Shown here: one piece after another, positions 1 through 64,000 of the stretch | How the letters are laid out: each line of letters opens with the position of its first letter | Numbering within the stretch: position 1 is the first letter of the stretch | Origin: Methanothrix sp. | GTDB taxonomy: Archaea; Halobacteriota; Methanosarcinia; Methanotrichales; Methanotrichaceae | Direction of reading: 5' to 3' | NCBI GenBank assembly: GCA_963682135.1 | Contig: OY821645.1 | Span: forward strand, 800,001-864,000 | DNA length: 64,000 nt | Notes under the pieces: generated by a model | Database searches by the model: none | Told to the model about the DNA's origin: nothing | Seen by the model: the letters and a program-made list of their open reading frames with translations, nothing else | Made by a program: the position numbers and the translations under genes

Positions 1-3
1 TTT

Positions 4-354
4 TCATTCCTTCTCCAGAAGAGCCTCAGAATAGCGCTTGAGCCAGCTCGCTGATTCTATTGCCTCTCGGGTGAGCCTTTGATATTTCATTAGGTCCGCG
101 CTTCTGCTAGTCTTCCCGATATCTTCTGTTTCGCTCATCGTCTTGGTTAGATGAGATATGTAGGCCTCACCTGTTGCTCCCTCCTTAGCCTGCACAAAAG
201 CGATGGCCTGTGCTAGGCCGCAGTTATGCACTAATGCAGGAAATTTTTTTGCAAGCTGGCTATAATTCTCATCTCCCGCTGATCGGGAATGAACGCAATC
301 GTAAGCAATCTGCGCCCGTCTCTGCTGTCTGGTCAAGCGAACATTTTCAGCCAT
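4..354 (-). CDS. cmr5: Type III-B CRISPR small subunit Cmr5 (Cas11)
   Basis: About 116 aa from ATG at 354 (MAENVRLTRQQ...); 'KKFPALVHNCGLAQAIAF' and 'WLKRYSEA' are typical of Cmr5; follows cmr4. Its TGA overlaps an ATG at 7-5, probably the start of the next gene (cmr6 expected) beyond the window edge. Confidence 0.88.
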   Translation of the reverse strand: MAENVRLTRQQRRAQIAYDCVHSRSAGDENYSQLAKKFPALVHNCGLAQAIAFVQAKEGATGEAYISHLTKTMSETEDIGKTSRSADLMKYQRLTREAIESASWLKRYSEALLEKE

Positions 355-358
355 GTTC

Positions 359-1276
359 TCAGCCTCTCGTGAACTGGCATCTAACTCTGCCCTTGCCCAC
401 TGTCGCCTTTCCTCCGATCTGCAGCTCCAGCGCTGAGCCGCTACAAAATACATCGAGCAACTTCTCAACCAGTTTTTTCTGATCACCGCCATTGCAGCCA
501 TATACTCTATCGCACCAGACTATTCCAGCCAAGATGGTCTCGACTGGCAGAGCCTCCTCATACCACAGTGCGCCTTGGGTGACAATCTTCTTTTCGTCCT
601 CGATCCTGATATGGGCTGAAACCTCAGTTCCAGTCTCCGAGAGGAAATTGAAGCTATTATCTGAAACGATAGCAAAACGCTCCTGGAAGATGCTCTGCCA
701 TCTGGTATCACCGGAAAAGATTTCTTTCGCAAGCAGCTCAGCCCATTTCTGAGTTAAAGAATTATCCGCTCTGGCCGTAAAGTCAAGATCTTCAAAGAAT
801 ACCTTGCCATCTGCAGCCAATTTGGTATCTTTCATGTGAAGAGCCTCAGTATCGCTAGCAACAGGAGCTTCGGGTACGTCATTGTATCCAGAATCAACGA
901 GATCTCTCCTTAGCCTCTCTAGAACCAGGCGACTTGTAACATAAGCAAATGTGCCGTAGAGACTGCGAATGGGAAGGCAGACTATTCTTGCATCGGTAAA
1001 TACAAGGCTGCCTGAGTTCGCGCTGCCATTATCATCGTCGGGCTTGCCAAAGGCGGCATTGATGAGCTTATCAAAAGCTTTTTTCTCTTCTTCTGGTTTT
1101 TCATTCTTCTTTTGATCGAAATAGTCCCTTATCACGCCCTTAGTTGCAGATCCTGGAACCAGAGGCCATCCTGTTACCTTTTCCCTGATAATAGGAAGAT
1201 CTATAAATCCCACACCTCGACCCATGCCAACATGCAGAGGCGTTATTGCCTCTAGCCAGAAAATTTTAGTTGTCAA
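359..1276 (-). CDS. cmr4: Type III-B RAMP Cmr4 (Cas7, target RNA cleavage subunit)
   Basis: 'TPLHVGMGRGVGFIDLPIIREKVTGWPLVPGSATKG', 'LWYEEALP', C-terminal G-rich loop 'QIGGKATVGKG'; likely TTG start at 1276 after AGGAG. Confidence 0.95.
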   Translation of the reverse strand: MTTKIFWLEAITPLHVGMGRGVGFIDLPIIREKVTGWPLVPGSATKGVIRDYFDQKKNEKPEEEKKAFDKLINAAFGKPDDDNGSANSGSLVFTDARIVCLPIRSLYGTFAYVTSRLVLERLRRDLVDSGYNDVPEAPVASDTEALHMKDTKLAADGKVFFEDLDFTARADNSLTQKWAELLAKEIFSGDTRWQSIFQERFAIVSDNSFNFLSETGTEVSAHIRIEDEKKIVTQGALWYEEALPVETILAGIVWCDRVYGCNGGDQKKLVEKLLDVFCSGSALELQIGGKATVGKGRVRCQFTRG

Positions 1277-1309
1277 ATATAGCAACTCCTTTCTTCTCTC
1301 CATTTTTGT

Positions 1310-2500
1310 TCAAACATTATGATAATCCCACAATCCCCAAACGGCAAGTCCGAAGCCATCTCGCCGGTCTTGATTATCGTCACAAACTGATCTCAGCCAG
1401 AGGCTTTTAACCAGCTCTTCTGCATCTCCTGACAAGACCTCAAAGAAATAAACTGAGCCTGCAGGAACAAGCCTTCTAATTGCCTTCGGTCCGCGGCTGC
1501 CTTTCTCGAGGCTCCAGCCAGAGATCGGCTTCCAGCGATCGGTGCAGGCGGAGACAAGCTTTAGCTTCAAATCCTTAGGCCAAAAATCAGGCAATTTCCC
1601 TTCCTGCCAACCATCCAGCCATCCTGGCCTCCAGTCACCGGAGAAGATCGCAGGAGTTGCCAATATCATGCGAACTTTTTTCTTACCGGACAGTGCTTTT
1701 GCCACTTCATCAGGGCAGCTCCAGCCTCTATGAGAATTATCCAATTTCCACTGAGCTAATCGGCGTTCGCCGCCTATAGTATGAAATGTTTCGACCATCC
1801 TTTTTGGATATCCAACATCTTTTTCAAATTCTGCTCGTGCAGCCAGTTGAATACCATCTTTTTGATTTTTTATTGATAGATCGAGCCCTATCGTCTCGAA
1901 GAGCATTCTTTCTTTGGACGCACCTCGACTGGGATCTATCCAGATGTGGGTCCGTTGGTCTTTCTGTGGCAAGCTGCAAAAACCATCTCCGTCTTTGACA
2001 TTATCCGGCTCTGGTGGGGCATTAAAAGACTCACCTTTGGAATTTATGAGCCATCTAGTTATCATTTCCATAGACCAAAAGCCTGGGATTCTTGCAGGTT
2101 TGAAGTCCTTTTGCATGCTATCAGGAAGCATTGCAGGAAGAAGGCCTTCAGGCAAATCACATCCTTCTCCATCCTTCAGGTTTGCCGGACGAATTGCATA
2201 GGCTTGACGCTTGCATTTTTCATCCTTTACTAAGATATCCTTTGGTGACGGAATAAAAATCTGCCCTTTTATTAATGGCAGAGGCCCTGAGACCTGAATA
2301 GTCTTTAGCTCTTTAACCCTATTCTCATCGAATGCACCACCATTGATCTTTCCTAGCATTGTTCGAATAGATCCGGAGAGGACTGAGGGATATGGCCAGT
2401 CAAGGGATCTCATCCGAATTCCCTGCCCGACCCCGAATGGTCGCCCATCTCTGGCAATGACAGGATCATGAGGAGTTATGGATAAAAAAACAACATTCAT
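1310..2500 (-). CDS. cmr3: Type III-B RAMP Cmr3 (Cas5 family)
   Basis: 'DPVIARDGRPF', 'IGGERR', 'LATPAIF', 'VPAGSVYF', 'DGFGL' motifs; operon position. Confidence 0.93.
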   Translation of the reverse strand: MNVVFLSITPHDPVIARDGRPFGVGQGIRMRSLDWPYPSVLSGSIRTMLGKINGGAFDENRVKELKTIQVSGPLPLIKGQIFIPSPKDILVKDEKCKRQAYAIRPANLKDGEGCDLPEGLLPAMLPDSMQKDFKPARIPGFWSMEMITRWLINSKGESFNAPPEPDNVKDGDGFCSLPQKDQRTHIWIDPSRGASKERMLFETIGLDLSIKNQKDGIQLAARAEFEKDVGYPKRMVETFHTIGGERRLAQWKLDNSHRGWSCPDEVAKALSGKKKVRMILATPAIFSGDWRPGWLDGWQEGKLPDFWPKDLKLKLVSACTDRWKPISGWSLEKGSRGPKAIRRLVPAGSVYFFEVLSGDAEELVKSLWLRSVCDDNQDRRDGFGLAVWGLWDYHNV

Positions 2501-4338
2501 GCAGATTCCTCCTTCTTGATTTGATCACTGATCTGTCTTTTTACCTCTGCTATGCTTCTTGCGAGAACCAGTTCCTCTGCTCGGCGAACAAGATCGTCAT
2601 GGGATGTTACGTCTTTCATTAATTTGTCGATATCTTCTTTGTCGATCTCATTCGCTCCATGGCCTGATCTTTTTTGCCTAAGCAGTCGTTCTACATCTTT
2701 TGGGATCAGGTTCTGGGATACCAAAGCCCAATCTCTGTAATCATCTGCAAGAAGACGCAAGTCGTAAGCTGCTTTATCAGGGAACTTGTCCAACTGATAC
2801 ATCTCGACCCATTCTCCCATCCTTTCGTCCAGCCCGTTCTGGCCTGTTGGTCTCCATCGTTCTCTGATCTTAATCGGATCCCCGCCGCTTCTTGTGTGAA
2901 GATTTACAGATAGGCCATTTCTGTCGGGATATTTGGCTGATTTCTCGGCAGCCCTTCCATATTCAAGAAGATCCTCCAGAGGTTCCATCGAATGACCAAT
3001 GGCGACTCCAACTGACAAAGTTGGTATTTCGCCTCCTAAATCCTTACTAGAATCCTTAAGCAGGTTCTCAAAAGCATCGTGGAGATCTCTTGCAGCTCCA
3101 AGACAATGGTCCACAGGAATAAAAGCTAATACATCATCGCCGCCAGAGTATACCATGCAACCCCGATGGTCATCCTCAACAATCCACCGAGCTTTGATGG
3201 CAAATTTTGCCAGTTGGCCCGAGAACTCTTTGTGCTTCTCTTTTGATTTTATATTGGAAAGGGCCTTTCCCATTTGATCCCCATCGGCGACTAGCATTGC
3301 AAGATATGGACCAGGCTCGCCTAATCTCTTCCAAAGCTCGATCGTCTTCTTTTGAATCAGATCGAGCGTCTTTAAATCGCCTTTGAAAAGACTATCCTCA
3401 TCCGAATCAATTAGAGCATTTTTTAAGACCTCCTTTACTCTGGAAAGACGTGATGGATAGAATATTTGTCCATCGAATGGAAAGTCCTGGTATACCCTTT
3501 TTCCAGTGCCGCTAGAGAAGCTATTAGTTCCTTCGCACAGTATTTTTATTTCGTTAATGATTCGATTGGCGTCCTCATTTTGATCTCCAGCTATCCCTCT
3601 AAGCCATGGATCAAGAGCTACGCGGATTACTGAAGGAAATGCTATTCTTTGGCCACCGAGCCTCTTAGTCAATCCAACAGCACAGAGCTGCTCCCCATCA
3701 TTCAAACGCATCTGGAGAGAGAGTTCTTTTGGAATCGAACGATCTTTTTTGAGAATGCTCTCCCTTGCACCATCAAGCGATGATTTTGGAATGCCCGCCA
3801 GACCTTTTGCGGGTCTGAAATCACGAATGGACTTCCTGCCTGCCAAAAGGCGCATGACTCTTGATCGAGTATCTTGATAGTCATCAGTTAAAGGAGTCCA
3901 GGCAGCATAGAATTCTATGACGTCATCAATCTGATTATCCCAGATCTCTGGATGGATTGCCGCCCCTGCTTTATCCCTTGCCTCTTCGGCATAATGCATC
4001 CATTCCTCTTGAGCAGCAGTCTTTGCCTTTAAATTGAGTTCAGAAGGTTTTAGTTTCATGCCATCAGGCAGCTCTGCCAGAACTACGTTAGCTACATTAA
4101 AGGCATAAATCCTTTTATCAAGTGGCAATTTATAGGAGGATTCAAGGTCAGGATCTCCGCATACCAGCGCAGGAAATATTAGATTTCCTCCAGCTTCAGC
4201 CACCGTTCTGGCAGCTGCTTTGCTTATTTCTGAAAGAAGATGCGATCCGAACCAAAGATCCCTTGTCCTTCTTGCTGCCGAAATGAAGTCCTGAACAGGT
4301 CCGATTGATAGAACGTAAAGATACGAAGTCAAGATCAC
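2497..4338 (-). CDS. cas10: Cas10/Cmr2 large subunit, Palm GGDD intact, no N-terminal HD domain
   Basis: Begins directly with 'SIGPVQDFISAARRTRDLWFGSHLLS'; 'ADGDQMG' and 'YSGGDDVLAF' palm motifs; 613 aa. Confidence 0.95.
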   Translation of the reverse strand: MILTSYLYVLSIGPVQDFISAARRTRDLWFGSHLLSEISKAAARTVAEAGGNLIFPALVCGDPDLESSYKLPLDKRIYAFNVANVVLAELPDGMKLKPSELNLKAKTAAQEEWMHYAEEARDKAGAAIHPEIWDNQIDDVIEFYAAWTPLTDDYQDTRSRVMRLLAGRKSIRDFRPAKGLAGIPKSSLDGARESILKKDRSIPKELSLQMRLNDGEQLCAVGLTKRLGGQRIAFPSVIRVALDPWLRGIAGDQNEDANRIINEIKILCEGTNSFSSGTGKRVYQDFPFDGQIFYPSRLSRVKEVLKNALIDSDEDSLFKGDLKTLDLIQKKTIELWKRLGEPGPYLAMLVADGDQMGKALSNIKSKEKHKEFSGQLAKFAIKARWIVEDDHRGCMVYSGGDDVLAFIPVDHCLGAARDLHDAFENLLKDSSKDLGGEIPTLSVGVAIGHSMEPLEDLLEYGRAAEKSAKYPDRNGLSVNLHTRSGGDPIKIRERWRPTGQNGLDERMGEWVEMYQLDKFPDKAAYDLRLLADDYRDWALVSQNLIPKDVERLLRQKRSGHGANEIDKEDIDKLMKDVTSHDDLVRRAEELVLARSIAEVKRQISDQIKKEESA

Positions 4339-5627
4339 ACCTCCCGGAATTTATTCTCTTTAGCAAAGGCGAGGAATCCTTCAATTGCTGAGCCCGATGG
4401 AGAACGTGCGGGCTGACCGGGCCTTGGGCTTCCCAGAGGCGATTGCGGGTAAGCGCTAAGCATCGGATCTCGTATTTTCTTGGACCTGGGGCTTCCAGAT
4501 GCCTTTTTCAGGACGACTTCATCCGGAGAATGCGCCCTTAAGCAGAGAATCATCTGCTGCACCTCTCCGTTTTGACAGACAATAGGCCTTAAAATAATGG
4601 GGCTTGCCATTCTCGTCATCTCCTGGCCATTTACTATCGGATAGAGTTCGGTATCTTTAGGATCATTATGGTCCTTGAAATGGAAGACTATGGGCAGACC
4701 AAGCTCAGCTCTGGGAAATGCATCGTTTGGAATTCCCGGCATTCTGGAATGCTTCGGTTCCCGTTGAGATGTCTCTTTCCTTATCGTTTCTGGCTCGGGC
4801 CATCTTGACCGCCCAGGACGGTTAGGAGCCGTTCCGGGATTTCTGCCAGTATTCTGACCCTGCCTGAATGTCTGCATAAGGCTCACTACGTCATTCCACG
4901 CTTGCATTGCGCTGTTGCTGCTCTTGACAAGCAATGCATCGGGAAGTATTGGCCATTGCCTTGTCTGAGGCAGAACGACGCCGAAGTTTTGAAGACAATC
5001 TTTATACCAGGAGCCGATGCGTGATGCATCTGGAGGAGAAAGTTCATGGCAATAAAGTGCCCCGCAGCCTCTTCTAGCGCGAGCGCCTGCTCCTCCAAAG
5101 TTGGTCCAGGCCCAGACGGCTGCATCCACATCTGCGGAGAGGTTTGCAGGATAAATTAATTTCAACTCAAAGGAGACCTTTGAGGTGCATTCTGCAATGG
5201 CAGTGCCTTCTTTTTTATTTCCCTGGAAAGGAAAGAGCGCGTATCCTGGATGGTTTTCCTTGAATTTGGCGAAATTCTTTCCTTCAGGGATGTGCGCACA
5301 TGGATAGGTTATCCCTTGCGATTTTATTGTGACCTCAACGATCACCTGGCTGGGGTTATCGGTTTTGCCCCAGATTTCACCTTCAGACTGGCGAAGCTCG
5401 GCGACAGAAATGCATTTTGCAGCGCCCCGTGTCATTCTCCAAAAAGACCGTAGGTTTCCTCTGATGCTTGATGGGCGAATGAGTGTCACAAGATCGTTTT
5501 CGCTTGATTCGACACCTCCTCCAAAAATTGGTGTTATCACATCGATGCTATAAACCCTTCGAATCTTGTTCGGCTGGGAATCTATATTTAAAGGTTTTCC
5601 AAAGCATTTTGGAATGCTACGATTCAT
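4335..5627 (-). CDS. cmr1: Type III-B RAMP Cmr1
   Basis: 'VITPIFGGG', 'IRPSSIRGNLRSFWR', 'FGGAGARARRGCG', 'RMASPIIL'; ATG at 5627 preceded by GGAGTG. Confidence 0.93.
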   Translation of the reverse strand: MNRSIPKCFGKPLNIDSQPNKIRRVYSIDVITPIFGGGVESSENDLVTLIRPSSIRGNLRSFWRMTRGAAKCISVAELRQSEGEIWGKTDNPSQVIVEVTIKSQGITYPCAHIPEGKNFAKFKENHPGYALFPFQGNKKEGTAIAECTSKVSFELKLIYPANLSADVDAAVWAWTNFGGAGARARRGCGALYCHELSPPDASRIGSWYKDCLQNFGVVLPQTRQWPILPDALLVKSSNSAMQAWNDVVSLMQTFRQGQNTGRNPGTAPNRPGRSRWPEPETIRKETSQREPKHSRMPGIPNDAFPRAELGLPIVFHFKDHNDPKDTELYPIVNGQEMTRMASPIILRPIVCQNGEVQQMILCLRAHSPDEVVLKKASGSPRSKKIRDPMLSAYPQSPLGSPRPGQPARSPSGSAIEGFLAFAKENKFREV

Positions 5628-5766
5628 AGTCACACTCCCTTCAATTTGCATGATTCAAGGCTACTCCACCAACGATCCCATTGCAGCATTAAATTATTCT
5701 CACTCCTCTTTAAGGATCAGATAATTTAGCTTAATATTAGGTGATCCGCAATGTCGTATGCAATTG

Positions 5767-5802
5767 AAAAAATGGTGCATTTTTTCTCATTCTAATGCAC
5801 CA
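5767..5802 (-). terminator. Hairpin plus T6 terminator of the small peptide gene
   Basis: Perfect 9-bp inverted repeat TGGTGCATT (5773-5781) / AATGCACCA (5794-5802), followed on the minus strand by TTTTTT (5772-5767). Confidence 0.7.
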
Positions 5803-5959
5803 CTATGGAAACATGTACGGATATATCAATAGGCTTTGCAAGATTGGCCAAAAAAATAACGTTAAGCATAAACGCTAAAAACCCATTCAAGTATTTAGCG
5901 ATGGCCGATCGAGTCTCAAATTCGTTATGTATTCTATTGTTTTGTTTTTTCCTTTTCAT
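5792..5959 (-). CDS. Unannotated 55-aa membrane peptide, candidate CRISPR-repressed toxin (MKRKKQNNRIHNEFETRSAIAKYLNGFLAFMLNVIFLANLAKPIDISVHVSIVVH)
   Basis: Hand-translated, below the ORF-track cutoff. SD AGGTGAT (5969-5963) is complementary to the 16S 3' end in this window; has its own TATA box and terminator; basic N-terminus plus a hydrophobic stretch of about 19 aa. Confidence 0.7.
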   Translation of the reverse strand: MKRKKQNNRIHNEFETRSAIAKYLNGFLAFMLNVIFLANLAKPIDISVHVSIVVH

Positions 5960-6020
5960 GCTATCACCTTTAGGGCAGCTTTTAATTAGGCCCTATAATT
6001 GATTATTATCGAGTTCCTAG

Positions 6021-6036
6021 TATATAACAATTTTGC
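6021..6036 (-). promoter_or_regulatory. BRE/TATA promoter for the 55-aa peptide gene
   Basis: Minus strand reads GCAAAATTGTTATATA; predicted TSS near 5998, about 40 nt before the ATG. Confidence 0.6.
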
Positions 6037-6081
6037 ATAACTGTAGTGATCAAGCCAAATTAATATATGCATGCCTTTAAG

Positions 6082-6161
6082 AAAAAAATTGGACGAATTT
6101 TAGACTCGATCGCCCATCATAACGGTTTCAATGGGGCCGCGAATCTATTTTATCGCGGAAT
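6082..6161 (-). CRISPR. Solitary CRISPR repeat + 36-nt spacer + T7 tract (crRNA-like regulatory RNA)
   Basis: 37-nt repeat ATTCCGCGATAAAATAGATTCGCGGCCCCATTGAAAC (6161-6125) with CCGCGA/TCGCGG stem and canonical ATTGAAAC handle; spacer 6124-6089; TTTTTTT at 6088-6082; no second repeat found. Confidence 0.8.
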
Positions 6162-6183
6162 GAGTTTGTATTATTTTCAATCC

Positions 6184-6199
6184 TATATCAGTCTTTCGT
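6184..6199 (-). promoter_or_regulatory. Putative BRE/TATA promoter for the repeat-spacer RNA
   Basis: Minus strand reads ACGAAAGACTGATATA; the TATA-like element lies about 25 nt upstream of the first repeat base (6161). Confidence 0.5.
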
Positions 6200-6243
6200 C
6201 CACGACTTGACTATGCCCTCATAAGTCTTAAATTGGGCTTTCG

Positions 6244-6363
6244 GCTATCTCGCCGCCCGCTCACGCCCCCGCCTGCCCGTGCCCGCCCGCGTGCGCTTGC
6301 GCGTAGCCGGGAAGGGCGCGCGTGTGGCCCAGGGCGCGTGGAGCGTGCTCTTGCCGCCAATTC
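6244..6363. repeat. GC-rich dispersed element, copy 1
   Basis: Starts GCTATCT and ends TTGCCGCCAATTC; similar termini at 44428-44583 and a similar start (inverted) at 23922. Confidence 0.4.
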
Positions 6364-6688
6364 CCGCCCAATATCACTCTCTTCGCACCTCACGAATAGT
6401 AGTATAGATTAGATCCAAATACCGCTACTGTCCTGCGCCGTCAATCCCGCCCCTCCGGCCCGCCTGCGCCTGAGACGCGAGGCCCCTGGACAGCAAAGGC
6501 CTTGCAGGATACCCGGCTCTGGAGGTGGCCTGGCAAAGATCGATGTGCCCGCATCCCTGCAGCGACATCAGACTGACCGCGGCATGACTGGCAATCGTGG
6601 GCCATAGCCGCTTCCAAAGATAACTCAGGCGTTTCTCTACCACAACAAGCCATATATTTGCCAATAGATAAGACTTTTTATTGATATT

Positions 6689-7048
6689 TTGAATATCGTG
6701 CGGCTGAAGGTGCTCTCCACCAGAACCATTCCAGGGCGAAGGCGCATCTGGCCGCGCTTCGGAACCGGAATTCGGGCCACCAGATTCCAGATGTTCAATA
6801 CTCCCTGCCAGGGAACGGGAGCCGACCTCATCAAGCTGGTCATGTGCGAGGTCTACGATAAAATCTCCTCGGAAGAGGCAAGGATAATTGGCTCCATTCA
6901 CGATGAAATTCTCCTGGAGGTTGCAGAGGAGCAGGCGGAGGAGGCTGCTAGCATGCTGGAGGAGATCATGGAAAAAATCGGCTCGCAACTACTGCATCCG
7001 CTTCCCGCAAGGGCGCAGGCCAGTGTGCAGGCCACGCTGGCAGGATAA
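6689..7048 (+). pseudogene. polA: C-terminal fragment of a family A DNA polymerase
   Basis: 'TRTIPGRRR', 'NTPCQGTGADLIK' and motif C 'IHDEILLE'; motifs A and B and the N-terminus are missing. Confidence 0.8.
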
Positions 7049-7110
7049 ATCTGGATGAAGTAGAAGTCTATGGGGAGTAGCTTATCAATTACATCCGGCT
7101 GAAACTTAAT

Positions 7111-7911
7111 CTACCGGGCATTCGCAAGATCATAGCTGGTTTTTTGGGCTACAATGATGATGGAGTATGAACCATCCACATCCTCGACCGTTGGGTAGGC
7201 CGCAACGTAAGAGAGCCACCGCATCATTTCCGGCGAATGCAAGATCGGCTCATCGGCAAGCTTGCGAGCGATTCGTTTGGCATTGGAAAGTTGCTGCTCT
7301 CTTCGAAAGAGCGCCTTGGACCAGGACTGGCCCAGTCGGTAGATCACCCGCATCTCACTCTGTGCCACAAGCCTGGAAAGCGATCCATAATTAAACCATT
7401 GTTTGTGGGCCTTGTTTCTGGGAAGACCGCAACTATCACCGGACTCGGAAAGAACATTGGGAACAGAGCAGATAAAAAAACCGTCCGGCTGCAGGATTCT
7501 TGAGATATGGGCTACAGTCCGAGAAGGATCGAGCAGATGCTCCAATGTCTCGAAGCTGACCACAGCCGCAGCACTACCATCTTTTATTTCGGGACACAAT
7601 TCATCTTCATCCAGGTTTTTATGGAGAAAATGCAGGTTAGGCATTTTGAACCTCTTGCGGGCCGATTCCATCAGAGCCATATTTTCGTCAACGCCAATAA
7701 CCCTCCCGGCCACGCTGCATATCTCTGCAGCTCCGTATCCCAGGCCGCAGGAGACATCGACCACGAGATCCGGCTTATGTGGCCGAAGAAAATCCGCCGC
7801 AAAGAGATAGCGACCCAGATACTCGGCTTTGCGCCAGAGGTTGGTGTCGCTGGCATCAAAGGGATCTATCTGATCAAGACCATTTCCGCTATACGCCGAA
7901 TACGAAGACAT
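7111..7911 (-). CDS. Class I SAM-dependent methyltransferase
   Basis: 'VDVSCGLGYG' motif I, 'VSFETLEHL', 'ILQPDGFFICSVPN'; likely ATG at 7911. Confidence 0.85.
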   Translation of the reverse strand: MSSYSAYSGNGLDQIDPFDASDTNLWRKAEYLGRYLFAADFLRPHKPDLVVDVSCGLGYGAAEICSVAGRVIGVDENMALMESARKRFKMPNLHFLHKNLDEDELCPEIKDGSAAAVVSFETLEHLLDPSRTVAHISRILQPDGFFICSVPNVLSESGDSCGLPRNKAHKQWFNYGSLSRLVAQSEMRVIYRLGQSWSKALFRREQQLSNAKRIARKLADEPILHSPEMMRWLSYVAAYPTVEDVDGSYSIIIVAQKTSYDLANAR

Positions 7912-8001
7912 TTGCAGGCCGTTACTTGAATTGTACAGGTCAATATAGCTTTCTATTCGATTACGATCATTATTTATTGATTGAGCTTTAGAATGATTAC
8001 C

Positions 8002-8700
8002 ATGAAGGCGATTGCAATAAATGGCAGCCCTCACATGGAAGAGGGCAACACGACAATGATCCTCAATCCCTTCCTGGAGGGGATGAAGGAAGCTGGCTGC
8101 GACGTAGAAGTATTCTACACCATGAAGCTGAAAATAGGACCCTGCAATGGGGACATGAGCTGCTGGTTTAAGAATCCGGGAATATGCGGCCAGAAGGATG
8201 ACATGCAAATGCTCGCACCCAAGCTGAAAGATGCGGATATCATAGTCTGGGCCAGTCCGGTTTACTATTCCGGCGTGACTGGGCCTCTGAAGAACCTGAT
8301 GGACAGACAACTACCCATACATGTGCTGGGCAGCATGGGGGAAAAGAAACAGAAGGTGGTTCTCGTCTCCACCTGTGGCGACTGGGATATGTCAATGTTC
8401 GATCCGCTGCTCATGCAGATGAAGGCCATCTATAGCAGGCCGGACGGCAGCAGTAGCTTTGTGGGCGCCCTGCTCCGCCCCATGGCAGATGGCGTCAAGG
8501 AGATGATCAAGGCGGGGGAGACAGGATTAGTTGATGGTGTCTTCCGGGCCGCCAGAGAAGCAGGTCGCCAGCTTGCCAAAGAGGGAATAATCTCCGAAGA
8601 GCTGCAAAAACAGGTAAGCAAGGTGCTAATGCCCCGCGATGCTTATTACAAGGCCGCCCAGATGATGATGGCGCAGATGCAAAAAGCTGCGGAAAATTAG
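8002..8700 (+). CDS. Flavodoxin-fold iron-sulfur flavoprotein / NADPH-FMN reductase family protein
   Basis: 'INGSPHMEEGNT', 'CNGDMSCWFKNPGIC' (Isf-like Cys motif with Asp at the second ligand position), 'ASPVYY', 'LKNLMDR'. Confidence 0.85.
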   Translation: MKAIAINGSPHMEEGNTTMILNPFLEGMKEAGCDVEVFYTMKLKIGPCNGDMSCWFKNPGICGQKDDMQMLAPKLKDADIIVWASPVYYSGVTGPLKNLMDRQLPIHVLGSMGEKKQKVVLVSTCGDWDMSMFDPLLMQMKAIYSRPDGSSSFVGALLRPMADGVKEMIKAGETGLVDGVFRAAREAGRQLAKEGIISEELQKQVSKVLMPRDAYYKAAQMMMAQMQKAAEN

Positions 8701-8844
8701 AGCCGCAAGCCGCAAAATCAAACTGCGCGCGGCCCTCCATCCAGAGAGGTGGTGGAATGCTTCGGGCTGCGCGCCCGGTTATCCGGATTTAAATATTATC
8801 GAACAATTGCGCCGTGCATTGCAAACAGATTAATGAGGTATTCA

Positions 8845-10458
8845 ATGAAGACATTATGCATAATTTTGGCAGCATTGATATGCTTGCCTATATTGGCTTT
8901 TGCCGCTGCTGATAGCAAGGTTACTGGATCAGATAATAGTTCGCTTGATTCTATCTTAGACCAATCTACCATAGATTCTTTAGCCCGAGAAAGTGAAGTC
9001 AGCAACTTCTTTCAAGGAATAAGGAATAACCCGGAAGAACTCAGGGCCTTCTTTTTATCCATGCCTAAGGGAGGAGATATCCACAATCACCTGACAGGAG
9101 CGGTTTACGCCGAGGACCTCATCGACGCAGCATCCTCGGAGAGACTGTGCATCTATTCAAACAACTACACGGTCACCAACTGCACAGGATCGCAAAATAC
9201 GATACCATTGAGCCAGGCTTATGGAAACGAACGGTTCTACAATAGCATAGTAGATACCTGGTCAATGAAAAACTCAGAGTTATTGAACGTCAGCGGCCAT
9301 GACCAGTTCTTCTCCACGTTCGGGCGTTTTGGCGGTGCTACAAAAAATACGAGCCTCCTGGTGGCAGAGTTGCGTTCAAGAGCAGCTATCGATAACATAG
9401 AGTACCTGGAACTCATGACTGGCGTGAACACAAGCAGTAAGGCATCTAGCTTGGGGAATTGGAGTGAAAACCTCAGCCACTACTATGATGATCTCATTAA
9501 GGGAGGTCTGAGGGAGCTGGCCAAGGAAGCTTCCATAAATCTGAGAGAAATCGATGCCAAATCCATAAAGATTCTTGATGCCGGCGACCCAGGCAGGAAT
9601 GTTACAGTCAAATACCTGTGTACCGTTTCCAGGATCAAGCCGAAAAAAGAGGTCTTCGCTCAGCTTGCCCTCGCCTTCGAGGTGGCAAATATGTCTCCTC
9701 TAGCAGTGGGCATCAATATTCTGAGCGCTGAGGACAACAGAACCGCCAGGGAAGACTACTCATTGCATATGAAAATGATCGACTTCCTGCACGGAAAATA
9801 TCCCAATGTAAAGATTGCTCTGCACGCAGGGGAGCTGGAACTGGGACTGGTTCCACCCGAGGACCTCAGGTTCCATATCCAGGAGGCCGTTGAGGTGGGA
9901 CACGCTTCGAGGATAGGCCATGGAGTGGATATCATGAGGGAAACCAATTCCCAGAAGACCTTATCTGAGATGAGTAAGGATAAGGTAGCGGTGGAGATCA
10001 TGCCGGTGAGCAACAAGGAGATCCTGGGGGTCTCCGGAGAAGATCACCCGTTTCCAATCTACCTGAGCCGTGGGGTACCCATCGTCCTGGCCAGCGATGA
10101 CCCTGGAGTTTTGAGGACCGATCTGACTGAGCAATTCGTGATCATCGCCAGCGACTACCCGCAGGTGAGCTATTCGGATATCAAGACTTTTGCAAGAAAT
10201 AGCCTGGAGTACAGCTTCTTGCGTGGCGAAGGAATCTGGGAGGCGGCAGGGAATTACTCGCAGATGAGGAAGGAGTGTGCAGAATGCCGTGCCAGCACTG
10301 AATGCAAAGAGTGCAGGGCATTTTTGGATAAGAACGATAAGGCTAGAGCCGAATGGAGGCTTGAGGGAGATCTGGCTCTCTTTGAGAGTGGAGTCTATAA
10401 TTGGACAGCACTTAGCGGAAATGGGAATCAAAGGGGCTTCTCCATCCATGAGACCTAG
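8845..10458 (+). CDS. Secreted adenosine/AMP deaminase family protein
   Basis: Signal peptide MKTLCIILAALICLPILAFA; metal-binding motifs HNHLTG, HAGE, RIGHG, SDDP. Confidence 0.85.
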   Translation: MKTLCIILAALICLPILAFAAADSKVTGSDNSSLDSILDQSTIDSLARESEVSNFFQGIRNNPEELRAFFLSMPKGGDIHNHLTGAVYAEDLIDAASSERLCIYSNNYTVTNCTGSQNTIPLSQAYGNERFYNSIVDTWSMKNSELLNVSGHDQFFSTFGRFGGATKNTSLLVAELRSRAAIDNIEYLELMTGVNTSSKASSLGNWSENLSHYYDDLIKGGLRELAKEASINLREIDAKSIKILDAGDPGRNVTVKYLCTVSRIKPKKEVFAQLALAFEVANMSPLAVGINILSAEDNRTAREDYSLHMKMIDFLHGKYPNVKIALHAGELELGLVPPEDLRFHIQEAVEVGHASRIGHGVDIMRETNSQKTLSEMSKDKVAVEIMPVSNKEILGVSGEDHPFPIYLSRGVPIVLASDDPGVLRTDLTEQFVIIASDYPQVSYSDIKTFARNSLEYSFLRGEGIWEAAGNYSQMRKECAECRASTECKECRAFLDKNDKARAEWRLEGDLALFESGVYNWTALSGNGNQRGFSIHET

Positions 10459-10603
10459 AGATGGCGAGTATATCAACGCCTAGGTAATAAAGCCAAATTG
10501 AGATGGGTGTGGGATGGCAACTTCCATCCATCCCATTCATCTGATAATCTCCAGGTTCAGATACCAAAAGCCTTTTAGGATTGTTCTCTAATAATAAGCA
10601 ACT

Positions 10604-11851
10604 ATGATTGGAAGATCCGGCAGATATTTGCTGGCGCTCATGTTTATCAGCCTCTGCGTGGTTGCAGCCCCTGCAAAATCCTCGGACGACTATTGGGATG
10701 CGTGGGTAACATTGACCACGACCGATTCTGCGACAATCAACTGGCGCGGCGAGGAAGATGGGTCCGGCTCGATAGACTACGCTACATCAAGCTACTTCGA
10801 TACGCATCATCGCTATGAAAAAACCATAGCAACAACAAAGGCAGCGACATATCAGCACGTCCGGCTGAGCGGACTTAATCCCAATACGTCCTACACCTAC
10901 CGGGTAACTCCATCCGGCAGGGATGAGCCGTTTTCTAACCGCACCTTCCGGACGATGCCAGAGAGCGGACCGTTCACATTTATCGTATTCAGCGACCCCC
11001 AAAAAGCCAGCGAATATGAGGAGAAACAGCGGTTCAAGTACGTTGCAGACGCCATTGAAAAGGAGCCGGATATACTATTCATACTAATTGGAGGGGATTA
11101 TAATGGGCATGATAGCGATGGACTGTGGAGCCAGTTCTTCCAGGTAGCGGACGGAATGCTCGCCAAAAATGCGATCTTCCCAACCATCGGAAACCACGAG
11201 TACCATAACTCCAGCGGTGGAGACAATCCGCCAACGCCGGCCAATCACTTCCACTGGGCCTTCGATATCCCCCTGAACTACTCCTTTGACTGCTCAGGGG
11301 TCCGGTTCATCGTCCTCAACACCCCGGACCCAAATAATGCCAACGGCGATGATCCTCACACATCTCTGGCTCTGGCCAAAAGCCAGGAGCCCTGGCTGAG
11401 AGAGCGACTGGACAATGATACGCTTCGAGGAGCGTTCACCATTCACCACCATCCGGTCTGGGATTACTACAATGCCACCAGCAACCCGGACCTGGAGCCA
11501 TGGGAGAGCCTTTACCACACCTATAACATCAGCGCCAACTTCGCAGGCCACACCCATAATTACCAGAGGTACTCGATAGAGGGAATTCCCTATTTCATTG
11601 TCGGCAATGCTGGTGGCAGGTGCGCCGGCCTGACCGGCGATAGCGCCCCCGCGGGCTACATCTTCGGCATGAATAAGACGCTGGGATATCTTAAGGTGGC
11701 TGTAGACCCGGCAAAAAACACCGCAACCGCAGAGGAGTGGATCGTGGCAACCGTCAAGGAGGATGACTCCAAAGAGAAACCGGATGTATTCGAGAACCCG
11801 AAAATGATCGACAGCATTACGTTTTCTCTCAAGAAGCAATCAATGGTGTAA
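10604..11851 (+). CDS. Secreted purple acid phosphatase-like metallophosphoesterase with FN3-like N-terminal domain
   Basis: Signal peptide; 'LSGLNPNTSYTYRV'; SD, GGD, GNHE, HHP and GHTH motifs. Confidence 0.88.
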   Translation: MIGRSGRYLLALMFISLCVVAAPAKSSDDYWDAWVTLTTTDSATINWRGEEDGSGSIDYATSSYFDTHHRYEKTIATTKAATYQHVRLSGLNPNTSYTYRVTPSGRDEPFSNRTFRTMPESGPFTFIVFSDPQKASEYEEKQRFKYVADAIEKEPDILFILIGGDYNGHDSDGLWSQFFQVADGMLAKNAIFPTIGNHEYHNSSGGDNPPTPANHFHWAFDIPLNYSFDCSGVRFIVLNTPDPNNANGDDPHTSLALAKSQEPWLRERLDNDTLRGAFTIHHHPVWDYYNATSNPDLEPWESLYHTYNISANFAGHTHNYQRYSIEGIPYFIVGNAGGRCAGLTGDSAPAGYIFGMNKTLGYLKVAVDPAKNTATAEEWIVATVKEDDSKEKPDVFENPKMIDSITFSLKKQSMV

Positions 11852-11941
11852 TGCTGTTAGCGGCCGTCTCACTAGCAGCCCCCCACTGCAAAGGCCCGTA
11901 ATGCGCTCAGTCGATACTGAAAGCCATTCCGATCATCCATT

Positions 11942-12643
11942 CTATTTCCGTCCCAGGTAGAGCCGGCATACATCAGGATTGTCCAGCAGGCTTTTGGCAG
12001 GCCCCTCAAGCCGGTTCTTGCCCATCTCCATGACATATCCCCGGTCGCTGATGGCCAGAGCCCTGCGGGCGTTCTGCTCGACCATAAGTATGGTCACGCC
12101 CCGCCGGTTGATCTCCTGGATCTCGGAGAAGAGCTGGCCCATGATCTTTGGGGAGAGCGCAGCAGAAGGTTCGTCCAAAAGCAGCATGGACGGGCCGACT
12201 ATCATGGCTCTTCCCACCGCCAGCATCTTCTGCTCGCCGCCGCTGAGGGTTCCAGCCCTCTGATCCATTCGGCTCGCCAGCGCCGGAAAGAGCTCCAGGA
12301 CCATGGATATTCGTTCCTCAATTCCGCCCGAAAGAGCGATGGCTCCCATCTCCAGGTTTTCCTTTACGGTCAATTCCGGGAATACATTCCGCTCCTGGGG
12401 AACATAGGAAAGGCCTCTCTTTACAAGCTGGTCAGGCCTCAATCCGGTGATATCCTGGCCCTGAAATAGAATTCTTCCCCCACGCATCCTGGTCAGTCCG
12501 AAGATGGACTTCATAAGAGTCGACTTTCCGCAGCCGTTCGGCCCGATGATGGTCACGATCTCTCCCTTGTCTACCCGGAGAGAGACCTCGCTGATGATGT
12601 TCTCATCGGTATAGCCGGCAGTGATTGATTCAAGGCTGAGCAT
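11942..12643 (-). CDS. livF: Branched-chain amino acid-type ABC transporter ATPase
   Basis: GPNGCGKST, LSGGEQKM, LLLDEPS, VEQN. Confidence 0.9.
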   Translation of the reverse strand: MLSLESITAGYTDENIISEVSLRVDKGEIVTIIGPNGCGKSTLMKSIFGLTRMRGGRILFQGQDITGLRPDQLVKRGLSYVPQERNVFPELTVKENLEMGAIALSGGIEERISMVLELFPALASRMDQRAGTLSGGEQKMLAVGRAMIVGPSMLLLDEPSAALSPKIMGQLFSEIQEINRRGVTILMVEQNARRALAISDRGYVMEMGKNRLEGPAKSLLDNPDVCRLYLGRK

Positions 12644-13409
12644 CAGATCCCACACCCAGGTAAGCCTCAAAGACCCGCGAATCGGAGATGACCTCATCAG
12701 GCGGGCCGCTTGCCAGTATCGATCCCTTGTTCAGGACGTACAGCTCATCAGAGAGAGCAAGCACATAGGGAATGGCATGCTCTATTATCATTATCGTGAG
12801 CCCGTTTTTACGCAGCAGCTTGATCTTCTCAATGAGCCTCTCGGACAGCGCCGGATTGACACCGGCAAAAGGCTCGTCGAGCAGCAGCAGCCTGGGGTCG
12901 GCCATCAGGGCTCGGGCCATCTCCAGCATCTTCTTCTGGCCGCCGGACAGCGATCCGGCATACTCGTCTTTCATGCGCAAAATATCAAAGAATTTCAATA
13001 TCTCCACGGCTTTATTCTCAATAGATATCTCTTCTGCCTGGACCTTGCCACGGCGGATGATGTTCGCAAAGATATTTTCCCCAACCTGATTTTGGCCACC
13101 CAACATCATATTCTCCAAAACGGTCATCCTCATCAGAGCTCGGGGTATCTGAAAGGTGCGAATCAGACCCAAGCGAGCAATCTCATAGGCAGGCAGACCC
13201 ACAATCTCCCTGCCCGAAAAGATGATGCTTCCGCTGTCCGGGCTTACAAAGCCGGATATCAGGTCGAAGAGAGTGCTCTTGCCGGCTCCATTGGGCCCGA
13301 TGAGGCCCACAATCGTTCCTTCCTGGACGGAAAGGCTACAGCCGTCTACAGCTAAGAGGCCGCCGAATCCTTTTCTTACTCCTTCTATCCTGAGGATTTC
13401 ATCTGCCAA
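12630..13409 (-). CDS. livG: Branched-chain amino acid-type ABC transporter ATPase
   Basis: GPNGAGKST, RTFQ, LSGGQ, LLDEP, C-terminal 'VFEAYLG'. Confidence 0.9.
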   Translation of the reverse strand: MADEILRIEGVRKGFGGLLAVDGCSLSVQEGTIVGLIGPNGAGKSTLFDLISGFVSPDSGSIIFSGREIVGLPAYEIARLGLIRTFQIPRALMRMTVLENMMLGGQNQVGENIFANIIRRGKVQAEEISIENKAVEILKFFDILRMKDEYAGSLSGGQKKMLEMARALMADPRLLLLDEPFAGVNPALSERLIEKIKLLRKNGLTIMIIEHAIPYVLALSDELYVLNKGSILASGPPDEVISDSRVFEAYLGVGSDAQP

Positions 13410-14295
13410 CTGCCAGATCCTCCTTTTTGCCGAACAATCCCTGAGGCCGGAACATCATGAGTCCGATTAGGATTATGCCGATGATCACCATTCTCGCGGC
13501 GCTGGATGCTGATGGACTGAAGGAGATGTATCCCTCTAAAAAGCGTGTTGTGCTGAAGAATCCCCAAAGCATTATCGCTCCCACAATCGTGCCCCGATTG
13601 CTTCCGCTGCCGCCCATGATGACCATTATCCAGGCATAGAATGTCTCAATGGGCTGAAAATTATTGGGATTGATATACTGCAGATAAAAGGCAAGAAGCG
13701 ATCCGGAAAGAGCGGCGATGGCTGAGCCCAATGCCAGGGATTGCACCTTATAGGAGAAGGCATTTTTGCCCAAAGAGACAGAGACAGCCTCGTCATCTCG
13801 CACGGACTTGAGCACCCGGCCCCAGGGCGATCTGGCCAAAACCTCAAGAAGAGCATAGACAAGCAACAGGACGATAATCACAATGCCGGCCAGAAGGAGA
13901 TTATAGTCATCATGGGCCACCACTCCTTCCAGAGGGCGGGGATATCCGTAAAGCCCAAAGGAACCTCTGGTCAGAGATGACCAGTTAAGCAGCAAAAATC
14001 TGATGATCTCTGAGAAGCCGATGGTCACTATCGCCAGGTAATCCTCTCGCAGGCGGAGAGTGGCCACTCCTAAGAATGCCCCGGAGGCCCCGGCCAGGAC
14101 CATGCCTGCCAGCACGGCAAAGATCAGAGGCACTCCGTTCATGCTCAAGAGAACTGTGGTATAGGCACCGATGGCCATGAATGCCACATGTCCAAAGTTG
14201 AGAAGCCCGGAATAGCCCCATTGCAAATTCAAGCCCAGGGCGAATATGGCATAAATTCCGGCAGTGAGCATTATGGATACCAGATAGTCCAGCAT
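13399..14295 (-). CDS. livM: Branched-chain amino acid-type ABC permease
   Basis: 'GLNLQWGYSGLLNFGHVAF', 'LRLREDYLAIVT', 'FRPQGLFG'. Confidence 0.9.
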   Translation of the reverse strand: MLDYLVSIMLTAGIYAIFALGLNLQWGYSGLLNFGHVAFMAIGAYTTVLLSMNGVPLIFAVLAGMVLAGASGAFLGVATLRLREDYLAIVTIGFSEIIRFLLLNWSSLTRGSFGLYGYPRPLEGVVAHDDYNLLLAGIVIIVLLLVYALLEVLARSPWGRVLKSVRDDEAVSVSLGKNAFSYKVQSLALGSAIAALSGSLLAFYLQYINPNNFQPIETFYAWIMVIMGGSGSNRGTIVGAIMLWGFFSTTRFLEGYISFSPSASSAARMVIIGIILIGLMMFRPQGLFGKKEDLAVGR

Positions 14296-14296
14296 T

Positions 14297-15163
14297 TTAT
14301 CCCCCACCAAAGAGGCCTTTGGGCTTGAAGAAGAGAACAACAATCATAATAGCAAAACTGACTGCAATTTTGTATTCCGCAGGCAAAAATGCAGTGGAGA
14401 TCTCCTGGGCGAGGCCGATAATCATTCCACCGGCCATAGCTCCGTAGGCATTGCCGATGCCGCCCAGTATCGCCGCTGCAAACATAGGCAGGATGATGGA
14501 CCAGCCCATGTTGGGGTTGAGATGGGTAATCAATCCAAACATTATACCGGCCAGTGCAGCAAGTCCCATGCTCACCATCCAGGTGTACCTTATGACCTGA
14601 TCCACATTGATTCCGGAGATCCTGGCCAGATTAGGGTTATCGGCCAGTGCTCTCATGCTCTTTCCCAGGGTCGTCCGGCTCAGGATGGCATGGACCAGGA
14701 GCATACTGGCAAAGGCGATCAATATTACGTCAATCTGAAAATAGGTGAGAAGAATTCCCCCCAGATTGATGCTCTCCATCACAGGCAGTGGAAATCTCAG
14801 TGCATCCGGCCGAAAGAATATGATCAGAGCATTTCTTATGGCGATGGACACGCCAATTGACAGAATCATGATGGCGGTTCGGCTGGCTCCACTGCTGCGC
14901 ATGGGCTTCCAGATTCCCATATCCAGTAGGACTGCAAATGCCCCCGTGGCAAGAATGGCGATAATGCACGCCGGCAGGAAGCCGAGGTGTGAAGATACTG
15001 CAAAAAAGAGAGTCAAATAAGCGCCGAGAGTAAGAAAATCTCCATGAGCGAAATTGGCAAAATTCATGATTCTGTATGCCAGAGACAATCCAATAGCTGC
15101 CAGAGCAATAATGCATCCGTAGACTACCCCGTTGGCTATTAGCTGTCCAATCATATTGCTCAA
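14297..15163 (-). CDS. livH: Branched-chain amino acid-type ABC permease
   Basis: 'NFAHGDF', 'LGKSMRA', 'KPKGLFG'. Confidence 0.9.
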   Translation of the reverse strand: MSNMIGQLIANGVVYGCIIALAAIGLSLAYRIMNFANFAHGDFLTLGAYLTLFFAVSSHLGFLPACIIAILATGAFAVLLDMGIWKPMRSSGASRTAIMILSIGVSIAIRNALIIFFRPDALRFPLPVMESINLGGILLTYFQIDVILIAFASMLLVHAILSRTTLGKSMRALADNPNLARISGINVDQVIRYTWMVSMGLAALAGIMFGLITHLNPNMGWSIILPMFAAAILGGIGNAYGAMAGGMIIGLAQEISTAFLPAEYKIAVSFAIMIVVLFFKPKGLFGGG

Positions 15164-15300
15164 TCAAAAAGAGATCCTCTTATTGGAGCTATTTTTATCT
15201 TTCCCTAATGCCTTGTGCATCAATCCAATCGAATCATTTTCATGATGATTTTTCTTCTGCGATACTTATTTATTCAATCTATCTAGGTCCTGGAATCAGG

Positions 15301-16605
15301 ATGGTATTAATGAGGTTAGGATCGTATTTTGTAATCTTGGCCCTCGTTCTCGCTGTATTATTATCGGGATGCACCGAGAAGGTTGAAGATAAGGGCAGTG
15401 TAGCGACGAAGGGAGCAACAAACAATAGTGTCGAAAGTGGTGCCACTCCAACTGAAGGAAACATCAATATCGGAGTGCTGCAATCTCTAACCGGCGATCT
15501 GGGAGCTTATGGCGGACCTATGAGCGATGGCATGAAGCTGGCTGCCAAGCAGATCAACGAAAACGGCGGACTCCTGGGAAAGAAGCTGGTACTTCTGGTT
15601 GAGGATGATCAGACCAACAACGTGGCAGCCGCCGATGCAGCCAATAAGCTGGTCAAGGTAGATAGAGTTCCTGCTATCATAGGCGATACCGGCAGCGGAC
15701 AGAGCATGTCCATAATCGATATCACTACTGGAAATGGCGTGCTTCAGATCTCATCATCCAACACAGGCACGGAATTTACGACTTATAATGATAGCGATCT
15801 CTATTTCAGAACTGCGCCATCGGATACCCTGCAGGGCAGCGCAATGGCTAATTTGGCCAAGGAGCGGGGCTACAAGACTGTTTCAACCATCGTCATCAAC
15901 AATCCCTATGGAGTAGGATTTGAGGAGGTCTTTGTAAAGGCCTTTGAAGCCAATGGCGGAAAGGTGCTGGAGAAGATCAGATATGATCCGTCCCAAAGCA
16001 TCTTTGATTCCGAGGTGCAGAAGGTCGCGGCCAGCAAACCGGAGTTTGTGATGATGGTCTCCTATCCTGAGACGGGTAGCCTTATCCTCAGGACTGCTTA
16101 TGAGAAAGGAGCATTGACCGGCACTACATGGCTGCTCTCTGAAGGCCTGAAGTCCGACAATCTGGCAGAGCTTGCCGGGAAGAACGCCACCGGCGGATAT
16201 ATTGTGGCCGGGCTGCAAGGACTGGCTCCGGACGAGAATGCAGGCGGGAAAGCTTATGATGCATTCCGGTCTCTCTACAAGGCAGAGTACGGCAAGGAGC
16301 CGGGAATCTACTGCACCAACAGTTATGATGCCCTAGCTGTAGTGGCACTGGCCATTGAGCAGGCAAAGAATGCTACCGGAAGGTCCATAGCCGATAACAT
16401 GAGATCGGTAGCCAATCCGCCAGGAGTCGAGGTCTCGGATCTTAAAGAGGCTCTGAACCTGGTAAGAGAAGGCAAAGACATCAATTACCAAGGCACTTCG
16501 GGCAATATAACCTTTGATGAAAATGGAGATGTAAGCGGATCGTATACCGTTTGGACCATTGCTCAGAACGGAAGCATAGTCCAGGGCGAAAAGATCGCAG
16601 CTTGA
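15301..16605 (+). CDS. livK: Leu/Ile/Val-type substrate-binding lipoprotein
   Basis: Lipobox 'LLSGC', 'YFRTAPSD', 'NNPYGVG', 'YDALA'; divergent from livH. Confidence 0.88.
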   Translation: MVLMRLGSYFVILALVLAVLLSGCTEKVEDKGSVATKGATNNSVESGATPTEGNINIGVLQSLTGDLGAYGGPMSDGMKLAAKQINENGGLLGKKLVLLVEDDQTNNVAAADAANKLVKVDRVPAIIGDTGSGQSMSIIDITTGNGVLQISSSNTGTEFTTYNDSDLYFRTAPSDTLQGSAMANLAKERGYKTVSTIVINNPYGVGFEEVFVKAFEANGGKVLEKIRYDPSQSIFDSEVQKVAASKPEFVMMVSYPETGSLILRTAYEKGALTGTTWLLSEGLKSDNLAELAGKNATGGYIVAGLQGLAPDENAGGKAYDAFRSLYKAEYGKEPGIYCTNSYDALAVVALAIEQAKNATGRSIADNMRSVANPPGVEVSDLKEALNLVREGKDINYQGTSGNITFDENGDVSGSYTVWTIAQNGSIVQGEKIAA

Positions 16606-16904
16606 TCTCAGAAGAGCCTTTTTTTCTATTTTTTAATTATTCTTTATCGCTTCGGGAGCGAGAGTTGAGGTTACCTGATTCAAAGTCCACATGGAGCGGC
16701 TCGCTCCCATGAGGCAGATTGCAGGACAGGATGCGATAGCTATGGAAAGCCTTTTATGTCCCTATTCCATCACAATAATTTTGCGCAGATCTATAATCAT
16801 GAGATGCGCAGGTTGGAAAACTGCAGTCATTGGATTGTGATGCTGCGCGACAAGCCTCAAATAAATAAAGATGCTCGGCACCAATATATCTTTGAAGGGA
16901 GAAG

Positions 16905-17744
16905 ATGGAGATAATCCAAAGCAACGGACCTTCCGTAAAATTGGGTCCGGAAGGGGAATTGCCATGCATTTTAGTCTATTCGTCCTATGCTCATGTTGGG
17001 CATATTAAGTACACATTAGACTACATAGAGGAATACCTTGAGAATAGCGGATTTCGTATTGTATATTTGAAAGATGAGGCAAAAGATCTCAGCATCTATT
17101 CTGATGAATTCTTGAGGGCTGCCAAGGATTGCGTTTTGGGAGTCGTTATACTGGATGGCTTCAGGCCTAACGTTCTCTTTGAGTTTGGAGTTTTAATGGG
17201 CCTGGAAAAACCAGTTGTCTTATTAAAAGATAAAGATGCGGAAATAAACATCAAAACATTATATGGCAACATCAGCGGTCAGAATTGCAAGATGAAAACA
17301 GGCTTATCTGCTTCAAACTTTAAAAACTTAAAAAATCCGCAGATAGAAATAGTCTCATGCAATCAATTCTCTGATCTCTCGATGAAGATATCTGAATATG
17401 ATCGTGAAGCATCAAAGAATGAAGAGAAGCATATCTCCAAGTTATTGGGCAGCAATATCGACAAGATCAGGGCAGAAATAGAAAGAGAGGGTGAAAAGTT
17501 ATTGCGCGGGAAAGCGCCTGCATCAATGTCTGATACATTTGTTGAGAGCTATCAGGAATATGTGGCAAGGCTTTACAGTCTTGCTCTAAGCTCCAGTTAT
17601 CAGGAAGATGATGTCGATGCCATCTATCTGGATTTCAAGAATCTTGAGGCTGAATCTGGCAAGAAAATGCCATCTAGGATTTTCAGCCAGATAGCTTCAT
17701 TATTTAAAACTGCTGCGGAGAGAGCTGAGAAGAATGACAATTAA
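16905..17744 (+). CDS. TIR/nucleoside-deoxyribosyltransferase-like Rossmann domain protein (probably the N-terminal part of the TPR gene)
   Basis: 'CVLGVVILDGFRPNVLFEFGVLMGLEKPVVLL' matches the NDT/TIR-like core pattern PNVxxExG; ends in a TPR-like helix. Confidence 0.6.
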   Translation: MEIIQSNGPSVKLGPEGELPCILVYSSYAHVGHIKYTLDYIEEYLENSGFRIVYLKDEAKDLSIYSDEFLRAAKDCVLGVVILDGFRPNVLFEFGVLMGLEKPVVLLKDKDAEINIKTLYGNISGQNCKMKTGLSASNFKNLKNPQIEIVSCNQFSDLSMKISEYDREASKNEEKHISKLLGSNIDKIRAEIEREGEKLLRGKAPASMSDTFVESYQEYVARLYSLALSSSYQEDDVDAIYLDFKNLEAESGKKMPSRIFSQIASLFKTAAERAEKNDN

Positions 17745-19848
17745 AAGAGCGTACGCCATTGAAAAGACTATAAATGCGTACAGCATGGCTCTCCAAAATG
17801 AGCAAGACCTAATAGAAAAAGCCCGTATCCAGGAAAAAATCGCAGACAATTATTATGAGCTTTCCCTTGTCAAGATTGAAGATCGAAGATCCTGTCTACT
17901 AGAATCCATAGAGGCCTATCAGGAGGCTCTCGAGATCAGAACCCCGGATAGTTTCCCGAGAGATTATGCCAGAATACAAAACAATTTTGGGGCTATATAT
18001 CATACTCTGGCCCAGGTCGAGGACAAGGCCAAGAATTGCCATGAGGCTATCAAGGCCTACCAGGAGGCCCTAAAGATCCGCACTCTAGATGATTTCCCAT
18101 TGGATTATGCCAGGACGCAAAACAATCTCGGTAATGCATACGGCACTCTGGCCCAGGTCGAGGACAAGGCCAAGAATTGCAATGAGGCTATCAAGGCCTG
18201 CCAAGAGGCTCTAAAGATCCGCACTCTCGATGATTTCCCATTGGATTATGCCAGGACGCAAAGCAATCTCGGTAATGCATACGGCACTCTGGCCCAGGTC
18301 GAGGACAAGGCCAAAAACTGCCAAAAGGCTATCAAGGCCTACCAGGAGGCTCTAAAGATCCGCACTCTCGATGATTTCCCATTGGATTATGCCAGGACGC
18401 AAAGCAATCTCGGTAATGCATATCATACTCTGGCCCAGGTCGAGGACAAAGCCAAAAACTGCCAAAAGGCTATAGAGGCCTACCAGGAGGCTCTAAAGAT
18501 TCGCACTCTCGACGATTTCCCATTGGATTATGCCAGGACGCAAGACAATCTCGGTAATGCATACGGCACTCTGGCCCAGGTCGAGGACAAAGCCAAGAAT
18601 TGCCAAGAGGCTATCAAGGCCTGCCAGGAGGCTCTAAAGATCCGCATTCTCGATGATTTCCCATTGGATTATGCCAGGACGCAAAGCAATCTCGGTAATG
18701 CATACGGCACTCTGGCCCAGGTCGAGGACAAAGCCAAGAATTGCCAAGAGGCTATCAAGGCCTGCCAGGAGGCTCTAAAGATCCGCACTCTCGATGATTT
18801 CCCATTGGATTATGCCAGGACGCAAAGCAATCTCGGTAATGCATATCATACTCTGGCCCAGGTCGAGGACAAAGCTAAAAACTGCCAAAAGGCGATAGAG
18901 GCCTACCAGAAGGCTCTAAAGATTCGCACTCTCGACGATTTCCCATTGGATTATGCCAGGACGCAAGACAATCTCGGTAATGCATACGGCACTCTGGCCC
19001 AGGTCGAGGACAAAGCCAAAAACTCCCAAAAGGCTATCAAGGCCTGCCAGGAGGCTCTAAAGATCCGCACTCTCGACGATTTCCCATTGGATTATGCCAG
19101 GACGCAAAGCAATCTCGGCAATGTATACGTCACTCTGGCCCAGGTCGAGGACAAAGCCAAAAACTCCCAAAAGGCTATCAAGGCCTACCAGGAGGCTCTA
19201 AAGATCCGCACTCTCGATGATTTCCCATTGGATTATGCCAGGACGCAAAGCAATCTCGGTAATGCATACGTCACTCTGGCCCAGATCGAGGACAAAGCCA
19301 AAAACTGCCAAAAGGCTATCAAGGCCTACCAGGAGGCTCTAAAGATCCGCACTCTCGATGATTTCCCATTGGATTATGCCAGGACGCAAAGCAATCTCGG
19401 CAACGCATATCATACTCTGGCCCAGGTCGAGGACAAAGCCAAAAACTGCCAAAAGGCTATCAAGGCCTACCAGGAGGCTCTAAAGATCCGCACTCTTGAC
19501 GATTTCCCATTGGATTATGCCAGGACGCAAGACCATCTCGGTAATGCATACGGAACACTAGCCGAGGTCGAGGACAAGGCCAAGAATTGTCAAGAAGCTA
19601 TCAAGGCCTATCAGGAAGCACTCAAGATTCGCACTCTCGACGATTTCCCCATAGATTATGCAGAGACACAGACCATTCTTGGATCTGTGTACAAAACTCT
19701 GGCTGAAGCTGAAAACAAGATGGATAATTTCAGGAGAGCCAAGCAGGCATATGTGCAAGCGATTGAGACCTTGACTAAGCTGGAATTGCCAGAGATTAAA
19801 AAGTCGGTTGAAGATAAGCTATCCGAATTGGATTTTATCTGCCGCTAG
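17734..19848 (+). CDS. TPR-like protein with near-identical 47-aa tandem repeats
   Basis: 11 near-identical plus 2 degenerate copies of LDDFPLDYARTQxNLGNAYxTLAQVEDKAKNCxxAIKAYQEALKIRT. Confidence 0.9.
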   Translation: MTIKRAYAIEKTINAYSMALQNEQDLIEKARIQEKIADNYYELSLVKIEDRRSCLLESIEAYQEALEIRTPDSFPRDYARIQNNFGAIYHTLAQVEDKAKNCHEAIKAYQEALKIRTLDDFPLDYARTQNNLGNAYGTLAQVEDKAKNCNEAIKACQEALKIRTLDDFPLDYARTQSNLGNAYGTLAQVEDKAKNCQKAIKAYQEALKIRTLDDFPLDYARTQSNLGNAYHTLAQVEDKAKNCQKAIEAYQEALKIRTLDDFPLDYARTQDNLGNAYGTLAQVEDKAKNCQEAIKACQEALKIRILDDFPLDYARTQSNLGNAYGTLAQVEDKAKNCQEAIKACQEALKIRTLDDFPLDYARTQSNLGNAYHTLAQVEDKAKNCQKAIEAYQKALKIRTLDDFPLDYARTQDNLGNAYGTLAQVEDKAKNSQKAIKACQEALKIRTLDDFPLDYARTQSNLGNVYVTLAQVEDKAKNSQKAIKAYQEALKIRTLDDFPLDYARTQSNLGNAYVTLAQIEDKAKNCQKAIKAYQEALKIRTLDDFPLDYARTQSNLGNAYHTLAQVEDKAKNCQKAIKAYQEALKIRTLDDFPLDYARTQDHLGNAYGTLAEVEDKAKNCQEAIKAYQEALKIRTLDDFPIDYAETQTILGSVYKTLAEAENKMDNFRRAKQAYVQAIETLTKLELPEIKKSVEDKLSELDFICR
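17944..19700 (+). repeat. 141-bp coding tandem repeat
   Basis: 'gatttcccattggattatgcc' recurs at 18091, 18232 and onward with a period of 141. Confidence 0.95.
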
Positions 19849-19878
19849 AAGAAGCTTTATCAGATGATCCAAACAGAT

Positions 19879-21039
19879 TTACCCCCTCATCAGATTCACA
19901 GCCAGATCAAGCACGGTCCTGGGCCGGGAGAGGAGGACGACGCTGGCGGCGTAGGCAGCCTTTTGTGCAAATGAGCCATCAGAGATGAGCCTTTTTCCAG
20001 ATAGACCGTGAACAAGCTTATCGATCTCTGCATCTTTCATCATGGAGAGGGTCTGCAGAGATGCTCTGCCCATGCGGTACTGCCAGTAGAACTCCCTCTT
20101 CCAGAGCTGCTCATACCTGGAAAGAGCTTGACGGGATACGTCCCCTGCCAGGGCCGCCTCTCCTGCCACACTGCCGCAGATGGTGCCGGCCCGCATGCTG
20201 TAGGCAAGACCGCTCTGCCCGGCAGCCCCTCCCGTAACCATCAGGGAGTCGGCAACAATCTCGCCAGGCAGAACGCAGATCGGATCGCCACCTCGCCGCA
20301 CTGATAGTATCTTCATCTTCTCAATATCTCTGTACTGCGAGGCTTTGCAGGCCTTGAAGAGCTTCAAGAAATTGCGGAAATAGGGCTGGACATTCTGGCC
20401 GTGGCCGCGTACAAAGACGCCCAGTGTGGCCCGATCACCACCAGCAGGCGAGAAGGTGGCCTTCCAGCCGGGCGCCATGCTGCCGATCCAGTATTGAAAG
20501 AACATCTCCTCGCCAAGGCCCGGATGCTCAATATCGGCTTCCATGGCCCAGGCGATATCTTCAGGGTGGCGCATTGCCTTCAAACCCGCCTGCCCGACCA
20601 GGCCGGATGAGACTCCAGAGGCGTCCACCACAACCCTGGCCTCAATCTCGTCCTCATTGAGTGATACAGTTCTGCGGCTGCCTTGCAGCCTGCATTTCCT
20701 AGCGGCTGCGGCTAGCAGAGTAACACCGCAGCTTTGCGCGAGGCGCAGGTAGTGCTCATCGAATCTCTTTCGGTCAATAAAATAGCCTTTGGCGGGGATT
20801 GTAGCGCCCTGGCCGGAAGGAGAGAGAATGCGCATGCCTTCCAGCTCTTTCATCAGGTAGCAGTCTTCCACCTTGACTCCAGAGGTCGCGGCCATTCCTT
20901 CAAAGAGGGTGTTTGCGGTGTGATCCAGCCCGGCCAGATCTCTGTCTACTAATATTACCCCGGCTCCGCCTCTTGCGGCAGAGATTGCAGCCATCAGGCC
21001 GGCGGGCGAAGCGCCCGCTACCAGAACATCGCACTTCAC
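19879..21039 (-). CDS. Geranylgeranyl reductase-family FAD-dependent oxidoreductase
   Basis: 'DVLVAGASPAGLMAA' Rossmann motif, 'IDRKRFD', 'VVDASG'. Confidence 0.8.
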   Translation of the reverse strand: MKCDVLVAGASPAGLMAAISAARGGAGVILVDRDLAGLDHTANTLFEGMAATSGVKVEDCYLMKELEGMRILSPSGQGATIPAKGYFIDRKRFDEHYLRLAQSCGVTLLAAAARKCRLQGSRRTVSLNEDEIEARVVVDASGVSSGLVGQAGLKAMRHPEDIAWAMEADIEHPGLGEEMFFQYWIGSMAPGWKATFSPAGGDRATLGVFVRGHGQNVQPYFRNFLKLFKACKASQYRDIEKMKILSVRRGGDPICVLPGEIVADSLMVTGGAAGQSGLAYSMRAGTICGSVAGEAALAGDVSRQALSRYEQLWKREFYWQYRMGRASLQTLSMMKDAEIDKLVHGLSGKRLISDGSFAQKAAYAASVVLLSRPRTVLDLAVNLMRG

Positions 21040-21337
21040 GAGAACGATAATGGCGGGGGGATGAGATTAAGTTTTCCGGAGAACCGAGATGATGGGACAG
21101 GTAATAGCTCAGCAAAATCAATGCTCCTTAGCCTTCACTATCAAATTAATTCTGCCAGATGAGAATTCAGGCCGGCACGCCAGCTCTATGCATCTTGACC
21201 TTTAAGCGCGCACATCAGCCCTACCGACCCAGCAACATGGCTAAGTTGAATCAATATAATTGTATTTGGGTGGCTCTATCTTCCGTTAGTCATAAGTATA
21301 TCGATCAATCATTTATAACAAGAGGTAGCTTCACTTT

Positions 21338-21778
21338 GAAGAATTTGGCTGGCGCGGATACGCTCTGGACCGGCTGCAACTCCGGTGGAGCGCATTGGCC
21401 TCCAGCCTTATTTTGGGGGCTATTTGGGCATTGTGGCACCTGCCCATCTTCTTTATCCCAGGTACCTATCAGTATAGTCTTGGTGTCGGATCACTGGCTT
21501 TCTGGACGTACATGATAAGCATCATTCCCTTGACGATTTTATTCACGTGGGTCTTCAACAACACGTTCAGCAGCACATTAGCAGCAATATTGCTGCATAT
21601 TGTATTCGATATCACAGCGGAGGTATTCTCAGTAACAGAACAAGGATATACCTATTTTATTTTGTTGATGATTGTGGCATCGATTGTCATTGTCATAAAA
21701 TGGGGGGCAAAGACAATGAAGGTTCAGGATCATGATAATTTCCCTCAGCCTCTCTATACCCAAAATCGTGCTGAATGA
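21338..21778 (+). pseudogene. 5'-truncated CPBP/Abi (CAAX) intramembrane protease
   Basis: Frame reads EEFGWRGYALDRLQ...WALWHLP...AILLH; an in-frame TAG at 21326 leaves no N-terminal half. Confidence 0.75.
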
Positions 21779-21974
21779 AAGGTATATCATCCTTTAAAAC
21801 ATCATTTTTAATTGGGCTATAAAGCGCTACGATGCGGATGAATCCAAGAACGCGATGGTACAAATGAATCCCTGATCTCAGATGAATATTCTGAGAAAGA
21901 GAGGAAGGCGCGAAGCAGCATGGCAGTTATCTACATCTTGGCCTAACAAGGCATATTGACGCCAGATCGACGAT

Positions 21975-22046
21975 TGCCGCACGCGTGGACTCGCGCCCGC
22001 GTGTGGGGGCCCGGCTGCGCTCGTGGGCCTGGGCTGTGGGGCACGC
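21975..22046. repeat. GC-rich dispersed element interrupted by IS630 (continues at about 23305-23330)
   Basis: 24-nt TGGGGGCCCGGCTGCGCTCGTGGG at 22004-22027 is identical to 23873-23896. Confidence 0.65.
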
Positions 22047-23304
22047 TAGTGTTTAGCATCCAAAATAACATAGCAATATATTAATACTTGGAACTCAATC
22101 AGAGATCATGCCATTTGTGAGTAAGCGGCCTGCTCTGCAATTAACTGAAGAAGAGCTTGAGTGCCTTAATAAAGCTAGCAAGTCAAGAACGCTCCCTGAA
22201 AGAGCAGTAGATCATTCCAAAATCCTTCTTGAGTATTATGAGGGCAAATCAATTTCGCAAATTGCACGAGACTTAGAAACCAATCGGCCTAAAATTGAGC
22301 GTACGATTGACAAAGCCTTCGCCTATGGAATATATGCAGCATTGGAAGATCTTCCAAGAAGTGGCAGACCACGAAAAATATCCTCAGGCGCAAGAACATG
22401 GATTCTGTCTCTTGCTTGCTCAAAACCACTAGACCTTGGATATTCATATGAATTATGGACACAAAGTTTATTAGCAGAACATATTCGGAACCATTGTTTA
22501 AATAATGGGTTTCCAGAATTATCAAAGTTATCTCGCGGAACCGTCTCAAAAATACTTGGCGCTAGCAACGTAAAGCCTCATAAAATTTCATCATACCTTG
22601 CTCCAATCGATCCGGAATTTGAGCCGAAGAGCGTGGTTGTACTACATACCTACAAGCAGGTAGAATTGCTTCAACAGATGTCCAAAGAAAATAAGCCGCT
22701 CGACATGGTTATCATTTCATACGATGAGAAGCCAGGAATTCAAGCTATTGAAAATAAATATCCCGATTTAATGCCTGAGTCAGGTGAATATGCCACGCTT
22801 TCTCGCGACTATGAATATATAAGGCACGGAACAATATCCCTACTTGCAGGGATTGATCTCTTAACCGGGACTGTCCATTATAAGATATTCGACAGGCATA
22901 GAAGTAGGGAGTTCATTGAATTCTTAAAATGCGTCGATTCAGCCTATCTGAAAGATATAAAAATAATTATTATTCTTGATAATGTTCGCGTACACACATC
23001 TAAGGAAACCAGGAGATATCTCAAAACAGTTCCGCAACGCTTTCATTTTGTCTTTACACCAAAACATGCCTCATGGCTAAACATAATCGAGAGCCTATTC
23101 AGCAAAATGACTCGAAGCATGCTGAGAGGGATTCGTGTATCATCCAAAAAAGAGTTGAAAGATCGCATGAGTCAATATATAGACGACATGAATGAAACTC
23201 CAACAATATTTAAATGGAAGTACAAAATGGATAAAATGGCTGGCGGGATTGTTGCTGACAAGGACGGCGGAGTATTGATATGTTAATTTAGAACTGTAAT
23301 ACTA
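22047..23304 (+). mobile_element. IS630-family insertion sequence
   Basis: Imperfect terminal inverted repeats (CTAGTGTTTAGCATCCAAAATAACATAGCAATA versus reverse complement CTAGTATTACAGTTCTAAATTAACATATCAATA); TA duplication within CTAG at 22046-49 and 23302-05; AT-rich relative to flanks. Confidence 0.9.
22108..23286 (+). CDS. IS630 DDE transposase
   Basis: HTH plus 'PRSGRPRK'; catalytic 'SYDEKP', 'ILDN', 'SWLNIIE'. Confidence 0.95.
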   Translation: MPFVSKRPALQLTEEELECLNKASKSRTLPERAVDHSKILLEYYEGKSISQIARDLETNRPKIERTIDKAFAYGIYAALEDLPRSGRPRKISSGARTWILSLACSKPLDLGYSYELWTQSLLAEHIRNHCLNNGFPELSKLSRGTVSKILGASNVKPHKISSYLAPIDPEFEPKSVVVLHTYKQVELLQQMSKENKPLDMVIISYDEKPGIQAIENKYPDLMPESGEYATLSRDYEYIRHGTISLLAGIDLLTGTVHYKIFDRHRSREFIEFLKCVDSAYLKDIKIIIILDNVRVHTSKETRRYLKTVPQRFHFVFTPKHASWLNIIESLFSKMTRSMLRGIRVSSKKELKDRMSQYIDDMNETPTIFKWKYKMDKMAGGIVADKDGGVLIC

Positions 23305-23387
23305 GCATGCGGCAAAGGGGGCGGGAGGATTATGGCGCTCGAAATTAGGATTAGCTTTATCAAGAAATGTATTCAATTAGTATGCAA

Positions 23388-23618
23388 ATGAAAACCCTAA
23401 TTCAAATCCACATGGAAGGGAAATACTTCGTGGCAATCGACTTGATAACAAATGTGGCAGATCAAGGATTGACCGAAAGTGAAGCGATCTCCAATCTGAA
23501 GAAGGGTCTTGAAGAGCACTACCAGGTTCTTTTAGAACTGGCACCCAAAGGAAGAAAACTCTCTTTCCTGGACATCGAGGTAGAAGCACTTGCCAAGGCT
23601 TCCGGCAATCTCGGCTAA
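23388..23618 (+). CDS. hicB: HicB-like antitoxin (short form)
   Basis: 'VADQGLTESEAISNLKKGLEEHY' partial RNase H fold pattern; overlaps hicA. Confidence 0.75.
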   Translation: MKTLIQIHMEGKYFVAIDLITNVADQGLTESEAISNLKKGLEEHYQVLLELAPKGRKLSFLDIEVEALAKASGNLG

Positions 23619-23817
23619 AGCGGTCATCAAGGCTCTGGATAAGTTAGGATTTAAGATCTATCGCCAGACCGGAAGCCATATTCATCTCTGGAATGAAGAA
23701 AGGAATCTTGTCGTGACCGTGCCGAATCATCCAGAGCTGGCGAAAGGTACATTGATCTCGATTATGAAGCAAGCGAGGCTGGAGAGAGCGCAATTCATTG
23801 CGGCTCTAAAGGAATAG
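23590..23817 (+). CDS. hicA: HicA mRNA interferase toxin
   Basis: 'LGFKIYRQTGSHIHL', 'VTVPNHPELAKGTLISIMKQA'. Confidence 0.9.
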   Translation: MPRLPAISAKAVIKALDKLGFKIYRQTGSHIHLWNEERNLVVTVPNHPELAKGTLISIMKQARLERAQFIAALKE

Positions 23818-23824
23818 AACAGCA

Positions 23825-23922
23825 GGTCACGCATAGCCCCGGCTGCGGCCAACAGGGGCGCGCGTCCGTGCATGGGGGCCCGGCTGCGCTCGTGGGGATG
23901 CTGCAAAGGGGGCTGAGATAGC
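23825..23922. repeat. GC-rich dispersed element copy downstream of hicA
   Basis: Shares the 24-nt core and GCAAAGGGGGC with the IS-interrupted copy; ends AGATAGC (reverse complement GCTATCT). Confidence 0.6.
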
Positions 23923-24092
23923 ACGAATTTGCAGCAATCTTTTTGCTCCAGTCAAGGATCTGCAGCGATCTGCATCTTAGCCCTCTCGGGCGCCCACAGC
24001 CCCATCGAAAACCGTGCTGTATGGCTGATTTATATTGATACAATAGTAATTAGGAGCCCAAGCTCCAATTAAAGATACAAAAGAAATTTAGG

Positions 24093-24221
24093 TGAGCATA
24101 GCAGCGATCTGCATTTCCCGAGAGCTCGCGCATCTGAGTACAGTGCAGAACGTGGGCAGGCTTATCTTCTGAGTTCGGAATGGGTTCAGGAGTCTCCCTG
24201 TCGCTCTGGCCGCTATGCTCG
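24093..24221 (-). rRNA. rrf: 5S rRNA
   Basis: GAGCATAGCGGCC...CCCATTCCGAACTC...GCTATGCTC with paired termini; ends approximate. Confidence 0.93.
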
Positions 24222-24222
24222 A

Positions 24223-24281
24223 ATCCATGGTCCGGATTCGAACCGGCAGTAATTGCTTCCCCGTTGGAAGCTTACCGTGGA
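24223..24281 (-). other. tRNA-like processing element upstream of 5S rRNA
   Basis: Acceptor-like stem TCCACGG/CCATGGA, T-arm CCGG-TTCGAAT-CCGG, one internal hairpin, no anticodon arm. Confidence 0.7.
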
Positions 24282-24329
24282 GTAATGCACAATTTATGCT
24301 TTGCGACCAGATTTCGCCCGAGTTTAGCG

Positions 24330-27230
<2,901 letters not shown>

Positions 27231-27352
27231 CCCCACTAAACTCAGTGAGCGTCTGGTCGCAAAGCTTGTGCACAGCTTCACAGGACCGTCCCGTCAATGA
27301 ACGGACCTCTGCCCTTCCACATCGAGTCTGCCTCAATGTGTGCATATGAATT

Positions 27353-27425
27353 TGGACTTGCTGGGATTCGAACCCAGGGCCTCCGCCTTGCAAAGGCGGC
27401 GCTCTACCAGCTGAGCTACAAGCCC
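27353..27425 (-). tRNA. tRNA-Ala(UGC) in the rRNA spacer
   Basis: GGGCTTGTAGCTCAGCTGGTAGAGCGCCGCCTTTGCAAGGCGGAGGCCCTGGGTTCGAATCCCAGCAAGTCCA, 73 nt. Confidence 0.97.
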
Positions 27426-27551
27426 GGGTTATCATTGCCCAGCTAATAATCAGAATAGCTGGCTAATTTCTCTTGTTTGGTCTCGGTCGACATTTTCAGC
27501 TTCCAACTGGTTACGGGAGAGGTATGCTTTATAGGCATACCCAATAACTTT

Positions 27552-29022
<1,471 letters not shown>

Positions 29023-29228
29023 TCATATCCTTCTAGGAAGTTTTAAAACTCAATCATGTTATTCCGAAACCAGTCGGAATTGGCTGAGTCGCCAAGACCA
29101 ATGTCAGACACGAAAAATCTCGCGTCTCCATTTGTTTTAATCGCAACTTTTAGCTGCTCCTGCGATACAAGGCAGGTCTCGCTCTCTATTGCGACGCCTC
29201 ATCGGCCCATTAAGGTTGTCAGCCGAGG

Positions 29229-29398
29229 TATTTAAGCATTTCGCCCCACCCCGATTCACGAGAAGAAGAGAAAACCTCAGACATTCTTAAGGCCAATGTC
29301 GTACTTAGGCCCCATAATCATTATCTACAGGACCCTTGCCCCACCCTTTCAGGCGGGCCGAACTCATCCAATAACTCAGCCATATATAACCTTTTTGC
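29229..29398 (-). promoter_or_regulatory. Tandem rRNA operon promoters
   Basis: Minus-strand CGAAATGCTTAAATA (about 29243-29229) and GCAAAAAGGTTATATA (about 29398-29383) BRE/TATA elements. Confidence 0.6.
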
Positions 29399-29493
29399 TC
29401 TATCAACTCATACCATCGTTTAGTTTTAATATGATCGTAATCAAGAAACCAGGATTAATAATTCAGGATAAACACGCCTGCTGGAGGTCTTTT

Positions 29494-31452
29494 ATGGGTT
29501 ATACGTTAACTGAGAAAATCCTGAGGCAACACCTCGCGGATGGCTTCTACGAGCCTGGCAAAGAGATCGGCATAAAGATAGACCAAACCCTTACCCAGGA
29601 CGCAACGGGCACCATGGCCTATCTCCAATTTGAGTCCATGAAGCTCTCGGATATTGCTACTGAGCTTTCCGTCAGCTATGTCGATCACAACACCATACAG
29701 GTAGGATTCGAAAACGCAGACGATCACGCCTACCTGGAGTCCATCGCGAAGAAGTATGGCATTTACTTCTCCCGACCAGGAAACGGCATTTGCCATCAAG
29801 TCCACCTGGAGAGATTTGCCAGACCCGGCAAGACCCTGCTGGGGTCCGATAGCCACACACCCACTGCCGGCGGAGTTGGCTCCCTGGCCATGGGTGCCGG
29901 AGGACTTGATGTTGCGGTTGCCATGGGCGGCGGAGCATACTACCTTATCGCTCCACGCGTCATAAATATCCACCTCACAGGCCGACTGCAGCCTTGGGCC
30001 ACAGCCAAAGACGTTGTACTGAAAGTACTCTCCATCCTGAGCACAAAAGGAAATGTCGGCTGCGTCTGCGAATATACCGGAGAAGGCATTGCAGCGCTAA
30101 CGGTACCGGAGAGAGCCACAATCACCAATATGGGCGCCGAGACCGGTGTTACCACATCCATCTTCCCCAGCGACGAGCAGACAAAGAGATTCCTGCAAGC
30201 GCAGGGAAGGGAGGAGCAGTGGATAGCTCTGGCAGCCGATAACGATGCAATCTATGATCGCACTCTGGAGATAGACCTATCAGAGATTGAGCCGCTTGCA
30301 TCTGCACCTCACAGCCCGGGTAACATCGCCAGGATCAAAGATATCGATCTGCCCGTAGACCAGGTTATGATCGGCTCATGCACCAACTCCTCCTATGTGG
30401 ATCTCACGACCGTGGCAGCAATGCTGAAAGACAAACACCTTCCGGCAGGAGTTTCATTAGGTATTGCCCCAGGATCGCGACAGGTGCTGAGCCAGATCGC
30501 CAGGAACGGTGCCCTAAGCGACTTGATAGCATTCGGAGCCAGAATCCTGGAGTCTTCCTGCGGCTTTTGTATCGGCAACAGCATGTCACCATGCACGAAC
30601 TCCGTTTCTGTGCGCACCAGCAACCGTAATTTCAAAGGTAGATCCGGCACACCCAGCGCAAACGTCTACCTGACAAGCCCATTGGTCGCCGCCGCCTCAG
30701 CTATCACCGGCAGGCTGGCAGACCCGAGAGAACTGGGAATGAACTTTCCTAGAATAGACATGCCTGTGCATTTTGAGATCGATGACAGTATGATTATCCC
30801 GCCCCTATCGACTGCAGAGCGTGCAAAAATAAAAATATGCAGAGGCCCAAATATCGGAGAGCCTCCCATCAACGGACCTATGCCGGATGATATCTCAGGA
30901 CAGGTAACCATAAGGGTGGAAGATCTGGTGACTACCGACCATATCATGCCTGCCGGATCACGCTTAAAATACAGGTCTAATGTGCCCAAGTACTCCGAAT
31001 TCGTCTTTGAGCCGCTGGATAAAGAGTTCTGCCATCGGGCAATTGCCTTGCGCGATCAGGGCGCACATAACCTGATCGTAGCCGGTCTCAGCTACGGCCA
31101 GGGCTCCTCCCGGGAACACGCTGCTCTTTGCCCCATGTACCTGGGCGTAAAAGGTGTGATAGCCAAATCCATCGAGAGGATACATGCAGCCAACCTGGTG
31201 AATTTCGGCATACTGCCCTTAAGCTTCGCCCAGGAATCGGATTGGCAAAGCCTTCCGGAAAAGACAGAAGTCCGAATACCAGGCATTCGTAAGGCACTGG
31301 AGAGCGGCAAAGAAAATATCATAGCCTTTGCCGGAAATAAGCAGATCACCCTGAATATGAACCTCTCCAAGAGGCAAAGAGACATACTGTTAGCAGGGGG
31401 ATTGTTACCGTTCACCGTACAGGAACGCAATGGAGCAAAAAAAGAAAAATAG
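29494..31452 (+). CDS. acn: Aconitate hydratase
   Basis: 'GICHQV', 'GSDSHT', 'IGSCTNS', 'CGFCIG', 'SNRNF', 'TTDHI', 'GSSREHA'. Confidence 0.93.
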   Translation: MGYTLTEKILRQHLADGFYEPGKEIGIKIDQTLTQDATGTMAYLQFESMKLSDIATELSVSYVDHNTIQVGFENADDHAYLESIAKKYGIYFSRPGNGICHQVHLERFARPGKTLLGSDSHTPTAGGVGSLAMGAGGLDVAVAMGGGAYYLIAPRVINIHLTGRLQPWATAKDVVLKVLSILSTKGNVGCVCEYTGEGIAALTVPERATITNMGAETGVTTSIFPSDEQTKRFLQAQGREEQWIALAADNDAIYDRTLEIDLSEIEPLASAPHSPGNIARIKDIDLPVDQVMIGSCTNSSYVDLTTVAAMLKDKHLPAGVSLGIAPGSRQVLSQIARNGALSDLIAFGARILESSCGFCIGNSMSPCTNSVSVRTSNRNFKGRSGTPSANVYLTSPLVAAASAITGRLADPRELGMNFPRIDMPVHFEIDDSMIIPPLSTAERAKIKICRGPNIGEPPINGPMPDDISGQVTIRVEDLVTTDHIMPAGSRLKYRSNVPKYSEFVFEPLDKEFCHRAIALRDQGAHNLIVAGLSYGQGSSREHAALCPMYLGVKGVIAKSIERIHAANLVNFGILPLSFAQESDWQSLPEKTEVRIPGIRKALESGKENIIAFAGNKQITLNMNLSKRQRDILLAGGLLPFTVQERNGAKKEK

Positions 31453-31468
31453 ATCGTTTCTATCTTTT

Positions 31469-31960
31469 TTAGGTGTTAAAGAGAGTTAAGATATTTTGCG
31501 AGAGCATTTGTCCTTTTGCATCCTTGCTGGGCGTGCCTGTGCCATTAGATACAATTAAGCTTCCACTTGACACCGGATATGACCAGATCTGATTGATGCC
31601 GAACTGACTGTTGACATTTTTTGTCAGAAACTGGCTGTTTCTCTCTGTTGCTGTGAGAGTGGGAGCTGCGGCATTTGCGGCAAAGCTTGTGGCCTTGAAC
31701 TGCAGGGGTGTGTCAAACCTCAGAGGGAAGGTGTTCATCCAGATGTCCATGTTGGAAGACGAACTCTTGATGCTACTATTTTGCTGGTCGGCTATGTAAT
31801 TGCCCCAGTACGCCTGGACATTAGGTTCAAAAGTAGATGAGCTGGGTGCATTGAAGAATGCAAGCTGAGTGTTGCTGTAACCCTCACCCATGCCTATAAT
31901 CTGGGCGCCGGCTAGGCCCGAGAGACAGGTCAATGCTAGTAGTACTACAATTGTTTTCAT
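31469..31960 (-). CDS. Secreted hypothetical protein
   Basis: Signal peptide MKTIVVLLALTCLSGLAGA; Ser/Thr/Asn-rich. Confidence 0.7.
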   Translation of the reverse strand: MKTIVVLLALTCLSGLAGAQIIGMGEGYSNTQLAFFNAPSSSTFEPNVQAYWGNYIADQQNSSIKSSSSNMDIWMNTFPLRFDTPLQFKATSFAANAAAPTLTATERNSQFLTKNVNSQFGINQIWSYPVSSGSLIVSNGTGTPSKDAKGQMLSQNILTLFNT

Positions 31961-32047
31961 ATTAATACATCCTTTTTTATTCAGTTGATATCCTATCCTG
32001 AAAATTTGTCCCAACCTATTTATTCCTTATTGGTAAAGGAAGAACTT

Positions 32048-33502
32048 ATGCCGGACCGCTTCGAAATACTGCATAAAGATCTGGCCGGAAGGATCGGCCG
32101 GCTTTCCACAATGCACGGCACCGTCGAGACTCCCGCACTCATGCCTGTGGTCAATCCTCATCTGCCTCTCATCCCGCCAGCAGAGCTACAAGAGATGGGC
32201 GCAGATATGATCATCACCAACAGCTACATAATTCACCAGGACCCGACCCTGAAAATTCAGGCAATCGAGCGTGGGCTGCATGATCTCCTGGGATTTTCCG
32301 GGCCGATCATGACAGATTCTGGCGCCTTCCAGCTCTCCGTTTACGGGGATATCGATGTCTCCCCTCTGGAGATTTTGAACTTTCAATTCGCCATAAAATC
32401 GGACATATCTGTACCACTGGACATACCAACACCCCCTGACGTCAGCATAGAGCGGGCGCAGTCGGAGCTGCAGATAACTGAAGAGCGACTGATGGAAGCC
32501 GCAGCCCTGGAAAGATCGGGTCTTCTCGCCTGCCCCATCCAGGGCTCAACCTACCCGGATCTCAGAGAGAAAGCGGGCCGGTTCGCACGAGATCTTGCCT
32601 TTGATGTCTATCCAGTGGGCGGCGTGGTTCCGCTCATGGAAGCCTATCGATATCGCGATCTGGTTGATGTTGTGACGGCTGCCAAGAAGGGTTTGGGCTC
32701 AGGCCGGCCCGTGCATCTCTTTGGCGCCGGGCACCCCATGATCTTCGCCCTGGCGGCAGCCATGGGCTGCGATCTCTTCGACTCGGCGGCATACGCTCTT
32801 TACGCCCGGCAGGACAGGTATCTGACTGTGCACGGAACCGGCAAGCTGGAGGAGATGAGCAATCTTCCCTGCTGCTGCCCCGTCTGCCAGGAGCATACCT
32901 TGAAGGAACTTATGGAAAGCCCCCAAAAGACAAGGCTCTTGGCCCGGCATAATCTCTACGTCTCGCTGGCAGAGATGAAGCAGGTTAAGGAGAGCATTCG
33001 CGAGGGCTCGCTGTGGGACCTGCTGGAGACGCGCTGCCGGTCGCATCCGCGCATGCTGGACGGCTTGAAGAGATTGGGCGGCCAAGGCCGCTGGCTGGAG
33101 AGCCTGGACTCTGCCAGCAAGTCCACCTTCTTTTACACCAGTCCACAGGCAGCCAGCCGTCCGGAGGTGATGCGCTATGCGCGAAGGATAGACCGCATCA
33201 GTTTGCAGGGCAATGTCCTGATCACCGACGATCCCCAGGCGGACGCGACCGGCTTTGCGCACGTTTTGCACTTCAAGCCGCCCTTCGGGCCCTATCCGGC
33301 AGAGCTGTCCGAGACCTATCCCTTCAATGCCGAGGTTCCGGAAGAGGCAGATGATGCAGCAATAAAGCAGGCCCTGAAAATCACGAAGGATCTAATCAGG
33401 GCCAATCCGGAGGCGAAGTTTCGCTTCCGGCTGAGAAATAGGGAGCTGGAAGAGCTACTAAGGCAAAAGCAAACGACTACTGGTGCCATTCAAGGTGAAT
33501 AA
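32048..33502 (+). CDS. tgtA: Archaeosine tRNA-guanine(15) transglycosylase
   Basis: 'VETPALMPV', 'MTDSGAFQL', 'HLFGAGHP', 'DLFDSA', zinc motif CCCPVC. Confidence 0.95.
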   Translation: MPDRFEILHKDLAGRIGRLSTMHGTVETPALMPVVNPHLPLIPPAELQEMGADMIITNSYIIHQDPTLKIQAIERGLHDLLGFSGPIMTDSGAFQLSVYGDIDVSPLEILNFQFAIKSDISVPLDIPTPPDVSIERAQSELQITEERLMEAAALERSGLLACPIQGSTYPDLREKAGRFARDLAFDVYPVGGVVPLMEAYRYRDLVDVVTAAKKGLGSGRPVHLFGAGHPMIFALAAAMGCDLFDSAAYALYARQDRYLTVHGTGKLEEMSNLPCCCPVCQEHTLKELMESPQKTRLLARHNLYVSLAEMKQVKESIREGSLWDLLETRCRSHPRMLDGLKRLGGQGRWLESLDSASKSTFFYTSPQAASRPEVMRYARRIDRISLQGNVLITDDPQADATGFAHVLHFKPPFGPYPAELSETYPFNAEVPEEADDAAIKQALKITKDLIRANPEAKFRFRLRNRELEELLRQKQTTTGAIQGE

Positions 33503-33577
33503 GCGGTCCAAAATCCAATGCCGCATCATTCGTCGCCGTAGAAACCTCATTCCACGCCATAACCGTATGAAAAATGT

Positions 33578-33745
33578 TCAAAGTCTGTCTAGAAAAGCAT
33601 CCAGTTCCTTGGCGCTTGTAACTCGTGTTCCATGATCTCGCTTGTACTGCGTCCAAGCTACATCCGTACCCTTCAGGAGAGCTTTGATTTCCTCTTCGGC
33701 CTCTCCGCGAACTGGCATAGCGGTTTTTTTCACGGTCCCAGCCAT
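33578..33745 (-). CDS. Possible 55-aa small protein (MAGTVKKTAMPVRGEAEEEIKALLKGTDVAWTQYKRDHGTRVTSAKELDAFLDRL)
   Basis: Hand-translated; helical, protein-like composition; lies in the 600-bp gap between tgtA and arcS. Confidence 0.35.
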   Translation of the reverse strand: MAGTVKKTAMPVRGEAEEEIKALLKGTDVAWTQYKRDHGTRVTSAKELDAFLDRL

Positions 33746-34099
33746 AGATGAGGCATGACAAACTTTGGATAAATAAATTGGCCATAGGCCATTTGCCTCT
33801 ACGTAGTATCACGTCATCATATCATCATAGAAATTTTATGGCACTACCAAGAAAGTAGACTGGCTCATAGAACTTGCGAGTTATACATGTTTGATCATAT
33901 AATTATATCAAATTGGTCAAAATCCTCTTCAGTCTATCTCGCAATTCCATGGTTTATGAAACGCAGGGGATCCACTTGGATTATATCGACTCAAATCTTC
34001 TTTTTATATGATTAAGTTCCCACTGGTAGATGACATGTTGAAGAACACCGCACTAAATCCCGGATCATCTGCATCCATGAAAAGTGAGGCACATCAGCC

Positions 34100-35848
34100 A
34101 TGACCAAGTACTTCGAAGTTCTCCGCCGCGACGGCCCGGCCCGCATGGGAAAACTGCTCACAGAGCCGCAGATCAGCACTCCTGCCCTGATCACAAAGGA
34201 CGATTACGTCTCAGCAGGCAGCGTCTACAGCTATGCTTCAATACAGGATGCTATCAATGCCGCCGAGGCTATGCGGGATCAGAAGAAGCTGGCCATATTG
34301 CCCTTCGTGCCCGCTGCTCTTCGCGTTGAGCCAGCCCTGGAGTTGCCGCCCCTGGAGCTCACCGGCCCCAAGGGCGTAATGGTCCATCCCTTTAGCGCAA
34401 AGGAGCCGGAAAGTGCTGATGTCTATGTGCTGGGCAGCAGCGGCGCCCTGAAGAATCCCAGAGATCTGGTAGCAGCCATAGTGAGCGTTCGAGAGAAGAT
34501 CCCCCCGGACACGGCTCTTTATGCTCCCGCCCTGGCGACGCCTGCCAACCTGGCCCTGCTGGTGTATCTGGGCATCGACCTGCTGGACAGCACCCGCGTC
34601 CTGGCGGACGGCCTGTTGGGCCGCTACCACACCCGCGATGGGGTCTGGAAGGCGGCGGAGCTGGTGGAGCTGCCCTGCTGCTGCGAAAGTTGCCGGAAGA
34701 TGGCAGCGGGCGAGAGGAAGGCAGAGCTGCTTATTGCCCACAATTTTCAGAAGCTGGAAGAAGAGCTGCTCGCAGTTAGGGAGGCGATTCGCTCCGAGAC
34801 CATGCGAGAATACGTCGAGCGGCAGGTGCGGGTGACACCAGAGCAGACGACGGCCCTGCGCCTGCTGGATCAAGAGCACCAGTACCTGGAGAAGAGGACA
34901 CCTCAGATCCGCCGCAGCACCTTTTATGCCAATTGTTCCGAATCCTTGCAGCGGGTGGAGGTCACCCGCTTTGCTGAGAGGGTGATCAACCGCTACAAGG
35001 CACCAGAGAGCGATGTCTTGCTCCTCCTGCCCTGCTCGGCCAAAAAGCCCTACTCATTCTCCCGATCACATCGACTCTTCGCCGAAGCGGTTGGAGGCCA
35101 CCGCCGCTATCTGCATGAGCTGATCTTAACCTCCCCCCTGGCCCTGGTGCCGCGCGAGTTGGAGGAGGCCTATCCTGCCGCCAGCTACGACGTTCCCGTC
35201 ACAGGCCGCTGGGACAGAGAGGAAAGAGCCTGGCTGCAAAGCTGCCTGGAGGCCTACCTCAAGAAGAACAGGTACGATCGGATCGTGGCCCATCTCGATG
35301 GTGAGCTGGAGGCGGCGGTAAAGGACTGTGGCCTTGATGCTACATTTACCGGAGGCGGCACCAACGGCCCGGCCCTGGACCGCCTCAGCGCTGCGGTGGC
35401 GCAGGCCTGCCATGATGCCAGGCGCCTGCCCGATCTGCGCCTCCTGCGCTACCGGGCCCATGCTGATTACTACTTCGGAGAGGGATCCGGCGACCTCCTG
35501 CTGGAAGGAAAGATCATCGTGAAAGGACGGGAGATCCAGGATGAAAAGAAGAGATCCCTGGCGGCGACCACGCCCAGCGGCATGATCGCCCTCTCACTGG
35601 CTGGCGCCGGGCGGCTGGAGCCACTGGGACGCTACATCGTCAAGATCGGCGACTTCCTGCCTAAAGGCTCCTTGCTGGCGCCCGGTGTTGTAGACGCAGA
35701 CGAGCAAATAAGGCCAGGAGATGAGGTCATAATCGTAGGTGAGAAAGCGTTCGGCGTGGGAAGGGCCAAGATGTCCGGCTGGGAGATGAAGGCATCCCGC
35801 CGGGGCGTGGCCGTGGAGATAAGACATATCAAAGGCATTGGGCATTGA
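34100..35848 (+). CDS. arcS: Archaeosine synthase subunit alpha (TgtA2) with PUA domain
   Basis: Degenerate TGT barrel, 'LLPCSAKKPYSFSRSH', 'SPLALVPRELE', C-terminal PUA domain. Confidence 0.92.
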   Translation: MTKYFEVLRRDGPARMGKLLTEPQISTPALITKDDYVSAGSVYSYASIQDAINAAEAMRDQKKLAILPFVPAALRVEPALELPPLELTGPKGVMVHPFSAKEPESADVYVLGSSGALKNPRDLVAAIVSVREKIPPDTALYAPALATPANLALLVYLGIDLLDSTRVLADGLLGRYHTRDGVWKAAELVELPCCCESCRKMAAGERKAELLIAHNFQKLEEELLAVREAIRSETMREYVERQVRVTPEQTTALRLLDQEHQYLEKRTPQIRRSTFYANCSESLQRVEVTRFAERVINRYKAPESDVLLLLPCSAKKPYSFSRSHRLFAEAVGGHRRYLHELILTSPLALVPRELEEAYPAASYDVPVTGRWDREERAWLQSCLEAYLKKNRYDRIVAHLDGELEAAVKDCGLDATFTGGGTNGPALDRLSAAVAQACHDARRLPDLRLLRYRAHADYYFGEGSGDLLLEGKIIVKGREIQDEKKRSLAATTPSGMIALSLAGAGRLEPLGRYIVKIGDFLPKGSLLAPGVVDADEQIRPGDEVIIVGEKAFGVGRAKMSGWEMKASRRGVAVEIRHIKGIGH

Positions 35849-35879
35849 TTTATTTTTAGGGAGATGAAATAGTATACTG

Positions 35880-36755
35880 ATGAATGGCCAAGAAAGCTGC
35901 GCCGGAGAAGAGAAAGATAGAGCTCGACTGCGAACCTTTCGAGAAGTTGTCGAGTTCTATATGATTGATTTTAAAACGCCTCTGGGAAAGGGGATAGACA
36001 TCACCATCATCTTTCTCAACCTCTTGCTGGTGGCCATCTTTGTGATCAATACATACAATACCTCCAGTAGCCTAAAAGAGCAGCTCTGGATTCTTGAGAT
36101 ACTGATCGTTGCCATCTTCATTGTTGAGTATTTTCTCAGGTTTTACGGGGCGCCGAATCGATTGTCTTATGTCAGGGACATTTACAGCATCATAGATCTG
36201 GTGGCCATTATGCCCACCCTCATACTGCTGGCTCTTCCCCCATCCTACTTCATCTATGATATCCGAGTCATCCAGACAATTCGGGTCCTGGCCATATTCC
36301 GTATATTCAGATTCCTGCGCTTCATTTCCCAAAACCATCTGCTATTCGGCACAATAAGCCAGGGAATGATAAACGTCGCCCAGCTCGTGGTGAGCATAAT
36401 CATAATATTCTTTGTATACTCAGGTATATTCTATTTTGTGGAAAGCCCCGTGAACCCGGATGTGCAGAATTTCGGAGACGCATTCTACTTCACGGTGGTT
36501 GCCATATCCACCGTGGGCTTTGGCGATATTGTACCTGTATCTGGAGCAGGGAGGTTTGTTACAGTTGCCATGATTATATCAGGCATAATCCTCATTCCCT
36601 TCCAGGCAGCCAGAATCTTCCGGGCCTGGCTTATGACCGAGCGGGAAAAGAGAGTGCAAATCTGCCCGGGTTGCGGTTTGGACAGACATGACATGGATGC
36701 CAGGTACTGCAAAAAATGCGGAGAAGGTTTGCCTGATGGCGGCAATGGTCAATGA
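35880..36755 (+). CDS. Voltage-gated-type potassium channel with C-terminal zinc ribbon
   Basis: S4-like 'RVLAIFRIFRFLR', filter 'TVGFGD', CPGC...CKKC. Confidence 0.9.
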   Translation: MNGQESCAGEEKDRARLRTFREVVEFYMIDFKTPLGKGIDITIIFLNLLLVAIFVINTYNTSSSLKEQLWILEILIVAIFIVEYFLRFYGAPNRLSYVRDIYSIIDLVAIMPTLILLALPPSYFIYDIRVIQTIRVLAIFRIFRFLRFISQNHLLFGTISQGMINVAQLVVSIIIIFFVYSGIFYFVESPVNPDVQNFGDAFYFTVVAISTVGFGDIVPVSGAGRFVTVAMIISGIILIPFQAARIFRAWLMTEREKRVQICPGCGLDRHDMDARYCKKCGEGLPDGGNGQ

Positions 36756-36794
36756 GATCCTCCGCAACGATCCTCATAACTCAGAGATTTCACG

Positions 36795-38729
36795 TCACAA
36801 GTTCTCTTTCATCCTCGATCCGCCGGGAGGCAGGAACTGCACCATCTGATCTACAGAAGCGACGGACTTCAGGAATGCTCTGTCCTCCACTTTATCAGAA
36901 AACTGTCGGTAAATCTTCTTTGCCAGGTCCTCGGCATTCAGCTCGCCAGGCTCGATCTCCACCACGGGGTCGGCTCTTGGCTTGACAGCAGAGATCGGCC
37001 CGCCAACGAGAATGCCGTCAGCTATGCCCAGGGCCAGGCCCAGTGGCGTATCTTTAAAGTAAGTGCGCTCCCCGCGAATGACGAAAGCGCCCTTCTTTAG
37101 GAATTCTCCCGACTCCGGTGTCTTGCTGACCTGATCTCCCTTGATCAGATAGCAGTCGGCTGCCACAAGACCGCCCTTCCAGATAGAGGAGTAGCTTACG
37201 GCAAACTGGGCTGCCTCTTGCAAAGTGCTCTCTGGGACGGTTTCCCCTTCCGTCTTGATCACGGTGAGAGGAGCACCGGGAGCGTCCGTATGGAGAACGA
37301 GGTCGCGCCTTTCCATATATTTAGTGTAGATTTCCTCATTAGTATCCGCATCCCTTCCCCCGAGCACCATAAATCCGTCTGAGGAGAAAAACCAGCGGAA
37401 CCTCTCATACCACTTGGGCTTGCGCCTCCTGTAGAAAGAGACGGGACGGGCCTTCTTTGGAGCCGCGGCCTTTCCTGCCCGAAGCTGCTTCGTTATGACC
37501 AGAGCTTCTTTTGCGCCGCTCCCCTTTCGAGCCATCTCCTTGGCCTTCTCGTAGTACCTTTGCGCATTCTGGGGAACAGTCAGGCCGGCATGCAGCTGTA
37601 GCTCCTCGCCCTCCAAAAGGACACGCATCTCGCCCTGACCATCCAAAGAGAGGATGATCTTGGCCTGAGGCAGGCCCGAGACGCTGATCCTCTCCCAGAT
37701 CTGATTGTAAGAAAAGCCTTTGGCTTTGGCATCGGCCACCACGCGCAAAATCTGCTCGACGCTGCCGTAAATCTGGTAGACCAGTTCGCCCTTGCGAATG
37801 AATGCCTTCTCCTGGGTCTCGAACTCCTCGATCGCTTTTTGCTGCACTTCGATCCTGCGATCCAGAGGGTTTTTCTTCCTCTCTTCGTCCCCCTCCTTTT
37901 CTACGAAGAATGCATCAATGGCCTCACTGAAAGTGGCAAAGCGCTTTTCCTCCAGGCCCTCGTAAATCTTGAGAGGCCGGGAGAGGACATCCACCGGCTC
38001 GCCGTTATCGAGAACGATGTGCGGATCGAGAGTGTCATTCAAAAAGACCTCTCGCAGGGCCTCATGAACCCGCTCGATCTCCTCAGGAGACAGATCCGCA
38101 GCGGGCTTATTTTTGTCCACACCTGCTACCAGGCAAACCTCCTCGCCGTAGGTTCCGCCCATGTTCAGTCCTCGCACAATGGATCGAACCAGGTCCTGAC
38201 CGGCGCTGGAAAGCCAGGCTGAAAGCTCTTCTTTGGAAATGGTTCTGGGATCGAGCTGACCGGGATGGTAGAGGTACTTCTCGCCGGCGGCCATTTTGCT
38301 GCCCCGGTAGACCATCTTCTTGAGCATGGAGAGGATCTGCCGGTTCTCGTCGAGCAGAATTATGCTGCCTTTGGGAAAGAGCTCGATAACAAGATAATGA
38401 CGAGAGCCGCTGCGCTCTACCGCGATCTCCAGGACACGGTCCAGGTCATGCTGCAAGATCTCGACAATCCTGCCCCCGGAAATGCGGTTGCGGAGCATAG
38501 TAGGAAACTGGGGCGGTGTTTTGGATATAGGCCGCTGCCCTTTGGTGATATTGACCCTTTTGCCGGCCACGAGGAGCAGATCCAGCCTGCCTTCCGCAGG
38601 GGAGGCTACTGAGAGCCAGATCTTGTCCGAGGACTGCTGGTAGGCCTTGCCCATAAAGCCGCCCAGGATCCTGTCGGATAGCTCCGCAGCCATGGCGGCG
38701 ACGTCCACATTGCTCATCGCCTTCTTCAT
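36795..38729 (-). CDS. rqcH: Ribosome quality-control factor RqcH/Rqc2 (NEMF family)
   Basis: 'QHDLDR', 'LVIELF', 'NAQRYYEKAK', 'WYERFRWF', 'GRDADTNE', 'SKTPESGEFL'. Confidence 0.93.
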   Translation of the reverse strand: MKKAMSNVDVAAMAAELSDRILGGFMGKAYQQSSDKIWLSVASPAEGRLDLLLVAGKRVNITKGQRPISKTPPQFPTMLRNRISGGRIVEILQHDLDRVLEIAVERSGSRHYLVIELFPKGSIILLDENRQILSMLKKMVYRGSKMAAGEKYLYHPGQLDPRTISKEELSAWLSSAGQDLVRSIVRGLNMGGTYGEEVCLVAGVDKNKPAADLSPEEIERVHEALREVFLNDTLDPHIVLDNGEPVDVLSRPLKIYEGLEEKRFATFSEAIDAFFVEKEGDEERKKNPLDRRIEVQQKAIEEFETQEKAFIRKGELVYQIYGSVEQILRVVADAKAKGFSYNQIWERISVSGLPQAKIILSLDGQGEMRVLLEGEELQLHAGLTVPQNAQRYYEKAKEMARKGSGAKEALVITKQLRAGKAAAPKKARPVSFYRRRKPKWYERFRWFFSSDGFMVLGGRDADTNEEIYTKYMERRDLVLHTDAPGAPLTVIKTEGETVPESTLQEAAQFAVSYSSIWKGGLVAADCYLIKGDQVSKTPESGEFLKKGAFVIRGERTYFKDTPLGLALGIADGILVGGPISAVKPRADPVVEIEPGELNAEDLAKKIYRQFSDKVEDRAFLKSVASVDQMVQFLPPGGSRMKENL

Positions 38730-38785
38730 GAGAGATGTCTCCTGAGATCAATCGATAAATAGTTGCGGATGGATGGAGGGATGGG

Positions 38786-39253
38786 GTGCTGAGTGTGTCT
38801 GAGGAGACAAGTGAGAAGACCGGGAAGGATACAGGGCAGCGCTTTCTGGTGGATCTGATGCTCATGCGCCTGGGCAGATGGCTGCGGCTTTTGGGACAGG
38901 ATGTCGCCAATCCCCAAGACGAAAGCGACGATAAGCTCCTGCTCCAGGCAAAAAAAGATAGCCGGACTATTATTACCAGGGATAAGAGGCTTTTCCAGGC
39001 TGCTCCAGGCGCAGGCGCATCGTGCCTGCTCATCCGATCTTCGAAAATCGCCGATCAGCTCTTGGAGATGGCAGAAGCAGGCGTGCCCCTGCAGCTTGAT
39101 CCAAAACGGTGCACGGTATGCAATGGCCTTTTTGAAGAGATCGAGTCTCGGCAAGGTAAGAGGTGGCGGTGCCAGGAGTGTGGTAAGCTCTACTGGCAGG
39201 GTGGACATTGGAAAGGGATTAAAAAAAGGCTGGAGGAGCTTCGCTGGCCATGA
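38786..39253 (+). CDS. Mut7-C RNase domain protein (PIN-like plus zinc ribbon)
   Basis: 'FLVDLMLMRLGRWLRLLGQD', 'IITRD', 'RCTVCNG', 'CQECGKLYWQGGH'. Confidence 0.88.
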   Translation: MLSVSEETSEKTGKDTGQRFLVDLMLMRLGRWLRLLGQDVANPQDESDDKLLLQAKKDSRTIITRDKRLFQAAPGAGASCLLIRSSKIADQLLEMAEAGVPLQLDPKRCTVCNGLFEEIESRQGKRWRCQECGKLYWQGGHWKGIKKRLEELRWP

Positions 39254-39331
39254 GAATATCTCATTCCTCCAATGCCAATAGGTAAATTTATATCGTGGTA
39301 TTAAATACCTATCCAGCAGAAATTTAGAGGG

Positions 39332-40294
39332 ATGATAATGTTAATAAAAAAAATAATTTTTATGATCATGGCGATTCTGCTGTTTTTCTCTGTTTCAGAG
39401 TCGGCAGAATATTTAACAGAAGATTTAAAAGTGGCGCTTGTCGGGTATAAAAACGTAAACATAACAGTAGCAATGCCAGAGAGGTATTCTTTTGAGCTTA
39501 TGTGTGCGCGGCAGTTGTCAAGGGATGCGAGGGAGCAAATCCTGACGATGAGAGAGAGAACAAATGCATCTGTCACAGATGCGACTTCTAATGCACTGGA
39601 TTCACTCATTTTGGCTCTTGGGGATACGAATGTCAGTTTACGGCAATTCGCTGCCAAATCTCTTGGCGAAATAAATGATACAAGAGCGGTGGATCCCTTG
39701 ATAGATGCACTCAATGACACGTCCAGAAGCGTGCAGTGTGAGGCTGTTGAGGCTTTGGGGAAAATCGGAGACAAAAGAGCAACATATCCACTGATCTTGC
39801 GCCTGGAAAACTGGCTGCTCGAAAATAAAAAATATAACTATACAATTTATAGCACCTATGAGCATTTTGGGCTAAAAATCGCATTATCTCTTGTTCGGAT
39901 CAGTGACCCAACCGCGATAGAGTTGCTGATCCAGCGCACCAAGAGCGAGGATAAAGATATCCGAGCACTGGCTGCTGCGGTTTTGAGCTCTATGAATGAT
40001 TCAATTGCTGTAGATCCATTAATTGAAAACATGAATTGCAGCGAGAACGATACAAGAGGCTGGTCTGCATTCGTATTGGGACAGATAGGAGATAGAAGAG
40101 CAGTTGAACCATTAATTCTGGCGCTTAATGACACAGATATTTGGGTTCGGGCTAGAGCTGCGGAAGCACTGGGAATGATCGGTGATGAAAGAGCTATTGA
40201 AGCTTTGACTCGATCGTTAAAAGACCGCAGTGAGGTCCAAAAGCAAGCTGAATTTGCACTAAACAAAATTGGAAAGATAAAAGGTATCGCCTGA
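39332..40294 (+). CDS. HEAT-repeat (PBS-lyase-like) protein with signal peptide
   Basis: Repeats of 'AAEALGxIGDxRAVEPLIxALxD'. Confidence 0.85.
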   Translation: MIMLIKKIIFMIMAILLFFSVSESAEYLTEDLKVALVGYKNVNITVAMPERYSFELMCARQLSRDAREQILTMRERTNASVTDATSNALDSLILALGDTNVSLRQFAAKSLGEINDTRAVDPLIDALNDTSRSVQCEAVEALGKIGDKRATYPLILRLENWLLENKKYNYTIYSTYEHFGLKIALSLVRISDPTAIELLIQRTKSEDKDIRALAAAVLSSMNDSIAVDPLIENMNCSENDTRGWSAFVLGQIGDRRAVEPLILALNDTDIWVRARAAEALGMIGDERAIEALTRSLKDRSEVQKQAEFALNKIGKIKGIA

Positions 40295-40431
40295 TAAGCG
40301 ATGATCGGGTAAAAGGCTTTTCCTGGCTGCCAGCGGTGCAAGTGTTCCATGCATGCTTGCCCGCTCTTTGAGATTGGCCGATCAGCTCTCTCTGATGGCC
40401 GAAACCGGTCCACCCATAAGTGGATTTCTAA

Positions 40432-41127
40432 TCAGAAGAGCCACCTCTTGGAAGCCTTCTGCTTCACCGAGACCCGTTCCCTCGTCTTCAGGTAATCGGA
40501 AATTTGCGACTTCGCCGCTCCCACAGACCAGACGTGAGTACCGTTCAGGCAGAATTGGGGTTGATACTGATATTGACTGCCCGGCACAATAAACGGATCG
40601 GCCAGGGTGAGTTCCGAGGGAATGGCATCCAGAGTAGACTCCAGCAGACACCAGCGGCCTGACTCATTCTGGTAGACCACCCAGGCATGGCCGTAAGATC
40701 CGTCCGGGGTGAAGACACTGCCCAAGACGACGCGCACGCAGTGCTCGGAGATGCCGCTGGCCAGAAGAAGAGTGGCAAGCAGAAAAGATGAGTCTTCGCA
40801 GTCGCCTTTGCGCAGGACAAGTGTCTCCTCGGGAAAGAGCCAGAAGTCGTCAAGGCCAAAGGAGCTCTTGTCCGTGACATACTGAACGCAAGTGGCCACA
40901 TAATTCCAGATCTTCCAGGCGCGCAGGTCAAATGTGCCCGCCTCGCGAACCGAGGGAAGACCGATATCTTGCAGGGCCCTCAATATAACCTCACTATTCG
41001 TTGAGGAGAGCCAGGCGCGAATATCGGTGGGAATGTAGAGGCCCGAGTTGCCGATGACCGCTCTCTTGTCCCACATAACCGTATCTCTGAGTATTGCATC
41101 CCCAGCCCAATTAAAGATCGTAGCCAT
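40432..41127 (-). CDS. Transglutaminase-like cysteine protease
   Basis: 'WLFPEETL', 'GDCEDSS', 'GHAWV', 'LLES' papain-like catalytic pattern. Confidence 0.8.
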   Translation of the reverse strand: MATIFNWAGDAILRDTVMWDKRAVIGNSGLYIPTDIRAWLSSTNSEVILRALQDIGLPSVREAGTFDLRAWKIWNYVATCVQYVTDKSSFGLDDFWLFPEETLVLRKGDCEDSSFLLATLLLASGISEHCVRVVLGSVFTPDGSYGHAWVVYQNESGRWCLLESTLDAIPSELTLADPFIVPGSQYQYQPQFCLNGTHVWSVGAAKSQISDYLKTRERVSVKQKASKRWLF

Positions 41128-41229
41128 CCGGAAAACACCCCAAATCAAATATAATAATTTTTGCAAGTTATATTTAAAATTTTGCATCATGTGGTTAACG
41201 CTATATCATTGCAGAGCAATTTTGACTGC

Positions 41230-41577
41230 ATGGCCCGAGATCTGAATGAGAGGGACCTGCAGATTCTGATAAAGCTGGTCCCGGAGATGGAAGTGCTGCA
41301 GAAGAAGGGAATTGAGATTGAGTACATGAACATCCTGCCCCCTGTGGCCAATCACCACTCCCGCAGCGTACAGGAGTTTGAGCAGCGGCTCAAAAAGCTC
41401 CCTGACGAGGACATGCGCTACCTGGCCGACCTGGTCCTGGATGGAACAGAGAATACCGGATGCCTGCGTCCTGATTTTGCCGAAGCCTTCTTTGTGCTGG
41501 CCGGGCAGAGGCTTGGCGAGAGCGTGGCTGACCGACTGCGGGAAGCGTATGAGGAAGGCGGGGAGTGCGGAGGATAA
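41230..41577 (+). CDS. Hypothetical protein
   Basis: 115-aa ORF (MARDLNERD...) with host-like codon usage. Confidence 0.7.
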   Translation: MARDLNERDLQILIKLVPEMEVLQKKGIEIEYMNILPPVANHHSRSVQEFEQRLKKLPDEDMRYLADLVLDGTENTGCLRPDFAEAFFVLAGQRLGESVADRLREAYEEGGECGG

Positions 41578-41789
41578 AAATCTGTTGTAATGCCATCGAA
41601 GAGTCCGGTATATCCTGGTCGGGCACCCGCTGGCGTGACGGGGACTGCCGGAGCGCGCAAGTGCTCGAACTCGGGGTACAGGAAAGAAAATCTGGAAGCA
41701 CAGCCAGCCGTCCGGCAGCGGGCCGAGCAGAAGGGAACTGATGGACTGGAGGGCAATCCATCGTGCTCAGGTGGCAGGCACGGTCACAT

Positions 41790-41975
41790 CTATCGCTTGT
41801 AGCTTTCCGATTTTTCCTGGAGCAGCAACTGGACATCCGCATGCATGCTGGAAAGCTTCTTGGTAATGGGGTGTTGCGGCCCGTACTCCTGCTCCGCCAG
41901 CCCTTTGATCCGCCAGATCTCAGAGAGAAGCTTGCCGATCTCCTTCCTTACATAATTGCGATTTTGCTCGGTCAT
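41790..41975 (-). CDS. Small hypothetical protein
   Basis: 61 aa, amphipathic helices, GGTGAGTTGGTGGAG upstream of the start. Confidence 0.6.
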   Translation of the reverse strand: MTEQNRNYVRKEIGKLLSEIWRIKGLAEQEYGPQHPITKKLSSMHADVQLLLQEKSESYKR

Positions 41976-42009
41976 GACTCCACCAACTCACCTGGGTTTC
42001 AGCTTCTTA

Positions 42010-42330
42010 TATAGCCACTCCCTGTACTGATTCGCCAGCTGCGAGATCCTGTCCGCAATAGTCACCTGCAGCCGGTGGTCCACCTCCGGCATTCCGATGT
42101 TCAGCACATTGCGAGTCTTGCCTCATTCACCTTAGGATGCCATCAGGTAGCTATAGGTATTGCAGCCCTTGCATCTCTTCTTGACCTTTTCCATCTGCCA
42201 CATGGGTCATGCTCTCCAGCCTGGCCTGGAACTTGAGGGCCTCGCCCTCTGCCAGGGCTTTGGCATTCCTGGCCAGCTCGCGGGCTTCCTTTTAGAGGAT
42301 CTGACGGCGGTCGCCGAGAGAGGGTGCATG
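42010..42330 (-). pseudogene. Degraded small gene (coiled coil plus YxYxxA-rich module)
   Basis: Frames read LGDRRQIL*KEARELARNAKALAEGEALKFQARLE and WQMEKVKKRCKGCNTYSYLMAS*GE*GKTRNV, with stops and frameshifts. Confidence 0.45.
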
Positions 42331-42465
42331 AGTGATGGTTAGATAGAATTGTATTTCAATCTAAACAAAAAGTTATAAGAAGAAGTGCATACAAAATCAG
42401 CTTGTCCATCGGTGGGCTAATGCTATCAAAATCTTGTACCTAAAGGGGGTAAGAAGACGAATCAG

Positions 42466-44400
42466 TTGATTCTAATGGGCATAGCAGTTATATTTGTGGT
42501 CACCGCAACCGTTCTGGTTGCACCCATAGAAGCTGCACAACCTTTGAACGGCACCGAAAATAATACATCTCTAAGCCTTGATCCGAGCAAGATCACCGAG
42601 ACCTGGAATCTATCATATCTCTACAAGGACAGGTACGCTGCCAAGGTAGAGTATGAACGGCTGAATATGACAGTAAATGAGATCAACCAGACCTTCCGGC
42701 CAAAGTTCAACAATCTTACCGGAACGACCTTGCTTGACTATATTCAGAACGACGAAAATTACTCAAAATCATTTAATGTTCTATACGCATATGCAAATGC
42801 ACAGAACAGCCTGAATGTTAATGATTTATTCTTCCAAGAATTCCTTTCAAACGCCCAGAATCTCTCCACACAATATGCAAAGTCCAACTCCTTTGCCGAT
42901 GTGCTGCTGAAATCGCTTCCAAAATCCAAATGGGACAGGTTATTTGCTGAGGAGCCGCGACTGGAAAAATACCGCCCCTATCTTGAGGCTAACTACATCC
43001 GATTTGTGGACCATCGACCCAAGAATGAGACCCATGCTGCATATCTAGCTGACCTCTCAAATCAGCTCATGAAACTTGATACCAACGCAGAGAAGCTGAT
43101 CACCAATAATGTAACCAAAGCAGGGAACATAACTCTTGAAAACGGCAAGCAATACCCTGTCAACTTCTCATCTTACTATGATCTTCTCATGACAAATAAA
43201 GATAGGAATGATCGAAAGAAATGCTACGATAAACGTTATTACCATCTTTTCAATGAATCAAGTGAAATGGGAGACATCTATGTCATCAAATCAAAGCTTG
43301 ATGATAAGTATGCGACAGAGCTGAACTACTCTGATGCTTACGATGCCATGATGTTCGGCTCATATCTTAATGCATCACAGATTGATGAGATGAACCAGGT
43401 ACTCAAGGAGCGAAGAGGGGATTTCGATAGATATTATGAGTTTCGCAAGGCCAAGATGGGCATCCAAGAGCTTGCACCCTATGACCTCTTCCTTCAGCTT
43501 ATGAAGAATCCTGACAAAAAAACCAACTATACAGATGCCGCTATGGAGATATACGCATCACTTGCGTTGATGGACCCGGCATTTGATCAGGCGTTTATAA
43601 AGACGGTCACCAGCAATTCAATTGATGTTTATCCGAATCCGGATCATGGAAAACAATCCATACAATATGCTCAGGATCTATGTGCACTCAAGCGCCCGGC
43701 GCTCGTATTCCTGAACTACAAAGGGCTGATAGATGACAAATCCACCATAGCTCATGAGATGGGCCATGCAATCGACTTCTATCTAATGGGTCAGTCGCTG
43801 GATTACATCTACTGCAGTGGCACCATTTATGAGATGGAGATACCATCAACATTCAACGAGGAGCTCTTCATGGATTATGCGATCAAGAATTACGACAGAG
43901 ATAGCGCCATTGCAGTCCTGGCAAGTCATATCTACAATTATGCCAGAACAATGCCTCGCCAAGCCATGATCACTGAGTTTGAACATAAGGCCCATCAGCT
44001 TGTCAGTCAGAAGGGAAATGTCAGTGGATCTGATCTGAACGCTCTATGGGACGGCATTGCAAATGAATATAAGAGCGACGTAGTTACCTACTATCCAAGG
44101 ATCGAGCCTGAATGGCCTTATATCAGCCATATCTACTTCACAGATAATTATTACACCTTCAACTATGCTCTCTCAGAAGCTATAACACTGTCACTCTTCA
44201 AGATGTACAAGGAGAATCCTGAGGAGTTTAACAGGAACTATTTCGCATACTTATCTGCAGGCACAACTATGACTCCGCCGGAGAAGCTAAAGAAATACTT
44301 CGGATTGGAGATCAACAGAAAGCTCTTCGAGGACGCCATGGACATTGTGAAACTCAGGGTAAATCAGCTGGAGGAACTGAACAACGAGACATCGAGCTGA
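42466..44400 (+). CDS. pepF: Secreted M3B oligoendopeptidase F-like metallopeptidase
   Basis: HEMGH zinc motif, 'EIPSTFNE', 'HIYFTDNYYTFNYA'; signal peptide. Confidence 0.88.
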   Translation: MILMGIAVIFVVTATVLVAPIEAAQPLNGTENNTSLSLDPSKITETWNLSYLYKDRYAAKVEYERLNMTVNEINQTFRPKFNNLTGTTLLDYIQNDENYSKSFNVLYAYANAQNSLNVNDLFFQEFLSNAQNLSTQYAKSNSFADVLLKSLPKSKWDRLFAEEPRLEKYRPYLEANYIRFVDHRPKNETHAAYLADLSNQLMKLDTNAEKLITNNVTKAGNITLENGKQYPVNFSSYYDLLMTNKDRNDRKKCYDKRYYHLFNESSEMGDIYVIKSKLDDKYATELNYSDAYDAMMFGSYLNASQIDEMNQVLKERRGDFDRYYEFRKAKMGIQELAPYDLFLQLMKNPDKKTNYTDAAMEIYASLALMDPAFDQAFIKTVTSNSIDVYPNPDHGKQSIQYAQDLCALKRPALVFLNYKGLIDDKSTIAHEMGHAIDFYLMGQSLDYIYCSGTIYEMEIPSTFNEELFMDYAIKNYDRDSAIAVLASHIYNYARTMPRQAMITEFEHKAHQLVSQKGNVSGSDLNALWDGIANEYKSDVVTYYPRIEPEWPYISHIYFTDNYYTFNYALSEAITLSLFKMYKENPEEFNRNYFAYLSAGTTMTPPEKLKKYFGLEINRKLFEDAMDIVKLRVNQLEELNNETSS

Positions 44401-44427
44401 AGGAGAGCCACTCTACCTTTTTTTCAA

Positions 44428-44583
44428 GCTATCTTCTCACCCCTAAGTCATGAGGTGGCCCTGGCAGATGAGAGCGATCGGGCCAGGGCCGTATCTGCTT
44501 TGCCTTGCAGCCTTTGCCCCTCGTGCTCGTAGGGGGCAGGCCGCACGTGCATGGGCAGCCTTCCGCCTTTGTCGTCCAATTCA
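44428..44583. repeat. GC-rich dispersed element copy with hairpin
   Basis: GCTATCT...TTGTCGTCCAATTC termini like 6244-6363; GGCCCTGGC/GCCAGGGCC stem; CGTGCATGGG shared with the 23825-23922 copy. Confidence 0.4.
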
Positions 44584-44742
44584 GAAAAACGCATGTTCCG
44601 GCCATACACATATAATTCAAAGCGCAAAACCACTTTGCGAAAGGGATTGCAATGAAGCCGCGGTTCAATTAAAAAAATATAAAAAGGCAGGAGCGTTCCT
44701 CTGCCCCCGTTCTTCCGTTTGCAGAAAAGCATCCTCTGCTTT

Positions 44743-45933
44743 TCAGTAGGTGCTCAGCTCACCCTTAAACAGCATCTGCTGCAGCTTGGGGATATTGGCC
44801 AGCCAGTCGTCCAGGATCTGCGCAGCCCCTGCCTCCAGTTTCTTCATGTCCACGCCTTCCTTGGGCACAATCTGCACACTGGCGATATGCGGCTCGTCGA
44901 TGGGCTTGCCGATCTGCGAGAGCATTTTGATGTAGACCTCTTCAATGCCCTGCACCTCGGCAGCTATCTGCCGGGCCGCCTCTGTAGAGAGCAGGTTGTA
45001 AATCTTGCCCACGTGGTTGATGGGATTCTTGCCGCAGGTGGCTTCCAGACTCATGGGTCGATTGGGTGTGATCATACCGTTGGCCCTGTTTCCTCGCCCT
45101 ACCGCCCCGTCGTCTCCCATCTCAGCGGAGGTGCCGGTGACGGTGATGTAGACCGAGCCTTGGTCAACGTTGTCGGCTACATTCATCTGAGCATTCACTT
45201 TTCGCGACGTGAATTGCTTAGCGTACTCAACAATGTGATTGACTATGACGTTCTTGGTGTCCACATATTCCTTGAGGCTGGCCACATGCCGATCAACCAT
45301 GGCGCAGGCGATGGTCAGATTAATGACATCCCCCTGGCGCATGCCCATGACCTTTATGTCCTCGCCTATGGCCGGAACGCTCTTCTTGAGCCTCATCAGC
45401 TCGCGCTCGGTATTGAAGACTATGTTCTCCGTCTCAGAGAGAGGCGCATATCCCACACCGAAAGATGTGTCATTGGCAGAGGGAACCTTGCGGCTGAAGA
45501 CATCCCGCAGATCTGAGGAGCCCATGCCTATCTTGGCATCAAGGATGACGTGATTGTTGACATCCAGGTTGGAGAGCGACTCGCCCAAGAGCTTTCTACC
45601 GGCCTTGATAGCGATGGTATCCACCGGAATCTCCACTTCCTTGAAGACCCGGGTGGCTCGGCCCGTAAGAAGGATATAAAGCGGACAGATGACCTCGCCG
45701 CCTCCGAATGCGGGCTTGGACCGGCCCGCCACAATTTGCGTCTTGTCGGTGTTGTGATGCAGCACCGCTCCAAATCTATCAAGGTATTCCTGGCAAAGGG
45801 CCCGGCTGATGGACTCGGCGAGGCCGTCCGCCACGCTATCCGGGTGTCCAATGCCTTTGCGCTCTACCAGCTCGATCTCCTGCTGCTCCAACGGTCTTTG
45901 ATTGAGGCGTTCAACCTTGATATTTCTCTTCAT
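44743..45933 (-). CDS. mat: Archaeal S-adenosylmethionine synthetase
   Basis: 'ERKGIGHPD', 'ANDTSFG', 'GEDIKVMG', 'GRGNR', '[13 protein letters not shown]'. Confidence 0.96.
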
Positions 45934-46031
45934 GACCTTTCCTCGATTTTCCTCGATTAATATCGTACAACAATACTCTGGCTAACAGAATTGCAATATC
46001 TTATTAAGGCTTTGCACCGGGGATTTGCCCG

Positions 46032-46823
46032 TTACTGCGTGAGTCCCACTCGCCACTTGAGCATCTTATCCTCTACCACATAGCGGAAGGTACGATCGAT
46101 GGCCAGGCCCAAGAGGCCCAGTACAATCATGTACATGAATACCTCATCCATGCGGTAATGGCCGTAAGAGTCCCAGATCTTGAAGCCGAGACCATTCTTG
46201 CTTACCCCGAACATCTCGGCGGCCACAAGACACATCCAGGCAATTCCCATGGCGATTCTTATGCCGGCTGCGATGGAGGGTAGAGCATAAGGCAGAGCCA
46301 CATATCTTATCAGATCAAGATCCTTCGTGGCACCCAAGACTTTTGCCGACTCGACATATACTCGAGGCAGGCTCTTGAAGCCCACATAGGTGTTGATCAA
46401 TATAGGAAAGACAGCTCCTATGAAGATAATAAAACCTGCTGCGACGTTGGTTATTCCAAACCAGATGATGGCAAATGGAATCCAGGCTAAAGGTGGAATG
46501 GGGCGCAAGATCTCCACAATTGGGTCCAAAATATTGTCAAGAAACTTGTTCCATCCCATGATCATTCCCACGGGCAGAGCAATTACCAGGCCCCCGGCCA
46601 TGCCGATGGCAAAATGAAGAGAGCTTACGGGCAGATCCTCTGTTAAAATCGACCACCAGTTATCCAGAAATGCGGCTATCACCTGGAGAAAGCTGGGCAA
46701 GGTCAATTGATCATTGACCAGATAGGCAGCCAACTGCCAGATGGCTATCAATCCAAAAATAGAGAGGGCAGAAATGCCCTGATTTCTCAGGACATTTATG
46801 GACCTACTGACTCTTTTCTTCAC
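46032..46823 (-). CDS. SsuC/TauC/NitT-family ABC permease
   Basis: 'LRPIPPLAWIP', EAA-like loop, 'LVAAEM'. Confidence 0.9.
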   Translation of the reverse strand: MKKRVSRSINVLRNQGISALSIFGLIAIWQLAAYLVNDQLTLPSFLQVIAAFLDNWWSILTEDLPVSSLHFAIGMAGGLVIALPVGMIMGWNKFLDNILDPIVEILRPIPPLAWIPFAIIWFGITNVAAGFIIFIGAVFPILINTYVGFKSLPRVYVESAKVLGATKDLDLIRYVALPYALPSIAAGIRIAMGIAWMCLVAAEMFGVSKNGLGFKIWDSYGHYRMDEVFMYMIVLGLLGLAIDRTFRYVVEDKMLKWRVGLTQ

Positions 46824-47859
46824 CTAACACCTTCTCGTAGAGGCTGGTATCAAAGAGATCCTTCTCAGTCAGCTCCCTCTTGGTATACTTCATCTTGTAG
46901 TCGACCTTTGCATACTCAACAGTCGATGGCACCTGAACCTGCGGATCGCTGACCCACTTACCATCCCAGTTCTTTACAGAATACTCAATCTCTGTGAGGT
47001 TGGCTTTGGTTTTTTTGGCATATATCTGGGCGGCCTCCTCGGGATTGGCATTGATGTAGTCGGTTGCCTTGATATGAGTCCTTATGATCTGCTCTACCAA
47101 TTCGGGCTGCTCTTTGATGAGCTTGTCTGTGACCACCAGGCTGCAACAGGCGTGGTTCGGCCACATCTCGCCCGAGGCTACAACGTGTTTGCCCTTGCCT
47201 TTCAGCTCTACTATGGATGGCGACGGTTGCGGCAGGAAGACACCATCGATCTTGCCTGCGGACAGAGCACTGATGGCAGGTCCCGGGTCCATGGCTTTAA
47301 TGTCGACCTTCGAGACATCCACCCCATTATCCATGAGCCATTTCTTCATGACAGTGTCCTGAATAGATCCGGGCGGGAATGTGCCAACGGAAAGGCCTGC
47401 CAATGATGCCGGTCCATTGTAGGCAAGATCCGGCCTGAGGACCAAATCCGAGCCATTGATATTGACGGCAGCTACTATCTTGGCCGGCAGTCCCGCAGAT
47501 ATGGCAGATATGGGTGGAGCAGTTCCCACATAAGCTATATCCAGCTCTCCGGCGACCATGGCTTGCATCTCCGGAACTCCAGTGGGGAACTCAAACTCCT
47601 TGATCTCAGTTATGCCGAAGGGCAGCAAATCTTCGGCCCACCAGCCCTTCTCGGAAGCGACCATCTCTGCAATCTGATGGGTGCTGGGCTGGTAGCCTAT
47701 GCGCAAGGTAGAAATCTTGCCGGGCATCTTCTCTTGAAGAGAGACATTCTCCTTTTGGGTACCATTGGAGACGGCCTCTTTCTTCTCAGGAGATGAGATG
47801 CAGCCCAGCGACATGACTACCACAGCCGCCAGGACGGCCATAATTATGAATTTCTTCAA
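46804..47859 (-). CDS. SsuA/TauA/NrtA-family substrate-binding lipoprotein
   Basis: Lipobox 'SLGC', 'LRIGYQPSTHQ', 'WPNHACC'. Confidence 0.88.
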   Translation of the reverse strand: MKKFIIMAVLAAVVVMSLGCISSPEKKEAVSNGTQKENVSLQEKMPGKISTLRIGYQPSTHQIAEMVASEKGWWAEDLLPFGITEIKEFEFPTGVPEMQAMVAGELDIAYVGTAPPISAISAGLPAKIVAAVNINGSDLVLRPDLAYNGPASLAGLSVGTFPPGSIQDTVMKKWLMDNGVDVSKVDIKAMDPGPAISALSAGKIDGVFLPQPSPSIVELKGKGKHVVASGEMWPNHACCSLVVTDKLIKEQPELVEQIIRTHIKATDYINANPEEAAQIYAKKTKANLTEIEYSVKNWDGKWVSDPQVQVPSTVEYAKVDYKMKYTKRELTEKDLFDTSLYEKVLGEEKSQ

Positions 47860-48052
47860 ATGCGATCACCTGAGTTATCGACTTTGCCAGACCCCAGCGA
47901 ACGATCGGTATAAAGCAGTTTCCAGCCGCTTTGCATTATCTTCACATAATGGACAATAATCAGAGATAATCCCACAATAGTATTAATAGAAAGAGATAGC
48001 AGGGAGAAAAGAGTTTCTAGAAACATATGCTACGACGCTAAATAGAGGCAGA

Positions 48053-49345
48053 GTGTTGTCAATGGTTGGATCGTATTTTGAAATACAGGGCAAGGTTGAG
48101 AACAAAGAGGCCGTGATCATGACGGCTCAGGAGGTCTTTGATCTGGTGGAGGCGGGCGAATCGTCCCGGCTGTGCGAGGTTGACGTTGTCACCACTGCCA
48201 CCCGAGCGGTGATGAGCGGCACCTACGCAGTCCTCTCTTTTCCTGTGGCCGAGCAGGCTACGTTTCTTCGAGCCAGGAGGGCCTGGATCAACGGCATAGC
48301 CACACAGGTCGGCCCCTGTCCTAACGAGAACCTGGGCATCCTGGATTTGATAGTCCTGGGAACGGCCCATAGCCATAGCCGGCCCAATTACGGAGGTGGC
48401 CATCTCTTTCGGGATATGGTGGAGAGAAGGAAAGTTCAGGTCGAGGTGGAGACCGATGATGGACGCAGCCTGCAGGCGGACGTGGGATTGGATGAGATGC
48501 CCCATGCCAGGCTCTTTGGATCGCGTCACGCCTTCAAGAACTACTCGGCCTTTGTCAATGCGGGAGCGGAGATGATCAACACCATATTTCACGCTCGCGG
48601 CTTTGCTCCCCACTGTAAGGAGGCGACATTCTCCGGCTGCGGACAGATTAATCCCCTAAAAAACGACCCGCTTCTAGAGAGCATCGGCATGGGAACGCGC
48701 ATTCTCCTTAACGGAGCCGAGGGGTTTGTCCTCGGCACTGGCACTCGCAGCAGCAAAGAGCGGCCCAATCTGTCCGGCTTTGCCGATATGCACCAGATGG
48801 ATGCCGGGTTGATGGGCGGCTTTGTCACCTCCGCCGGACCGGAGTGCATCTGCTCCTGGGCGGTGCCCATACCCGTTATCAGCAAGACGATTCTGGCAGA
48901 GATTGCCCGGCCCGACCGGGGCATTGCATTACCGGTAAACGATGTCAAGAGCAGAACGGTAATCGCTCGGGCCGATTACGGAGATGTCTGGACGGATGTA
49001 GATCTGCAGGTGGAGTTCGAACCGGAGAACTGCTCTGGCTGCTCCCCTTGCCTGGTGGCGGAGGCCTGCCCCATGCGGGCGATAGAGAGCGACGCTGACG
49101 GAGTCCGGCGCAGCGAGGCGTTATGCTTTAATTGCGGCCTGTGCGCCACTGTATGCCCGTCAGGGGTCTTCTCGTGCCGCCTGGGTGCTATCCGGCTAAA
49201 GACCGCTGCGGGTGCTGCCAAGACTGTGCCGGTGGTGCTGCGCCAATCGGATCGGCTGCGGGCAATCAAGCTGACTGAGGATCTGAAAGAAAGGATCTTA
49301 AACGGCTCTTTCCGAATAGCAGAGCCGGTCGAGCATATCGGATGA
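48053..49345 (+). CDS. Methanogenesis marker 16 metalloprotein (DUF39 plus ferredoxin; proposed ComF)
   Basis: 'VDVVTTATRAVMSGT', 'GPCPNE', 'YGGGHLF', 'SGCGQINP', two C-terminal CxxCxxC clusters; start may be 48119. Confidence 0.85.
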   Translation: MLSMVGSYFEIQGKVENKEAVIMTAQEVFDLVEAGESSRLCEVDVVTTATRAVMSGTYAVLSFPVAEQATFLRARRAWINGIATQVGPCPNENLGILDLIVLGTAHSHSRPNYGGGHLFRDMVERRKVQVEVETDDGRSLQADVGLDEMPHARLFGSRHAFKNYSAFVNAGAEMINTIFHARGFAPHCKEATFSGCGQINPLKNDPLLESIGMGTRILLNGAEGFVLGTGTRSSKERPNLSGFADMHQMDAGLMGGFVTSAGPECICSWAVPIPVISKTILAEIARPDRGIALPVNDVKSRTVIARADYGDVWTDVDLQVEFEPENCSGCSPCLVAEACPMRAIESDADGVRRSEALCFNCGLCATVCPSGVFSCRLGAIRLKTAAGAAKTVPVVLRQSDRLRAIKLTEDLKERILNGSFRIAEPVEHIG

Positions 49346-49362
49346 GATGCCAGTGTATCGCG

Positions 49363-49914
49363 CTATGGCGCAATAGTCCCGATAAACCTCTCTATGATCT
49401 CCTCAGGCGAGAGGGCGATGATGGGGACAGGGGCGTTGCCCTCCTCGACCTTTACTACTATTACAGTATCATCTCCGAACAAGGCCGGAGCCAGGAGGCC
49501 GGGCGGCTCGACCGAGCCTACCTTCTTGACTCCGGCAGCTTTCGCCAGGGCGAAAAGGTCGGTACCAAGATAGGTGCAGGTGGGCTGCGAGCCGGTGGAG
49601 CCGTAGCAGCAGTTGTCCAAAATCACCAGTTGATAATTCTGGGGCGCGTAATGAGCGATACTGGCCAATGTTCCCAGGTTCATGAGCACTGAGCCATCCC
49701 CATCCAGGACCATAACCTTTCTTTCCAGACGAGCCTGAGCCAGGCCCAGGCCGATGGAGGAGGCGAGGCCCATGGAACCGAGCATGTAAAAATTTTCCGG
49801 GCGATCCCTGACCGAGAAAAGCTCCCGGCTGGGAAAACCGATGTTGCAGACCAGCAACGCATCCTGGGCGGCTGCGGCCTCTGCCGCCAGGGCTATGGCT
49901 TCGATCCTCTTCAT
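49363..49914 (-). CDS. comE: Sulfopyruvate decarboxylase beta subunit
   Basis: 'NIGFPSREL', 'FYMLGSMG', TPP motif 'DGDGSVLMN...LDN'. Confidence 0.92.
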   Translation of the reverse strand: MKRIEAIALAAEAAAAQDALLVCNIGFPSRELFSVRDRPENFYMLGSMGLASSIGLGLAQARLERKVMVLDGDGSVLMNLGTLASIAHYAPQNYQLVILDNCCYGSTGSQPTCTYLGTDLFALAKAAGVKKVGSVEPPGLLAPALFGDDTVIVVKVEEGNAPVPIIALSPEEIIERFIGTIAP

Positions 49915-50411
49915 TTTTGTCTCCAGAAATCGAGATCCAAAAGCACAGCCGTGGGCTTTCTCTCTTTTTCGGCCCTCTCCCAGGCACGAGCCACCGTCTC
50001 CTCCGCCTGTTCAGGCTGAGGCGAAAAATGCAGGATGCCCATGGCGTCCAAAAGGGGCACGGTGAGCCGTCCCATGGGCACCTGACCGATAATAGGCTCG
50101 CCCACGCCGCCGCGATGGCTTATGATCATGAGCAGCGGAATGCCGTAGAGCATGTCCAGCGAAGCAAGAGCATTGATGCAGTTTCCCAGGCCCGAGTTTT
50201 GCATGAGCAACGCGGGCCGTCGCCCGCCCATCCAGGCTCCGGCGCAAATTCCCACGCCCTCCTCCTCGCGGGTGACAGGCAGATGAATAATCTCCGGATC
50301 GCTTCTTACCAGAGCGAGCAGCTCCTGTAGGTTGACGCATGGCACTGAGGTTGCGAAGTTGATGCCAGCGCGCTTGAGACCCTGATATATAGCTTGTGTC
50401 GAAGATGGCAT
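49911..50411 (-). CDS. comD: Sulfopyruvate decarboxylase alpha subunit
   Basis: 'SVPCV', 'TREEEGVGICAG', 'MQNSGLGN', 'GQVPMG'. Confidence 0.92.
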   Translation of the reverse strand: MPSSTQAIYQGLKRAGINFATSVPCVNLQELLALVRSDPEIIHLPVTREEEGVGICAGAWMGGRRPALLMQNSGLGNCINALASLDMLYGIPLLMIISHRGGVGEPIIGQVPMGRLTVPLLDAMGILHFSPQPEQAEETVARAWERAEKERKPTAVLLDLDFWRQK

Positions 50412-50555
50412 ATTGCTCTTGCCAATATCTGCTGTTTTTAATTGATCAATTCTATCCGGGTGGTTCTCAGTATTTTCTTCGCCTGCTCTTCTACTTCAAT
50501 TACCATTAGCTTGCATCTTAACTATTTAACTTGTAGGATCGCGAAGGACGAAGGG

Positions 50556-50588
50556 GAAGTCCCCATCCTTCAGGACGCGGTAGTTCAC
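50556..50588 (+). mobile_element. Orphan IS200/IS605-family right-end remnant
   Basis: GAAGTCCCCATCCTTCAGGACGCGGTAGTTCAC resembles the GAAGCCCC..CTTCAGG..GGGGTAGTTCAC subterminal hairpin/end of TnpB elements; no tnpA or tnpB nearby. Confidence 0.5.
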
Positions 50589-50695
50589 CAACCAGGACCT
50601 TAGTACCAGGACATTTTTGAAACGTCAATACACAATGTTTAATAATGATTAATACTAACAAATACTGGAGAAAATAACTCAGGAGTTGATTGAAT

Positions 50696-51511
50696 ATGCC
50701 CGTGTCAGGAAGGGAAATCGCAACCTTGGATTTTGCGAATCTTATCGGCGGACCCTTGAACGCCGTTGTTGAAGCACAGGCAAAGTCAGCCATAACCACG
50801 GCCAATTTTATAAAGGAAGTAGGTTTTACAAAAGATGGAAAAGTAATTAATGTTGATTTTACATATAACCGTAAAAACGACGATGGAGAAGACCAGCAGT
50901 TCACGCTAACTGTTCCATTCCTTACAATGTTGCCTGTGCCATATATTTCGATAGTAGATGCAGTAATGGAATTCAACGCCAAGATCACCTCTATCAATGA
51001 GTCCCATATGGAGGATAACTTTTCGCAGCAGTTGGATGTAGAGGCAGGAGGAAAGTTATGGTTTATTACCGCCAAGGTACAATCAAAGACTGCGTACCAG
51101 AAGAAGAGCGCTACCTCTGAGAGAGAGGAGCGCACTTTCGACATGCATGTACGTGTTGAAGCAAAGAACCAAGACATGCCATCAGGTACAGAACGCATAC
51201 TTACCCTTCTGGAAAATTCAATCGGCGAAAAGAAAGGGCCGCGTGTGGCGATTTTGAGGATTTTGTCAAGAGATAAGGCAACTATAAAAGTCGAAACCGA
51301 TAGGGACCTCGATGCTCTAAAGGGCCTTACTTTCTCTGCAACGGGTGCTGACAATAAGGCCAATGAATTTAAGATAGAAACCGTTGATAAGGATCGTAAT
51401 ACAATCACACTTAACGGGGAAATAAACAATTCATATCTATTCAAGAGCATCGATGTACCGCTTGGACCACCGCTTAAATCAAAAGAAGAAACATCAACAG
51501 AAAAAAAATGA
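50696..51511 (+). CDS. DUF2589-like protein
   Basis: 'LDFANLIGGPLNAVVEAQ', 'LTVPFLTMLPVPYISI', followed by an extra C-terminal beta domain. Confidence 0.75.
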   Translation: MPVSGREIATLDFANLIGGPLNAVVEAQAKSAITTANFIKEVGFTKDGKVINVDFTYNRKNDDGEDQQFTLTVPFLTMLPVPYISIVDAVMEFNAKITSINESHMEDNFSQQLDVEAGGKLWFITAKVQSKTAYQKKSATSEREERTFDMHVRVEAKNQDMPSGTERILTLLENSIGEKKGPRVAILRILSRDKATIKVETDRDLDALKGLTFSATGADNKANEFKIETVDKDRNTITLNGEINNSYLFKSIDVPLGPPLKSKEETSTEKK

Positions 51512-51597
51512 GAGAATCGGCTGAATCCTAGCTAAGTGGAGTAGGGCCGTTGGAAATCGCAGTTCTGCGGCCTCTATTTATTTGCTGAGGTGCAGAG

Positions 51598-52626
51598 ATG
51601 GACGAAAAAGCGAAAACAAGATTATCCGATGTACTTGGGGCATTTGTCACCAGCGTGGCTTATGGCAGAAACGTCTCTGATGTGCAAGCGCTGCGCATAG
51701 CTCTCAACTACCAAAAAAATGTTCTTCTGGAGGGGCTCCCTGTTCCCAGGCTCAGATTGTCTCAGGTAAGCATAAGTCTACCTGTTATTTTAACGGAAGT
51801 ATTGCCTGGAGAGCCACCAAAATGGAATCATCCGAAAGACATCACTAAGGTTGCAACCACCTCTTTTCAAACAGAGATTGAGGATGAATTGAAACGCCTT
51901 GAATATTTGGAACGATTAAAAAATCCAATTAAAGAGGAGAAGGATTTATACGAGCGATATAAACGATTCTTGCAGTTTGCAAAAAATCCACAAGACTATA
52001 TAAATTATATAAGGAAGGATCAAGAAAGAAATAAGACATATGAAAAGGAATTCGGCGCAGAGAAAATTACCCCTGCTTATGAGAGCTTTGAAAAAGTTCT
52101 GCTTTCGAGGTTGAATCGTGCTTTTTTAAAACTGGAGATGGATGATAGTTCAAATATCGATGCCGCTATTCGCTACAAAGTGGGAGAGACTGTAGAGAGT
52201 GCCTTTCGCGATGTAATGAGCGAGTTCTTCTTCCGTTATGCGGAACTTAGAATTAAAGTGGAAAAAATAGAACCCCAACAAAAAACGGAAATATTTGGCT
52301 CGGAACAAGAATCTGAGCAAATGACCGCCGATATCCGTCCTAAATTTGATGAGAAAATGGCAAGAAAAGGCTCAGAAAAAATCATGGAATCTGAGATTAC
52401 AGAACGAATGATCGCCGATATTCGTCCGCTGGTCGAGAAAGCAGCGATAGATAAGCCAAGCATTCCACCGGATTTCTATGTAGAGGTGGATACAGACAGC
52501 ATCAAAAATGCCGGTGGAGGGCCAGAGGCAGTCACGCGGCTGAGTATCGTTATGCACGAAGAGGGCCTTGAGTGGCTGTCCGAAGAACAAAATGGATTAA
52601 AGACCAAAAAGTTGGTGCCGGAATAA
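51598..52626 (+). CDS. Hypothetical protein with DUF2589-like N-terminus and charged helical insert
   Basis: 'LSDVLGAFVTSVAYGR...LPVPRLRLSQVSISLP' parallels the upstream gene. Confidence 0.55.
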   Translation: MDEKAKTRLSDVLGAFVTSVAYGRNVSDVQALRIALNYQKNVLLEGLPVPRLRLSQVSISLPVILTEVLPGEPPKWNHPKDITKVATTSFQTEIEDELKRLEYLERLKNPIKEEKDLYERYKRFLQFAKNPQDYINYIRKDQERNKTYEKEFGAEKITPAYESFEKVLLSRLNRAFLKLEMDDSSNIDAAIRYKVGETVESAFRDVMSEFFFRYAELRIKVEKIEPQQKTEIFGSEQESEQMTADIRPKFDEKMARKGSEKIMESEITERMIADIRPLVEKAAIDKPSIPPDFYVEVDTDSIKNAGGGPEAVTRLSIVMHEEGLEWLSEEQNGLKTKKLVPE

Positions 52627-52627
52627 G

Positions 52628-53227
52628 ATGATCCTCTGTGTCCAAATTGAAAAGCTTGGTTTTCAACTGAGCAAATTAACCCAGCTCATGAATAAGTATC
52701 AGCGCGAAGAGCCCAGTTTTGCAGATGATACGCTTGAGTGGCTCGAAGAATCAGAAAAGGCGATGAGCATTCTGCGCCTGCCGGAGGGATCGGAGATATC
52801 TGTTCTTCGAGGCCGAATTATGAAGGCTGCACATATTTCGAACATTACGGAAGGGCACTCAACTCGAAAGGCCCAACGTCAAGCTCGTGATATTGCAGCT
52901 GCAGAGTCGCTGGAGCGTGCTGAGGCAATCATGCGCGGGCGTTTGCACTCTTCGGAAGAACGTCTCCGGTTCTTTGAGGAGAAACTCTGCGAAGGGATGA
53001 CTGCTTTAATGCTCCAAACACCTCTGCCGGAAAAGACGCTACCGAATATGGAACGATTGAAGCATGTTTGGGAGCTATTGAGGCAAGAAAAGTCCACACG
53101 CCCTCTCGCTCTCTATCTGGCGGCGTCACTTTCTCCATCAGATCGTAGTTTCATACTCTACAGAGTATTAAATCGGGTATATAACGAGGGGCTTGGACAA
53201 CTGCCTTCATCAGAGTCAATTCAATAG
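52628..53227 (+). CDS. Hypothetical helical protein
   Basis: 199 aa, 1-nt gap after the previous gene (operon-like). Confidence 0.65.
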   Translation: MILCVQIEKLGFQLSKLTQLMNKYQREEPSFADDTLEWLEESEKAMSILRLPEGSEISVLRGRIMKAAHISNITEGHSTRKAQRQARDIAAAESLERAEAIMRGRLHSSEERLRFFEEKLCEGMTALMLQTPLPEKTLPNMERLKHVWELLRQEKSTRPLALYLAASLSPSDRSFILYRVLNRVYNEGLGQLPSSESIQ

Positions 53228-53361
53228 GATAGTCAGATCTTTTTTGATTTTTGATTTTATCTGTTCATCAGTATTTTATAACTTAACAATAAAATTTAAA
53301 TCCTGAAAATAACTCAGTACTTAAAATAGGTACGTTGAAAAATTTATTTAGGGTGATATGA

Positions 53362-54219
53362 ATGTCATTTACACTGATCAAAGGAACCTTCCACGTGATT
53401 GGCTACAGCCCTGATGGCGATTCCATCCGGTTCAAGGCCAAAGACCCTGCTCTCTGGAAGAAACTCTCCGGCCCGGCAGTGGAGATGAATGCCCGCGGCC
53501 ATGTCCAACTGCGCATTGAAGCCGTCGATGCTCTGGAGACACACTACCAGGGCGTCTGCCAGCCTCTGCGGCCCGCGCGTGCAGCCACTCGCTTTCTCCT
53601 CACAGAGCTGGGAATCACCGATGTCGTCTGGGATGGACCACACAGTGCAGTGACCAAGGCCCAGGATGCAACTGTGGGGTACATCCTCGCTCGCTGCACA
53701 GAAGGCAGACGCCGCCCGGTAGCCTTCGTTTTTGCCGGTGAGACTGAGGAGAAAGATGGTGCAGAAATCAACCTTGATGACTCGCTCCTCAAAGAGAGCT
53801 ACAACTACCGGCTCCTCGCCCAGGGACTCGCCTATCCCATGTACTATAACGGCCTCTTCTCGGACCTGCGCCTGCCAATGACCAGAGCGGTAGCATCCGC
53901 CCGGACGGAAGGAAAGGGGCTGTGGCCCTATGACAGAACCACGCGGGGATTTTCGGCTTCCCGCCTGAAGAGCATTACCGAGGATGTGGCCATCCTGCCC
54001 AAGCTCTTCCGCCGAATTGTGAATTACATGGGCGAGGGCGGCAAGATTGAGGGCTTCAAAGAGCATCTGCAGAAAACCTGCGAGCCACTGGTACGGATCC
54101 AGCAGGTCCACTTCACAAGATTTGATGCCATCGTTGAGACGAAGGGCGAGAAGGTGAGGCTGGCCGAGGCTCCCGAGAATCTGATATTCATGGACAAGGT
54201 GCTCTGCAAGAAGAGCTGA
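53362..54219 (+). CDS. Thermonuclease (SNase-like) family protein
   Basis: 'PDGDSIRF', 'LRIEAVDALE', 'RRPVAFVF', 'NYRLLAQGLAYP', 'ARTEGKGLW'. Confidence 0.8.
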   Translation: MSFTLIKGTFHVIGYSPDGDSIRFKAKDPALWKKLSGPAVEMNARGHVQLRIEAVDALETHYQGVCQPLRPARAATRFLLTELGITDVVWDGPHSAVTKAQDATVGYILARCTEGRRRPVAFVFAGETEEKDGAEINLDDSLLKESYNYRLLAQGLAYPMYYNGLFSDLRLPMTRAVASARTEGKGLWPYDRTTRGFSASRLKSITEDVAILPKLFRRIVNYMGEGGKIEGFKEHLQKTCEPLVRIQQVHFTRFDAIVETKGEKVRLAEAPENLIFMDKVLCKKS

Positions 54220-54341
54220 CTTGCCACAATTATTATATTCATCCTCGAATCTGAGGCGGATGTTGCCTTTGCCAAGGCAAGAGAGCTAGGAGGACCCTTC
54301 TAAAGTTCAACTATTTATCCCAAGAAAGCATACATATTCTC

Positions 54342-54758
54342 ATGCCCATCCTTCGCGAAGATAAGGACCTGAGAGAGGCCCTGACAAGCTGCCGCACCAT
54401 CTGCGTGGTCGGCATCTCCCCTGATCCCTACAAGCCCAGCTACTTCGTCTCCGATGTCCTGCAAAGCCGCGGCTTCAAGCTCTATCTGGTCAATCCCAAT
54501 TATGCAGGCCGCACCATCCTGGGTGAGAAGGTCTACGCTTGCATGGAGGACGTTCCGGATGAGATAGACATTGTGGATGTGTTCCGAAGGCCCTCAGTGG
54601 TGCCGGCTCTGGCGGAAGAGGCCAAGCAGAAAGGCTTCAAGGTCTTCTGGATGCAGCCGGGAACAGAAAGCCCGGAAGCCATAAAGAAGCTTGATGAAGA
54701 AGGATACAAAGTAGTAGCAGGAAGATGCGCTAAGATTGAATCCAGCAGATTGCTGTGA
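54342..54758 (+). CDS. CoA-binding protein (YccU-like)
   Basis: 'VVGISPDPYKPS', 'IDIVDVFR', 'FWMQPG'. Confidence 0.9.
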   Translation: MPILREDKDLREALTSCRTICVVGISPDPYKPSYFVSDVLQSRGFKLYLVNPNYAGRTILGEKVYACMEDVPDEIDIVDVFRRPSVVPALAEEAKQKGFKVFWMQPGTESPEAIKKLDEEGYKVVAGRCAKIESSRLL

Positions 54759-54767
54759 GTAATCTAA

Positions 54768-55382
54768 TCAAATTTTTATCACAAATCTATAATTCTCAGC
54801 CGACAGGACCTTGTTTAGTATTGTCTCCAGAGACCGACAGAGCTTCTCGCGGCGTTGTTGGTCATTGTTGATATCCGGCTGGTGGAAGATATAAACCAGG
54901 GCAGTACTGAGAAACTCAACCGTCTCTGTGGGATTTTCTATATGCAAGCGACCTTTTGCATTTCCTTTGACAACTAAGTCTGATAGAATGGGAACTATTC
55001 GCTCCACGGTTGCCTTTTCCAGCTTGGCATGCATTACAGCATTTATGTCTTGATGGAGAAAGTCAATGAAGTCATTGCGCTGGGATACGAACCCAAGAAT
55101 TCCATTAATAGCGGCGTTGAGCCTGATCGCCTCATCGACCCCATCATCTTCTGTGAGCCGGATGACATTCTGCTCCAAGACGGCAATGCTCTTCTCCACA
55201 ACCGCCGCCAATATATCCTCTTTGGAGCGGAAGTAGTAGTAGAGAGTTCCCTGAGCAATATTAAGCTCTTTAACAATGTCGCTGATTGCTGTATGCTCGT
55301 ATCCCCTCTCCATGAAGAGACGCTCAGCAGCATCGATCAATTCGCGTCTTCGCTCCTCCGGGTCTTTGCTAATTCGTTTCAT
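54768..55382 (-). CDS. TetR/AcrR-family transcriptional regulator
   Basis: 'ELIDAAERLFMERGY...IAQGTLYYYFRSKEDIL'. Confidence 0.93.
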   Translation of the reverse strand: MKRISKDPEERRRELIDAAERLFMERGYEHTAISDIVKELNIAQGTLYYYFRSKEDILAAVVEKSIAVLEQNVIRLTEDDGVDEAIRLNAAINGILGFVSQRNDFIDFLHQDINAVMHAKLEKATVERIVPILSDLVVKGNAKGRLHIENPTETVEFLSTALVYIFHQPDINNDQQRREKLCRSLETILNKVLSAENYRFVIKI

Positions 55383-55858
55383 ATCTCGCCTTCGGCTCTT
55401 GCAGGTACTACTAGAACCGGAATGCGGGCGTGGCGCACCACTTTCTCGGCTACGCTGCCCAGCAGGATTTTTGTAAGACCGCTCTTTCCGGTTGTGCCAA
55501 GCACAATCAGGTCGAAACCAGGATCGAGGCAAAACTTGAGCAGCACCTCACCCGGATCCCCTTCAGCAATCGCTCTTTCATAAGCCACCCCTGCATCACG
55601 GGCTTTATCCCCAATTTCCTCCAATGCCTCGCTGCCTTCCTTGAACATCAGTTCCATCAGATTGTCTTTAATTCCGGGCATCGCCGCATAGCCGGGAAGC
55701 TGAGCCAATCTATGCACATCCAAAACGTAAACTGCCATTACCATAGCTCCCGCACTCTTCCCGATGGAAATGGCATTCTCCGCAGCTTTCATGCTCGTCT
55801 CGGATCCATCTGTAGCGATCAAGATCTTTTTCAGCATATGGTCATTCATTCCCATCAC
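55379..55858 (-). CDS. uspA: Universal stress protein
   Basis: 'ILIATDGS', 'DLIVLGTTG...LLGSVAEKVVRHARIPVLVV'. Confidence 0.93.
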   Translation of the reverse strand: MMGMNDHMLKKILIATDGSETSMKAAENAISIGKSAGAMVMAVYVLDVHRLAQLPGYAAMPGIKDNLMELMFKEGSEALEEIGDKARDAGVAYERAIAEGDPGEVLLKFCLDPGFDLIVLGTTGKSGLTKILLGSVAEKVVRHARIPVLVVPARAEGEI

Positions 55859-56865
55859 ATTATATCTGCCCTACTGGACTCCTTTGCCTGAATATTCGAT
55901 TTGAGCCCTTTTTTCTCTTTCTCATTGAGCAGGCAGCCGCAAGAGCCTTCCTTGGCCATGGCGCAATTGCAGGGCTCAATATGAATAGTGACTGTGGTCC
56001 CGGGATAATGCTGTTTAATTGAGCAAGTTATCATGTCGGCAATGCGATGTGATTCGTCCACAGACATCGATGCATCGACTCTGATGTGAAATTCCACGAA
56101 GCGACTGGCACCGGCTTTTCGCGTACGCAGGCGATGAAATCCCCGGATGGTTGGAGCAAAAGCCCTTATGTGCCTGCGCACATCGTCCACCTCTTCGGGA
56201 GGAAGGCCCACATCCACCAGGTCGCGGGCAGATTCAACCGTCAGATGATAGGCAGCTCTTATGATTAGCAGAGCGACTACAATCGCTGCCACCGGATCCA
56301 CCCATCGCAGATCAACACCCGGAAGAACGAGCCCTCCAACAAAAATGACGGCCAGGCCGCCGAAAACACCCAGCGAAGTGTACACATCTGTTCGCAGATG
56401 CCATGCATCCGCCATCAGTGCAATGGAATCCGTCTCTTTACCAACTTTAAAAAGATTCTTAGAAACTAAAATATTCGCCATGACGGAAATCAACATTACA
56501 GCAATGCCAAGCCAGGCGTCATTCATAGGTTCGGGATTTCTCAGCTTTTTCACGGCCTCAAAGATGATCCAGATTGCGGCAAGAAAAATAAGCAAAGCTT
56601 CAACCGTTCCGGAGACATTCTCAACCTTGCCGTGGCCAAAGGGATGATCCTCATCCGCCGGTTTGCCTGCTTTTCTCACGGCAAATAATGCAATGATGGC
56701 CGCGAGCAGGTCCACTCCCGAATGAATGGCCTCGGATATCACAGAGACCGATCCAATCAACGTTCCCACAACAAGTTTGAGAATCACAAGGCTGGTATTT
56801 GAGATTACGGAAAGAAGAGCCACGTTTGACTTTCGCCTATTTTTTTCTGCATCATTGATTTCCAT
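55855..56865 (-). CDS. Cation diffusion facilitator (FieF-like) with Cys-rich tail
   Basis: 'EAIHSGVD', 'HPFGHGK', 'AWHLRTD', 'IHIEPC'. Confidence 0.92.
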   Translation of the reverse strand: MEINDAEKNRRKSNVALLSVISNTSLVILKLVVGTLIGSVSVISEAIHSGVDLLAAIIALFAVRKAGKPADEDHPFGHGKVENVSGTVEALLIFLAAIWIIFEAVKKLRNPEPMNDAWLGIAVMLISVMANILVSKNLFKVGKETDSIALMADAWHLRTDVYTSLGVFGGLAVIFVGGLVLPGVDLRWVDPVAAIVVALLIIRAAYHLTVESARDLVDVGLPPEEVDDVRRHIRAFAPTIRGFHRLRTRKAGASRFVEFHIRVDASMSVDESHRIADMITCSIKQHYPGTTVTIHIEPCNCAMAKEGSCGCLLNEKEKKGLKSNIQAKESSRADIM

Positions 56866-56884
56866 ATTTCGTTTCCCTTGCGAT

Positions 56885-56903
56885 ATGACTGACCGTCAGT
56901 CAT
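56885..56903. promoter_or_regulatory. Perfect palindromic operator (likely TetR site) just downstream of a TATA box
   Basis: ATGACTGAC-C-GTCAGTCAT; minus-strand TTATATA at about 56918-56912. Confidence 0.8.
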
Positions 56904-56978
56904 CGTATTAGTATATAACGGCTCTGCCATGATCCAGGGATCAGGAATCGGGACAAAAAATATGAATGAAGGCTCTAC

Positions 56979-57383
56979 TCAATTTCTTCGCCGCAATAAA
57001 CCAAATGCGGCTAGCGTGGCCAAAATGCCCAAAGCGGCCTCAAATCCCGGTTGCTGTTTAATCTGTTCGCTCACCTGCTTCTTCAGCTCCTCTGTTGCCT
57101 TCTGTTGGAGCTGTTCGGGAGTCAGGTTCTGACTTATCTGGGTGATTTTTGCGGTTGCCTGCGCGGTAAGATTATCTTTGGTGGCATTGAGATCCTGGGC
57201 AATATGCTCTTGGGTTAGATTTCCTTCGAGTACATGTTGAACAGCTTTCTCCTGGATCTGTTGTCCGGCAGCATTGAACTGTTCCTGGAGCGAACCGGCA
57301 GCAGCCTCAAGGGGATTTTGGGCAGCTGCACTTGAGATCATTGCGAAAATGCCGGCCAATAGAATCAAATGTAGAATCTTCAT
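56979..57383 (-). CDS. Gln-rich surface protein with PGF-CTERM archaeosortase signal
   Basis: Signal peptide; C-terminal 'QPGFEAALGILATLAAFGLLRRRN'. Confidence 0.85.
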   Translation of the reverse strand: MKILHLILLAGIFAMISSAAAQNPLEAAAGSLQEQFNAAGQQIQEKAVQHVLEGNLTQEHIAQDLNATKDNLTAQATAKITQISQNLTPEQLQQKATEELKKQVSEQIKQQPGFEAALGILATLAAFGLLRRRN

Positions 57384-57528
57384 GTATCTTATCACCAATT
57401 TTCCATCTTTTTTCAATACCCCCCGAATAACTATTGTTAACCTAAAAGGCTTTCGCTTCATATTCATTACTAATCAAAATATTCGCATTAGCAAAAGCTA
57501 AATAGCCAGGCCGGCAGTACCTCATTCG

Positions 57529-58398
57529 ATGTTCTCCGGCTGGGATGAATACAACCTCATTAACAAGCAACTCGCCGAACTGGTGAAAAGCCTGCCAGAT
57601 TCTCCCCTGGGGGAGATAATCAGCTATGTGCTATCCTCTCCAGGAAAAAGAGTTCGGCCCCTTATCCTGGTATTCTCCGCACAGGCAATGGGCGGCAGCG
57701 CTCCTTTGGCCCTGAACGCGGCTATGGCCATTGAGCTGGTTCATGCCGCTTCCCTGGTGCATGACGACATCCTAGACCAGGGGTTAGAGAGAAGAGGATC
57801 GCAAAGCGCATTGCAGCGTTTTGGCCCGCAAGCCTCTCTCCTGACAGGAGACTGGCTCATATCCCGATCTATAGAGTTGATGTCTCATTACAGCCAGCCG
57901 GTAATAAGCACCTTTGCCTCGGCCTGCATGGACATGTCGGAAGGGGAACTGATGGATTTATCTTACGCCTCTTCCCAGGATGAATACTTCCAATGCATCT
58001 CTAAGAAGACCGCTTCTCTCTTTTCCGCATCAGCCAAGATGGGCGGACTTATAGCCGGAGCCAGTGCGCAGGACGTGACCCGGTTGGAGAGTTATGGGAC
58101 CCACCTGGGTCTGAGCTATCAGGTACTTGATGATTTGGAGGAATTCCTGGGGCTGGATCAGGGAAAATCGTCCCAGAATATTTCGGTTACCCTTCCCATA
58201 ATCTACAGTAAGCAGTATCCGGATGATGCTGCAAGACAGATGTGCGTTAAGGTCATTGACGAGCACAGCAACCTCGCAAAAAAAGAACTTTCACTCTCAA
58301 CAGGACGCGATGTGATGTTATCTCGCCTGGAGAGCATCGTAGACGAGATGACGCACCGGGGACTAGAGAGATGCAGATTGCAAAAAAGCCTCTGCTGA
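57529..58398 (+). CDS. trans-Polyprenyl diphosphate synthase
   Basis: 'GKRVRP', FARM 'HDDILD', 'KTASLF', SARM 'YQVLDD'. Confidence 0.92.
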   Translation: MFSGWDEYNLINKQLAELVKSLPDSPLGEIISYVLSSPGKRVRPLILVFSAQAMGGSAPLALNAAMAIELVHAASLVHDDILDQGLERRGSQSALQRFGPQASLLTGDWLISRSIELMSHYSQPVISTFASACMDMSEGELMDLSYASSQDEYFQCISKKTASLFSASAKMGGLIAGASAQDVTRLESYGTHLGLSYQVLDDLEEFLGLDQGKSSQNISVTLPIIYSKQYPDDAARQMCVKVIDEHSNLAKKELSLSTGRDVMLSRLESIVDEMTHRGLERCRLQKSLC

Positions 58399-59510
58399 GG
58401 GTCGAGGCCTTTCCAGAAGGAAGAGGCATCCGGCTGGCTGCCCGCGGGGCGTTGGCGCCTTTGGCCAGACCGGTCATGGACAGGATCAATAAGATCTTCA
58501 TTGATGAGAAGCCGATAAGCAGCGGTCCGGACAGGTTCATCTTCTCCACCTGGGTTCCGCCAGCGCCAAGTGTTGCATTCGATCGCATGCTCTCTGCCCA
58601 GGTGGCGGCTTTAACCCGCCGCTCAGTTCCCGATCAGTTTTCCATAGCTGTCATGAGAGCCTGCCCCAATGACTGCATTCATTGCAGTGCTCCCTCCCGC
58701 CAGGGAGAGATACTGGAAAGCAATGTTGTAAAAGATGCCATATCCCAGGCTCTGGATATGGGATCATATCTCATAACCTTTGACGGGGGCGAGCCCATGC
58801 TGAGAAAAGATCTGCCCGATCTGGTCTCCTCCGTGGATGAGCGGGCCATTGCCACCTCATTTACCAGCGGCTATCATCTCACAGCCGAAAGGGCGAAGCA
58901 GCTCAAGCAAGCCGGGCTTTATGCGGTGCGAATCAGCATCGATAGCCCCTTTGAAAAGGAGCATGACCGGGTGCGGGGACGCGCCGGTGCCTTTGGCGAT
59001 GCGCTCGATGGCGTTAAAAATGCGCTGGATGCGGGCCTGTTGGTGGACCTCTTCATGGTGACTTCCCCCCACAACATCGACCACCTGGAAGATGCTTTTT
59101 CGCTGGCCACGGATCTGGGGGTGCATGAGCTCTCCTTTTACGAGATTGTGGCTGTGGGCCGCTGGGCTTCGCACGAGGATGAGGTGCTGACAGACGATGA
59201 TGTCCTGCGCCTCGAAAGCTTCCACAAAGAGAAGAACCGGGGGCCAGGCCCCAGGGTCACAGCTCTGCCTTATCTCCTCGGGCCGGAGATGTTCGGATGC
59301 TTTGCCGGGCGAAGGTGGATTCACGTGGATGGAGCAGGCGAAGCCTTGCCCTGCGCTTACATGCCGCTCTCCTTCGGCAATATCAAAGAGAAGAGTCTGA
59401 AGGAGATTTGGAAGGAGATGACCCACTATCAATGGTTCCAGGGGCGGTGCTCCTGTCAGATGCGGGATCGGGAGTTTAGAGAGGCGCATCGCAGCATATT
59501 GGGAAAATAG
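58371..59510 (+). CDS. Radical SAM protein with SPASM/twitch domain
   Basis: 'CPNDCIHC', 'GGEP', C-terminal 'CFAG...PCAY...C'. Confidence 0.88.
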   Translation: MQIAKKPLLRVEAFPEGRGIRLAARGALAPLARPVMDRINKIFIDEKPISSGPDRFIFSTWVPPAPSVAFDRMLSAQVAALTRRSVPDQFSIAVMRACPNDCIHCSAPSRQGEILESNVVKDAISQALDMGSYLITFDGGEPMLRKDLPDLVSSVDERAIATSFTSGYHLTAERAKQLKQAGLYAVRISIDSPFEKEHDRVRGRAGAFGDALDGVKNALDAGLLVDLFMVTSPHNIDHLEDAFSLATDLGVHELSFYEIVAVGRWASHEDEVLTDDDVLRLESFHKEKNRGPGPRVTALPYLLGPEMFGCFAGRRWIHVDGAGEALPCAYMPLSFGNIKEKSLKEIWKEMTHYQWFQGRCSCQMRDREFREAHRSILGK

Positions 59511-59637
59511 CTGCCTGCACGTCCGATGAAAATACCATCATTGAGTTCATATGTCAACGCTCTATTGCCATCAAGCGTTAGATTTATCCTTATTATTTTA
59601 CATTAAGTCTTCTTGGATTTCAGTGGAGGTTTGGTAA

Positions 59638-60177
59638 ATGTTCACTTTGAGAAAGATCATGTTAATGCTGGCTGCAATTGCCTGCATTATAGTTTGTGCC
59701 TATGCATCACCCACCCCGATAGTAATAGAGCCCGCCGGCATGGACCTGTCCCTGGGTGGAATGCAGATATCCGATCCGGAGCATACATCAGAATATCTGG
59801 CAAAGACGGGCGGCACGGCCCAGCCCGGGCTTCAGACCTATGGCCGCAATCTGGCAGGCAATTGGAGCTTACAGCTGAAAAACATGAAATCCATTCCCAT
59901 CGGCAACATTGAGCTGCGACTCCACCAATCGGAAGCGGCCCTCTTCGGCACGGGCGTCTTCAAACAGGGCTTAAACCAGCAGATAGCCACCGCCGAGGGC
60001 TCACTTCTGGAAGGGAACTCCATGATCCTCAATGTGGTATCCCTGGACAATGTCTTCCTCTACCGGATGACGCTGAACAGCGCTGACGGCAACAGCACGT
60101 CGGGAGCCTTCACCCTCTACCTGCCTACAGGCGAGGCGCCGGTGAAAGGAACTGTCTCCGGCGGCAGAAGCGATTGA
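59638..60177 (+). CDS. Secreted hypothetical protein
   Basis: Signal peptide, beta-rich body, GGAGG upstream. Confidence 0.7.
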   Translation: MFTLRKIMLMLAAIACIIVCAYASPTPIVIEPAGMDLSLGGMQISDPEHTSEYLAKTGGTAQPGLQTYGRNLAGNWSLQLKNMKSIPIGNIELRLHQSEAALFGTGVFKQGLNQQIATAEGSLLEGNSMILNVVSLDNVFLYRMTLNSADGNSTSGAFTLYLPTGEAPVKGTVSGGRSD

Positions 60178-60332
60178 CGAAGGATCAGCTGAGACGATAA
60201 TTTACAGAGAATGTTGCGAAAGTGCTTTTATATCCCACATTTTTTTTGTTTGACTTGTTTGCGAAGAACTTGAGTATTCTAAAATTGATGAAGAATGTTT
60301 ATATATTTGGGGCAACACCCGATCCAACAACC

Positions 60333-60992
60333 ATGAACGCAGATAACGGTTGTTTCTCTGCTGGCGAGACTCGGCCAACAAGCTATTATGATGAACGTAT
60401 TCCCGCAAGGACTATTGATGTGAGTTCCAGGACAAATTTAGAATCAGTTTCTGAAAATACTGCGCTGAAGATTACACAGTTCAGCAAACTATTGATTTGC
60501 CTGGGAGATAACTCCAAGTTCAGGATGGTGGCAAGGCTTCAACCTGCGCCCGGGAAGCTGGTTGAGACTCTTAATCTGCAATTTGAAAAAGCGGTTTATT
60601 CTCGGAGAATGAATGCAGTTCTCATAAAGATCCAAAGCACGATTATAACCATCTATGCCTCCGGAATCGTCACTATGACCAGACTGGGTAATGCTGACCA
60701 AGCCAGGAATCTATTAAACGATGTGATCAGCCAGATCAATAAATCGTTTGAAGATGCAGATCTCAAATTACTTCGCTGTGAAGGCAAATCGAGAATGTGC
60801 CTTGATCCAATGGAGTTGACAGCCTACCTTCCTCGCACCAACTGTATGCAGTGCGGAGTGAAAAGCTGTTTTTACTTTTCCACCCTGCTTGCATACTCCG
60901 AGGTCACAATTGAAAAGTGCAAACCCTTACAGGAGAAGCGCTATTCGGCTAATAGAGAAGCTATCGAGAGTATAATAAGCTGTGGCCCCTGA
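60333..60992 (+). CDS. Fe-S cluster-binding protein (C-terminal LPxxNCxxCGxxxC domain)
   Basis: 'ITIYASGIVTM' plus 'LPRTNCMQCGVKSCFYF...CKPL'; start uncertain. Confidence 0.75.
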   Translation: MNADNGCFSAGETRPTSYYDERIPARTIDVSSRTNLESVSENTALKITQFSKLLICLGDNSKFRMVARLQPAPGKLVETLNLQFEKAVYSRRMNAVLIKIQSTIITIYASGIVTMTRLGNADQARNLLNDVISQINKSFEDADLKLLRCEGKSRMCLDPMELTAYLPRTNCMQCGVKSCFYFSTLLAYSEVTIEKCKPLQEKRYSANREAIESIISCGP

Positions 60993-61003
60993 GGTGAGGT
61001 TAT

Positions 61004-61363
61004 TTGAAGACATTGACAATATTATTGACCGATGGCCCATATATCTCTGAATATGCAGAGATGGCCTACAAGATCGCCAACGCAGCCTTGATGGACTACA
61101 ATGTTAACATCTTCCTTTACATGGATGCTCTGCACATACCCAAGCTAGGGCAGCATCCTCAGCAATTCCCCAATGCAGGAAAGCTTTTCTTGAATCTGGC
61201 AGATAGGGGCGCAATAATCAGGGCGTGTCCGAGATGTGGAATGGCAAGAGGATATTGCCCCGAAAACACCAAAGATTATCCTGAGGCCATAAAAATAACC
61301 AGCCTTCACGATTTCCAGAAAATGATTGCTGAAAGCGACAGAGTAATCTCCATCACAAGATAG
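61004..61363 (+). CDS. DsrE/TusD-like sulfur relay protein
   Basis: 'DGPY', 'IFLYMDA', 'ACPRCGMARG'. Confidence 0.82.
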   Translation: MKTLTILLTDGPYISEYAEMAYKIANAALMDYNVNIFLYMDALHIPKLGQHPQQFPNAGKLFLNLADRGAIIRACPRCGMARGYCPENTKDYPEAIKITSLHDFQKMIAESDRVISITR

Positions 61364-61375
61364 GAGCTTTTTATT

Positions 61376-61717
61376 ATGAAGTCGGTTATATATTTAATAG
61401 ATTCCGCGCCTTATGGCACAGAGAAGGCATATGGTGCGCTCCATGCCGCCATCGTAAGCCTGCCACATAGCGCAACCATAGGGTTATGGGGCGATGGCGC
61501 TTACTTGGCCTTGGCAAACCAGGATAGCAACTCCCTGGATGCCCCTAACCTCAGCCATTTCCTTTATGCCTATCCAGAGATAAGAATGATAGCCCATAAA
61601 CAATCATTGGAAGAGCGGAATCTTCTGGACAAGAATTTGGTAGAACTGGTGGAAATTTTAGATGGCGATAAGTTCTACCAAGAGATCAAGAACTTCGATT
61701 GCATGATGCTTCTTTGA
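61376..61717 (+). CDS. DsrF/TusC-like protein
   Basis: 'SAPYGTE', 'GDGAY', 'SLEERNL'. Confidence 0.8.
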   Translation: MKSVIYLIDSAPYGTEKAYGALHAAIVSLPHSATIGLWGDGAYLALANQDSNSLDAPNLSHFLYAYPEIRMIAHKQSLEERNLLDKNLVELVEILDGDKFYQEIKNFDCMMLL

Positions 61718-61727
61718 GGCTAAACCA

Positions 61728-62018
61728 ATGGCAGATGTATTCGTATTAACCAAGGCACCGATAACCTCGAGATCACAGCTTTGTTTTAGATTAATGGAAA
61801 GCTCCCAGAATGCAAAGTTGTACCTCGTAGGCGATGGCGTATACCACTTGCTTAACATATCAGCTTTACCCAAAACAACTGAGGGGACTGTGGTCTGCAA
61901 AGAGGATGCCTTGGCCAGAGGTGTCCTCATAACGGATGAGATTGCAGTTCCGGATGATTTTTATGGGAAATTGATAAAGGATATGATGGAGAATTCGGAT
62001 AAAGTCTATGTATTCTAG
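61728..62018 (+). CDS. DsrH/TusB-like protein
   Basis: 'LVGDGVY', 'EDALARGV'. Confidence 0.8.
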   Translation: MADVFVLTKAPITSRSQLCFRLMESSQNAKLYLVGDGVYHLLNISALPKTTEGTVVCKEDALARGVLITDEIAVPDDFYGKLIKDMMENSDKVYVF

Positions 62019-62054
62019 CTCTGGCATTATGTCACCGATCCAGCATATTTGATT

Positions 62055-62879
62055 TCATACCCCAAGGGCCAGCCTCAAGGTATTGCGCACGGCTGGCGCC
62101 AGGCCCAGGGTGATGAGAGCCAGCCGGGTGAGATTTCGCAGAGATGGCTCCTGCATGGATTTGTCGATCATGTAGAGCACGGGAAAGAGAACGAGCAGCT
62201 TGAGGGGAAACATAATTGCTGCCGTGCCGACCAGGTTTATGAAATAAGTGGGAACAACGTGCTTCTCATAGTAGGAGAACCAGTCCACACCGATATAAGT
62301 TGAGCTGGCATCCAGCATATGGGCATAGATGATCATTTGATTGAATCTCTCCTCCAAGAACTTAAGAGCAGACAGACGCCTCCCGCAAAGGAGGACCCCC
62401 CCGGCAAGGATTGAACCCAGCAGGAAGACGGCAGCTATGACCCAGGCGTTCTTAAATCCGATCGAAGAAAGAACTGCCAGATTCAAAAAGGTCCAGAGAA
62501 AGCCGATGGCTGCATATTTAGCATGAAACTTCTCGCCCCAGATATTTCGGGAGATGATCAAAACGGCTGCAGTGACAAGAAAGACCAGGAAGAAGATGAG
62601 CGGCGTGATTAAAAGATATCTCCAGGGAGCAGCGACCAGATTGGCATCCTCGATCACCCTCAGACTCGATCCGGCCAGAATGTAAGGCAGGGTAGAGAGC
62701 AGTAGCCGCTCATCCATCAATATGTTCAGGCGGCCCAGCAATTTTAAGAGGCCAAATATGGCCAGGCCCAGGATTATCGCCCAGGTAACGGTATCCACAG
62801 GGTTATAGCTGGTATCGTAGATTATGGGATCGATGTAGTATTTTTGCACAAAGGCGGCAAGGCCGGCAGGGTCGCTCAC
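62055..62879 (-). CDS. DUF63-family archaeal membrane protein
   Basis: 'YNPVDT', 'LRVIED', 'HMLDASST', 'YEKHVV', 'LGLAPAVRN'. Confidence 0.82.
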   Translation of the reverse strand: MSDPAGLAAFVQKYYIDPIIYDTSYNPVDTVTWAIILGLAIFGLLKLLGRLNILMDERLLLSTLPYILAGSSLRVIEDANLVAAPWRYLLITPLIFFLVFLVTAAVLIISRNIWGEKFHAKYAAIGFLWTFLNLAVLSSIGFKNAWVIAAVFLLGSILAGGVLLCGRRLSALKFLEERFNQMIIYAHMLDASSTYIGVDWFSYYEKHVVPTYFINLVGTAAIMFPLKLLVLFPVLYMIDKSMQEPSLRNLTRLALITLGLAPAVRNTLRLALGV

Positions 62880-63012
62880 AATTCAGCTCCTTGTATGGAC
62901 TCATATTTCATATTTCCGAGAGTCCAACGCTGCGGTGCGGCGGCGGAAAGTATTTATATTGCAGACGTAAAAAGCATCATGTCCGTTTTCTGATTTTAGT
63001 TGAGGTAATTAG

Positions 63013-63633
63013 ATGGTCGAGGTGTTCAAAGGTACAACTACGGTAGGTGTACTCTGCGATGGAGGTGTAGTCCTTGCATCGGAGAGCCGTGCTACCATGG
63101 GCAGCTTCATAGCCAGCAGCACCGCTAAGAAGATTTATCAGATTGATGACCTGGTAGGTCTGACAACGGCAGGAGCGGTAGGTGATGCCCAATCGCTGGT
63201 TAGAATGGTTCAGGTGGAGGCAAGGCTCTACAAGATGCAAAGGGGCGAAAACATGACCGTTAAAGCTGTGACCTCAATGCTTGCCAATATACTCTCTTCA
63301 CGCCGCTACTATCCATTCATGGTCCAGCTTGTCATGGGTGGCGTGGACAGGTACGGCCCCAAGATTTATTCTCTTGATGCCCTAGGCGGGCAGATCGAAG
63401 AGCGCAAAGTCGTGGCCACCGGTTCAGGATCTCCCATAGCCTACGGCGTGCTGGAAGCCATGTACAAGCCCGGCATAAGCATTGAAGATGGAACGGTGCT
63501 GGCAGCCAGGGCAATTCATAATGCCATGAAGCGCGATTCAGCTTCAGGTGACAAAATCGAGCTCGTCAGAATCACTGATAAATACCAGGAGGTAGGCGAG
63601 CCGGAGTTTTCAGAGATCATGAAGCTCCTCTAA
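63013..63633 (+). CDS. psmB: Proteasome beta subunit
   Basis: Propeptide ...KG/TTTVG catalytic Thr, 'TGSGS', 'RDSASG'. Confidence 0.96.
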
Positions 63634-63653
63634 TCTTTTTTGGATGTGTTCTA

Positions 63654-64000
63654 TTGTCTGTAGAAGAAGTACTTTTTGAGCTCAAACGCAAGGTGCAGAG
63701 CAAGCTGCCTCCGGACATCAATGTCACGGGGCTGGAATTCGAGGGCCCGGAGCTGGTCATTTATACGGACGACCCCAAGAAGCTGGCGGACGATGGCGAT
63801 ATCATACGTAACCTGGCTAAAGAGCTTCGCAAGCGCGTCGTGGTGCGCCCGGACCTGAAGGTATTAGCCGAACCTGAAATTTCTATAACCAAGATCCAGG
63901 AAGTTGTGCCCAAGGAAGCAGTCCTCACCAACTATTACTTTGACGGCGAGACCGGAGAGGTGCAGATCGAGGCGGAAAAGCCGGGCCTGGTTATAGGTCG
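63654..64000 (+). CDS. fttA: aCPSF1/FttA beta-CASP ribonuclease (KH domains), partial
   Basis: TTG start, MSVEEVLFELK...EFEGPELVIYT...LRKRVVVRPD...EAEKPGLVIG; conserved position after psmB; runs off the window. Confidence 0.9.
   Translation, partial: MSVEEVLFELKRKVQSKLPPDINVTGLEFEGPELVIYTDDPKKLADDGDIIRNLAKELRKRVVVRPDLKVLAEPEISITKIQEVVPKEAVLTNYYFDGETGEVQIEAEKPGLVIG

Follow-up and report, generated by a model that had tools for sequence, protein, structure and literature searches.

Organization of the locus

The window analysed in this study, a stretch of 64,000 nucleotides from the genome of a Methanothrix species, carries two small units on its minus strand that directly precede a cmr operon. 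The first has the elements of a gene for a crRNA-like RNA, and the second, on the strand of cmr1 and about 140 nt before it, encodes a short peptide. The features of the locus are listed below, with positions referring to the window unless a genome position is given.

6184-6190, minus strand: TATA-like box TGATATA, about 25 nt 5' of the repeat, putative promoter element
6125-6161, minus strand: solitary degenerate CRISPR repeat of 37 nt ending in ATTGAAAC, with a hairpin and a 12-nt 3' tail
6132-6125, minus strand: candidate crRNA 5' tag, the last 8 nt of the repeat
6089-6124, minus strand: spacer (guide) of 36 nt, of which nt 7-32 (6118-6093) pair with the peptide mRNA
6082-6088, minus strand: T7 tract, likely end of the crRNA-like transcript and putative terminator
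6021-6036, minus strand: BRE/TATA-like element of the peptide gene, putative promoter
5963-5969, minus strand: Shine-Dalgarno sequence AGGTGAT, 3 nt 5' of the ATG
5792-5959, minus strand: ORF of 55 aa (family A), putative membrane toxin
5900-5925, minus strand: target site in the mRNA, codons 12-20, pairing with spacer nt 32-7
5767-5801, minus strand: terminator-like hairpin (5801-5774, overlapping the stop codon) and T6 (5772-5767)
4335-5627, minus strand: cmr1 (TIGR01894), likely start ATG at 5627, longest ORF from 5651
2497-4338, minus strand: cas10/cmr2, 613 aa, GGDD cyclase motif (NCBIfam/Pfam)
1310-2500, minus strand: cmr3 (NCBIfam/Pfam)
359-1303, minus strand: cmr4, the Cas7 backbone and RNase subunit (NCBIfam/Pfam)
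4-501, minus strand: cmr5 (NCBIfam/Pfam)
genome 798853-800007, minus strand: cmr6, just beyond the window
genome 797603-798856, minus strand: Card1-type nuclease with CARF and nuclease domains, overlapping the end of cmr6

Inspection of the sequence recovered every element that the original prediction had assigned to the crRNA-like unit and to the peptide unit (BRE/TATA-like element, Shine-Dalgarno sequence, ORF of 55 aa, hairpin and T6) on the minus strand and at the positions it had named.

Within the crRNA-like unit, the TATA-like motif CTGATATAGGATTGA has a single exact occurrence in the whole genome, and near-identical boxes precede the repeat in modules of the families A, B and C described below. 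The repeat itself (6161-6125) is present in one copy, with no second one found at up to 3 mismatches in the window or at up to 8 substitutions in the genome, and, unlike in a canonical repeat-spacer array, no further repeat follows the spacer. Its predicted hairpin (-9.1 kcal/mol) occupies the same position as in five orthologous repeats, and a hairpin followed by a 12-nt 3' tail is predicted in 6/6 repeats folded. This hairpin is retained despite changes on both arms, as is the 8-nt tag, whose last base varies between loci, reading ATTGAAAC here and ending in A or T elsewhere (A in G041, T in family C). T-runs are also found 3' of the spacer in G009 and G104. The original prediction had called for a comparison of the repeat with the CRISPR arrays of the genome, and the two are not identical: compared to the repeats of two type I-G-associated arrays, only 25-26 of 37 positions agree, and what the module repeat has in common with them is the 3' tag ATTGAAAC and a hairpin at the corresponding place.

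The peptide gene is a single copy in the 3.04-Mb genome. Its BRE/TATA-like element is kept as ATGCAAAATT.TTATATACT in G104 and almost so in G009 (alignment A2), the position of the Shine-Dalgarno sequence holds GGTGAT or GGTGGT in G009, G104 and G085, and an equivalent hairpin with a T-run recurs in G009, G104, G085, G087 and family C. The encoded peptide combines a basic N-terminus with a strongly hydrophobic segment around residues 24-41 and a conserved C-terminal I.I.V.V.I..H pattern. In family A, the ORF measures 55 aa in G000, G009 and G104 and 58 aa in G085, with a maximal mean Kyte-Doolittle hydropathy over 15 residues of 2.1-2.5. Families A and B together span 24-58 aa and values of 1.7-2.5, ORF length and Shine-Dalgarno sequence being conserved, and the peptides of all families contain a strongly hydrophobic segment, a feature that is also found in type I toxins. 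None of the peptide families has a match in Pfam or NCBIfam, and none matched a known toxin. A protein homology search retrieved, besides the peptide itself, only two metagenomic proteins closely related to it, each an over-extended gene call, and no relatives were found among 50,697 phage records (tblastn) or in a scan of IMG/VR contigs with alignment A4.

Complementarity between guide and peptide mRNA

Both the guide and the peptide mRNA are read off the minus strand, and nt 7-32 of the spacer are complementary to codons 12-20 of the ORF at 24/26 positions, with mismatches solely opposite spacer nt 12 and 24 and with nt 1-6 and nt 33-36 remaining without pairing to this mRNA. A repeat search independently located the same site as an inverted repeat of 26 nt (5900-5925 and 6093-6118) with 92% complementarity, in agreement with the antisense match that had been proposed. 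When the downstream 588 nt were dinucleotide-shuffled 2000 times, the best score for the 26-nt core was 19 (mean 13.8), compared to the 24 observed, and in the 3.04-Mb genome this ORF is the only site complementary to the core at up to 6 mismatches besides the spacer's own opposite strand. Since the shuffles reach at most 19 and the ORF is the sole genomic site, a chance origin of the match is excluded.

Conservation of the module in three families

Comparable complementarity was sought, irrespective of any tag, in the 83 Cmr1 locus records that extend 500 nt or more upstream. All 15 records that score at least 21/26 carry the 5' arm 5-7 nt after ATTGAAA[C/A/T]. In total, a tag-adjacent arm is present in 20 records, which correspond to 16 loci and 12 distinct spacer-target pairs; records lacking such an arm score no higher than 20, and control regions within cmr genes 15-20. 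The 16 loci, all from Methanotrichaceae, share a solitary repeat and a small hydrophobic ORF directly upstream of cmr1, at a distance between repeat and cmr1 of about 470-760 nt (nearly all about 470-600 nt), which is the arrangement that the original prediction had suggested to look for in related cmr loci.

Behind the conserved promoter and repeat, the same slot is occupied by three unrelated families of spacer and ORF. The ORF encodes 55-58 aa in family A, 24-31 aa in family B (by the start judged likeliest) and about 91-101 aa in family C, and the guide is directed to codons 12-20 in family A, to the Shine-Dalgarno sequence and start codon in family B and to about codons 11-22 in family C. 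In all 12 distinct pairs, and thus in all three families, the guide is antisense to the ORF strand, and the target is always within the transcribed region and at the promoter in none of the families.

Among 105 genomes of the order, 19 have a Cmr1 match and six of these carry the module. It is missing in the remaining 13, including one with a 74%-identical Cmr1, and Cmr therefore does not need the module. The distribution is not congruent with Cmr1 identity, as family A adjoins Cmr1 proteins of 77-79% and 46% identity to that of the window and family B those of 64-65%, and such patchiness would be expected of a selfish module. When the 551-nt module was compared to the 105 genomes by blastn, genuine matches were confined to G000, G009 and G104; a further 19 genomes were listed with short matches at E values of 0.004 or worse, and the more distant modules were found only via Cmr1. 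One such short match, in L015, sits in a coding region and was rejected, and L141, with 17/26 behind a different repeat, was left uncounted. A single TGA within the Cmr1 match of G087 was not taken as a broken cmr1, since the L062 copy is open over 428 aligned residues.

Covariation of spacer and target

The target site is more strongly preserved than its surroundings, with 25/26 identical positions between the window and G009 compared to 22/34 and 60/108 in the remaining parts of the ORF. Guide and target co-vary. In family A (five sequences), 7/26 pairs are changed on both sides, and the covariation score of 0.242 (shuffle mean 0.105) is reached in 0/500 shuffles, with at most 2 pairs changed on both sides in slid controls. 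In family B (four sequences), 7/26 pairs are again changed on both sides, with a score of 0.353 compared to 0.196 and 0/500 shuffles reaching it. Covariation was counted for these two families, family C comprising three distinct sequences only. Antisense pairing of guide and mRNA is shown by this covariation, and the module passes the test of conservation and covariation in related loci by which the original prediction could have failed.

These data bear on the view that the unit is a functionless remnant of a decayed array with an accidentally self-targeting spacer. A systematic survey of mini-arrays found, in the part of the study accessible to us, no targets for those of type III and judged them to be probably degraded repeats and debris (Shmakov et al., 2023, PMC10120712). 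For the module described here we regard this origin as scarcely conceivable: a match of 24/26 faces a maximum of 19 in 2000 shuffles, synteny extends over 16 loci with compensatory changes, and the covariation contradicts it.

The pairing evidence reflects selection on guide and target, not toxicity, and would equally be obtained if Cmr-guided regulation served a purpose other than addiction, either by tuning a small membrane protein with a physiological or defence role or by autoregulating the cmr operon through cleavage of read-through transcripts, in a CreR-like manner at the level of RNA. Read-through would be possible across the short distance to cmr1 on the same strand, and autoregulation of the CreR type is known in types I and V, as stated in the available text of 10.1101/2023.03.10.532045. 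We nevertheless consider such a role improbable. The peptide unit closes with a hairpin and a T-run, family C loci have a separate AT-rich TATA-like motif before cmr1, and an autoregulator could act on the cmr leader itself without an ORF that bears a conserved Shine-Dalgarno sequence. Moreover, three unrelated hydrophobic ORFs in one slot are better suited to a generic membrane poison, and presence of the module is patchy among close Cmr loci.

Pairing pattern of the guide

Across the 12 distinct pairs, 26/48 cells are unpaired at nt 12, 18, 24 and 30 compared to 12/252 elsewhere in nt 8-32, counts that overstate independence because members within a family are related. Positions that are unpaired in the majority of members are nt 12, 18 and 24 in family A, nt 12 and 24 in family B and nt 12, 17 and 18 in family C, with a combined p value of 2e-4 when families are treated as independent units. 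Unpaired positions outside this period comprise nt 17 in family C, nt 25 in G085 and 2/4 members of family B and nt 9-11 in some modules, with an additional mismatch at nt 16 in L070 and L071. Codon periodicity does not explain the gaps, since they fall on first rather than wobble positions of the codons in family A and since the site of family B is mostly untranslated.

The pairing is also strongly polar. At nt 1-5, Watson-Crick pairs are found in 10/60 cells, which is at chance level, whereas nt 26-32 are paired in 84/84 cells and nt 33-38 in 22/72. Position 30, though part of the every-sixth series, is paired in 12/12 modules, which would be explained by a short complex with a crRNA of about 40 nt, whose last 7-8 nt would constitute an exposed seed. 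Neither the gaps at every sixth position nor the combination of free nt 1-5 and paired nt 26-32 had been noticed in the original prediction.

In type III effectors, the thumbs of Cas7 subunits exclude every sixth position from pairing, and a 5' segment that activates Cas10 is distinguished from a 3' seed (Steens et al., 2021, available text of PMC8376896). The same text reports that mismatches in the activating segment abolish synthesis of cyclic oligoadenylate (cOA) in vitro while leaving cleavage intact, and an activating region from +1 to +7 finds support also for type III-A in the accessible part of PMC9704408. The rules on the activating region and the 3' seed derive from Thermus and Staphylococcus complexes and not from the Cmr of the window. 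Every-sixth gaps in conjunction with a free 5' and a paired 3' part point to a type III effector as the partner of the guide rather than to naked antisense RNA or type I Cascade, and, by analogy with the complexes studied in PMC8376896 (as far as its available text goes), the mismatch at nt 1-5 would keep Cas10 inactive. We have also considered anti-tag protection as the main safeguard and rejected it, as complementarity between the 8-nt tag and the 3' flank of the target is partial and variable; protection from autoimmunity would therefore rest on the 5' mismatches alone.

Both alternatives named above deserve closer consideration. In the classical layout of a type I toxin-antitoxin pair, a small hydrophobic peptide is accompanied by an antisense RNA encoded in trans. 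The peptide, the complementarity over about 26 nt and the site of family B, which spans the Shine-Dalgarno sequence and the start codon, would fit this layout, with an antisense RNA that descends from a CRISPR repeat and acts independently of Cas proteins. A naked duplex, however, offers no reason why three independent families should tolerate mismatches specifically at nt 12, 18 and 24 or why pairing should set in 7-8 nt past the tag, and the repeat has kept its hairpin through changes on both arms together with its 8-nt tag, while the module adjoins cmr1 in 16/16 loci. We thus view this explanation as very unlikely.

Equally remote appears a classical CreTA system, in which type I-G Cascade (Csb proteins) would be guided to the DNA of the peptide gene and repress its transcription. 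Binding of type I effectors starts at a PAM-proximal seed comprising spacer nt 1-5 and 7-8, and this is the basis of the partial 5' match of CreA. In the present module, pairing spares this seed and involves the 3' end instead, the site resides in the transcribed region and not at a promoter, and each family has a guide antisense to the mRNA. A gene for the type I-G protein Csb2 is located just upstream of the module in G009, an upstream ORF in G087 carries the same C-terminal motif as csb2, and the tag is common to I-G-associated arrays, all of which would speak for type I-G; yet G000 and G041 lack an adjacent csb2, whereas cmr1 is adjacent always. Exclusion of every sixth nucleotide is likewise a property of type I backbones according to the available text of PMC8376896, and the known CreTA systems, as far as the accessible sources describe them, all act by repression at the level of DNA.

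Effector and candidate processing genes

The likely start of cmr1 is in line with its orthologues, which begin at MNRSIP. Cas10 opens directly with its Cmr2_N domain, which leaves no room for an N-terminal HD domain, and the IDLPI motif of Cmr4, whose aspartate we take to be the catalytic residue, aligns with that of solved Cmr4 chains. With Cmr1-6, a GGDD-containing Cas10 and Card1, the operon is predicted to encode a cyclase-competent type III-B system with cOA signalling. Searches of the genome with the profiles PF01881 and PF10040 gave no stand-alone Cas6, so that processing of the repeat would depend on the distant Csb2, whose genes in the type I-G loci are located 0.7 and 2.1 Mb from the module. 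An adenosine deaminase encoded at 8749-10458 was not counted as part of the system, as CRISPR-associated deaminase structures matched weakly and over the deaminase domain only.

Proposed mechanism

Based on these observations, we consider it probable that the module is a CreTA-like, CRISPR-guarding toxin-antitoxin module of the type III-B (Cmr) system that acts at the level of RNA. In the proposed mechanism, the mini-CRISPR with its own promoter, one degenerate repeat, one spacer and T-run would be transcribed and cut 8 nt from the end of the repeat by a type I-G Csb2, whose gene is located elsewhere in the genome, through its Cas6-like domain. Cmr would be loaded with the resulting crRNA of about 40 nt, consisting of the 8-nt tag and about 32 nt of guide, whose nt 7/8-32 would pair with the mRNA of the adjacent, separately transcribed small membrane peptide. 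Cmr4 would then cleave this mRNA, rather than the complex merely binding it, and in family B a complex covering the Shine-Dalgarno sequence and the start codon may additionally block initiation of translation. Because nt 1-5, the activating region, are unpaired, Cas10 would stay off, no cyclic oligoadenylate would be made and Card1 would remain inactive, resulting in constant silencing that is not autoimmune. Such silent targeting is presumably needed at this locus, since Cas10 has a GGDD motif and Card1 overlaps the end of cmr6. If Cmr were lost by deletion or mutation, or inhibited by an anti-CRISPR, the peptide would be made and would harm the membrane, and cells losing Cmr would be counter-selected or infected cells aborted.

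Extended to all loci, we lean towards a broader description of the module as a type III-B guard cassette of the Methanotrichaceae, in which spacer-toxin pairs of three or more toxin families can be exchanged behind a conserved promoter and a degenerate repeat, and in which a guide mismatched in the activating region turns Cmr into a constant, signalling-silent silencer of the mRNA of a membrane toxin.

Type III is the most common CRISPR type in archaea. If our interpretation is correct, type III would gain its first CRISPR-regulated toxin-antitoxin system, which would also be the first of this kind with RNA as its target. The module would provide a natural case where RNA cleavage by a type III effector is uncoupled from cOA signalling, and it would imply that these effectors have a built-in mode for silencing host genes. 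Type III systems would in this way protect themselves post-transcriptionally, by addiction or by sensing of anti-CRISPRs, and a permanent self-target would be survivable by virtue of a mismatched Cas10-activating region. To our knowledge, the rule governing such mismatches has so far been known only from in vitro work and the design of diagnostics. The same arrangement would offer a natural design for type III knock-down guides that are silent in signalling and for kill-switches tied to an effector.

Relation to known systems

CreTA has been described for type I-B in Haloarcula and for type I-F in Acinetobacter and Pseudomonas (available text of PMC9458426 and PMC10097628). As described there, it resembles the module of the window in several respects: a crRNA-like RNA originates from one or two degenerate, ectopic repeats near effector genes, its incomplete complementarity to an adjacent toxin gene leads to silencing instead of destructive interference, and loss of the effector releases the toxin, which for the window module is our proposal. 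CreA brings Cascade to the DNA of the toxin promoter by way of its 5', PAM-proximal seed, so that transcription is blocked, and the toxin CreT is itself a small RNA. In the module described here, by contrast, the 3' part of the guide pairs with mRNA, its 5' part is free, the effector would be Cmr, and the cargo is a putative membrane peptide with a conserved Shine-Dalgarno sequence and ORF. Measured against the features that define CreTA and CrePA, we thus find a degenerate ectopic repeat near effector genes and partial complementarity, and in place of a seed-mediated match to promoter DNA we find sites in the ORF or at the Shine-Dalgarno sequence and start codon. As to a toxic cargo that would be released with the loss or inhibition of the effector, the hydrophobic peptides, the three interchangeable cargo families and the patchy distribution are indirect hints. 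In CrePA, a protein toxin repressed by CRISPR confers population-level immunity against anti-CRISPRs (accessible parts of 10.1101/2024.01.05.574328 and PMC12737573). A protein toxin held down by a CRISPR effector and freed upon its inhibition is what we propose here as well; in CrePA, repression is transcriptional and the toxin phage-derived, whereas the site in the window is in RNA and no phage relative was found in our searches.

With type I toxin-antitoxin pairs, the module shares a short hydrophobic peptide and the pairing of its mRNA with a second RNA, which in family B takes place at the Shine-Dalgarno sequence and start codon, and it differs from them in the CRISPR repeat hairpin and tag of that second RNA and in a pairing pattern indicative of a protein-bound guide. 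Compared to a canonical type III-B crRNA as characterized in the available text of PMC8376896, the 8-nt tag, a guide of about 32 nt, 5-nt segments, continuous pairing at the 3' end and a sense transcript as target all recur, but the guide derives from one repeat in a unit that has a promoter and terminator of its own instead of from an array, the target is a chromosomal neighbour instead of foreign DNA, and the activating segment is mismatched in all 12 distinct pairs. Like CreR and other crRNA-like autoregulators of cas genes (types I-B, I-E and V-A, and tracr-L of type II), the module comprises a degenerate mini-CRISPR at the edge of a cas operon that would redirect the effector to a chromosomal site; their targets are cas promoter DNA, unlike the mRNA of a separate small ORF found here.

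CreTA, CrePA and crRNA-like regulators known to us so far employ DNA-binding effectors of types I, II and V. No type III counterpart of the module was found in the openly accessible literature searched, and the view of the original prediction that such a module had not been described is consistent with this search and with the available text of PMC10120712. The evolutionary record of the loci, with covariation in blocks of 5 nt, free nt 12, 18 and 24 and obligatory nt 26-32, would reveal the targeting rules of the Cmr of an uncultivated archaeon without experiment, and it suggests a recipe by which further modules may be searched for, starting from the tag and then looking on the same strand for a small ORF close by to which the complementarity is 3'-biased.

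A solitary repeat with a self-matching spacer upstream of cmr1

Directly upstream of cmr1, the window contains two small transcription units on its minus strand (6190-5767), the first carrying a solitary CRISPR-type repeat with its spacer and the second a small ORF encoding a hydrophobic peptide. Each element that the original prediction had ascribed to these units was located.

Elements of the two units, identified in the sequence of the window
6190-6184, minus: TATA-like TGATATA of unit 1
6161-6125, minus: 37-nt CRISPR-type repeat of unit 1, with the 3' end ATTGAAAC
6124-6089, minus: 36-nt spacer of unit 1, followed by a T7 tract
6036-6021, minus: BRE/TATA-like stretch of unit 2
5969-5963, minus: Shine-Dalgarno sequence (SD) AGGTGAT of unit 2
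5959-5792, minus: 55-aa ORF of unit 2
5801-5774, minus: hairpin of unit 2 overlapping the stop codon, followed by a T6 tract

Since the same strand is transcribed in both units, spacer nt 7-32 (the core) run antisense to the ORF mRNA at codons 12-20 (the target). The claimed match was recovered in a repeat search of the window as a 26-nt inverted repeat (5900-5925/6093-6118) with 92% complementarity, equivalent to 24 of 26 positions. It does not reflect a chance inverted duplication, the case that would have spoken against the proposal, as the sequence downstream, dinucleotide-shuffled 2000 times, reaches at most 19/26 and the peptide ORF is the sole core-complementary site at up to 6 mismatches in the 3.04-Mb genome. 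The solitary repeat recurs neither in the window nor, at up to 8 substitutions, in the genome. Just upstream of this mini-CRISPR lies a segment (6211-6400) that is very rich in GC and contains short direct repeats. It has a similar counterpart upstream of cmr1 in the locus records L035 and L042 and may be a remnant of the csb2 end or a conserved non-coding element.

Three families of modules in related cmr loci

By blastn, the module has matches, whole or split, in G009 and G104, two further members of the genus. Among 105 genomes from the order, 19 contain a Cmr1 match, and searches with Cmr1 also recovered nine loci in species-representative genomes (eight from Methanothrix/Methanotrichaceae MAGs and one, at 40% identity, from an Anaerolineales MAG) and 77 loci in metagenomes. 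In 83 records, 500 nt or more were available upstream. For these we scored, irrespective of any repeat tag, the strongest complementarity between segments of the same strand within the 1 kb preceding cmr1. In 20 of these records, representing 16 loci, the 5' arm starts 5-7 nt past ATTGAAA(C/A/T), and all 15 records scoring 21 or higher have such a tag-adjacent arm, whereas records without the tag score at most 20 and control regions within cmr genes 15-20.

The modules group into three families. Family A (the window, G009 with L067, L068, L070 and L071, G104 and G085) contains ORFs of 55-58 aa targeted at codons 12-20. In family B (G087, L075, G041 and L125), with ORFs of 24-31 aa from the start judged likeliest, the target spans the SD and start codon, and in family C (L077, identical to L078, L080 and L082) it is located at about codons 11-22 of ORFs of about 91-101 aa. 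Every peptide of the three families contains a strongly hydrophobic segment. The cassette looks modular, because promoter motif and repeat are similar across families while spacers and ORFs are dissimilar. Among the 19 genomes that match Cmr1, 13 do not contain the module, and in several of these csb2 directly precedes cmr1. In one genome, G107, a run of N interrupts the gene upstream of cmr1 (L034, oriented, 1224-1323), and absence is judged from the approximately 180 readable bases between this run and cmr1.

Two further features were observed in families B and C. Within about 5-10 nt past the spacer and ahead of an A/T run, both carry a Shine-Dalgarno-like AAGG(A/C)GGT motif, which might serve as a processing signal or ribosome decoy, or represent a remnant. 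The ORFs of family C pass through a terminator-like hairpin and T-run and stop only 40-90 nt later, which leaves two readings: a genuine protein that does not span the full ORF, or transcripts that lack a stop codon.

Additional features of families B and C
L077:1150-1165; L080:1955-1972; L082:152-167; L037 (oriented) about 1065-1080: AAGG(A/C)GGT motif
L082:327-626; L080:2122-2427; L077:1505-1780: family C ORFs extending past the terminator-like hairpin

Spacer and target covary

Conservation and covariation in related cmr loci, which the original prediction had named as its own test, are both found, the former in 16 loci and the latter in families A and B, where in each case 7 of the 26 proposed pairs show changes in both partners among related sequences. 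In family A (five sequences), the covariation score of 0.242 compares to a shuffle mean of 0.105 and is reached by 0/500 shuffles, and at most two double-changed pairs remain if the partner is slid by 1-3 columns. In family B (four sequences), the score is 0.353 against 0.196 (0/500 shuffles). Between the window and G009, the target is identical at 25/26 positions compared to 22/34 and 60/108 in the rest of the ORF, and the spacer core at 23/26 compared to 71/177 in the interval between spacer and ORF.

The pairing pattern suggests the footprint of a Cmr complex

We analyzed the pairing state of each spacer position in 12 distinct spacer-target pairs, which include kin sequences within families. 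At nt 1-5, 10/60 cells (one position in one pair) are Watson-Crick paired, which is the chance level. Within nt 8-32, 26/48 cells are unpaired at nt 12, 18, 24 and 30 but only 12/252 elsewhere, with a majority unpaired at nt 12, 18 and 24 in family A, 12 and 24 in B and 12, 17 and 18 in C (combined p = 2e-4 for the every-sixth enrichment, with families as units). By contrast, nt 26-32 are paired in 84/84 cells, and pairing ends at nt 32-35, with 22/72 cells paired at nt 33-38. Codon periodicity was considered as a cause and rejected: in family A, the target nucleotides at every sixth position are the first of their codons, and the family B site is mostly untranslated.

The free 5' segment, every-sixth gaps and paired 3' end match rules described, in the excerpted text of a study from another organism, for the Thermus Cmr complex, where the Cas7 thumb keeps every sixth crRNA nucleotide from pairing, a 3'-end seed is required for binding and cleavage, and first-segment mismatches abolish cyclic oligoadenylate (cOA) synthesis while leaving RNA cleavage intact (PMC8376896). 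Excerpts on a type III-A complex likewise support a Cas10-activating region at +1 to +7 (PMC9704408). The pairing of nt 30 in 12/12 modules, despite its every-sixth position, and the end of pairing at nt 32 would fit a short complex in which the crRNA measures about 40 nt and exposes its final 7-8 nt as a seed.

A serious alternative effector is the type I-G Cascade: several relatives have its csb2 gene as the neighbour upstream, and type I backbones likewise skip every sixth base. We reject it because it is precisely the PAM-proximal seed segment that stays unpaired, the target sites lie within the transcribed region instead of promoters, each of the three families has its guide in antisense orientation to the mRNA, and cmr1 neighbours the module in 16/16 loci while csb2 is not adjacent in the window genome or G041. 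An antisense RNA acting independently of Cas proteins does not explain the pattern either, as it leaves the periodic freedom and the conserved tag and hairpin unaccounted for. We thus favour Cmr as effector.

The Cmr operon and its probable source of crRNAs

Downstream of the module, the window encodes cmr1, cas10/cmr2, cmr3, cmr4 and cmr5, followed just outside by cmr6 and a Card1-type gene. The start of latter overlaps the end of cmr6, and the operon thus carries its own predicted cOA-activated nuclease. Cas10 contains a GGDD motif and opens directly with a Cmr2_N domain, with no N-terminal HD domain, and alignment of Cmr4 to solved structures of this subunit extends to its IDLPI motif, whose aspartate we take to be the catalytic residue. 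This gene content identifies the locus as a predicted cOA-signalling type III-B system, for which a self-target matched along its full length would be dangerous. Further downstream follow an ORF with a DUF4258 domain and a short Csx3-like fragment.

Genes outside the window (coordinates of the window genome, G000)
797603-798856 (L143:7603-8856), minus: Card1-type protein, 417 aa, with CARF_Card1 and Card1 endonuclease domains
76870-77589 and 2947922-2948686: two type I-G csb2 genes, each beside a CRISPR array

CRISPR arrays elsewhere in this genome contain three repeat types, each ending in ATTGAAAC, two of which adjoin csb2, a Cas5-Cas6 fusion. A stand-alone Cas6 was not found with PF01881 or PF10040, and Cmr apparently depends on I-G processing of crRNAs. 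The expected correspondence between solitary and array repeats holds in part: the tag and the place of the hairpin are retained, whereas only 25-26 of 37 positions are shared with the repeats beside csb2.

A proposed RNA-level addiction module

From the observed anatomy, synteny, covariation, periodicity, polarity and gene content, we infer a mechanism in which Csb2 would cut the mini-CRISPR transcript and the product would be loaded into Cmr. The complex would bind the peptide mRNA starting from the guide 3' end, allowing Cmr4 to cut it, and in family B might additionally occlude the ribosome-binding site. Because the activating region is mismatched, Cas10 would stay off and Card1 untriggered. 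Upon loss or inhibition of Cmr, the putative toxic peptide, which resembles a type I toxin, would accumulate and damage the membrane.

The proposed logic is that of the CRISPR-repressed toxin modules CreTA and CrePA, but carried out on RNA. The literature found on CreTA, CrePA, the cas autoregulator CreR and crlRNAs describes, in the excerpted texts, DNA-level repression by types I, II or V throughout, and the CreTA/CreR-type papers checked either do not mention type III or refer to type III-B in another context. Combining terms for crRNA-like RNAs with Cmr or Csm complexes retrieved no paper among openly accessible main texts, within which the initial impression that no type III counterpart had been described holds. 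A type III-B module acting on RNA would thus be new. Mini-arrays lie near 10-14% of the type III loci surveyed by Shmakov et al. (2023), who, in excerpts, report 'no potential targets' for them and suggest that they are non-functional (PMC10120712).

Elsewhere in the window, a 569-aa protein (8749-10458, plus) with an adenosine-deaminase domain at residues 279-492, and an N-terminal half to which no domain is assigned, weakly resembles CRISPR-associated deaminase structures, in its deaminase part only, and 11.8 tandem copies of a 141-nt unit (18004-19661, 92% matching) probably encode a repeat protein unrelated to the module.

Follow-up and report, generated by a model that had tools for sequence, protein, structure and literature searches.

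A candidate type III-B, RNA-level analogue of CreTA: a solo-repeat guide that may direct Cmr to a peptide mRNA without Cas10 signalling

In the CreTA and CreR systems, RNAs made from a solo CRISPR repeat cause Cascade to repress a toxin promoter or a cas promoter through a partial, seed-proximal match, as described in the accessible text of two reports (PMC9458426; PMC12948488). CreTA was first described in the type I-B system of Haloarcula hispanica. For type III loci, a survey of repeat-like elements reported, in the part of the preprint that is available, neither conserved positions nor enrichment in particular Cas10 clades, and it described no targets (bioRxiv 10.1101/2023.03.03.530964). 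In a December 2025 review of CRISPR-TA coupling, the seven occurrences of the term 'type III' (of eight) in the available text all refer to toxin-antitoxin classes. No published type III CreTA or crlRNA was found in the literature searched, the supplementary mini-array lists of the survey apart. One paper that contains both 'crlRNA' and 'type III' mentions type III only in a different context.

How a type III complex reads its guide has been worked out for Cmr of T. thermophilus. The accessible text on this complex divides the guide into segments (nt 1–5, 7–11, 13–17, etc.) separated by an unpaired base at every sixth position, assigns binding and cleavage to the 3' segments and cOA synthesis to nt 1–5 plus nt 7, and gives 40 nt among the mature crRNA sizes (PMC8376896). 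The earlier note on this DNA had given the rule as a sixth base that need not pair, 5' pairing for cOA and 3' pairing for binding and cleavage, in agreement with that text. A type III-A study, on Csm of S. epidermidis, agrees with the Cmr rule and, in its available part, supports a Cas10-activating region at +1 to +7 (PMC9704408). In an engineered knock-down in Sulfolobales, again as far as the available text goes, a native type III complex cuts host mRNA while cOA production and DNA interference are suppressed (PMC7951960).

The window analysed here, a 64,000-nt stretch of a Methanothrix genome, contains a locus that resembles CreTA in several respects. An ectopic repeat lies beside a cas operon, its pseudo-spacer is partly complementary to an adjacent gene for a candidate toxin, and the arrangement is patchily distributed among related loci. 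It is very probable, judging from the sequence features set out below, that the locus holds a functional Cmr-type guide-target pair. The full model, in which Cmr would cut the mRNA of a guarded toxin without triggering Cas10, as a type III-B, RNA-level analogue of CreTA, is given a probability of about 0.6.

The solo repeat spans 37 nt on the minus strand (6125–6161) and consists of a hairpin (CCGCGA..TCGCGG), the tetranucleotide CCCC and an 8-nt handle, ATTGAAAC, at 6125–6132, where direct reading and a script both gave GTTTCAAT on the plus strand. The hairpin has a folding energy of −9.1 kcal/mol and is maintained by compensatory changes in four relatives; the 17-nt end of the repeat occurs once in the 3.04-Mb genome. 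The same handle closes the repeats of all three array classes in the genome, two of which neighbour a type I-B (Cas6b) and a type I-G (Csb2) system, respectively, the third being an orphan. It is identical in five lineages of the locus, a sixth (G346) carrying the variant ATTGAAAA. The stem of the solo repeat in the present genome (G000) and in its relatives G009 and G070 differs from that of every array repeat, and the Rfam family CRISPR-DR16 matches weakly at 6125–6163 (18.4 bits, E 0.29), under its gathering score. No second repeat follows the guide at the G000 locus.

The genome is archaeal, with matches to NrpR and family-B DNA polymerase as markers, and the relevant signals are therefore TATA-like boxes and oligo-T runs rather than sigma-70 elements. 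A scan for sigma-70 promoters and bacterial terminators gave nothing useful, the host being archaeal and the 12-nt terminator loop lying beyond the limit of the tool. A TATA-like box, CTGATATAGGA, at 6181–6191 on the minus strand, upstream of the solo repeat, is a candidate archaeal promoter for a crRNA-like RNA. The block is kept in G000, G009 and G070 (alignment A2) and reads GATATAGAA in G051 and G053. Archaeal transcription terminates at oligo-T runs, and the T7 run directly 3' of the guide (6082–6088, minus strand) is a candidate terminator. At this position G009, L139, G070 and G346 have runs of T6–T9; in G051 and G053 a T5 run lies ∼20–25 nt further on.

The guide is a 36-nt pseudo-spacer on the minus strand (6089–6124, read from 6124 to 6089), which follows the ATTGAAAC handle as CGUUAU GAUGGGCGAUCGAGUCUAAAAUUCGU CCAA. 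Its nt 7–32 are antisense to the minus-strand transcript of 5900–5925, forming a 26-nt inverted repeat of which 24 positions match. The target site (5894–5929 on the minus strand, with the paired part at 5900–5925) lies in the mRNA of a small ORF, ORF55, and covers ORF nt 31–66, that is, codons 11–22. The earlier note had placed the mismatches within nt 7–32 at nt 12 and nt 24 alone, which was confirmed by direct reading and by script. It had also described the first segment as almost unpaired, with one Watson-Crick and one G-U pair; this was borne out as well, the two pairs falling at nt 3 and nt 6 and nt 1–5 being almost unpaired. At the 3' end, nt 33–36 are unpaired at the G000 locus. Chance is excluded as the source of this match, because in a search of both strands of the 3,043,341-bp genome nothing but the guide itself matched the 26-nt core better than the ORF55 target did (24/26), the runners-up reached 19/26 once and 18/26 four times, and sliding the register by −6 to +6 left 7–13 pairs vs 24 in register.

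A module composed of solo repeat, guide, small hydrophobic ORF and then cmr1 was found in 6 of the 20 genomes carrying this Cmr1 (G000, G009, G070, G051, G053 and G346). G009 also has another Cmr1 copy, which is split (contig C7, L160 and L163) and stands outside this count. The Cmr1 search itself covered 59 genomes of the genus and 392 of the class and returned 13 and 20 of them, respectively. In all six genomes the module lies directly upstream of cmr1 on the same strand. A DNA search of the genus recovered the whole module in 3 of the 59 genomes (G000, G009 and G070). A peptide profile search gave matches at E ≤ 0.01 in 7 of the 392 class genomes, four of which are real modules, including a diverged copy in G051; the weak matches in G165, G176 and G201 have E values of 0.002–0.007, two of these lying in a 206-aa frame that contains a stop. 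The profile also matched three metagenome contigs close to G009, which add to these cases. The G053 module was found by scanning the DNA upstream of cmr1 for a handle followed by a 36-nt antisense guide. This handle-pattern scan misses variant handles, and the module of G346, which belongs to another genus and has the handle ATTGAAAA, surfaced only through an inverted-repeat scan of its locus. The module-less loci were called by reading the upstream DNA, of which 207 nt were available in G369 and which contains a run of N in G073.

The modules fall into two unrelated guide/target families. T1 comprises four lineages, and its target is codons 11–22 of a 55–58-aa peptide. T2 comprises G053 and G346, and its target is the Shine-Dalgarno sequence and start codon of a 29–31-aa hydrophobic peptide. 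The two T2 guides are homologous, with 22 of 36 positions identical, and are unrelated to the T1 guides. Each of the six lineages has a conserved small ORF with a Shine-Dalgarno sequence, and the guide is antisense to the sense strand of that ORF. Most module-less relatives have cmr1 within ∼100 nt of the csb2 end, and G051 and G053 have the module interposed between cmr1 and the remnant or end of csb2. The module therefore has the behaviour of a cassette inserted or deleted at a single site. The genomes that share it have intergenic DNA that is only ∼70% identical. Its distribution is narrow, being confined to one archaeal family.

ORF55 (5792–5959, minus strand) encodes the candidate toxin of type T1, a 55-aa peptide whose N-terminus is basic and which contains a hydrophobic helix. 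A Shine-Dalgarno-like AGGTGA (5964–5969, minus strand) stands 4 nt before its ATG, and GGTG[A/G]TA is conserved in every type-1 locus. A conserved block with a TATA box, ATGCAAAATTGTTATATACTAGG, at 6016–6038 on the minus strand is kept in alignments A2 and A5 and is a candidate promoter for the small ORF. On the other side, a hairpin (GGTGCATT..AATGCACC) followed by ATTTTTTC (5766–5801, minus strand) overlaps the stop codon and may serve as the ORF55 terminator; its arms show compensatory changes in G009 and G070 (alignment A2). The T1 reading frame stays open over 55–58 aa in four diverged lineages at 35–47% identity, with dN/dS values (mostly 0.34–0.72, one pair 1.09) that indicate weak constraint. 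Kyte-Doolittle maxima over 19 residues range from 1.44 to 2.11, and the AlphaFold2 model of ORF55 is a single helix of residues 2–54 (pLDDT 73). The T2 peptide of G053 and G346, of 29–31 aa, likewise has one hydrophobic helix. Neither peptide matched a family in Pfam, NCBIfam or Rfam, and the T1 family is tiny, with 10 matches at E ≤ 1e-3 among 1.84 billion representatives. From their size and hydrophobicity we infer that the small peptides are toxins.

The earlier note had proposed to check in homologous loci whether mismatches concentrate at every sixth (6n) position and in the first segment, and this is what the six lineages display. Positions 12, 18, 24 and 30 are unpaired in 14 of 24 cases vs 9 of 132 for the other positions of nt 7–32; the Fisher p of 2.7e-8 overstates the evidence, as the lineages are related (four T1, two T2). 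In G000, G053 and G346 alone the contrast is 6/12 vs 4/66, with G053 and G346 again in one family. Broken down along the guide, nt 1–5 are unpaired in 26/30 cases, nt 7 in 4/6, nt 12 in 5/6, nt 18 in 3/6 and nt 24 in 6/6, and none of the six lineages is unpaired at nt 30. Segments 3–5 (nt 13–17, 19–23 and 25–29) are unpaired at 2 of 90 positions and nt 31–32 at 0 of 12. Beyond that point, nt 33–36 are unpaired in 18 of 24 cases, pairing ending at nt 32–33 throughout. A five-lineage table gives the same picture: the positions of nt 7–32 unpaired in at least three of the five lineages are exactly 7, 12, 18 and 24. Some 6n positions do not drift, nt 6 pairing in four and nt 30 in all of the six lineages. 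Some mismatches fall outside 6n, at nt 9 (G070), nt 16 (L139), nt 25 (G051 and G053) and nt 10–11 (G053). Wobble or synonymous drift of the target does not explain the 6n mismatches, because each of these positions in T1 is the first base of a codon (ORF nt 37, 43, 49 and 55).

Guide and target have changed together. In T1 alignment A5, which contains five distinct sequences, 84.6% of cells pair, and 7 of the 26 pairs have changed on both sides (shuffle mean 3.0; 4 of 500 shuffles as high). The covariation score was 0.242 vs 0.107 ± 0.030 for shuffled alignments (0/500), and slid registers gave at most 0.108. Over the 21 non-6n positions of nt 8–32, cognate T1 guides and targets form 20–21 pairs and diverged non-cognate combinations 16–18; in T2 the two cognate combinations form 18 and 21 pairs of 21 and the non-cognate ones 15.

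The adjoining operon encodes a type III-B complex on the minus strand, of which cmr1 (4335–5651; TIGR01894, E 1.6e-17) is the first gene. It is followed by cas10/cmr2 (2497–4338), whose 613-aa product retains an intact GGDD motif (YSGGDDVLAF) and gave no match to an HD domain in the domain search, and by cmr3 (1310–2500), cmr4 (359–1303) and cmr5 (4–501), cmr3 and cmr5 being assigned by domain search. The operon continues left of the window with cmr6 and a Card1-type effector (CARF and nuclease domains), and cmr1–6 is thus complete. Cmr4, the Cas7 backbone RNase, has the motif IDLPIIRE, which aligns with IDLPIQRE of Cmr4 in PDB 3x1l and whose Asp we take to be the catalytic residue. From the retained motifs both the Cmr4 RNase and the Cas10 cyclase are predicted to be active. 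GGDD is intact in all five module-bearing genomes checked (G000, G009, G070, G051 and G053). The cmr operon has no Cas6, and searches with Pfam PF01881 and PF10040 gave no match in the genome, which encodes a distant Cas6b and Csb2, a type I-G Cas5/6 fusion. With neither an array nor a cas6 of its own, this Cmr must share crRNAs bearing the ATTGAAAC handle.

In the mechanism that we infer from these features, the solo repeat would be transcribed from a TATA-like box of its own as far as its oligo-T stop, yielding a short pre-crRNA-like RNA. A Cas6-type host enzyme, for which Cas6b and Csb2 are the candidates, would cut this RNA and leave the 8-nt AUUGAAAC handle, and the product would be loaded into Cmr and trimmed to ∼40 nt (8 + 32). 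The end of pairing at nt 32–33 would fit such a 40-nt mature crRNA. Guide nt 8–32, including the 3' seed segments, would pair with the sense mRNA of the adjoining hydrophobic peptide gene, and Cmr4 would cut, or at least block, that mRNA, keeping the peptide off while Cmr is present. With nt 1–5, and usually nt 7, unpaired over the Cas10-activating region, Cas10 would stay silent and make no cOA despite its intact GGDD and the Card1-type effector. If Cmr were lost or inhibited, the peptide would be made and would harm the cell, rendering the cmr operon addictive or a tripwire against anti-CRISPRs (an anti-anti-CRISPR device).

This mechanism retains most of the 'cut but do not signal' reading of the earlier note: a Cmr-type guide, with the 6n positions spared and the 5' segment unpaired, and one that is not of type I. 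The suggestion that anti-tag protection might contribute fell away. The likeness of plus-strand 5882–5890 (CCCATTCAA) to the repeat end is real (8/9) but lies one base out of register, and it occurs only in G000 and G070. In register, 4 of 8 handle/flank pairs are possible at G000 (2 Watson-Crick and 2 G-U), which is chance level, and the counts across five lineages (G346 left out) are 4, 3, 4, 1 and 3 of 8, again as expected by chance. Anti-tag protection was accordingly rejected as a conserved feature. With handle/flank pairing no better than chance, a target matched along its whole length would count as non-self and activate Cas10; the one safeguard visible against self-activation of Card1 is thus the lack of pairing in the first segment. 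Such a guarding role would explain why the first segment was never repaired while the rest of the duplex was kept.

Four other explanations were weighed against this mechanism. One is a CreR-like feedback on the cmr operon, in which the small-ORF transcript would be the cmr leader, guide-directed cutting would lower cmr expression, and the peptide would be incidental or serve another purpose. The same-strand position of the module directly upstream of cmr1 in every genome that has it would suit such a leader, as would the leakiness that is common in archaeal T-run termination. However, a conserved hairpin and T-run separate the ORF from cmr1, and related cmr operons placed directly after csb2 do without the module. 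Two unrelated small hydrophobic ORFs also stay open, and the T2 guide covers the Shine-Dalgarno sequence and start codon of the peptide, which points to control of the peptide itself; feedback is therefore regarded as unlikely. Control of the peptide could in turn be exerted without Cmr, by a repeat-derived antisense RNA acting through plain pairing as in an ordinary type I toxin-antitoxin pair. A hydrophobic peptide with a ∼25-nt trans-encoded antisense RNA is the classic layout of such pairs, and the T2 RNA covers the ribosome-binding site. Neither plain pairing nor a cis hairpin, however, predicts mismatches phased by 6 nt from the handle, and in a cis hairpin the two arms would be separated by T-runs. 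Plain pairing also predicts neither the always-unpaired first 5 nt beside a perfectly conserved 8-nt handle nor the compensated repeat hairpin and the strict linkage to cmr1, which makes this explanation quite improbable.

The 6-nt phasing alone does not single out Cmr, since every sixth base is flipped in Cascade too and the same periodicity is expected for type I guides. A canonical CreTA, in which I-B or I-G Cascade is loaded with the RNA, binds DNA and blocks transcription, is also favoured by the presence of I-B and I-G systems whose crRNAs have the same handle, and by the position of the module between csb2 (I-G) and cmr1 in several relatives. Cascade needs a PAM-proximal seed (nt 1–5, 7 and 8), but it is this part of the guide that is unpaired, at 26 of 30 positions for nt 1–5 and in four of six lineages at nt 7. 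No PAM-side triplet is conserved across the six lineages (GTA, GCA, GCA, GCA, GAA and AGC), the guide is antisense to the mRNA in 6/6, and the site lies inside the transcribed region rather than in a promoter. The argument that the earlier note had raised against type I DNA targeting, namely the missing seed, thus holds up in the relatives and is joined by the varying triplets, and a Cascade-based mechanism appears very improbable. Finally, the element might have no function, whether as a decaying self-targeting spacer that remains from an old array or as an inverted repeat of chance or structural origin. In the available part of the survey, mini-arrays near type III loci were judged to be probably degraded and without targets (bioRxiv 10.1101/2023.03.03.530964). 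Against this stand a match that is unique in the genome, conservation of the module across genomes whose intergenic DNA is ∼70% identical, compensatory changes in two families, and promoter-like and terminator-like elements that have been kept; an absence of function is hardly credible.

The closest known counterparts of the module are CreTA and CreR. The proposed cut-without-signal guard shares with CreTA the principle that a partial match lets the effector repress without the destructive immune step (a principle taken, for CreTA, from the accessible text), and it differs in how this would be achieved. CreTA employs Cascade at promoter DNA, whereas here Cmr would act post-transcriptionally on mRNA, in the coding region or at the ribosome-binding site. 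The polarity of the match is reversed, pairing being distal to the handle and lacking next to it. What CreTA avoids is recruitment of Cas3, and here it would be cOA signalling by Cas10. The CreTA toxin is a tRNA-sequestering RNA, in contrast to the small hydrophobic peptide that is the candidate toxin here. The defining feature of CreTA, promoter repression at the DNA level through a PAM and a seed-proximal match, is absent from the module. With CreR and crlRNAs the locus would share the use of solo repeats or mini-arrays to direct Cas effectors to host genes, but the cases described in the accessible texts use DNA-binding effectors on promoters. It also resembles a type I toxin-antitoxin pair, in that a peptide shorter than 60 aa, with a single hydrophobic helix, is matched by an antisense RNA to its mRNA; it differs in that this RNA consists of a CRISPR repeat-spacer unit, and the phased mismatches point to a guide bound by Cas7. 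In the Sulfolobales knock-down, as described in the available text, signalling is suppressed through complementarity between handle and 3' flank (PAS), whereas here this would be accomplished by the unpaired first segment. The natural loci reproduce the segment map measured in T. thermophilus Cmr and S. epidermidis Csm, so far as the available portions of those reports describe it. That rule for the Cas10-activating region (CAR) and 3' seed came from in vitro and diagnostic work with designed mismatches in Thermus Cmr and in Csm, and the present case is an evolved, conserved genomic guide-target pair.

We lean slightly towards the broader view that type III systems have evolved regulatory guides exploiting the division between a 3' seed, for binding and cutting, and a 5' Cas10-activating region. 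The same slight leaning extends to its particulars, in which Cmr would destroy the mRNA of a membrane-peptide toxin without making cOA, as an RNA-level addiction or anti-anti-CRISPR guard carried on swappable cassettes, one repeat being combined with two unrelated guide-toxin pairs. If correct, this would extend crRNA-like self-regulation and CreTA-type guarding from the DNA-binding effectors of types I, II and V to type III, and would supply the guarding class that the published survey, in its available part, sought in type III loci without finding it. It would also provide in vivo evolutionary evidence for the rule of the Cas10-activating region, which has so far been biochemical. The six natural guide-target pairs would then amount to a mutational map, in which nt 1–5 and 7 serve signalling, 6n positions are free and nt 13–29 are essential. 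The pattern suggests a design for type III knock-down without collateral signalling, based on mismatches in the 5' segment instead of handle-complementary flanks, and it bears on how type III loci persist in genomes or resist inhibitors.

Two minor observations concern the related loci. The cmr1 gene of G053 carries an in-frame TGA. A scan of genome contigs for CGCGGCCCNATTGAAAC returned at least 120 stretches, nearly all by chance, the sequence being too unspecific; among the matches listed, only L096 (the G009 locus) was relevant, and three MAG records (L042, L045 and L124) contained true arrays with a similar repeat end.

The cmr locus of the source genome is flanked by G+C-rich repeated stretches (GCCCGC/GCGCG-rich; window 6240–6360, 21987–22027, and 23856–23896), with several further occurrences to its left (12300–15600 of L002, another stretch of this genome). 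Because similar DNA in relatives forms the 3′ part of csb2, the type I-G Cas5/6 fusion gene, these stretches may be what is left in the source genome of a type I-G operon formerly located next to cmr. The cmr1 gene of G053, a genome carrying the T2 module, contains one in-frame TGA (L152; G053:C96), which could be recoded, mark a pseudogene or stem from a sequencing error.

The plus strand at window 8749–10458, 2.6 kb away from the cmr operon, encodes a protein of 569 aa in which residues 279–492 form an adenosine-deaminase domain and the N-terminal half has no assigned domain. Weak matches to two CRISPR-associated adenosine deaminases of solved structure, 9c67 (E = 1.8e-9) and 9ebt (E = 3e-4), span the deaminase part only. 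The protein is a possible Cad1-like cOA effector. Further small toxin-antitoxin-type genes cluster near the cmr loci of the source genome and of a metagenome contig; in the former, genes for a DUF4258 protein and for a fragment of Csx3 lie to the left of the Card1-type nuclease gene (L002 14726–15058), and in the latter the module is preceded upstream by a HepT/nucleotidyltransferase pair (L138 252–1071).

Elsewhere in the source genome, the type I-B array (G000:C1:2275001–2295000, L003, positions 8865–13170) is interrupted by two insertions of ∼1.67 kb that encode IS110-family transposases, and cas8b is apparently divided into two ORFs (L136:702–1706 and L003:18806–19705). An orphan array of 11 repeats with the ATTGAAAC handle (G000:C1:2940001–2960000, L005, positions 9565–10450) lacks cas genes within 9 kb; among its spacers, one is present as a tandem duplicate, and an IS605/TnpB-type gene lies nearby. 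Within the window, a 141-nt unit is repeated head-to-tail in 12 copies at 17901–19762 (81–86% identity, 68% for the final copy), probably representing a repetitive coding region.
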